DNA from: Deinococcus radiodurans R1 = ATCC 13939 = DSM 20539
GTDB lineage: Bacteria; Deinococcota; Deinococci; Deinococcales; Deinococcaceae
Direction: 5' to 3'
Length of the DNA: 32,000 nucleotides
Assembly (NCBI RefSeq): GCF_000008565.1
Contig: NC_001264.1
Location: 90,533 to 122,532, forward strand
Made by a program: the position numbers and the translations under genes. The notes beneath the pieces are model-generated. The model made no database searches and had not been told where the DNA came from. It saw only the letters and a list, made by a program, of their open reading frames with translations. Below are positions 1-32,000 of the stretch, one piece after another. Each line of letters begins with the position of its first letter. Position 1 is the stretch's first letter.

Positions 1-13
1 TGGGCGTGAAGCG

Positions 14-1390
14 GTGAGCGCGGCTCAGCGGGGCTACTTCCTCGCCTATCAGGTGGCGTGGCTCAACGACGACAGCCGCCTGAAGATTGCCGAGAAGTCG
101 CGGCGCATCGGCTGGACCTACACCCAGGCTTACGAGGACGTGCGGGACGCGGCCAAGGAAGGCGGCATGGACGTGTGGTTCAGCTCGGCTGACCTGACCG
201 CCGCCCGTGAGTACATCCGCTACGTTCAGATGTGGGCACGGATTCTGAACGTGGTCGCCACCGACCTGGGCGAAGTGGTGCTCGAAGGCTCAGGCGAGAG
301 TGCCATCAAAGCCTTCGTGGTGGCCTTCGCCAACGGCAAGCGCATCACCGCGCTGTCGAGCAACCCCAAGGGCTTCCGGTCCAAGGGGGGCAAGGTCGTG
401 CTTGACGAGTTCGCCTTCCACGAAGACGCTGATGAACTCTGGCGGGCCGCCGCGCCGTCGGTGCTGTGGGGCTACCCCATTCGGGTCTTTTCCTCGCACA
501 ACGGCAAGGACTGCCGCTTCTACCAGATGGTGCAGGAGGCGCAGCAGGCGGACAGCAAGTGGACGCTGCACTCGGTGACCATCGTGGACGCCATCCGTGA
601 CGGACTGGTCGAGCGCATCATGAACCTGGACCGTCCGGCCACCGCTGCCGAGGTGGAAGCGTTCCTGGCCGAGTGTCGGGCCATTGCAGGCGACGACGAG
701 ACGTTCCAGCAGGAATTCATGTGCAACCCCCTGGACGGGACGGCGGCCTACATCAGCCACGCGCTGTTCGATGCCAATGTCGCGGCTGAGGTGCCCGACC
801 CCATCGTGATTCTGGGCAGCGAGATTCACGACATTCCCCTGCCCGACTACCGCCCTGCCCTGCAATTCAAGCGGGCAGGCGGTCAGCTCTACCTGGGCGT
901 GGACATCGGGCGCAAACGCGACCTGACGGTGCTGTGGGTGTGGGAAAAGGTGGGAGACACGCTCTGGACTCGGGCCGTTGTCGAGCTGCACATCGTCAAG
1001 TTCCGTTATCAGTTTCGCTGGCTGGAGCATCTGCTGCCCATGACCACCCACGCCGAGATGGACGAAACGGGCCTGGGGGCGCAACTGGCCGAAGACGCCG
1101 AGGAAGATTTCGGCTCCGAGAAGGTCACGAAGGTGACGTTCAACGAGAAGGAAAAGAAAGACCTCGCCGTGGGCTTCAAGAACGCGCTGGAAGACAGCAG
1201 CCTGCGCCTGCCAGGGACAGCGGTGGTCCGGGCCGACTTCAAGAAAATTCGGCGCACCGTGTCACCCAGTGGCAACGTGCTGTTCAAGGGCGAGCGGGAC
1301 GCGGACGGCCACGCTGACCGCTTCTGGGCGGCGGCGCTGGGACGGCGGGCGAGTACCCGCGTCGTAGGCGGCGGCATCATCACGCTCTGA
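14..1390 (+). CDS. terL: phage terminase large subunit (Mu gp28-like type)
   Basis: 458-aa ORF. The N-terminus YQVAWLNDDSRLKIAEKSRRIGWT matches the degenerate Walker-A region I recall for gp28-type terminases, and VVLDEFAF is Walker-B-like. It is the first gene of the head module and the portal follows directly. The frame is open to the window edge, so the true start could lie upstream. A TGA at 7-9 may end the small terminase gene. Confidence 0.85.
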   Translation: MSAAQRGYFLAYQVAWLNDDSRLKIAEKSRRIGWTYTQAYEDVRDAAKEGGMDVWFSSADLTAAREYIRYVQMWARILNVVATDLGEVVLEGSGESAIKAFVVAFANGKRITALSSNPKGFRSKGGKVVLDEFAFHEDADELWRAAAPSVLWGYPIRVFSSHNGKDCRFYQMVQEAQQADSKWTLHSVTIVDAIRDGLVERIMNLDRPATAAEVEAFLAECRAIAGDDETFQQEFMCNPLDGTAAYISHALFDANVAAEVPDPIVILGSEIHDIPLPDYRPALQFKRAGGQLYLGVDIGRKRDLTVLWVWEKVGDTLWTRAVVELHIVKFRYQFRWLEHLLPMTTHAEMDETGLGAQLAEDAEEDFGSEKVTKVTFNEKEKKDLAVGFKNALEDSSLRLPGTAVVRADFKKIRRTVSPSGNVLFKGERDADGHADRFWAAALGRRASTRVVGGGIITL

Positions 1391-1441
1391 AGGGGGCCAA
1401 ACTATGGACCTAAACATTCTGACGGCCCTCATCACGGGCCA

Positions 1442-2738
1442 GTGGCGCAGATTGCGGGCATTCGCCAGAACGAGGTGGACGCCCGCAACGCCATCAGCGG
1501 CTTGGGCCTGGAACAGATGATCGGCGAACTCTTCCCCGGTGTGGACGGTCAGCTGCTGACCGCCAACAAGGACGTGGTGAACCATCTTCAGCAAGGGGTC
1601 AACCGCTACGTGCGGGCGCTGACGCGGGGCACGCTGAACTGGGAATGGGACGGGGAGAACGACCCGCCTGACCTCAATCCTGGTGTACTGCTGAACATTG
1701 CAGGCCGGGACCTGGTGCAGGACGCCACCACCGACGCTCTGGTCACAGGCAAGTTCGCCTATTTTCCTTACATCGGCCCGGACAACCGGCGTGCGCCTGA
1801 ATACCTTGACCGGGTTCCTGTGGCCCATCTATGAGGCCGGAGACGCGAGCGAGGTGCAGGCCGTCTTGCAAGTCACCAGCTATGTGGTAGACGGCAAGAC
1901 GCTCTTTCAGGTGCGCCGCTTCAGCTCTGGCATGATGGAAGTCTTCAAGGGCCTGGAAGACTGGCAGAAGTACGCCACCGGGCAGCGCGAAGAGTTCCCA
2001 CAGCCGCACTGTCCTGACCGGCTCCCCATCGCTTTCCGCGTGGTGGGCCGGGACGCCAACCGCGAACCCGAGGGCCTCGCCATGACCGCGTTGCCCGCTT
2101 TCCGGCGGTACGTGAAGGCGACGGTGCTGCTCGCCTTCATCGCCCACCGGGGGGGCTTTGAGGAACGGGTCGCCAAGAGTGACCAACTGTTCCAAATCGC
2201 CAAGAGCGATCCCCACAACCCGCTGCTGAGCGAGCTAAAGCAGGTGGGGCCGAACAAGGTCCGCGTCATGGACTCCGGCGGCAGCTACGACCGCCTGGAA
2301 CCCGTCAAGCTGGCTGAATACCGTGAGCAGGAGCGGGACGCCAAGGCCGACGTGCGTGGGGCGCTCTACATGCCCGACGTGGACGGGGCCGACCTGAGCG
2401 GTGAAGCCCTGGCCGAAAAGCGCGAGTCCTACACCGAGACGACCACCAGCCTGGGCAACAGCGTGGCCGACGCGCTGACCGAGGCCCACGAGCTGGCGGC
2501 GGCCATGCGCCCGGCTGAACTGCGCTCAGGCTGGCGGGTGACCCTGAAGCCTCACTTCACCCGCGATGTGGAGTCCGCCCGTGTCGCCCTGCGCGAGGAT
2601 TACAAGGCGGGCCTGCCGCTCTCGGCGTGGCTGTCTGGCCTTCAGAACCTCGGGGTCACCGAAGTCACCGAAGCTCACATCAACGCGGCCCTGGCGCAGG
2701 AAGAGGCGGGCACCCTGCCCCGGCCTGACGGCGCATGA
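1442..2738 (+). pseudogene. phage portal protein, frame broken near 1786-1792 (one extra base); start uncertain (GTG 1442 or ATG 1404)
   Basis: Two overlapping ORFs (1442-1834 and 1698-2738) join sensibly as ...FPYIGPDN|GVRLNTLTGFLWPIYEAGD. The combined ~430-445 aa and the position between terminase and MuF gene fit a portal. Its stop overlaps the next gene start (ATGA at 2735). Confidence 0.7.
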
Positions 2739-3496
2739 CCGACGCCGTGATTGACCGCATCATCCGCGAGCTGGGCAAGCGGGGCGACGACCTGGAGGCG
2801 CGGGGTCTCGCTGTGGTGCAGTACCTGTACGAGGACCTGAACCTGGCCGAGCTGATCGAGGTGCTCCGGGCGGCCACCGAACTGGACAGTCCACTGGCTC
2901 GGCTGGGGTACGCCGACGAGCTGCTCGGCATCTTCGACGACGTGGCGGCGGAGCTGGCCGAGCCGCCCGCCGGGTTGGTGCAGGCCGTGCGGAGTGCGGT
3001 CGAGTCCGGCATCACCGGCACGGCGGAGATGTTCGCCGCCTCGCAGACGGTCACCAGCGCCTTCACCGTGCCGCCCACGCTGCAACTCGAATGGATGGAC
3101 GATGCCGAGCGGCGGATGCGCGAGTTCTGGGGCAACGAGCCGGCCCGCTTTCGGCAGGAAATCCACGACGCGCTTGTGGATGGACTGAAACGCGGTCAGG
3201 GCATCGACCAGATGAGCAAGCGCATCCAGGACCGGGTGGGGGTCAGCCGCTCACGGGCCTCGTTGATTGCCCGCAACGAGGTGGGCAACGCGGCGGCCTA
3301 CGCCACGCAGAAGAGCCAGGCGCAGGCGGGCTGCGCGGAGTACATCTGGCGCAGCGCCAAGGACCGCCGCGTGCGGCCCGAGCACGCCAAGCGGGACGGC
3401 AAGCGCTTTTCCTGGGACGACCCGCCGCCGGACGGGCACCCCGGCGAGCCGATCAACTGCCGGTGCGTGGCCCTGGCTGTGATTCCGGGTGAGTAG
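2735..3496 (+). CDS. head morphogenesis protein, SPP1 gp7 / Mu F family
   Basis: C-terminal signature ARNEVGNAAAY...WRSAKDRRVRPEHAKRDGKRFSWDDPPPDGHPGEPINCRCVA is typical of the Phage_Mu_F domain. The gene sits directly after the portal. Confidence 0.9.
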   Translation: MTDAVIDRIIRELGKRGDDLEARGLAVVQYLYEDLNLAELIEVLRAATELDSPLARLGYADELLGIFDDVAAELAEPPAGLVQAVRSAVESGITGTAEMFAASQTVTSAFTVPPTLQLEWMDDAERRMREFWGNEPARFRQEIHDALVDGLKRGQGIDQMSKRIQDRVGVSRSRASLIARNEVGNAAAYATQKSQAQAGCAEYIWRSAKDRRVRPEHAKRDGKRFSWDDPPPDGHPGEPINCRCVALAVIPGE

Positions 3497-3505
3497 AATT
3501 GGCAG

Positions 3506-3835
3506 GTGAGAAAAATCCTGTTGGGAGCGCTGCTCCTTTCAGGCGTGGCTAATGCGGCCACGACCTGGGAGTACGCCGAGTTAACCGTCATCTCGACCAG
3601 TACGCCACAAATGTACTTCTGGATTTCGCCTGACAAAGACGGGATGGGAGCCAGTGCGACCGGCAAAACCCGTGACGAGCTGGGGGCGAAGGCCAACTGT
3701 GGCAGCCTGAAGATTGTCAACAACAGCGATTTTTTCAACTGTGTCGGCAAGAGGGGCTGGGAACTGGTCAGCACCAACATGGAGCAGACACCACCCACTA
3801 AGATGACGACCTACCTGTTCAAACGCAGCAAATAA
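3506..3835 (+). CDS. small secreted protein (moron); possibly DUF4177-like
   Basis: 109-aa ORF with a Sec signal peptide MRKILLGALLLSGVANA|ATT. It has visibly lower GC and different codon usage from its neighbours, two Cys residues, and WEY...GWELVS...YLFKR motifs that I recall from DUF4177. Tandem hairpins and a T-run follow it. Confidence 0.7.
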   Translation: MRKILLGALLLSGVANAATTWEYAELTVISTSTPQMYFWISPDKDGMGASATGKTRDELGAKANCGSLKIVNNSDFFNCVGKRGWELVSTNMEQTPPTKMTTYLFKRSK

Positions 3836-3854
3836 CCTCGTTGCAGCCCTGCAC

Positions 3855-3935
3855 ACGCCAGCCGCTACCTCCCCGGTAGTGTGCTGGCGTCCCGCTGTGT
3901 GGCAGGCCCCGGTAACACGCGGGCGGATTTTTCTC
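3855..3935 (+). terminator. tandem stem-loops plus T-run after the moron (putative intrinsic terminator)
   Basis: Hairpin 1: ACGCCAGC 3855-3862 pairs with GCTGGCGT 3883-3890, with an inner GCTACC/GGTAGT helix. Hairpin 2: CCCGC(T)GTGT 3891-3900 pairs with ACACGCGGG 3915-3923. CGGATTTTTCT follows. Confidence 0.45.
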
Positions 3936-4111
3936 ACGCGCTCTGACCCCCGCCGACCTGCGAAGCGGGGGTCAAGTGTTTGCCGCCCACGCCCCAACAA
4001 GCGAACGTTGGGCCTCTCTGAGCCTCAGCGGAGGCCGGGGGGCTATAGCACTGCGGTCAGACCAGACGAGGGGGCTTAAAACGCCTCCCGTTGTCATTTC
4101 TGGAGGAACCC

Positions 4112-4879
4112 ATGACGGCACCCGAGAACACCACCCCGCCCCCCGCTCCTGCACCCAGCAATGCCCCGGCTTTCCAGCCGACGGAAACGCTGGCCCTCGC
4201 CCGCGAGAACGCCCGCCTCGCGGCGGAGTTGCAGACGGTCACGACCGAACGCGACCAGCTCAAGGGGCAGGTCACTGACCTGGAGGTCAAAGTGAACAGC
4301 AGCAAAGAAGCCGAGTTGCAGCAGCAGCTCGACGCCATGAAGGCCGAGAACGAGACGCTGAAGACCAAAGTCAGCACGTTCGAGGAACGCGACACCACTG
4401 CCGAGCGCACCAAGCTGCTCGACGGCAAGGTCAGCGACGTGCAGCTCGCCCTGCGAGTGCTCGACCCTGAAAAGCACCTGAACGCCGACGGCACGTTGAA
4501 GACCGACGCGCTCTACACCGATTTCCCGTCACTCGCCCCGGCGGGCATCACCACGCCCACCGCGCCCGACGGCGGCGGCGGCAGCCAGCGCACGGCGGCG
4601 GGCGCCACGTCGCTCGACCGCGCCGTTCAGGGCGGATCACTGGCCGACATCAACGCGGCCTTCGACGCGGCGTCACGCCCGCCAAGTAAGCCTCCGGCCC
4701 TAAGCCCCCTCTCTCCGAGGTGTCACCGTGACCCTACTCAGCAATCCCAAAATCTGGTCGGCCCGCCTGCTGGCCCATCTGGACAAGACCTTCGTCTACG
4801 GCGCGGCCTTCACCAATCGCAACTACGAAGGCGAAATCAAGGACGCGGGCACCAGCGTCCGCATCCTCCAGGTCGGTGA
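4112..4879 (+). CDS. head scaffolding protein; the ORF as written reads through into the capsid gene, probable true end at TAA 4687-4689 after a 1-nt indel near 4665-4675
   Basis: RBS GGAGGA 4102-4107 precedes ATG 4112. The protein has an Ala/Pro-rich N-terminus and a long coiled-coil region (LAAELQTVTTERDQLKGQVTDLEVKV...QQQLDAMKAENETLKTKV), and sits immediately upstream of the capsid gene. The last ~65 aa are Arg/Pro-rich off-frame-like sequence overlapping the capsid RBS and start. The alternative frame gives ...DAAVTPAK-stop. Confidence 0.6.
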   Translation: MTAPENTTPPPAPAPSNAPAFQPTETLALARENARLAAELQTVTTERDQLKGQVTDLEVKVNSSKEAELQQQLDAMKAENETLKTKVSTFEERDTTAERTKLLDGKVSDVQLALRVLDPEKHLNADGTLKTDALYTDFPSLAPAGITTPTAPDGGGGSQRTAAGATSLDRAVQGGSLADINAAFDAASRPPSKPPALSPLSPRCHRDPTQQSQNLVGPPAGPSGQDLRLRRGLHQSQLRRRNQGRGHQRPHPPGR

Positions 4880-5582
4880 CGTGAGCATCAGCGACTACAC
4901 CGGCACCCTGAACGACCCCGAAGGGCTCAACGACGCCGCGCTCGAACTGGTCATCGACCAGAAGAAATACTTCAACTTCGTCGTGGACGATGTGGAAGCG
5001 CAGCAGAGCATCATCCGCCTGGTGGACGAAGGCTCCAAGCGTGCTGCTCAGGCCATGAGCGACGTGCGTGACCTTTACGTGGCGGGTTTCCACAGCGCCG
5101 TCGATGCCGCCAACCTCGTCGGCACCGACGCCACGCCCGTCGTGGTCGGTTTCGCAGGCGGGCAGACCAAGCCCTACGACGCTTTCCTCGACCTGACTCA
5201 GAAGCTCGACGAGGCCAACATCCCCACCGTGGATCGCCGCGTGGTGCTGCCGCCCTGGTTCATTCGCGCCCTGAAGGCGCAGTTCGGGGACCGGGGCAGC
5301 GGCCTGGGCGACAAGATCGCCCTCGACGGTATGGCCGGGCAGCTCGACGGCGTGACCATCTACCAGTCCAATAACGTGCCCAACGTGGGCGGCGAGAAGT
5401 ACAAGATCATGATGGGCAAGGACTACATCACCTTCGCCGACCAGATCGTGAAGACTGAAACCTACCGCCCCGAGCGCAAGTTCGGCACCGGCGTCAAGGG
5501 CCTGCACGTCTACGGCGCCAAGAACCTTCAGCCCAAGGGCTTCGCCGTCGGCACCTTCAACAAGGGCCAGATCAGCAAGTAA
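4728..5582 (+). CDS. major capsid protein
   Basis: RBS GAGGTG precedes GTG 4728. The 284-aa ORF follows the scaffold gene. Its N-terminus LSNPKIWSARLLAHLDKTFVYGAAFTNRNYEGEIKDAGTSVRILQVGDV resembles small P22-coat-like capsid families (from memory). A strong intrinsic terminator follows. Confidence 0.8.
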   Translation: MTLLSNPKIWSARLLAHLDKTFVYGAAFTNRNYEGEIKDAGTSVRILQVGDVSISDYTGTLNDPEGLNDAALELVIDQKKYFNFVVDDVEAQQSIIRLVDEGSKRAAQAMSDVRDLYVAGFHSAVDAANLVGTDATPVVVGFAGGQTKPYDAFLDLTQKLDEANIPTVDRRVVLPPWFIRALKAQFGDRGSGLGDKIALDGMAGQLDGVTIYQSNNVPNVGGEKYKIMMGKDYITFADQIVKTETYRPERKFGTGVKGLHVYGAKNLQPKGFAVGTFNKGQISK

Positions 5583-5602
5583 TTTTCCCCCTGGACCGAC
5601 TG

Positions 5603-5628
5603 AGCCTCCCTGACCGGGGGGCTTTTTT
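5603..5628 (+). terminator. rho-independent terminator after the capsid gene
   Basis: AGCCTCCC 5603-5610 pairs with GGGGGGCT 5616-5623 (8 bp, one G-U), loop TGACC. The last stem base starts a run of six T (5623-5628). Confidence 0.75.
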
Positions 5629-5645
5629 CGTTCCCTGAGGTGCTC

Positions 5646-5897
5646 ATGAGCGATGAGAAACAAGACAGCGCCTGGTTCCGCCACCGCGACAGCGGGCAGG
5701 TGTTCGAGGCGTCGGGCCGCTTCCTGCCGGACGCCCGCAAGAACCGGGAGCTGGAAGAAACCATCAACCCGGAAACGGCGGTCAAGATGGAACTCGACAA
5801 GCGCGAAATCAAGTACCAGCCCAACACCGGCTACAAGAAGCTCCAGGCGCTGTTGACTGAAGCCCTCGAAGCCGAAGCGGCGCAGAAGCCCGACTGA
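5646..5897 (+). CDS. hypothetical phage protein
   Basis: RBS GAGGTG precedes ATG 5646. The 83-aa charged protein has a stop overlapping the next start (TGATG at 5895-5899). Confidence 0.55.
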   Translation: MSDEKQDSAWFRHRDSGQVFEASGRFLPDARKNRELEETINPETAVKMELDKREIKYQPNTGYKKLQALLTEALEAEAAQKPD

Positions 5898-6262
5898 TGG
5901 CCGGCCAAACCAATCCGCGTGACGCCCCTGCGTGCATCGCCCTCGCCCAGCGGCAGGTCGGAGACGCGGGCGGCTGGACGCCGGAGCAGTGGCAGGCGCA
6001 GCTCACTGACGACGGCGCCGTGCGCCCGGTAGAGGGCGTGCAGCAGATGTTCTACCGCCCCTACAAAACGGCGATCGCCTACCTGCTGCGCCCCCGCGTG
6101 ACCGCTCGTGTTGAGGGCGACGTGTCCGAGCAGTACGGCGACCTGACCGCGACAGTGGAAAACCTGCGCGAGCTGGATGCCGAGTGGGTAGCGGGACGCA
6201 TCCCACCCGAGGCGGTCAGCGCCGACACCTGGGACAGCACCATCACCTGGGGCGGCTGGTAA
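5897..6262 (+). CDS. head-tail connector/adaptor candidate
   Basis: 121-aa ORF translationally coupled on both sides (TGATG upstream, TAATG downstream). The call rests on its position between the capsid and head-closure genes. Confidence 0.55.
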   Translation: MAGQTNPRDAPACIALAQRQVGDAGGWTPEQWQAQLTDDGAVRPVEGVQQMFYRPYKTAIAYLLRPRVTARVEGDVSEQYGDLTATVENLRELDAEWVAGRIPPEAVSADTWDSTITWGGW

Positions 6263-6582
6263 TGCTGCTTCCTCAGTTCCGTGACGAGGCCGTGACCCTG
6301 CTGGTGCAGGTGCCTGGGCAGAAGGGGCGGCTGGGCGGCGAGGTCAGTCCACCGACCTACACGCCTGGTGAGACGCACACGGCGCTGGTGACGAATCTGG
6401 GTGCAGAGCAGGCCGTGAAGCTGGGGCTGACGGCCACCGGGCAGCGCTGGCGGGTGCGCCTGCCTGCGGGCGTCCTGGTCGTGCCGGGGGACCGCCTGCG
6501 GTTCCGGGGCCGGGAATGGAAGGCCGCGCTGGTCGAAGTGCGGACAAGCTACACCAAGGTGATTGCGGAGGAAATCCGCTAA
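6262..6582 (+). CDS. head closure / head-tail joining protein candidate
   Basis: ATG 6262 overlaps the upstream TAA. Size is ~106 aa. The pattern ...GETHTALVTNLGAEQAV...RWRVRLPAGVLVVPGDRLRFRGREWKAALVEV resembles head-tail joining proteins of the SPP1 gp16 / HK97 gp9 type. Confidence 0.6.
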   Translation: MLLPQFRDEAVTLLVQVPGQKGRLGGEVSPPTYTPGETHTALVTNLGAEQAVKLGLTATGQRWRVRLPAGVLVVPGDRLRFRGREWKAALVEVRTSYTKVIAEEIR

Positions 6583-6585
6583 AAT
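6580..6585 (+). promoter_or_regulatory. -10-like hexamer TAAAAT, 7 nt upstream of the first base of the tRNA-like RNA
   Basis: TAAAAT at 6580-6585 overlaps the TAA stop of the upstream gene. A6593, the first acceptor-stem base, lies 7 nt downstream. No convincing -35 was seen. Confidence 0.3.
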
Positions 6586-6592
6586 CCTTGTG

Positions 6593-6696
6593 ACGCGGTT
6601 GGGTGAGAGGCTGAAACCTATAGCCGTTATGAGTCATGGGAGTGAGGAACGGCTCAATACTCCACATGACCATCCGTTCGAATCGGATGCCGCGTG
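6593..6696 (+). ncRNA. tRNA-like structured RNA (non-canonical; no anticodon arm, pseudoknot-compatible core)
   Basis: Acceptor stem: ACGCGGT 6593-6599 pairs with GCCGCGT 6689-6695 (6 WC + 1 G-U). T6600 is U8-like. D-arm 6602-6618 is GGTG/AGAGGCTGA/AACC with GG in the loop. T-arm is ATCCG 6672-6676, loop TTCGAAT 6677-6683, CGGAT 6684-6688, abutting the acceptor 3' strand. G6696 is the discriminator and no CCA is encoded. The central 52 nt form two helices: 6622-6628 with 6648-6654 (7 bp) and 6633-6643 with 6659-6670 (11 bp, A6664 bulged). Confidence 0.5.
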
Positions 6697-6698
6697 TC

Positions 6699-6720
6699 CT
6701 GCCCAGAGATGGGCAGTTTT
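6699..6720 (+). terminator. rho-independent terminator directly after the tRNA-like RNA
   Basis: CTGCCCA 6699-6705 pairs with TGGGCAG 6710-6716 (7 bp), tetraloop GAGA, then TTTTCCATTT. Confidence 0.6.
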
Positions 6721-6739
6721 CCATTTGGAGAGTGAACTA

Positions 6740-7114
6740 GTGCCAGCCGACTTCAGCAGTGTTCGAGAAGCGGGAATAGACGTGCTTCAGCAGGAACTCG
6801 CCAATCGGGCGCAGCGCCTGCGAAATGGCATTGTCGAGGAACTCTCCCGCCCCGGCACAGGCCGCACCTACCGCACGGGCCACCGCACCGCGCCCCACAG
6901 CACCCACCAGGCCAGTGCCCCCGGCGAGTCTCCAGCGGTCAATACGGGCCGACTCCGGCAGTCCATCACCGCGTTGCGGATCAGCCCGATGAACTGGCGG
7001 GTGGGGACAAACGTGGACTACGCCCTGCACCTGGAGTTCGGCACACGGCGCATGGCCCCCCGCCCGTTCCTGCGCCCGGCAGCAGACAAAGAGCGTGAGC
7101 GTGGTGCGCCGTGA
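6740..7114 (+). CDS. HK97 gp10-family phage protein (tail/neck component)
   Basis: RBS GGAGAG 6727-6732 precedes GTG 6740. The signature HQASAPGESPAVNTGRLRQSI...VGTNVDYALHLEFGTRRMAPRPFLRPA is typical of the HK97 gp10 family, and ~124 aa is the usual size. The tracked ORF start at 6563 spans the RNA element and is probably not coding. Confidence 0.8.
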   Translation: MPADFSSVREAGIDVLQQELANRAQRLRNGIVEELSRPGTGRTYRTGHRTAPHSTHQASAPGESPAVNTGRLRQSITALRISPMNWRVGTNVDYALHLEFGTRRMAPRPFLRPAADKERERGAP

Positions 7115-7446
7115 GCGGGCCTTACGACGTGCTGGCTGATGCTTATGCGGCGCTGCTGGAACTGACCGAACGGGTCTACCTGCCGGACCAGTCGTTACCT
7201 GACGACGAAACTCCCCTCATCCGCCTGGACCTCATCGGCTGGACCGACCGCGCCCGCTACGGCTCGGCGTCCGCCCTCACCCGCATTCAGGTCAGTGTCT
7301 GGGCGAACAGCCTGGACGCGGCCATCAGCCTGCACCAGCAGGCCAGGGAGCGGCTCGTGGGCCTCCGGTACAGACCGGACGGCGGCGGGCAACTCAGCGA
7401 CCCCGACACCAAGCAGTTCGGCTGGAGAGCCGACTACCGGAGATAA
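7111..7446 (+). CDS. tail completion/terminator-like protein (DUF3168-like, by position)
   Basis: GTG 7111 overlaps the upstream stop (GTGA). The 111-aa ORF lies between the gp10-like and major tail genes. Confidence 0.5.
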   Translation: MSGPYDVLADAYAALLELTERVYLPDQSLPDDETPLIRLDLIGWTDRARYGSASALTRIQVSVWANSLDAAISLHQQARERLVGLRYRPDGGGQLSDPDTKQFGWRADYRR

Positions 7447-7448
7447 CC

Positions 7449-7935
7449 ATGTCTGACTTCCATATTGGAGACAACAACGCCGTCCGCTTCGCCATCGTGC
7501 CCAAAGGCACGTCCGCGCGTCCGGCCACCGCCGCGTTTTTCTCGCTTCCCAACGTGACCACCAGCGACGCCCCCATCTCGGCGTCGAGCGTCACCAAGAA
7601 GTACTACAAGACCAACGGCGGCACGGCGACTCGTGGCACCGGCGCCACGGTGACGTTCACCGTCAGCGGGGACCTGCCCCAGGACAAGGCGCTGCGCGAA
7701 CCCGTCTACCGCCTCCGCAAGGCGATCCTGAACGGGGACCAGATTTACCTGGAGCGGGCGTTCGACGAGGAGGCCCCCGCTGCCGAATGGGAAGGCGTTC
7801 GCCTCCCTGACGAACGCGGCGCTGCCCAGCCCCTCGGACAACGCCACCACCTACAGCTTCACGGCGGGCATCTCCGGCGAGCTGAAGGGGCCGCATCAGG
7901 CCGCTCCCGACGCCCCCAGCGCCCCCGGCGCCTGA
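7449..7935 (+). pseudogene. major tail protein, frame broken near 7790-7800
   Basis: RBS GGAGA precedes ATG 7449. The N-terminal 115 aa look genuine up to ...AAEWEG, then the frame turns Arg/Pro/His-rich. The +1 frame reads FASLTNAALPSPSDNATTYSFTAGISGELKGPHQAAPDAPSAPGA-stop (TGA 7933-7935). The position ahead of the chaperone pair supports the call. Confidence 0.6.
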
Positions 7936-7937
7936 AC

Positions 7938-8183
7938 GTGCCTCTCTTCGCCCTGGCCCGCCGCAATGGCGAGCCAGTGGCCCTGATCACGGGTGCCCAC
8001 CGCGATGGTGGGCGCCTGTATGCGGGGCTGCTGGTTGTGCAGGCCGGCTTGACCCGGCGGCGCTGGACATTTCAAGACACCGAAACAAAAGAAAAGCTCG
8101 TTTTGGAGCTACCCAAGGACGCGCTGCACCTCAAGCGAGGGGCAAACACAGCGCGGGTCTGGCTGGAGGTTTATGACCGCTGA
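7938..8183 (+). CDS. hypothetical small tail-module protein
   Basis: This is the in-frame distal part of tracked ORF 7449-8183 with protein-like sequence (VPLFALARRNGEPVALITGAHRDGGRLYAGLLVVQ...ARVWLEVYDR). GTG 7938 lacks an obvious RBS, so the start is uncertain. Confidence 0.4.
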   Translation: MPLFALARRNGEPVALITGAHRDGGRLYAGLLVVQAGLTRRRWTFQDTETKEKLVLELPKDALHLKRGANTARVWLEVYDR

Positions 8184-8643
8184 ACTGCAATGGGGCAGCC
8201 GGGGCACGCCCACCCCTTACCCGATCACCGAAGAGGCCCGCGAGGCCCTGCAAGAGCAGCAGATCGAGGCGCCGGAGCACCTGGTGCTGCACCTCCGTTC
8301 GGCCACCGGGCGTGAGCGCAAGAAGTTCCAGGCCGCGCTGGGCAAGTGCAAGTCCGAGGATGACCTGCGCGAATTGCTCGCCGACCTGCTGCTCACCCGC
8401 ATGGACGAGGGCACCGACCGGCGGATCGTGCGTGAAGTGCTGGAGGACGCCGACCAGACCGCCCTGAACCAGCTTCAGTACGCCTATGTCAACGGGGTCA
8501 TTCCCGAGGGAAAAGCCCTGGAGCGGGCCGTCCAGGCGACAGCGGCCCGACTCACCCCAAGGACGCTCGACGCCCTCGCAGCTACCTCAAGGCCGTCTTC
8601 GCCGCCTTCTACGGCGTTCGTCCCTGGGAATGGGACCACCTGA
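8173..8643 (+). CDS. tail assembly chaperone (G-like, zero-frame product)
   Basis: RBS GGAGG 8165-8169 precedes ATG 8173. The acidic 156-aa protein lies immediately upstream of the tape measure and carries an in-phase slippery heptamer. Confidence 0.7.
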   Translation: MTAELQWGSRGTPTPYPITEEAREALQEQQIEAPEHLVLHLRSATGRERKKFQAALGKCKSEDDLRELLADLLLTRMDEGTDRRIVREVLEDADQTALNQLQYAYVNGVIPEGKALERAVQATAARLTPRTLDALAATSRPSSPPSTAFVPGNGTT

Positions 8644-8987
8644 CCAAAGAAGACATCGAGGACTTGGACGTGGAATTGTCCACGGTCTTCTACCTGCGGG
8701 ACCGGGCGATGCGGGAATATCACTTCTACAAGTTGCCTGAGGAGGCCCGCAAAGGTCTGGCCGAGCCGCCGGAATCGCCCAAGAACGGACGCCTCACGGC
8801 AGAGCAACAGATCAGTCGGGACGCCCTCGTGGCGTTCATGTCGGACTACAACCTGCCTGAGCTGCAGCACCGCGTCCCAGGTGCCGCGGCACGGGAACTA
8901 CTGGCACTGCACAAGGCAGGCAAGCTGCCCCGCTGGGCACAGAAGGCCGTGCGGCTGCGCGAAATGCGGGCGGCGGCAAGGGGGTGA
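8173..8987 (+). CDS. tail assembly chaperone G-T-like fusion via -1 frameshift at 8508-8514 (predicted ~271 aa)
   Basis: The -1 frame is open from 8436 to TGA 8985-8987 and encodes protein-like sequence (SYLKAVFAAFYGVRPWEWDHLTKEDIEDLDVELSTVFYLRDRAMREYHFYKL...) with no start codon before 8664. It ends 3 nt before the tape-measure ATG. Confidence 0.6.
8508..8514 (+). other. slippery heptanucleotide G GGA AAA (X XXY YYZ) in the zero frame of the chaperone gene
   Basis: Codons 113-114 (GGA AAA = G K in ...VIPEGKALE...) are preceded by G8508, matching the phasing of the lambda G/G-T type site. Confidence 0.65.
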
Positions 8988-11177
8988 ACTATGGCATCAG
9001 GTGGAGGCACGGGCGGACAGGCCGCAGAAGTTTACGTCGATCTCGTCGGGCGGTTCGATGAATTCGAGCGCCGTTTAGCCGAGGTCGAATCTGGTGCCGG
9101 TGACGCAGGTGAGCGGGCAGGCTCCGGCTTCGGCGACAAATTCAGCGCCGGGTTGACCATCGCCGCTGGCGGCCTCCTGGCCCTGACGGGAGCGGTGACT
9201 GCCGTCGTGGGCAGCACCGTGGGGCTGGCACAGGAAGCGGCGCAGAACGTCAACGACTTCCAGGCCAAGCTGGGCGCGTCCCGAGAGGAAGCCGAAAAGC
9301 TGGGAACCGTCGCCGAGCAGGTCTTTGGCGACAACTGGACCGGCAGCCTCTCTGAGGCCGGGGAGGCCGTCGCCAATGTGCGCCGGGAGGTCAAGGGCCT
9401 GACCGATGAGGAACTGGCCGGAGTCACTGGAGCCACTGTTGCCATCGCGGAAAACTTCGACGAGGAGCAACAGCGCGTGGCCGCGTCGGTGCAGGCCGTC
9501 ATGCAGGCGACTGGCGTCGGCGCCAAGGAAGCCACCGACTTCATCGCGGCGGGCTTCCAGCGTGGGCTGAACACCTCCGGGGACTTCCTGGACACGCTCA
9601 TGGAGTACGGTCCGCAGTTCGAGAAATCCAAGATCGGGGCTGACCAACTGTTCTCGATGCTCGAAACCGGGGCGCAGAAAGGCGCGTTGGGGACGGATAA
9701 AATCGCGGACGCCTTCAAAGAATTCGGACTGACCGTAACGGATGTTTCCGACGCCAGCACCGAGACCTACGCCGAGTTGGGCCTGAGCCACAGCAAGATC
9801 GTGGCCGACATCAACAGCGGCAAGATGACCACCGCCGAAGCCTTCGAGCTGGTCACCAAGAAGCTGAACGAGGTCAAGGGAGTGGCCGACAAGACCCGCA
9901 TCAGCGCCGCCGTATTCGGTGGGGCTGGTGAGGACATGGCGGCGGGGCTGGCCGGAATCGACCTGACCAAAACCAAGCTCAAAGACCTGCAAGGGGCCAC
10001 CGACGCCCTGAATGCCAAGTACAACAACTTTGGCAGCCTCGCTGAGGGCATGTGGCGCAAGGTGCAGGTCGCCCTGCTGCCGGTGGGCAAAGAACTGCTC
10101 GGCATGGCAAACGAGGCGGTGCCCTACCTGACCAAGGCGTTCGACCAGGTGGGTCAAAAGCTCCCTGGCATGATCAAGAGCGGGATCGAGACGGCCAAAC
10201 AGTTCGGGGCCACTGCCGTCAACGTCTACAACTCGGTCAAGCCTGCCATTGAAACCACCGTGGTCACGGTGCAGAAGCTCAGCAGCTTCATCGAACGGAA
10301 CAAGGAAGTCCTGATTCCGCTGACAGCTGCTGTGGGGGCTGGTGCTGCTGCGTTCGGGCTGTACCGCGCCGGAGTCGTGGCGGTGACCGTCGCCAAAGCC
10401 GCCTGGACGGTTGCCACCACAGCGGCCACCACCGCAAGTGTGGCCCTCCGCGCGGCCATCGCCTTCCTGACGGGTCCCATCGGTCTGGCGATCGCGGCCA
10501 TTGGCCTCCTGGTCGGTGCGGGCGTGGCGCTCTACCGCAACTGGGATGAGGTCGTCTCCTGGGCGCACAAGACGTGGAACCAGATCAAGGGCATCGTCGA
10601 GAACGCTATCAATGGGGCCATGTCCTACCTGCGCGGTGTGGACATGAAAGGCGTGGGCCTCGACATCGTGCAGGGCCTGGTAAACGGCATCCTGGCCGGG
10701 CCGCGCCTGGTGCTCGCCGCCGCCCGCAACCTGGGCAGCAAGGTCATTGAGGGTGTCAAGGGTGTCCTCAACATCCAGTCACCCTCCCGCGTGATGAAAG
10801 AGCTGGGCGAGTTCACGGGTCAGGGCTTCGTGATGGGCCTGGAATCTGAGGTGCCGAGCGTTCGCAAGGCCGCCGAAGCGACAGCCAAAGCGTTTCTGGA
10901 TTCGTTCAGCGACCTGAAGCTGGAACGGTCGGTGGGCAACGTGGACCTCACCACCTACACCCGCACGCTGGAGCAGGCCGCCGCGCAGCTGCGCAGCAAG
11001 CTCAAGACAGTGCAGGAGGGCACCCCTGCCTATGTTGCCTGGCTCAAGGCGCTCCAGACCGTGACGAGCGAGCTGGACGCGGTCAAGAGCAAGAGCAGCG
11101 GCGCTCAGGCATCAGCCAAGGGTCTCGCCGACGAGCTGACCCGCAACCGTCAACAGATCGAGCGCGGCGAGGCGATG

Positions 11178-12089
11178 GAGCAGTACGTGGGGAGCCTGCG
11201 CTCGGCCACCTCGGCGCAACTGGCCTCGGCGCTCGAAACGGCCAGAGCCAGGGGCGAAACCGAGAAATACAACGCGATTCGTGACGAGCAGCGCCGCCGC
11301 ACCGACGCGGCCACCGCTGCCCAGAACAAGGCCACCGACTCGGTGCGCCGGCACCAGGAACAGGTGGCGGACACCCGTTCCCAAATCGCTGCCAACGAGG
11401 CACAAGAACGCTATGTTCTCGGACTGCGTTCAGCCACCGACGCTCAGCTCCGCTCGGCGCTCGAAACCGCCCGGAGCCGGGGCGAAATGGAGCGGTACAA
11501 CGCAATCCGCGACGAACAGCGCCGGCGCACCGACGCGGCTACCGCTGCTCAGGAAAAGGCGACGGAAGCGGCGCGGCGCCACCGGGAAGAAGTCGCGGAC
11601 AACCGTGCCCAGATTGCCGCTGGCGAGGCGCAAGAGCGCTATCTGGCTGGGCTGCGCTCGGCCACTGATGCCCAACTCCGTTCGGCCCTGGAAACTGCCC
11701 GCAGTCGCGGCGAGGTGGAAAAATACAACGCGATTCGTGACGAGCAAAAGCGCCGTGCTGATGCTGTCCGGGACGCTGAGGATAAGGCGACTGAGGCCAC
11801 CCGCCGTCAGCAGCAGCAGCTGGCCGACAACCGTGCCCAGATTGTCGCGGGTGAGTCGCAGGAACGCTACGTGCGCGGCCTGCGCTCGGCCACTGATGCC
11901 CAACTCGCCAGTGCCCTCGCCACCGCCCGCGCTGGTGGCGAGATCGAGAAGTACAACCTGATCCGGGCCGAGCAGAAGCGCCGCACTGACGCCGCTGCCG
12001 ACGCCCAGGAGAAGGCCGCTGAAGCCTCGCGCCGGGAAGCCGAAGCCGCTACCCAGGGGCGCAAGGCCATCGCTGAAGGGCGTGAGTAC
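11178..12089 (+). repeat. 4 tandem in-frame 228-nt (76-aa) repeats within the tape measure
   Basis: Units start at 11178, 11406, 11634 and 11862. Consensus: ERYVxGLRSATDAQLxSALETARxRGExExYNAIRDEQRRRTDAATAAQxKATExxRRHxExVADNRAQIAAGEAQ. Confidence 0.9.
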
Positions 12090-12092
12090 GAT

Positions 12093-13738
12093 GCCTGGAA
12101 GGAAGGGCTCAAGGGCCTGACCGACGAGGAGCTACGGGCCTCTGCCGCCTCGCTGGAAGCTGCTGGAAACCAGCAACGTTACGGCGACGTGATGGGCGAG
12201 CTGAAGCGCCGCACCGACGAGGCCAGCCGGGCACAGGAAGCGTGGGGCGACAACCTCGACCGCCTGGCCGAGTCGGACTGGGTCAAGGGCCTGCGGGACC
12301 TCAACGATGCCCAACTGGCAGCCGCCCTGAGCAGCGCTGAGGCTGAGCACAACGTCTCCCGGTACAACGCGGTCCTGGCAGAGCAGACCCGCCGCACCGA
12401 TGAGGCGAGCAAGAAGCACGAGTCCTGGGCCGACAACCTGGACAAGCTCAGCGAAAGCGGGTGGGTCAGCAGCCTGCGGGACATGACCGACGCTCAGCTG
12501 GCCTCGGCACTGGCGACAGCACAGGCAGGGGAGAACGTCTCTCACTACAACGCGGTCCTGGCAGAGCAGCGGCGCCGCACCGACGAGGTGGAGAAGGCAC
12601 AGCGCAGCTGGCTCGACAACCTCGACCGGGTTCAGCAGGGCACCTGGGTCAAGAGCTGCGGGACATGACCAGCGAGCAGCTGGCCGCCGCGCTCGCCTCT
12701 GCCGAGGCAGGGCAGAACGTGGGCGAGTACAACGCCGTCCTGGCCGAGCAGGGACGCCGCACCGACGAGGTCACCAAAAAGACCGAGGCATGGGCGGACA
12801 ACCTGGTCAAACTCAGCGAGGGCAACTGGACCAAGGGCCTGCACGACTTCACCGACGAGCAGCTGCTCTCGGCACTGGCAACCGCTGAGGCTGAGCAGAA
12901 CGTGGGCCGCTACAACGCGGTCCTGACCGAGATGCTCCGGCGCCTGGACGAATCGGGCAAAAAGCAGGATGCCTGGCTCGACAACCTCGACAAGATTGGA
13001 GAGGGCAACTGGGTCAAGGGCCTGCGGGACCTCGACGAATCGCAGTTGCAGGCTGCCCTCAGCGCTGCCGTCGCCGAGCAGAACGTTGCCCGCTACAACA
13101 CAGTTCTGGCCGAACTCGCCCGGCGCACGGACGAGGCCACCAAGAGCCAGGACGCCTGGAACGACAACGTCAACAAGCTCAATTTCTCGCGCTGGACGGC
13201 GGGCCTCAAGAATATGAGCGACGCCGAGCTGGACGTGATGCTGGGCATGGCGGCGGCTGCGGGCAACATCGCGGAGTACAACGCGGTGCTGGCCGAGCAG
13301 GGACGCCGGGTTGACGATGCCAGCAAGAAGCACGAAGCCTGGGTCCAGAACCTGGAGAAGATCGAGCGCGGCACGTGGGTGGACAGCCTGCGGGACCTGA
13401 GCGACGAGGAACTTCAGAGTGCCCTGGCCTCGGCCACCGCCGCCGAGAACCTCGACGGGTTCAACGCTGTGCTGGCTGAAATGAAGCGGCGCACCGACGA
13501 CGCGGCCAGGGCCCAAGCAAGCTGGAACGCGGTTATCGGGAAGCTCGACCGTGACGGGTACGCCGAAAGCCTCAAGGGCATGAGCGACGCTCAGCTCGTG
13601 CTGATGCTGGAGACGGCGTCCTCGACCCAGAACGCCGAGGATTTCACGGCAATTCTGGCCGAGCAGAGCCGCCGTACCACTGAGGCCGCCAAGAACACCG
13701 AGACGCTCGCCGCCGCCCGCCAGAAGCTCACCGAGATT
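12093..13738 (+). repeat. 9 tandem in-frame 183-nt (61-aa) repeats within the tape measure, related to the 228-nt family
   Basis: Units start at 12093, 12276, 12459, 12642, 12824, 13007, 13190, 13373 and 13556. Every spacing is 183 nt except one of 182. Consensus: xWVKGLRDLxDAQLAxALxxAEAEQNVxRYNAVLAEQxRRTDEAxKKxEAWxDNLDKLxEG. Confidence 0.9.
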
Positions 13739-14900
13739 CAGGCCGGGGGTGCGCGGCCCTTCGCCGCCGAGCTGGCCGCCCTGGAAGCCCTGCGGGGCAA
13801 GCCGGGGGTCGTGGCGGCGGAACTCGACAAGCTGATCGCCTCCTACACCCGCCTGCAAGAGCAGACCGAAAAGCAGCAGGGCCTGGAAAAGTCGATCAAC
13901 AAATGGTCCACCTACGCGAAAAACCTCATTCCTGTTGTTACCGGCGCGATGGAAGCGCTGGGCGGGGCGTCGAGTGAGGTGGCCGGACAGTGGGCCTCTG
14001 ACCTCGGCAGCATGGTCAGCGACATCACGAATTTCGGCATGGCGATTGCGAAAGGGGATTACATCGGCGCGGCCATCCAGTTCTTCACGACCGTCTTGAA
14101 CTGGTGGAACCGAAACAAGAAGGCCGCCGAAGAAGCCGCCAAGGCCACCCGCGAATACAACGAGCAGTTCAAATTCGCGCAGGGGACTGCGGGCGACAAC
14201 TACGGCAGCCGGACCACGGGGAGCTACACGACCGGCTTCCTGTTCTGGGAGACGACCCACTACACCGAGCAGATCGACACCCTCAAACGGGACATCGCGC
14301 TCGCGCTGGAGGGTGGCTGGATCAACGGGATGAAGGACGGGTTCACCCAGGCACTGGCCCAGAACGATTTTTCGCTGTTCGAGAAGTCGCTCAAGTCCTC
14401 GGTGGGGAAAGCGGTTCTGGACGGGCTGATGGAGTCGTTCATCAACCGGGCCATCATCGCCAGGATCATCGGCCCGGCCATCGACTCTTACCTGCGAACC
14501 GGGGATACAGCGGCACTTCGCACAGCCATCCAGGCGGCGAGTGGCGAGGCTGAGCGGTTCTACAACGATGTCCTCGCGCCCATTGCTCAGGAGTTCGGGA
14601 TGCTGGGCACCGCCGTAAAGCCCGAGGCGTCGTCCGGCCCCACGACCACGGCACCACAGGACACCACCCGCACAGTGAAAGTCGACATGCCCAACGTCAC
14701 AGCTTCCATGAATTTCGACGTACTGGGCACGCTCGCCACCGTGGTCGAGCGGGCGGCGCCCCGAATCGAGAACGGCGGTGTGGCGCTCGAACGCGGCGCC
14801 GGGGTGTTCGGGGCGCAGGTGGACCGCCTGGAACGTCTGCTCAGCGGCGCCGAACTGCGGCCCGATACTCGCGCCCTGCGCGGCTTGTAAGGGGGTAGAA

Positions 14901-16427
14901 ATGCAAATTCGGGACACAACAGGAATGATGCTGACCGCCCTCGGCTGGGGAGCGCCGAGCAGCGACGAGATCATCAGCGCCGAGTTCACGTATGGGGGCG
15001 CAGGCACCTGTCAGAGCGCCACCATTCGGCCTGTCAACACTTATGCCGGGGGGCGAGCGGCCAACTGGGAGTTTCGCCTGGGAGGCTGGCAGGTGTTCCA
15101 GGGCATTCCTGACGGCATCAGCGACGCCGACGGCCAACTCGCGCAGATCAGCCTGATGGCCCCTCACCGGCCCCGGCTGGGCGGGCTGGGGGAGAGCCTC
15201 GCCGGGGTACAGGCCGGACCCTTTGAGACCCTCTCTGCCGCACTTGAACGCGAGTTGGGGTCTATGCCCGAGGCTGACATCGGCATCCGACCTGACGGCA
15301 CCGAAGTGGCTGAGGTGCCAGGCGGTGGGGGTAGCGTTGGCGCAGACGAGACTTACGAGGTGCGTTACATCGGCCCGGCCTACCCGGATGCCGTGACTGA
15401 CGCGGTGTTCGACCCTGGCGACGGCTGGCGCAAGTACGCATACAAGCGCGATTGCCCGCCCTACGCGCTGCGGCGCACGGCCAGCGCGAAGGCCGACCCT
15501 GCCATCATCACGAAGGAAGAGACGGGCGTGCCGGTGACGCGGGTGGGCGGCTACTCCTCGCCCGTGACGACCGGCGAGGTCACGCACTACTTCAGCGACC
15601 TGATCGAAGCCGATGGCGTGGAGCGCATGTACGCCGAGAAGGACAGTACGAAGACCGAGACGGTGAGCGACGTGGGCAACTGGACTTTCTCGACGCCGAA
15701 GGACACCGACGTGCGGCGGAACCAGAAGGTGAAGGTGCGCTGCCCGTTCCTCGTGACCGCGATCGCCGCGTACCCGCCGCCCGTGCCGGTCGTGTTCGTG
15801 TCCAATACGGGTGGCGGGGACAGCGGTGGGGGCAGTGGAGAGACGCCCGACCCGATTAAGCCCGCGCCGACGAACGAAGAGCTGGCGCAGCGCCTGGATG
15901 CGGCTGAGAACCGGGTCTTCAGGATTGAGCGGCAGACGCAAGCCGCCGACGAGACGCGCCGGACGCCACGCGGGACGCCGCGCTTCGGGGAGCTGAAGCT
16001 GCTCATCAGCCTGTATCTCATGGGCGACGACGGCGACCAGGTGCTGGACACGACCGCGCACGTCTTCAAGGAACAGGACATTGCACTGGAGCAAGCTGTC
16101 AGTTTCGAGGTCGGCAAGGTCGGTGAGGGCGCCAACTTCCGGGTGCGCTACGAGCTGATCGAACAGGACACAGGGCGCAGCCTCACGATTGCCTTCCGGC
16201 CCCTGGAGGTTGCCATTGAGTACACGGCGCCGAACGTAGAGGGGGTGCAAATGCCCGAAGGGTGGGAAAAGCCCTTCGTGACCGAGGCCCGTCACGAGGT
16301 GCGCGTCCCTGGCTGGCACATTCCGCCGCTGACGGTGCTAGGCCAACCGGCGGCGTCGGCAGTGGTGACCTGGAATCGGGGCGAGTGCAGCACGCTGATC
16401 ACCACAGGAGCCCTGGGCTATGGCTGA
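14901..16427 (+). CDS. tail tip / distal tail protein (hypothetical)
   Basis: RBS AGGGGG precedes ATG 14901, 10 nt after the tape-measure stop. The 508-aa protein has a Gly/Ser linker (GGGDSGGGSGE). The call is by position. Confidence 0.6.
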   Translation: MQIRDTTGMMLTALGWGAPSSDEIISAEFTYGGAGTCQSATIRPVNTYAGGRAANWEFRLGGWQVFQGIPDGISDADGQLAQISLMAPHRPRLGGLGESLAGVQAGPFETLSAALERELGSMPEADIGIRPDGTEVAEVPGGGGSVGADETYEVRYIGPAYPDAVTDAVFDPGDGWRKYAYKRDCPPYALRRTASAKADPAIITKEETGVPVTRVGGYSSPVTTGEVTHYFSDLIEADGVERMYAEKDSTKTETVSDVGNWTFSTPKDTDVRRNQKVKVRCPFLVTAIAAYPPPVPVVFVSNTGGGDSGGGSGETPDPIKPAPTNEELAQRLDAAENRVFRIERQTQAADETRRTPRGTPRFGELKLLISLYLMGDDGDQVLDTTAHVFKEQDIALEQAVSFEVGKVGEGANFRVRYELIEQDTGRSLTIAFRPLEVAIEYTAPNVEGVQMPEGWEKPFVTEARHEVRVPGWHIPPLTVLGQPAASAVVTWNRGECSTLITTGALGYG

Positions 16428-16839
16428 CCTCTACTACCTCTACAACAGCGCCGTAGGCTGGCGAGATCTCCCCCCCACCATGCGGCCTGCTGGAGCGTCT
16501 GCTCCGACAAGCGGCAACCTGGTTAGAGCGCGGGGACACACGGTCATCCACAACCTCGCGGATGGCTTGCCAGACCCTGTACCTGTGCAGCTCACAGGGC
16601 TGTGGGACACGGGTTATGAAGAGCTGCTCTCTTCTGAACTGGACTGGTGGACCTGGTTCGTCACCGGGTGCACCGAGTACCGACGTGGCGACCGCCCACC
16701 TGACGAGGTGCGGGGCAGCTCTTTGATCTGGGCACCCGTAGACGACGACAGCAGCGTCGCCACCGTCACCATCACACTCATTCCCGCACGGGTACGCAAC
16801 CCGGCGACAGCGCCCTCCGGGGCGTTCAAGGGGTTTTGA
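16420..16839 (+). CDS. hypothetical tail protein
   Basis: ATG 16420 overlaps the upstream stop by 8 nt (ATGGCTGA). The 139-aa ORF is coupled to the next gene. Confidence 0.55.
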   Translation: MADLYYLYNSAVGWRDLPPTMRPAGASAPTSGNLVRARGHTVIHNLADGLPDPVPVQLTGLWDTGYEELLSSELDWWTWFVTGCTEYRRGDRPPDEVRGSSLIWAPVDDDSSVATVTITLIPARVRNPATAPSGAFKGF

Positions 16840-16841
16840 AC

Positions 16842-19292
16842 ATGACCGTACTTACCATCAGCCAGGACACGCTCGTCATGTTGCCGGACGGGGCGACGGG
16901 CGGAACTGTGCAGATCAGCTACAACGGCACCACCGTGGGGCCGGTAGTCGCTTCCGGGGATGACCAGGGCCGCGCCGTGATCGTGCAAGGGCGTCTTGCC
17001 AAGCTCACTGCGCTGGACGGCAAGAGCCCCCTGCAAATTGCAGGTCGGGAGGCCGGGGGCCGGCTGCCTGCCCGCGTGACCCTGCGCATCTACCCGGCAG
17101 GTTCCGCGACTGTGGCGCCGATCATCCTGTCCGGCCTGCCCGTGGGCTCGCCCGATGCGCCGGGCATCTGGGACCTGAGCAACATCGATGACGCCAGTGG
17201 TGGGATGGACGTGATCACGCCAGCAGAGCGGACCAGCCTGGCGCTGCTCAAAGAGCGGGGGCTGTTGGCTGCTGAGCGGGCTGAAGGTGCCTCTGCTGTG
17301 GCTGTAGCTGCTGAGGGTAAGGCCAGCGCGGCCATCAGCAACCTGAACTCCAGTGTCAGCTCGGCGGCCACCCAGGCGGCGCAGCAGGCGATGCAGGGAA
17401 CGCAACGGGAATGGGCCGATATCAAGCGCGATACCGCGCAGACCGCGTCTCAGCTCTCTCAGCAGCAGGAAGGCAACAATGCCCAGACTGCTATGAACAT
17501 CGGACGCCGCACCGCTCTCAAAGTCGCCCTCATTGGTGCGGCGGCGGGCCTCTATAACGTCGTCAGCGGCCAGGAGGCCGGGCAAGTCTGGGAAGTCAAG
17601 GAAGAGGGCGGCGCCCCTGTGCGCCGCCCAGAGCTTGAGGCCGCCACCCAGCAGCAGCTCGGCGCGCTGAACTCTCCCGATCTTGACGCGGCCCTTGCCA
17701 GCACCAGTCTGGCCCCCCGGCACATTATTGGGGGCCTGCGCGGTGGCACGTTCGATCTGGTCGCAGACGACACGCCCGCAGACGGCGGTATCGTTGTGCT
17801 CCGTCAGGATGGCCGCAAGCTCCGTCGCCAGGTGTCACCTGACGGCGTCATGGCCCTGGAATGGTGGGGTGTTACTCCTGACGCGGGCGACAATGACCAG
17901 GCTGCCCTGGATGCCTGGAGCAGTTACGCAAACGCCCATGGCGGCAAGTTTGCCCTGCTGCCTGGGACAGAGGCGGTGGGCCACGTCAAACTCCAGCGCC
18001 CTCAGCGCCCGGTCCACATCGTGGGTTACGGTGCCAAGCTGATTGGCACCGACACGAAGCGGCCTGTGTTCGAAGCGTACCTGGCTTTCCAGGGGGGGTC
18101 TATTGCCGGACTGATGGTGCGTCACCAGGGCATTGGCACGGCGCCTCCGGCCAATCATTCCGACTCCCGCCGCACCCCTGGGGGCCACGGGATTCTCATT
18201 ACACACGGCGCGGATTGGGCGGTGAACAGCTGCATGGTCAGCCAGGTTGCCAGCATGGGAATCCTGCTCATCGGCGTGAACGGCTATACCATTTCCAACT
18301 GCAACGTCGACGTGTGCATGGGGGACGGCATCCACTCCTGTTACGGTGCCGCTCGCGGCACCATCACGGGCAACAACGTCCGCTTCACTGGAGATGACGG
18401 AATTCCGGTCGTCAGCTACCTGACCTGGCCCGAGAACGACTGGAACCTGGACTATGCCCAGGGGGGCAGCGCTGCCCCCCTCTGCCACGACATCACAATT
18501 GTTGGGAATACCGTTCAGCACGCGGGTTCACGCGGCATGATCGTGGCCGGGGGAGCACGCATCAACCTGACCGGCAACATCGTCGACACGACCTATGCCG
18601 CAGGCATCTTCATCCTGAAGGACGACGTTTACAAGACGCATGGGGTCACGCAAGTGACGCTCAGCGGTGGGCAGGTGTACGGTGCAGGACGACATGCCGA
18701 TGGCGAGGCATCTGGTACACACGGCATCTCTCTAATTGGCGACGTGGCCGATGTCACGGTAGACGGGGTGATGGTCAGCAACGCCAAAGGCCACGGCGTC
18801 TATGTCGAGGTTCCAGGGAGCATCGATGTTCGCGGCGTCACGGTCTTCGGGAATGCGGGAGACGGCCTGCTCGCCGCTCAGGGCCAGGTTCAGGTGTCGG
18901 GCACCTTCCGGGGGAATGGTGGCCGGGGCGTCTCTGCTCTGGGTGCAGCGCTCCTGAAACTCAACGGTGCCCTGGTGCAGGAAAATCAACAGGTAGGCGT
19001 TGGGGCCGGTGGGGCGTCGCGGGTGAGCCTACTCAACTGCGACATTGAAAACAACGGTGTAGAAGCGGGGGACACCCAAATCGAAGCAGGGGACACGGCT
19101 GCCGTGTCCCTGGTGGGTGGTCGTGTCCGCGGCAAAAAGATTTACGGCGTGGTTGCCAACACGGGGACCAGTGTGCGCTGCCTGGGCGTAGACCTTGAGG
19201 GGGCCGGTACGGAACTCAATGCCGTGGCGGCGCCCAACGCGACACTGGTGACGCGGAACTGCTTTGGGATTGCAGATACGCCTGCGGCTTAG
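16842..19292 (+). CDS. tailspike / tail fibre with a right-handed parallel beta-helix (pectate-lyase-superfamily) domain
   Basis: ATG 16842. The segment LEWWGVTPDAGDNDQAALDAWSSYANAHGGKFALLPG resembles the N-terminus of pectate_lyase_3 / glycoside-hydrolase-like tailspikes. It is followed by repeated beta-helix rungs (NCxV..GDGIHS, GNNVRFTGDDGI, GNTVQHAGSRGM, GNIVDTTYAAGI, NAKGHGVYV, GNAGDGL, GNGGRGV, NNGVEAGD). Confidence 0.8.
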   Translation: MTVLTISQDTLVMLPDGATGGTVQISYNGTTVGPVVASGDDQGRAVIVQGRLAKLTALDGKSPLQIAGREAGGRLPARVTLRIYPAGSATVAPIILSGLPVGSPDAPGIWDLSNIDDASGGMDVITPAERTSLALLKERGLLAAERAEGASAVAVAAEGKASAAISNLNSSVSSAATQAAQQAMQGTQREWADIKRDTAQTASQLSQQQEGNNAQTAMNIGRRTALKVALIGAAAGLYNVVSGQEAGQVWEVKEEGGAPVRRPELEAATQQQLGALNSPDLDAALASTSLAPRHIIGGLRGGTFDLVADDTPADGGIVVLRQDGRKLRRQVSPDGVMALEWWGVTPDAGDNDQAALDAWSSYANAHGGKFALLPGTEAVGHVKLQRPQRPVHIVGYGAKLIGTDTKRPVFEAYLAFQGGSIAGLMVRHQGIGTAPPANHSDSRRTPGGHGILITHGADWAVNSCMVSQVASMGILLIGVNGYTISNCNVDVCMGDGIHSCYGAARGTITGNNVRFTGDDGIPVVSYLTWPENDWNLDYAQGGSAAPLCHDITIVGNTVQHAGSRGMIVAGGARINLTGNIVDTTYAAGIFILKDDVYKTHGVTQVTLSGGQVYGAGRHADGEASGTHGISLIGDVADVTVDGVMVSNAKGHGVYVEVPGSIDVRGVTVFGNAGDGLLAAQGQVQVSGTFRGNGGRGVSALGAALLKLNGALVQENQQVGVGAGGASRVSLLNCDIENNGVEAGDTQIEAGDTAAVSLVGGRVRGKKIYGVVANTGTSVRCLGVDLEGAGTELNAVAAPNATLVTRNCFGIADTPAA

Positions 19293-19344
19293 TCCGCGCA
19301 AAACTGGATGATGCAGACGTAGATGTTACCCTCTGAGGAGAGAC

Positions 19345-19548
19345 ATGAAAACGGTCCAGGAACTTATCGCTGAGCTATCAAATTGGCCGTCAGATATGCT
19401 CGTTATCGTTCCAGCAGATGACGGGCGCGCCCTGGGCTTCGCACCCTGTTTGCAGGTCGTCTATCAGACCAGTGAACTGGGTGGCCACCCTCTGTTTTCA
19501 GCAAAAAAAGGAGAACGACCGTTGTTGCTGCTCGAAGCTAGAGAGTAA
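19345..19548 (+). CDS. hypothetical small protein (moron-like, lower GC)
   Basis: Strong RBS GAGGAGAG precedes ATG 19345. The 67-aa ORF has lower GC than its neighbours and is followed by a ~185-nt non-coding spacer with a hairpin. Confidence 0.55.
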   Translation: MKTVQELIAELSNWPSDMLVIVPADDGRALGFAPCLQVVYQTSELGGHPLFSAKKGERPLLLLEARE

Positions 19549-19668
19549 AACCTTGAGAGGCATCGAGCACTTGAACAGTGAGCAAGTCGGCAAAGGGAAT
19601 CGTGGGGTTTGTTGCTAACCACACAGTACCGGGCACAGTATCGGCCCCCACCTACAGCAAAAACATCA

Positions 19669-19692
19669 GCCCTCGCCACGGCGAGGGCCTTT
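19669..19692 (+). terminator. stem-loop with weak T-tract (possible terminator before the lysis cassette)
   Basis: GCCCTCGC 19669-19676 pairs with GCGAGGGC 19681-19688, loop CACG, followed by CTTTCC. Confidence 0.35.
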
Positions 19693-19733
19693 CCATGCTC
19701 GCCGGGTGTCATCCCCCCTGAAACCCTGAAGGC

Positions 19734-20078
19734 ATGAAGCGCCCTCTTCTGACCCTGCCGCTTCTGCTGCTGGCTTCCTGCGGAATCGTCGCCCCCGCCC
19801 GCGACAACGCCCAGTGGCAGACCTCCCCCCACAACGTCCCGGTGACCTGGCGGGCCACCAGCCCTGGCGGCCTCGGGCGCATCAAGGTCGGCAACGTCCT
19901 CGGCTATGCCAGTTGGTTCCGGATGGGCACCAACTGCGTGGTCGACGTGGACCTCGCGCAGAGCCGGGCGCAGCTCGCCCGCGTCGCGGCGCACGAGTAC
20001 GCCCATTGCGCTCAGGCTCCGGACCCACGTGCTGTGGCCGCTTCGGTGGTCACGCCACCTGAACGCCTTACGAGGTGA
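19734..20078 (+). CDS. small lipoprotein with an HExxH zinc-metallopeptidase motif
   Basis: Lipobox in MKRPLLTLPLLLLAS-C. The motif is HEYAHCAQAPD (HExxH with Asp six residues after the second His). The 114-aa ORF is the first gene after the spacer. Confidence 0.6.
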   Translation: MKRPLLTLPLLLLASCGIVAPARDNAQWQTSPHNVPVTWRATSPGGLGRIKVGNVLGYASWFRMGTNCVVDVDLAQSRAQLARVAAHEYAHCAQAPDPRAVAASVVTPPERLTR

Positions 20079-20080
20079 CC

Positions 20081-20449
20081 ATGCACAAACTCCGGCTCTT
20101 CCTGTGGAGCGCGGCCTGCCTGTTTCCGGTGGCCGCGCTCGCTCAATTCGCCCAGGCACCAGCCGCTCCGGCCGCACCTGTGCTCCTGTGCCGGGTGCTG
20201 GTGACCAGCACCCCGAGAGGCAACATGCAGCGCACCCTCACCATCGAGCTGCGCCCCGACTGCCCGCCCCACGGTGTGGCCTACGTCCGGCTCGCCTCCG
20301 CTCTGGGCGGCCACCTGCCTGACGACCCGCCCGGCGCTTACTCCTTGCGCCCCGGTCAGACGCTGCGCCGCGTGGCGCTGCCCTGGTGGCACGTGGAGTG
20401 GCTCAGCGCGTCGAACAAACCCTACCGCGTGCGCGAGGAGGCGCCATGA
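20081..20449 (+). CDS. secreted hypothetical protein
   Basis: RBS GAGGTGA precedes ATG 20081. The signal peptide is MHKLRLFLWSAACLFPVAALA|QF. The ORF is tightly coupled to the genes on both sides. Confidence 0.55.
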   Translation: MHKLRLFLWSAACLFPVAALAQFAQAPAAPAAPVLLCRVLVTSTPRGNMQRTLTIELRPDCPPHGVAYVRLASALGGHLPDDPPGAYSLRPGQTLRRVALPWWHVEWLSASNKPYRVREEAP

Positions 20450-20452
20450 CCC

Positions 20453-20824
20453 ATGACACCCGAACTCACCGAGCTGCTCAGCCTGCGCAACCTCATCCTC
20501 TACGGCGCGGCAGTGCTGATGGCCTTCCTCGTCTCCGTCGCCCGCGTCGGCAGGGAACGCAGCGTCCAGCGCGTGGCCGGCAAACCGCTGACCACCACCG
20601 GCGAAATGCTGTGGGACGCGCTCTACGGGTCGCTTGCGGCCCTCGCGCTGCTCTTGATGCAAGACAGCGTCAAGGCCTTGCCGATCAAGGCCGCCATTGC
20701 CCTCGCCATGTTTTACGGCTCGGTCGGTCCCTCGGCCTGGGATTTCCTGGCGGGGCTGGCCCAGGGCCGCTACGCCGTGACCAAAAAGGAGGCGAGTGAT
20801 GGTGTCGAAGCCGACAAGTCTTAA
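20453..20824 (+). CDS. three-TM membrane protein, holin candidate
   Basis: 123 aa with three hydrophobic helices (LILYGAAVLMAFLVSV, LYGSLAALALLLM, IKAAIALAMFYGSVG) and a charged C-terminus. It lies upstream of the endolysin. Confidence 0.5.
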   Translation: MTPELTELLSLRNLILYGAAVLMAFLVSVARVGRERSVQRVAGKPLTTTGEMLWDALYGSLAALALLLMQDSVKALPIKAAIALAMFYGSVGPSAWDFLAGLAQGRYAVTKKEASDGVEADKS

Positions 20825-21320
20825 GCGGCAAGCCGAGCGCGCCGAGCTGCGGCGCGGCCCCGCCTGGCGCTGGGCCGACGTGCTGCCCATCCTGCTGGTG
20901 ATCGTGGCCGGGCTGCTCACGGTCTTCGTGCCGAGCCTGATGGCCGACATCGGCAGCACGACCATCGGCCAGGACCGCTGGGTCCCGGCCCTGGACATCA
21001 GTGAGAGCGGGCTGCTGCTCGCCTTGATGCGGATGCTGCTGGTGACGCTGATCGGCTGGATGCTCTGGCACGTCCGGCAGGCCCCACTCGCCCAGCGCTG
21101 GGCCTGGGCTGGGGTTGCCGTGGGCGTGATGATGAACTACGCCCGCAACGTCTATTCCGGCAACCCGGCCACCGTGTCGTTCCTGCTGCTCCAGATCAGC
21201 CTCAGTTGGCTGGCGTGGCGCCTGACCACGCGCCCGACGATCCACCAGCAGCTTGAAGATGCCATCGCGCGGGCCGACGCCGCAGAGAACGAAGTGAAGC
21301 GGTTGAGGGAGGACAAGTGA
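20799..21320 (+). CDS. four-TM membrane protein with a short C-terminal coiled coil (holin/antiholin or spanin-like candidate)
   Basis: RBS AAGGAGG 20786-20792 precedes ATG 20799. There are four hydrophobic segments, and the C-terminus reads QQLEDAIARADAAENEVKRLREDK. The stop overlaps the endolysin start (GTGA). Confidence 0.5.
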   Translation: MVSKPTSLKRQAERAELRRGPAWRWADVLPILLVIVAGLLTVFVPSLMADIGSTTIGQDRWVPALDISESGLLLALMRMLLVTLIGWMLWHVRQAPLAQRWAWAGVAVGVMMNYARNVYSGNPATVSFLLLQISLSWLAWRLTTRPTIHQQLEDAIARADAAENEVKRLREDK

Positions 21321-22144
21321 AGACAATTCTCGCTCCAGACCACGTCCGCATGGTGGCCCCGGCCTGCAAAGACCCGGTGTTGGTCGCCGCCCTTCTCCAG
21401 CCGGTGCTCGATACCTACGCCATCAGCGCCACCCCCGAGCGCGTGGGCATGTTTTTGGCTCAATGGGCTCATGAATCGAACTTCAACTGCCTTGCCGAGA
21501 ACCTCAGCTACAGCGCCCAGCGGCTGACCCAGGTGTGGCCGAACCGCTTTCCCACTCTGGCGGCAGCCAAGCCTTTTGCGAGCAACCCGCGCGCCCTGGC
21601 CAACCGGGTCTACAACGGGCGCATGGGCAACCGGCCCGGCAGCGACGACGGCTGGCTCTACCGGGGTCAGGGCTGGCCGCAGCTCACCGGACGCGACAAC
21701 TACGCCTACTACACCCGGCTGACCGGCGTGGATCTGGTGGGCAATCCGGGGCAGATGATGACGCCCGAGATCTCGGCGCTTGTCTGCGGGGCCTTCTGGC
21801 AGCAGGCGGGGTGTAACGCCCTGGCCGACCAGGGTGACATGGTCAGCATCACTCGCAAGATCAACGGCGGACAAAACGGCCTGGATGACCGCCTCGCCCG
21901 GTACCGCAAGGTGATCGGGGCATTGCGCTCGGCGCCGAAGGTAGACAGCGCGCCGCCGATTCCCGCCCTGCCGCCCAAAGTGCCGCCGCCCGCCCCTGCG
22001 CCGGCAGTCACCCGCCGGGTGGTGCTGAGCCGCTTTGGGGGCGACTTCGAAGACATCTCTGACGCCCGGGTGCAGATCACGGGCGCACAGTCTGTGGTGA
22101 TCAACGCCACGGACCCCGAAAAGGTACAGGTGAGGGTGGAATGA
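21317..22144 (+). CDS. endolysin, glycoside hydrolase family 19 (chitinase-like) with a Pro-rich linker and a C-terminal ~55-aa domain
   Basis: GH19 signature FLAQWAHESNFNCLAENLSYS...YRGQGWPQLTGRDNYAYY...ITRKINGGQNGLDDR. The C-terminus is a PPIPALPPKVPPPAPAP linker plus an extra domain. Confidence 0.85.
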   Translation: MKTILAPDHVRMVAPACKDPVLVAALLQPVLDTYAISATPERVGMFLAQWAHESNFNCLAENLSYSAQRLTQVWPNRFPTLAAAKPFASNPRALANRVYNGRMGNRPGSDDGWLYRGQGWPQLTGRDNYAYYTRLTGVDLVGNPGQMMTPEISALVCGAFWQQAGCNALADQGDMVSITRKINGGQNGLDDRLARYRKVIGALRSAPKVDSAPPIPALPPKVPPPAPAPAVTRRVVLSRFGGDFEDISDARVQITGAQSVVINATDPEKVQVRVE

Positions 22145-22704
22145 TCAGATTGCTGATGATGCTGGTGGTGTTGAGCGGGGTAGCCCAGGCGCAGGACCTG
22201 GACCTGAGTGGCGTGAACGTGCAGTGGCTGCTGTCGCTGGCGAATGACCCGGTGACGCTGGGGGTGCTGATCTTCGGGCTGGTCTCAACGGTCAAGCGCG
22301 ACTTCGAACGCCGCGTGCCCCCAGTGGTCTGGAATCCGTGGCTCTGGCGGGGGCTGGCATTGGGAGCCGGGCTGGTGGTCAGTGTGCTGCTGCACCTCGT
22401 GACAGGGCAGGCAGCGCTGGCGCTGGCAGGCTGGCCGGGCGTGCTGGTGTTCGGGCTGGTGGCGGGAATGGCAGCCATCTTCGGGCGCGACGGCTTGAAG
22501 ACCGTGTTGAGCTGGATGGCGGGGGTACGCTCGCCGACGACCGTGGTGACTGCACCGGCAGTGGTGCTGCCGACCCCAGCCAGCCCGGACGCGCCCCTGC
22601 CTGCACCGCCGCCTCTGCGTCCGGCACCCGAGCCGATCAACCCCAGGGCGACGGTGATCGTCGAGCGTGGCGACGACCAGGTCGTGCTCGACACCGGACA
22701 TTGA
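22141..22704 (+). CDS. membrane protein with a signal peptide and a Pro-rich tail (lysis accessory candidate)
   Basis: ATGA overlap with the endolysin stop. The signal peptide is MIRLLMMLVVLSGVAQA|QD. Three further TM segments are followed by a Pro-rich C-terminus. It is the last gene before a strong terminator. Confidence 0.5.
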   Translation: MIRLLMMLVVLSGVAQAQDLDLSGVNVQWLLSLANDPVTLGVLIFGLVSTVKRDFERRVPPVVWNPWLWRGLALGAGLVVSVLLHLVTGQAALALAGWPGVLVFGLVAGMAAIFGRDGLKTVLSWMAGVRSPTTVVTAPAVVLPTPASPDAPLPAPPPLRPAPEPINPRATVIVERGDDQVVLDTGH

Positions 22705-22727
22705 CCATTTCGGCCTTGCCGACGAAA

Positions 22728-22768
22728 AGCCCCCACCCCAGCTACGGCTGATGGGCGGGGGCTTTTTT
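22728..22768 (+). terminator. rho-independent terminator ending the late operon
   Basis: AGCCCCCACCC 22728-22738 pairs with GGGCGGGGGCT 22753-22763 (one mismatch), with an inner CAGC/GCTG helix. A run of six T (22763-22768, starting at the last stem base) and GTTG follow. Confidence 0.75.
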
Positions 22769-22890
22769 GTTGTGGCCCACTCCTGCGCACACGCAACGTC
22801 GCGGGGCACCTGGTACACACGCCTGCTTTCCTCAACTTTCCAACTGCCCTCTCCGACTGACTTTGCTGCTGCGCTAGCCTGCGAGCTGAT

Positions 22891-25619
22891 ATGCACCCCC
22901 AGGAGTTCGCGGACACCTGGTCGCGCCGCGCCCTCAAGGCCACCGAGCGCGACTCTTACGTTCAACATTGGCTGGACCTCTGCCAGCTGCTGCACCACGA
23001 GGCACCAGGGGCAGATCCCGACTACAAGTTCGAGCGCAGGGTCACGAAGGTCGGCACAAAGGACAAAGGGTTTGCCGACGTCTTCAAGAAGGCCCACTTC
23101 ATCACAGAGTACAAGCGGCCCGGCAGCGACCTCGGCGCGGCGCTTCAGCAGGCCACCCTCTATTCCCGTGACCTGGGCAATCCGCCACTGCTTCTGACAT
23201 CCGATTTTCAGCGCATCGAGATCAACACGGCGTTCACGGGAACCAGTCCCAAGAGCTACCTGATCACCCTTGACGACATTGCAGAGAACCGGGTAGTCGG
23301 CGGCAACGACGTGCCAGCGCTCCAGATTCTTCATTCGGCTCTACATCAGCCGTACGATCTCGACCCGCGCCTCTTCCGGGAGAGGATCACGACGGACGCG
23401 ACCCGGCAGGTCGGTCTCGTGGCGCGGCGACTGGGCGAACGCGAGGGCCGGACCAGGGCTGCGCACATGATGATGCGGGTCGTCTTCGCGTTGTTCGCAG
23501 AGGACACTGGCATGCTCGAGCGCGGGATCGTGACGCGGCTGCTGGAACGCGCGCGGCTCCACCCGGAGAAGACCAGCTCTACTTCCAGGACCTGTTCGGA
23601 GCCATGAAGGGCGGCGGAGAGTTCTGGGGGACGGACATCCGACACTTCAACGGCGGCCTGTTCGACAGTGAAGACGCCCTGGCCCTGACCTCCGAGGACG
23701 CCGCGGCCCTGATCATCGCCGCCAAGCTCGACTGGTCGGAAGTGGAGCCAAGCATCTTCGGCACCCTGTTCGAGAACAGCCTCGACGTGGACACCCGCAG
23801 CCGACGCGGCGCGCACTACACCAGCGTGAACGACATCGAGCGGATCGTGGACCGCGTGGTGATGGAGCCACTGTGGGCCGAATGGGACGCCCTACGCCTG
23901 AGCTTGCCCGAGCTCAAGAAGAACGTGCGGCTCGAACGCCTCTTCGCCTTTCAGGACCGCCTGACCGCCGTGCGAATTCTCGACCCGGCCTGTGGCAGCG
24001 GGAATTTCCTGTTCGTGGCGCTGAAGAAACTGCTCGATCTGGAATATCAGGTTCGCATGGCGGCGGTGATGAATGACATCGGCGAATTCGAGATGCCGCC
24101 GCTCGTGCACCCGCAACAGATGCTGGGCATCGAGATCGAAACCTTCGCGCACGAATTAGCGAGCATCACCCTCTGGATGGGCTACTTTCAATGGAAGCGG
24201 GCGCACGGCGGGCACTGGGAAACGCCCATCCTGCAACGACTCGACAACATCCAGAACCGGGACGCCCTGCTGAACCCAGACGGCACCGAGGCCACCTGGC
24301 CCCGAGCCGACTTCATCGTCGGTAACCCGCCCTTCCTGGGGGACAAGATGATGCGCTCGCAACTCGGTGAGGCCTACACCACGCAGCTCAGGGAGACATT
24401 CAAGGACCGACTGCCCGGCCAGAGCGACCTGGTGTGCTACTGGCCGGAGAAGGCCCGCGCCCTGATCGAAGCAGGCGTGACCACCCGCGCCGGCTTCGTT
24501 ACGACGAACAGCATCCGGGGCGGCAAGAACCGAGTGGTTTTGGAGCGGATCAAGGCCACCGGCGACCTGTTTATGGCCTGGCCTGACGAGCCGTGGCAGC
24601 AGAATGGCGCGGCCGTGCGTGTCAGTCTGTTCGGGTTCGACAACGGCACGGAAACGCTGCGGACGCTGAATGACGGGCATGTCGGCGTCATCAACGCGGA
24701 CCTGAACGCTGGAACAGACGTCAAGCAGGCGCAGAAGCTGCCGGAGAACGCTGGAGTCAGCTTCATCGGGACCCAGAAGGGCGGCGCGTTCGACATTCCG
24801 GGCGACCTGGCGCGTTCATGGCTGAGCGTCCCGAATCCAGACAGGGTCAGTAATGCCGATGTTCTGAAGCCCTGGGTCAATGGCATGGATCTGACGCGCC
24901 GCCCCAGTGGCCGCTGGATTATCGACTTCGCGCAGATGGATGAGGGGGAAGCCAGGCAGTACCTGCAACCGATGGCCTATGTAGAGCAGAAGATCAGACC
25001 CGAGCGGGCAACGAACTCAGATCGTCCTTCACGGGAGAGGTGGTGGCTACACCAACGTTCGAGACCAGAACTTAGAGAAGCGACCATTGAATTAGACCGC
25101 TTCATCGGCATTCCCCGCGTTGCAAAGCACCTTCTTCCGGTCTGGCTGCCGGAAGGGACATTGCCCGACTCCCAAGTGGTCGTCATCGCCCGTGACGACG
25201 ATTTCATCTTTGGGGTGCTGGCCTCGACGATTCACCGCTCATGGGCGCGCATGCAGGGGACGTATATGGGCGTGGGCAACGACCTGCGCTACACCCCCTC
25301 CACGTGCTTCGAGACCTTCCCCGTCCCGGCGCCTACCGACGAACAACGTGCCGAAATCGAGAAGTGGGCCAAGTACATCGTGCAGCTGCGCGAACACCTG
25401 CTAAACCAAGATGCAAAGGGGACCCTGACTGGCATCTACAACCAGCTGGAGAAGCTGCGGAATTCACCCGACGCGGCTCACCCGGTCAGCGCGCTGGCAA
25501 CAGCCCACGACAAGCTTGATCAGGCGGTGGCCACTGCTTACGGCTGGGAGTGGCCCCTGAACGAAGATCAAGTGCTGGAACGGCTGCTGGCGCTCAACTT
25601 GGAACGGTGCCCGGCTTAG
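22891..25619 (+). pseudogene. MmeI-family type IIL restriction-modification enzyme (nuclease + gamma-class N6-adenine methyltransferase + TRD), frame broken near 23565-23575
   Basis: The N-terminus GFADVFKKAHFITEYKRPGSDLGAALQQATLY matches the D-x(n)-ExK nuclease motif of MmeI-like enzymes. Methyltransferase motif I is ILDPACGSGNFLF and motif IV is FIVGNPPFLG. The two ORFs (22891-23607, 23604-25619) join as ...RLHPE|DQLYFQDLFGAMKGGGEFWGTDIRHFNGGLF, giving ~909 aa in total, similar to the size I recall for MmeI. Confidence 0.85.
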
Positions 25620-25742
25620 AGCTTGAGATTCGTACTCGCCTTACGACGAGGCTTTCTTGTGCTTGCCACAGTGACAAGGGCCTCGCTTAAGAAAGCGGTT
25701 ATCCCCACTTGCAGGGCGTAGTTTGGAGCGCACACTTGGGCT

Positions 25743-26759
25743 ATGGCTCCTCTTATTTCTGTTCTCGACCTGACGCCGGTCAGTACCGGCCAGCAGCCGG
25801 GCGAAGCGCTGCGGCACACGCTGGAGTTGGCGGAAGTTGCCGATTCGTATCAATACACAAGGTTTTGGATTGCCGAGCATCACAACAGTGGCGCTTTCGT
25901 CAGCGCGGCCACCGAAATCTTGATCGCGCTCGCCGCTGCCCGGACAGGCCGGATCCGCGTCGGCTCGGGCGGCGTCATGCTGCCCAACCACTCGCCGCTG
26001 AAGGTGGCCGAGAACTTTATGAGTCTGGAAGCGCTGTTTCCGGGCCGTATTGACCTCGGCCTGGGCCGCGCGCCCGGCACCGATGGACGCACGGCACTGG
26101 CGCTGCGGCGCTCGCGGGAAGCGCTGGCCGCCGACGATTTTCCCACCCAGATCGCGCTGCTGCGGGCCTTTGCCGGGGAAACACCCTGGCCCGCCGGGTC
26201 GGTGTTTGACGGCGTGCTGGCCGAGCCGCGCGGTGTGAAGCTGCCGCCGCTGTGGATTCTGGGCTCAAGCCTCTACGGGGCGCAGCTCGCCGGGGAACTG
26301 GGGGTCGGGTACGCGTTCGCCTACCACTTCAGTCAAGAAGACCCCGCCGTGGCCGTGCAGACCTACCACCGGCATTTCCGCCCCGGCCCGCTCGCCGAGC
26401 CCTACGCCATCCTCGGCGTCAATGCGCTGGCAGCCCCCACCGAGGACGAAGCCCGTGACCTTTCGCTGACCTCGGCGGCGCTCTCGCTCGGCATCCTCAG
26501 TGGACAGCGCGGGGTGCTGCGCTCGCCCGAAGAGGCCCGGCAGTGGCTGCAAGAGATGGACACCGACCCCGCCAAACTGCTGAAAAAAGCCCGCATCGGC
26601 ACGCCGGAGCAGGTCTGGGCCAGCTTGCAGGAACTCGGCGAAAGCACCGGCGCCCAGGAAATGCTGGTCACGACCTACGCCCACGACCCGCTTAAGCGCC
26701 AGCAGTCGTACCGGTTGCTCGCTCAGGCGGCGGGCATGACGCCGCAGAAGGAAGCCTAA
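25743..26759 (+). CDS. LLM-class (luciferase-like) flavin-dependent oxidoreductase
   Basis: 338 aa. The N-terminus LDLTPV...AEVADSYQYTRFWIAEHHN...GSGGVMLPNHSPLKVAENF is characteristic of the luciferase-like monooxygenase family. Confidence 0.85.
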   Translation: MAPLISVLDLTPVSTGQQPGEALRHTLELAEVADSYQYTRFWIAEHHNSGAFVSAATEILIALAAARTGRIRVGSGGVMLPNHSPLKVAENFMSLEALFPGRIDLGLGRAPGTDGRTALALRRSREALAADDFPTQIALLRAFAGETPWPAGSVFDGVLAEPRGVKLPPLWILGSSLYGAQLAGELGVGYAFAYHFSQEDPAVAVQTYHRHFRPGPLAEPYAILGVNALAAPTEDEARDLSLTSAALSLGILSGQRGVLRSPEEARQWLQEMDTDPAKLLKKARIGTPEQVWASLQELGESTGAQEMLVTTYAHDPLKRQQSYRLLAQAAGMTPQKEA

Positions 26760-26839
26760 CCGCCACCACTGAAGTAGTCTGGGGACCAACCTTTCAATTG
26801 AGAGCCGTTTGATGAGAAGCGGCCTGGAGGAGAGTCCCC

Positions 26840-28132
26840 ATGTCCAACGTCTTTTACCGTTCCAGCAAGCCCTACCCCGTCGCCGTGCGTGGGGAGGGCG
26901 TTTTTCTTTATGACGACGCGGGCCGCCGTTATCTCGACGGCTCCTCGGGAGCGCTCGTCGCCAACATCGGGCATGGCCGCGCCGAGGTGGGGGAGCGCAT
27001 GGCGGCGCAAGCGGCGCGGCTCCCCTTCGTGCACGGGTCGCAGTTTTCCAGCGACGTGCTGGAGGAGTACGCCGGGCGACTGGCCCGCTTTGTTGGGCTG
27101 CCAACCTTCCGTTTCTGGGCAGTGTCGGGCGGTTCGGAGGCCACCGAGAGCGCGGTGAAACTGGCGCGGCAATACCACGTCGAGCGCGGCGAGCCGGGGC
27201 GCTTCAAGGTCATCACCCGCGTGCCGAGTTACCACGGCGCCTCGCTGGGCAGTCTCGCGGCGAGCGGGATGGGGGCGCGGCGCGAGCTGTATACCCCGCT
27301 GATGCGCCCGGAAGCCTGGCCCAAGCTGCCCAAGCCTGACCCGGCACGGAACGGGGCCGAGGACGCCGAGGGCCTGCGCGCCCTGCTCGAACGCGAAGGA
27401 CCGGAGACCGTCGCTGCGTTCATGGCCGAGCCGGTGGTGGGGGCCTCCGACGCGGCGCTCGCTCCTGCCCCCGGCTACTACGAGCGGGTGCGCGACATCT
27501 GCGACGAGGCGGGCATCATCTTCATCGCCGACGAGGTGATGAGCGGGATGGGCCGCTGCGGGTCGCCGCTGGCGCTCTCGCGCTGGAGCGGGGTCACGCC
27601 CGACATCGCCGTGCTCGGCAAGGGGCTCGCCGCCGGGTATGCGCCGCTGGCGGGCCTGCTCGCCGCGCCGCAGGTGTACGAGACGGTCATGGGCGGCTCG
27701 GGGGCCTTCATGCACGGCTTCACCTACGCCGGGCACCCGGTCAGCGTGGCGGCGGGCCTGAGCGTCCTCGACATCGTGGAACGCGAGGACCTGACGGGGG
27801 CGGCGAAGGAGCGCGGGGCGCAACTGCTCGCCGGGTTGCAGGCGTTGCAGGCGCGCTTTCCGCAGATGATGCAGGTGCGCGGCACCGGGCTGCTCCTCGG
27901 CGTGGTGCTCGGTGACCTCGCTACCGGGCAGGCGTTCGAGACGCCGGGCATCGCTTCACGTATCGGTGCGGCGGCCCTGAAGCGCGGCCTCATCACCTAC
28001 CCCGGCAGCGGCGCCGAGCCGAATGGCCGGGGTGACCACCTGCTGCTCGGGCCGCCGCTGAGCATCACGGCTGCCGAGGTGGACGAACTGCTGGCCCTGC
28101 TCGCCGGGGCGCTGGAGGACGTGCTGGGCTGA
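26840..28132 (+). CDS. class-III (omega) pyridoxal-phosphate aminotransferase
   Basis: RBS GGAGGAG precedes ATG 26840. Motifs: SGGSEATESAVKLAR, IADEVMSGMGRCG and the LGKGLAAGYAPL Lys region. Size is 430 aa. Confidence 0.9.
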   Translation: MSNVFYRSSKPYPVAVRGEGVFLYDDAGRRYLDGSSGALVANIGHGRAEVGERMAAQAARLPFVHGSQFSSDVLEEYAGRLARFVGLPTFRFWAVSGGSEATESAVKLARQYHVERGEPGRFKVITRVPSYHGASLGSLAASGMGARRELYTPLMRPEAWPKLPKPDPARNGAEDAEGLRALLEREGPETVAAFMAEPVVGASDAALAPAPGYYERVRDICDEAGIIFIADEVMSGMGRCGSPLALSRWSGVTPDIAVLGKGLAAGYAPLAGLLAAPQVYETVMGGSGAFMHGFTYAGHPVSVAAGLSVLDIVEREDLTGAAKERGAQLLAGLQALQARFPQMMQVRGTGLLLGVVLGDLATGQAFETPGIASRIGAAALKRGLITYPGSGAEPNGRGDHLLLGPPLSITAAEVDELLALLAGALEDVLG

Positions 28133-28148
28133 GGGGGCCCGCTGACGG

Positions 28149-28955
28149 CTAGCGCCCGAAGCGCAGCGTCACCCCGCCCAGCGGCCCGTAGTCGGCGTGA
28201 AACACGTCGCCGGGGTCAGCTTCCACCGGGCGGGTAAACGACCCGGCCAGGATGACCTGCCCCGCTTCCAGCCGTCGCCCGTGCGCGGCGTACTTGTTCG
28301 CCAGCCACGCCACGCCGTTCGCCGGGTGGTTCAGGACGCCCGCTGCCACGCCGGTTTCCTCGATGACGCCGTTTTTGTAGAGCAGCGCGCCCAGCCAGCG
28401 CAGGTCGAAATCGAAAGGCCGCACCGGGCGCCCGCCGGTCACGATGCCCGCGTTGGCGGCGTTGTCGGAAATGGTGTCGAAGACCTTGCGGGTGGCCTTC
28501 GTCTCCGGGTCGAGCTGCTGAATCCGGGCGTCGATGATTTCGATGGCCGGAAACACATAAGCCGTCGCGCCGAGCACGTCGAACACCGTGCAGTGCGGGC
28601 CGCTCAGGTCTTTGTCGAGCAGGAAGGCGAGTTCGACTTCCACGCGCGGCACGATGAAACGTCCGGCGGGAATCTCGCTCCCCTCGGCGAACACCATATC
28701 GTCGAGCAGCACGCCGTAATCGGGTTCATTGATGTTGCTCGATTTCTGCATGGCGCGCGAGGTGAGGCCGATCTTGTGGCCGTACACCCGCCGCCCCTGC
28801 GCCAGCTTATGGCTGACCCAGGCGTCCTGCACGCGGTAGGCGTCCTCGATGGTGATGTCGGGGTATTGCCGGGACAGGTGCCCGATTTGCCGGCGGTTCG
28901 TTTCCGCCTCCTGCAAGCGGTGGGCGGCGTCCCTGATCTGTTCGTCGGTCAGCAT
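28149..28955 (-). CDS. hpaH: 2-oxo-hepta-3-ene-1,7-dioate hydratase / 2-keto-4-pentenoate hydratase family
   Basis: Starting from internal Met 114 of the tracked ORF (ATG at 28955, RBS GAGGA), [18 protein letters not shown]...[12 protein letters not shown]...[11 protein letters not shown]...[13 protein letters not shown]...[26 protein letters not shown] closely resembles E. coli HpaH/HpcG as I recall it. The 113-aa upstream extension is Arg/Ser/Pro-rich junk. Confidence 0.85.
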
Positions 28956-29097
28956 GGTTCCTCTGGATTTGGAATAGGGGGTCTCCGCTCGGCGCGGCGG
29001 CCAGAGCGGTGTGTTGGCTTGTCGGTTCGCTTTCCATCCTAGCGAGTCGCCTCCCGGTGGGGGAGAACGGCGCCTGCCCTCTGTATCGTGGGCAGTC

Positions 29098-29556
29098 GTG
29101 AAGCGTGTCCTGATTCTCTGCACCCACAATTCCGCCCGCTCGCAGATGGCCGAGGGCCTGAGCCGCGAGGCCGCCCGCCGCGCCGGGCTCGACCTCGACG
29201 TGCATTCCGCCGGCACCGAGGCCACCCGCGTCAAGGACGAGGCCCGCGCAGTGATGGCCGAACTCGGCATCGACCTCTCCGAGCACACGTCCAAAACGCT
29301 GCACGACGTGCCGGACCCGCAGAACTTCGATTACGTCATCACGGTGTGTGACAGCGCCAATGACGCCTGCCCGGTGTATCCCGGCCACACCGAGCGCCGC
29401 CACTATCCCTTCCGCGACCCCTCGGGCGGCAGCCTGGAGCGGTGGCGCGAGGTGCGCGACCAGATGCAGGCGCAGTTCGGCGCCTTCGTGGACGCGCTGA
29501 CGGCGGGGCGTGAGGCACCGGCCAGCTACGAGGCGAGCCCAGCGGTCAGCGCCTGA
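29098..29556 (+). CDS. arsC: arsenate reductase, LMW-PTP (thioredoxin-coupled) type
   Basis: GTG 29098. P-loop [17 protein letters not shown] (CX5R), plus [13 protein letters not shown] carrying the two downstream Cys of the pI258-type ArsC. Confidence 0.85.
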
Positions 29557-29614
29557 CCTCCTAGACTGTTCCAAACATGTGCGCCGTTCGCCCCCTTTTC
29601 CCCCAGGAGACCCC

Positions 29615-30343
29615 ATGAAAATCGCTGTTTTCGGAGACGTACACGGCAACCGCTTTGCGCTGGAAGCGGTGGTGGCCGACATCGAGCGCTGTGAGCCGGA
29701 CGCCTGGGTCAACCTGGGCGACCAGTTGTTTGGCGGAGCCGACCCCGCAGGCGCCTGGGCCTTGCAGCGGCGGCTGCGTGAGCACTCCGGTGCCTTTGAA
29801 GTGCGCGGCAACACCGACGAGCGCCTCGGCGAAGCGCTGACACCCGACACCGACAAACTCGGGATGCTGACTTGGTTGCACGCCACCCTGCCGCAGGGCG
29901 CCGGCAAGCACGTGAGTTCCCTGCCGACCAGCGCGACTCTGGCGGGCGGCGCGGTGCTCGCCGGGCACGGCACGCCCAGTGACCCCTGGGAATACCTGCT
30001 GCGCGACGGCGAAGAGTGGGCGAGCGACGAACTCGTCATGCAGCGGCTGGGGGACGTGGGAGAAGCCCGCGTGGTCATCGTCGGCCACTCGCACCTCGAG
30101 CATCTCCGGCAAATCGGGGCGCTCACGGTGGTCAACTGCGGCGCGGTCAGCCGGCAAAAAGACGGCTCGCCCCTCGCCCGCTGGGTGCTGCTGGAGGGCG
30201 AGGGGGACGCCTGGAACGTCACCTTCCGCCGGGTGCCCTACGACGTGGAAGCGGCGGCGCGCTGGGCCGAAGCCCACGCCCAGGGCGGCGCGCAGGAAGC
30301 CCGGCAACTGCGGACCGGGCGCGACCGCCGGAGCGGGAACTGA
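29615..30343 (+). CDS. metallophosphoesterase family protein (YfcE-like)
   Basis: RBS AGGAGA 29605-29610 precedes ATG 29615. Motifs: MKIAVFGDVHGN, NLGDQ, VRGNTD and VIVGHSH. Confidence 0.8.
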   Translation: MKIAVFGDVHGNRFALEAVVADIERCEPDAWVNLGDQLFGGADPAGAWALQRRLREHSGAFEVRGNTDERLGEALTPDTDKLGMLTWLHATLPQGAGKHVSSLPTSATLAGGAVLAGHGTPSDPWEYLLRDGEEWASDELVMQRLGDVGEARVVIVGHSHLEHLRQIGALTVVNCGAVSRQKDGSPLARWVLLEGEGDAWNVTFRRVPYDVEAAARWAEAHAQGGAQEARQLRTGRDRRSGN

Positions 30344-30348
30344 GGGCC

Positions 30349-32000
30349 GTGGCGAGGCTCAGCGAGCAGGCCGCCCGCCGCTGGGTGGGCCCCCGCGAGT
30401 GGCAAAAGGGCCAGCCGTACCTGCGCCGTCTGGACGACCTGAGCCAGCGTCAGGCGGCGCGGGGCACCGAATACCGCGCCGTAGCTCAGGGGCAGCGGCG
30501 CTACCGGGTATCGGCCACAGTGAGGGAAGGCCGGGTGCTCGACGCGAGCTGCACCTGCCCGGTGGGCAGCGGCGCGTGCAAGCATGTGGCGGCGCTGCTG
30601 GCCCAGGTGGCCCAGGACCCGGCGGCCTTCGACGCTGACCAGGACCTCGGCAGCGTGCTCGGCGCCCTCGACCGGCCCGCGCTGGAACGGCTGGTGCGCC
30701 GCCTGCTGGCGCGGGCTCCGGAACTCGAAGAACTGGTCTACGCCCAGGCCGGCCTGACGAGCGCCGACGACCTGACCTCGCGCATCGAGGCCGCGTTTGC
30801 CGATTTCGCCGAGGGCCTGACCCTGGACGAGTTGCTCGACCTGGAAGAAGAGCCTGCCAGCGAGGAGCTCGACCTGCTGCTCGACGAACTCGGGACCCTG
30901 CTTGAAGAGCTGGATGAAGGGGACGAGGAGCAGGCGGCAGCGCTGGCCCAGGGTTACCTCGCGCTGCTGGACGGGGTGCAGGCGTTCTATGAGCGCCTCG
31001 ACATCGACTTTGGCCTCGACGGGGTGGCGCAGGAGGCCCTGGCGGGGCTCTACAGCCTCTTTACCCACGCCGAGCTTGAGGGCGACGTGCGCGAAGAGGC
31101 GCTCGAAGCCATTCGGCTGGAAATGACGAGTGGCCGCGTGGCCTACGACGAGGACTTTCGCGGCTGGGTGCTGGTGCTGCGCCCCGATGAGCAGCGCGAG
31201 GTGCAGCAGTTGCTCGAATCCCTCTCGCGCGGCAGCGGTCCCCGGCAACACGCCGCGCTGCGCGGCCTGCTCGACCTGCGCGGCGGCCCCCGCAGTGACG
31301 CGGACGAGGAAGCGCTGCTGCGGGCCGGACACAGCCCGAGTCGGCTGGGCCTGTTTTTAGCGCAGCGCGGGCGGACCGGGGAAGCAGTACAGACCTTGCA
31401 GACCGTGCGGGGGCCTCTGCCCTTTGCCGAGCTGCGCGGGCCGTTCGAGCGGGCGGGGGCGCTGGCCGAATTGGAACAGCTTGCCCTCTCACGCACGAGC
31501 GTGGGCCGTGACGAGGCGCGGCTGTGGCTGCACAGGGTGTACCTCGGCAGCGGGCGGCGTGAGCAAGCCCACGCGCTGGCGTGGCAGGAAGTGGTGAGTA
31601 GCAACCGCGCCGAGTGGCTGGCCGCCCTTAAGCGGGGCAGCGTGGACTGGCCGGCTGACCGTGAAACGCTCATCACCCGCCTGCGTGGGCAGCGGGGTGC
31701 TCAGCAGCGTTTGCTCGACTTGTTGCTGGCCGAGGGGCTGGCAGATCAGGCGTTCGAGTTGGTCAGCGACGCGGGAGACACGCTGGCGCCGGTACTCGCT
31801 TTGCAGGTGGCGGCCCTTCCCGGCCTGAGCGACGAGCGCGCCGCCCTGCTCTCAGTGCAGGTCGCGCAGCGCCTCGCCGCCGGGCGCCACCGCCGCGCCT
31901 ATGCCGAAGCCGCCACTGCGCTGCAGCCCCTGCTGGGGCGGCTGGGCCAGCGTGAAACTCGTCAACTGGTCGCCGCCGCCTTCCCGGAAAGCTCCCGGCT
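30349..32000 (+). CDS. SWIM zinc-finger domain protein (3' end outside the window)
   Basis: GTG 30349 lies 5 nt after the upstream stop. The frame is open to the window end, which explains its absence from the closed-ORF track. The SWIM motif is ASCTCPVGSGACKHVAALL (CxCx(n)CxH), followed by an acidic region and Leu/Ala-rich helical repeats. Confidence 0.7.
   Translation, partial: MARLSEQAARRWVGPREWQKGQPYLRRLDDLSQRQAARGTEYRAVAQGQRRYRVSATVREGRVLDASCTCPVGSGACKHVAALLAQVAQDPAAFDADQDLGSVLGALDRPALERLVRRLLARAPELEELVYAQAGLTSADDLTSRIEAAFADFAEGLTLDELLDLEEEPASEELDLLLDELGTLLEELDEGDEEQAAALAQGYLALLDGVQAFYERLDIDFGLDGVAQEALAGLYSLFTHAELEGDVREEALEAIRLEMTSGRVAYDEDFRGWVLVLRPDEQREVQQLLESLSRGSGPRQHAALRGLLDLRGGPRSDADEEALLRAGHSPSRLGLFLAQRGRTGEAVQTLQTVRGPLPFAELRGPFERAGALAELEQLALSRTSVGRDEARLWLHRVYLGSGRREQAHALAWQEVVSSNRAEWLAALKRGSVDWPADRETLITRLRGQRGAQQRLLDLLLAEGLADQAFELVSDAGDTLAPVLALQVAALPGLSDERAALLSVQVAQRLAAGRHRRAYAEAATALQPLLGRLGQRETRQLVAAAFPESSR

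What the first reader, a model, noticed from the sequence alone, without database searches (positions are those of the whole stretch)
6580..6726. Free-standing tRNA-like RNA gene with two interlocking helices in place of the anticodon arm, wedged into the head-tail joining genes
Most neighbouring gene junctions in this module overlap by 1-4 nt, but here there is a ~155-nt lower-GC gap. Almost every base of it can be assigned to RNA structure.

- Promoter: a TAAAAT -10 box at 6580-6585 lies 7 nt before A6593.
- Acceptor stem: 7 bp, 6593-6599 with 6689-6695.
- D-arm: a U8-like T, then 6602-6618 with GG in the loop.
- T-arm: 5-bp stem with the canonical 7-nt loop TTCGAAT (6672-6688), stacked directly on the acceptor 3' strand.
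- 3' end: discriminator G6696, no encoded CCA.
- Terminator: 7-bp GAGA-tetraloop hairpin plus T-run (6699-6720).

I tested every register of the central 52 nt and found no 5-bp stem with a 7-nt loop, so this is not a decodable tRNA. AGCCGTT 6622-6628 pairs with AACGGCT 6648-6654, and 6633-6643 pairs with 6659-6670 (11 bp, one bulge). The 3' strand of the first helix lies inside the loop of the second, which is H-type pseudoknot topology with three 4-nt connectors.

An acceptor/T/D mimic with a pseudoknot core recalls tmRNA and plant-virus tRNA-like structures, but the element is only ~104 nt and has no ORF tag. Possible roles are speculative: a decoy for tRNA-targeting host defences (anticodon nucleases), a CCA-adding, RNase P or EF-Tu ligand, or a primer.
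Basis: partly seen in the sequence, partly recalled or inferred. Interest (0 to 1): 0.85.

Follow-up and report, generated by a model that had tools for sequence, protein, structure and literature searches.

The report
Anticodon-less tRNA mimic gene in prophage
A 104-base RNA gene inserted between two prophage structural genes of Deinococcus radiodurans folds like a transfer RNA whose anticodon arm is replaced by a pseudoknot, and it belongs to a widespread phage RNA family (including E. coli phages) that I found in no database annotation, Rfam family or searched paper and whose function is unknown.

Summary
Window 6593-6696 (+) has a 7-bp acceptor stem, a class-II-type D arm, a T arm with loop UUCGAAU and the tRNA tertiary-contact bases, but no anticodon arm. 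A terminator hairpin follows it. No sigma-70-type promoter was detected.

The window is the D. radiodurans chromosome II prophage. In related Deinococcus prophages the two flanking genes abut, so the element is a ~160-bp insertion, not a coding extension.

Pattern scans of IMG/VR found about 80 viral loci (61 distinct sequences) with the same architecture. Many lie inside or beside phage tRNA arrays. Another member lies in E. coli phage mEp390, where nothing is annotated.

Both central helices covary:
- The pseudoknot helix has 16 distinct perfect 6-bp versions (combined p about 1e-11).
- All six of its pairs show compensatory changes.

ARAGORN (default) calls none of the members tested, and Rfam 15 gives only borderline tRNA hits for two of them. 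Position 73 is mostly A, and CCA is often encoded.

Best reading: a non-decoding, phage-borne tRNA mimic derived from a class II tRNA, matured like a tRNA and acting through host tRNA-binding proteins. A decoy or competitor role is my leading guess, and it is unproven.

Novelty: a new variant of a known kind. Interest: high.

The parts
6567..6572 (+). GGAGGA, left copy of a short direct repeat at the insertion boundary (still inside the upstream ORF)
   Evidence: Compared with the ancestral junction ...GAGGAGGTGAAGTAGcGTG in L006 and L008. The right copy, GGAGA, lies at 6727-6731.
6580..6585 (+). TAAAAT, overlapping the upstream stop codon TAA.
   Evidence: Matches TATAAT at 5 of 6 positions, but the promoter scan found no sigma-70-type site in 5500-7600. 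Unsupported.
6593..6696 (+). The tRNA-like RNA gene: acceptor 5' strand through discriminator G6696
   Evidence: MFE z = -3.2. Family covariance model R1 scores it 73.9 bits. It is identical in three other D. radiodurans records.
6593..6599 (+). Acceptor stem, 5' strand (pairs with 6689-6695)
   Evidence: All 8 acceptor columns covary in alignment A4.
6600..6618 (+). U8, G9 and a class-II-type D arm (3-bp stem GGU/ACC; loop with A14, G15, G18, G19, A21)
   Evidence: The 18-mer is identical to the D arm of phage tRNA-Ser(GCU) and tRNA-Tyr(GUA) genes.
6622..6628 (+). S1 5' strand. It occupies the position of the anticodon-stem 5' strand and pairs with 6648-6654.
   Evidence: Duplex -10.8 kcal/mol, shuffle p = 0.006. 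In the family, 6 of 6 pairs covary. There are 16 distinct perfect 6-bp versions.
6629..6632 (+). Linker L1 (AUGA) between S1 and S2. Family consensus is about 4 nt, often U-A-N-A.
6633..6643 (+). S2 5' strand (pairs with 6659-6670, with one bulged A at 6664)
   Evidence: Predicted in the MFE fold. 9 of 12 pair columns covary in the family.
6644..6655 (+). Apical 3-bp stem GAG/CUC (6644-6646 with 6653-6655) closing the 6-nt loop GAACGG.
   Evidence: The apical stem is 100% paired and 2 of its 3 pairs covary.
6656..6658 (+). AAU bulge. It was part of the search pattern (WAT), so its presence in retrieved members is by construction; mEp390, found by BLAST, also has AAU.
6659..6670 (+). S2 3' strand
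6671..6688 (+). C at the position of the Levitt partner C48, then the T arm (5-bp stem, loop UUCGAAU)
   Evidence: The T stem is 100% paired and 4 of its 5 pairs covary.
6689..6696 (+). Acceptor stem 3' strand and discriminator G6696. No CCA is encoded; UCC follows.
   Evidence: In the family, position 73 is A in 37 of 54 members and CCA is encoded in 10.
6699..6720 (+). Intrinsic-terminator-like hairpin (7 bp, GAGA loop) plus a T-run
   Evidence: Family members in L079 and in E. coli phage mEp390 are also followed by a hairpin, with a T-run in mEp390.
6727..6742 (+). GGAGAG (ribosome-binding site and right copy of the direct repeat), a remnant of the ancestral gene end, and the GTG start (6740) of the gp10-like gene
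   Evidence: The RefSeq CDS WP_162177629.1 starts here.

Best explanation
Window 6593-6696 is a gene for a small, stable, non-decoding tRNA mimic. It belongs to a widespread family carried by tailed phages and prophages. I found that family in no database annotation, Rfam family or searched paper.

The RNA keeps everything that makes a tRNA recognisable from the top:
- a 7-bp acceptor stem stacked on a 5-bp T stem;
- the UUCGAAU T loop;
- a class-II D arm with G18 and G19 for the elbow;
- U8-A14 and G15-C48.

The anticodon hairpin is gone. The strand that would be the 5' half of the anticodon stem (S1) instead pairs with the apical loop of a long hairpin (S2 plus a 3-bp cap). That hairpin sits where a class II variable arm sits. 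The result is a pseudoknot.

The family descends from class II tRNAs. Some members still carry what I recall to be the tRNA-Tyr anticodon-stem sequence, GCAGA/UCUGC.

In D. radiodurans the gene arrived as a ~160-bp cassette (leader, RNA, terminator), inserted exactly between two translationally coupled head-tail genes.

Inferred, not shown: the RNA is cut out by RNase P at its 5' end. Its 3' end is trimmed, with CCA added where not encoded. It then acts by occupying a host protein that reads tRNA shape rather than the anticodon.

My leading guess is a decoy or competitor for a tRNA-targeting host factor, such as a defence nuclease or toxin that acts on the anticodon stem, acceptor end or class II body. 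The runner-up is that a synthetase that ignores the anticodon (Leu or Ser type) charges it, making it a non-ribosomal aminoacyl carrier or a sink for EF-Tu or the synthetase.
For: Anatomy of the window element:
- The D arm is identical to that of real phage class II tRNAs.
- Covariance model R1 scores family members at 74-86 bits and class II tRNAs next, at 30-53 bits.

Insertion:
- The element is absent from L006, L008, L009-L012 and L013, whose flanking genes abut.
- It is identical in the D. radiodurans records found.
- Its GC content is lower than its surroundings.

Family:
- Four IMG/VR loci came from D-arm-anchored patterns.
- 76 more came from a D-arm-free pattern. Together these give 61 distinct sequences.
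- Further members are in E. coli phage mEp390 and in two E. coli prophages.

Structure under selection:
- In a 5-sequence alignment, 95% of cells are paired against 34-45% in the slid controls. 26 of 35 pairs show compensatory change.
- In a 25-sequence alignment registered on sequence anchors: S1 has 6 of 6 pairs covarying (92% paired), the apical stem is 100% paired, S2 has 9 of 12 pairs covarying, and the T stem is 100% paired.
- An alignment-free shuffle test of S1 gives Fisher p = 1.3e-11 over 36 distinct helices.

Treated as a tRNA gene by phage genomes:
- Members lie inside or beside tRNA arrays in L053, L062, L082, L111, L070, L138 and L076.
- Position 73 is A in 37 of 54 members, and CCA is encoded in 10.
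- Terminator hairpins follow the gene in the window, in L079 and in mEp390.

Not decodable:
- ARAGORN in default mode finds nothing.
- Its intron-mode calls are mutually inconsistent.

Background for the decoy idea: host defences that destroy specific tRNAs, and phage tRNAs that counter them, are documented. Examples are PtuAB acting on tRNA-Tyr (10.1101/2023.03.15.532788) and P2 OLD cutting the anticodon stem (PMC12445682).
Against: - No expression, processing, modification or binding data exist for any member. I could not reach the D. radiodurans sRNA catalogue.
- The function is inference only.
- The decoy idea has no conserved partner gene to support it. Neighbouring genes differ between members.
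- Pseudoknot geometry is awkward. A 4-nt L1 has to bridge an 11-14-bp helix, so S1 and S2 may not both be fully formed at once, or a sharp kink at the AAU bulge may be needed.
- In the window the outer two S1 pairs compete with the conserved apical stem.
- The alignments used for pair counting were partly hand-registered. The S1a register was chosen by best fit.
- In some members (subgroup A, e.g. L105) the acceptor stem is irregular and is extended by a further GGGG/CCCC helix, which does not look like a free tRNA end.
- The window member has G73 and no CCA, whereas most of the family has A73.
Confidence: 0.7

Rival explanations
1. It is charged with an amino acid and works as a non-decoding aminoacyl carrier or sink. 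A synthetase that ignores the anticodon (LeuRS or SerRS type, which recognise the class II body and position 73) would aminoacylate it. It would then titrate the synthetase or EF-Tu, or donate the amino acid to a non-ribosomal transferase.
For: - The acceptor, T and D core is intact, and position 73 is A in 37 of 54 members, with CCA encoded in 10.
- The D arm is of class II type, and a long arm sits at the variable-arm position.
- Members sit inside tRNA arrays.
- That LeuRS and SerRS do not need the anticodon is established knowledge recalled from memory, not tested here.
Against: - There are no aminoacylation data.
- Position 73 varies within the family (A, G, U and C all occur), which argues against a single synthetase identity.
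- Some members lack a clean free acceptor end.
- No transferase gene is linked to the element.
Confidence: 0.2
2. It is a genuine decoding tRNA whose anticodon loop carries a short intervening sequence, removed by an unknown bacterial or phage activity.
For: - ARAGORN in intron mode calls four members as intron-containing tRNAs: window Pro(AGG), L017 Val(GAC), L033 Phe(GAA) and L053 Cys(ACA).
- The L033 sequence right after S1a reads UUGAAAC, a well-formed tRNA-Phe anticodon loop (sequence).
- Rfam's tRNA model just passes its threshold for L033 and L141.
Against: - The predicted anticodons, intron positions and intron lengths disagree between homologues.
- L053 and L062, which differ at only three positions in the element, differ inside the apical loop.
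- The supposed intron pairs, with covariation, to the region downstream of S1b (the S2 helix). After excision that region would be a 17-nt unpaired variable region with no hairpin.
- No short protein-spliced tRNA introns are known in bacteria (from memory).
- The Rfam tRNA hits skip the anticodon arm entirely.
Confidence: 0.05
3. It is mainly a cis-acting punctuation element. A tRNA-shaped RNase P/RNase Z site plus a terminator would split the late transcript, or set the ratio of head to tail gene expression. The released RNA would be a by-product.
For: - In the window and in E. coli prophages it lies inside late operons, between genes on the same strand, and is followed by a terminator.
- No promoter was detected in the window.
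Against: - Any tRNA would serve that purpose. The elaborate pseudoknot core, conserved by covariation in dozens of lineages, would not be needed.
- Genomic position is not conserved. Members sit in tRNA arrays, near replication and recombination genes, after lysis genes, or between head-tail genes.
- The closest Deinococcus relatives do without it.
Confidence: 0.1
4. It is a decaying tRNA pseudogene, or a Deinococcus small non-coding repeat or MITE that happens to fold.
For: - It is an insertion flanked by a short direct repeat, GGAGGA/GGAGA.
- The ends of the RNA are inverted repeats (the acceptor stem).
Against: - Only one copy was found in the 412-kb replicon and in the whole plasmid collection, and one in the window.
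- Homologues in unrelated phages keep all the helices through compensatory changes, which decay would not do.
Confidence: 0.03

Closest known systems
Class II tRNAs (Ser, Leu and bacterial Tyr), including phage-encoded ones
   Same: - The acceptor stem, U8, the D arm (an 18-mer identical to phage tRNA-Ser and tRNA-Tyr genes), the T arm and the G15-C48 pair are all shared.
- A long arm sits at the variable-arm position.
- Position 73 is mostly A, and CCA is often encoded.
- Members lie in phage tRNA arrays.
- These tRNAs are the next-best hits of the family model.
   Different: - There is no anticodon hairpin. The 3' strand of the anticodon stem is supplied by the loop of the long arm, which makes a pseudoknot.
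- ARAGORN in default mode does not call the members.
- Most members fall below Rfam's tRNA threshold.
Phage T4 stable RNAs rnaC and rnaD (species 1 and 2)
   Same: They are small stable RNAs of unknown function encoded in a phage tRNA cluster. rnaC has a canonical T arm near its 3' end and gives a weak hit to family model R1 (21.6 bits, E = 0.006).
   Different: They are larger (139 and 119 nt). I saw no recognisable D arm, and they lack the S1/S2 pseudoknot and the AAUAC motif. This is a functional analogy at most, not the same family.
Bacterial Y RNAs YrlA and Yrn1 (tRNA mimics bound by Ro60/Rsr, first found in D. radiodurans)
   Same: They are non-coding RNAs with a T arm, a D arm and a Levitt pair that mimic tRNA. 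They occur in bacteria and phages, and some are cut by RNase P and receive CCA (PMC4201824).
   Different: - YrlA is circularly permuted, in the order T arm, acceptor-like stem-loop, D arm. Its 5' and 3' ends form the Ro60-binding stem.
- YrlA genes lie next to rsr.
- Here the order is the normal tRNA order and the ends form the acceptor stem. No Rfam family of any kind matched, and I did not confirm that Rfam 15 holds a YrlA model.
- No rsr gene is annotated in the 16 kb around the element.
tmRNA tRNA-like domain
   Same: It combines a tRNA-like acceptor and T arm with pseudoknots and has no anticodon.
   Different: tmRNA is much larger (about 300 nt or more), carries a tag reading frame and lacks a true D arm. 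ARAGORN's tmRNA mode finds nothing here.
Plant-virus 3' tRNA-like structures (for example the TYMV valine-accepting TLS)
   Same: They are viral tRNA mimics that use a pseudoknot.
   Different: In those structures the pseudoknot builds the acceptor stem and an anticodon-like loop is retained. They are cis elements of RNA genomes. Here the acceptor stem is an ordinary helix and the pseudoknot replaces the anticodon and variable region.
Phage 'morons' (independent transcription units inserted between conserved phage genes)
   Same: The window copy is an insertion between two genes that abut in relatives. It brings its own terminator and restores a ribosome-binding site for the downstream gene. 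The mEp390 copy has an extended -10-like TGTGATAAT upstream and a strong terminator downstream.
   Different: The cargo is an RNA gene rather than a protein gene. A promoter is not demonstrated in the window.

Membership tests
Canonical tRNA (Rfam RF00005 / ARAGORN) | 7-bp acceptor stem stacked on a 5-bp T stem with a 7-nt T loop (U54 U55 C56 R57 A58) | tested here: met
   6593-6599 with 6689-6695, and 6672-6688 with loop UUCGAAU. Both stems covary.
Canonical tRNA (Rfam RF00005 / ARAGORN) | D arm with U8, A14, R15, G18, G19 and A21, plus the Levitt partner Y48 | tested here: met
   6600-6618 and C6671. The 18-mer is identical to that of real phage tRNA-Ser and tRNA-Tyr genes.
Canonical tRNA (Rfam RF00005 / ARAGORN) | Anticodon arm: 5-bp stem closing a 7-nt loop with U33 and an anticodon | tested here: not met
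   - ARAGORN in default mode finds 0 genes.
- Rfam shows no tRNA hit with E up to 10 in the window.
- The Rfam hits for L033 and L141 skip the arm.
- ARAGORN intron-mode calls are inconsistent between homologues.
tmRNA | Tag-peptide reading frame with a resume codon, and a tRNA-like domain without a D stem | tested here: not met
   ARAGORN's tmRNA mode is negative even at lowered thresholds. The RNA is only 104 nt and has a full D arm.
YrlA/Yrn Y RNA | Permuted order (T arm, acceptor-like stem-loop, D arm) with the 5' and 3' ends forming a Ro60-binding stem | tested here: not met
   The order here is acceptor, D arm, core, T arm, acceptor. The YrlA topology is taken from PMC4201824. No Rfam family of any kind matched.
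YrlA/Yrn Y RNA | Gene lies next to rsr (Ro60), and the RNA is bound by Rsr | not tested
   I ran no TROVE or rsr search. The 16 kb annotated around the element holds only phage genes. Binding cannot be tested with these tools.
Intron-containing tRNA | After removal of an intron at a consistent position, a standard cloverleaf with a conserved anticodon remains | tested here: not met
   ARAGORN -i gives Pro(AGG) i(37,16), Val(GAC) i(37,18), Phe(GAA) i(43,13) and Cys(ACA) i(43,12) for four homologues. The supposed intron pairs, with covariation, to the downstream region.
Coding N-terminal extension of the gp10-like protein | The open frame 6563-6739 is conserved at the amino-acid level in homologues | tested here: not met
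   Homologous genes start at the position equivalent to 6740, directly after the upstream stop codon. RefSeq also starts the CDS there.
Deinococcus small non-coding repeat / MITE | Many dispersed copies in the genome | tested here: inconclusive
   There is a single copy in the 412-kb chromosome II record, with no other hit in the plasmid collection, and a single copy in the window. Chromosome I could not be searched.
Phage moron | An insertion between genes that are adjacent in related phages, with its own terminator and its own promoter | tested here: inconclusive
   The insertion is shown and so is the terminator. A promoter was not detected.
Proposed new family: class-II-derived, anticodon-less tRNA mimic with a pseudoknot core | In order: acceptor stem; class II D arm; S1 5' strand; a ~4-nt linker; the S2 hairpin with a 3-bp cap and a 6-7-nt loop complementary to the S1 strand; a WAU bulge followed by AC; C48; and a T arm with loop UUCGAAU | tested here: met
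   The window matches every element and scores 73.9 bits with family model R1. R1 was built from an alignment that includes the window. Family-wide covariation is shown.

The most novel reading that the evidence does not exclude
Tailed phages of very different hosts, from Deinococcus to E. coli, carry a previously unrecognised class of anticodon-less tRNA mimics. These RNAs would be matured by the host tRNA machinery. They would then neutralise a tRNA-directed host activity: an immune nuclease or toxin that reads the tRNA body, the anticodon stem or the acceptor end. Alternatively they would be aminoacylated for a non-ribosomal purpose. Either way this would be a new RNA-based counter-defence or host-takeover principle, and mEp390 gives it a ready E. 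coli model.
Probability: 0.3. Interest if true: 0.9.

Novelty: new variant of a known kind. Interest (0 to 1): 0.8.

Why it matters
Phage tRNA genes are now understood partly as weapons against host defences that destroy tRNAs. A conserved phage RNA that keeps every tRNA recognition surface except the anticodon does not fit the codon-supply explanation. It points instead to a role as a ligand for some tRNA-binding protein.

The family is widespread, with about 80 viral contigs found by one deliberately strict pattern. It is under clear structural selection. It is missed by ARAGORN in default mode, by Rfam 15 except for two borderline tRNA hits, and by the GenBank and RefSeq annotations examined here.

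It also occurs in a cultured E. coli lambdoid phage, mEp390. Knock-outs, Northern blots, probing, pull-downs and charging assays are therefore immediately feasible.

For RNA structure, it is a natural case of a class II tRNA scaffold re-wired so that the variable-arm loop completes the anticodon stem.

Tried and rejected
- **Coding extension or small ORFs in the gap** (6563-7114, 6636-6740, minus-strand 6344-6724): rejected because the whole segment is absent from relatives.
- **Known RNA families:** Rfam in E-value mode on the window and on three homologues, and in gathering mode on 12 member loci, gave only borderline tRNA hits for L033 and L141.
- **tmRNA:** negative.
- **Y RNA (YrlA, Yrn1, Yrn2):** rejected on topology and locus.
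- **MITE or repeat:** no second copy found.
- **BLAST against cultured phages:** the window element and members L017, L033, L053, L079, L082 and L070 gave nothing useful. Only the L074 subgroup hit, matching mEp390 and two E. coli genomes.
- **Metagenome scan:** my D-arm-anchored pattern returned only a duplicate of L062.
- **Conserved neighbouring protein:** the search found only generic phage genes (AAA_24, DUF669, SSB-like, lysis, terminase).
- **Literature:** searches for a description of such an RNA, and for D. radiodurans sRNA maps, found nothing applicable. The Tsai 2015 sRNA paper is not held.
- **Codon-like triplets in linker L1** (UAG, UAA, UAU, UAC, UGA): noticed, but not consistent across subgroups, so I dropped the idea of a specifier or codon mimic.
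Full report
**1. What is at 6580-6726**

- Positions 6593-6599 (ACGCGGU) pair with 6689-6695 (GCCGCGU).
- U6600 and G6601 follow.
- 6602-6618 is a D arm with a 3-bp stem. Its loop places A14, G15, G18, G19 and A21 canonically.
- C6671 precedes a 5-bp T stem with loop UUCGAAU (6672-6688).
- G6696 is the discriminator.
- A 7-bp hairpin with a GAGA loop and a T-run follows at 6699-6720. The terminator scan reports it.

The minimum-free-energy fold of 6593-6696 is -41.8 kcal/mol, with z = -3.2 against dinucleotide shuffles. It shows the acceptor stem, the T arm and a 14-bp central hairpin.

The gap has a GC content of 0.50-0.56 in a region of about 0.68.

Other detectors found nothing:
- ARAGORN finds no tRNA or tmRNA anywhere in the window.
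- Rfam 15 finds nothing credible.
- The promoter scan finds no sigma-70-type site.

The TAAAAT proposed as a -10 box therefore remains a guess.

**2. Where the window comes from, and the insertion**

The element and its flanks are 100% identical to Deinococcus radiodurans chromosome II (NZ_OV024759.1, 388421-388591). There they lie between two hypothetical phage genes in a terminase, capsid and tail module.

Pfam weakly supports HK97-gp10-like for the downstream gene and gp17-like tail completion for the next one.

Relatives of the downstream protein were fetched together with their DNA:
- a Deinococcus MAG at 92% identity (L006);
- metagenomic Deinococcus-type prophages at 89, 84 and 75% identity (L008, L009-L012, L013).

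In all of them the upstream stop and the downstream start are 0-1 nt apart. Two further D. radiodurans assemblies carry the element unchanged.

So the element is a lineage-specific insertion of about 160 bp. GTG at 6740 is the true start of the downstream gene, and the open frame through the gap is not coding.

The junctions show a short direct repeat, GGAGGA at 6567-6572 and GGAGA at 6727-6731. The old gene end, GTGAACTAGTG, is still recognisable downstream of the insert.

**3. The element has relatives**

An exact-match scan of IMG/VR with the D-arm 18-mer returned 20 loci.
- Most are ordinary tRNA-Ser(GCU) and tRNA-Tyr(GUA) genes. This shows that the D arm is of the class II type.
- Two of them, L017 and L033, instead had the window's architecture.

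Gapped patterns added L053 and L062. The single metagenome scan returned only a duplicate.

All four lineages fold into the same shape on their own although their central sequences differ.

A pattern that avoided the D arm (GTG, 10-11 nt, CWATAC, 7-14 nt, C, 4 nt, GTTCGAATC) returned 84 loci. About 14 were expected by chance, by my own rough estimate. Nearly all are members with diverse class II D arms.

Across all scans there are 61 distinct sequences, a few of which are false positives or truncated.

BLAST then found the L074 subgroup in E. coli phage mEp390 (NC_019721, 36452-36578) and in two E. coli prophages. In each case nothing is annotated under the match.

The mEp390 copy has an A-U pair where the search pattern demanded G-C. 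The strict pattern therefore under-counts the family.

**4. Structure under selection**

In a hand-registered alignment of the first five sequences:
- 95% of cells pair, against 34-45% when partners are slid;
- 26 of 35 pairs show changes on both sides.

In a 25-sequence alignment the columns were fixed by sequence anchors, except for the register of the S1 5' strand. The results were:

| Helix | Pairs with changes on both sides | Cells paired |
|---|---|---|
| S1 (pseudoknot) | 6 of 6 | 92% |
| Apical 3-bp stem | 2 of 3 | 100% |
| S2 | 9 of 12 | 81% (no gaps allowed for its bulges) |
| T stem | 4 of 5 | 100% |

In S1, single columns show up to five pair types.

S1 was also tested without any alignment. 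For each sequence I took the longest Watson-Crick run between the 22 nt upstream of S2 and the interior of the apical loop, and compared it with shuffles.
- 16 distinct perfect 6-bp helices occur, for example CAUGAC/GUCAUG, CACUGG/CCAGUG and ACUAUG/CAUAGU.
- The combined p is 1.3e-11 over 36 distinct helices (for the first four).

One refinement applies. The family consensus is a 6-bp S1 made with the hairpin loop, plus a 3-bp cap stem.

**5. It is handled like a tRNA gene but cannot decode**

Members lie inside or next to phage tRNA arrays:
- between tRNA-Arg and tRNA-Tyr in L053 and L062;
- within a 24-tRNA array in L082;
- within the L111 array;
- abutting tRNA-Gly in L070;
- 39 nt from tRNA-Thr in L138.

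Position 73 is A in 37 of 54 members, and CCA is encoded in 10, including the E. coli ones. Hairpins follow the gene in the window, in L079 and in mEp390, with a clear T-run in the window and mepP390's counterpart in mEp390.

The nearest things to the family model are class II tRNAs (30-53 bits against 74-86 for members). L053, L107 and L141 carry GCAGA/UCUGC as S1. From memory, that is the anticodon stem of bacterial tRNA-Tyr.

No member tested is called by ARAGORN in default mode. In intron mode four members are called with different amino acids, odd A34 anticodons and different intron positions. The supposed intron is one strand of the covarying S2 helix.

Rfam's tRNA model reaches its threshold only for L033 and L141, and only by skipping the anticodon arm.

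**6. What it is not**

- **Not tmRNA**.
- **Not a Y RNA.** YrlA is circularly permuted and linked to rsr (PMC4201824).
- **Not a repeat element, as far as I could search**.
- **Not T4 rnaC or rnaD.** rnaC is a loose analogue: a tRNA-cluster RNA of unknown function with a T arm, scoring 21.6 bits with the family model.

I found no paper describing the family. This is absence of evidence in an incomplete library, not proof that it is undescribed.

**7. How it probably works**

*Shown:*
- The conserved parts are exactly the surfaces read by RNase P, the CCA-adding enzyme, T-loop and D-loop modification enzymes, EF-Tu and the anticodon-independent synthetases.
- The decoding end is replaced by a compact, conserved pseudoknot.

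*Inferred:*
- The RNA is released from phage transcripts like a tRNA and accumulates as a stable L-shaped molecule.
- It acts by binding a host protein that recognises the tRNA body.

I rank a decoy or competitor role first. Host defences that destroy particular tRNAs are common, and phages answer them with tRNA genes. A mimic with no anticodon loop would be immune to anticodon-loop nucleases, yet it would still offer an anticodon-stem-like helix, a class II body and an acceptor end.

A charged, non-decoding carrier or sink is second.

No linked protein gene gives a clue. Geometry is an open problem: a 4-nt linker must span an 11-14-bp helix. That implies a sharp bend at the AAU bulge or only partial formation of the helices.

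**8. Verdict**

The element is a member of a widespread family of phage tRNA mimics that appears to be unannotated. I classify it as a new variant of a known kind (tRNA-like non-coding RNAs). It is of high interest because the family is large, clearly selected and experimentally accessible in E. coli.

Noticed in passing
window 1442, 1791, 4672, 7797, 12655: The window differs from the DRR11 assembly of D. radiodurans chromosome II (NZ_OV024759.1) only by single- or double-base indels. The one at 7797 fuses two annotated genes into the 244-aa ORF 7449-8183. These could be sequencing errors in an older assembly, or real frameshifts in a decaying prophage. None lies in the element.
   Followed up: partly
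window 5602-5624 (+): A strong terminator-like hairpin (9 bp plus a T-run) lies directly after the major capsid gene (4728-5582). It is a second intrinsic-terminator-like signal inside the same structural gene block.
   Followed up: no
window 6567-6572 and 6727-6731: A short direct repeat, GGAGGA/GGAGA, brackets the ~160-bp insertion. The insert supplies the new stop codon of the upstream gene. A remnant of the old gene end, GTGAACTAG, survives just before the downstream start. This could be a target-site duplication or recombination at microhomology.
   Followed up: partly
L072:3973-4100, L073:8636-8762, L074:8034-8160, L149:3001-3127 (mEp390): One subgroup, which includes the E. coli phage copies, carries an extra hairpin inserted in the D loop after the GG (for example GGAG-GAAA-CUCC). 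This makes the RNA about 127 nt long.
   Followed up: no
L079:5755-5885 and relatives (L075, L105, L132, L140): In another subgroup the acceptor stem is continued by a further helix (GGGGGG...CCCC) beyond an internal loop. In some members the first acceptor pairs are mismatched. These copies may not be processed to a free tRNA-like end.
   Followed up: no
L149:2960-3200 (phage mEp390) and L150 (E. coli EC17CM13 prophage): The E. coli copies sit between the lysis genes and the next late genes: terminase in the E. coli EC17CM13 prophage, a glycosyltransferase gene in mEp390. An extended -10-like TGTGATAAT precedes them, and an 8-bp hairpin plus T7 follows. Nothing is annotated there in GenBank or RefSeq.
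   Followed up: partly
L035:2030-2116: Between tRNA-Ser(CGA) and tRNA-Leu(UAA) in a viral contig lies another odd tRNA-like sequence. It has the same D-arm 18-mer and an acceptor-like stem, but a non-canonical T-like hairpin (loop AAAGGAG). It scores only 20 bits with the family model. It may be a different degenerate tRNA-like element.
   Followed up: no
L068:2909-3047 (phage T4 rnaC): T4 species 1 RNA has a canonical T arm (CCGGG-UUCGAAU-CCCGG) near its 3' end. It gives a weak hit to the family model (21.6 bits). Its function is still listed only as 'small, stable RNA'.
   Followed up: partly
family linker L1 (window 6629-6632): The 3-6-nt linker after the S1 5' strand often begins with UAG, UAA, UAU, UAC or UGA and ends in A(G). 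The pattern resembles Tyr or stop codons, but it is not consistent across subgroups.
   Followed up: partly
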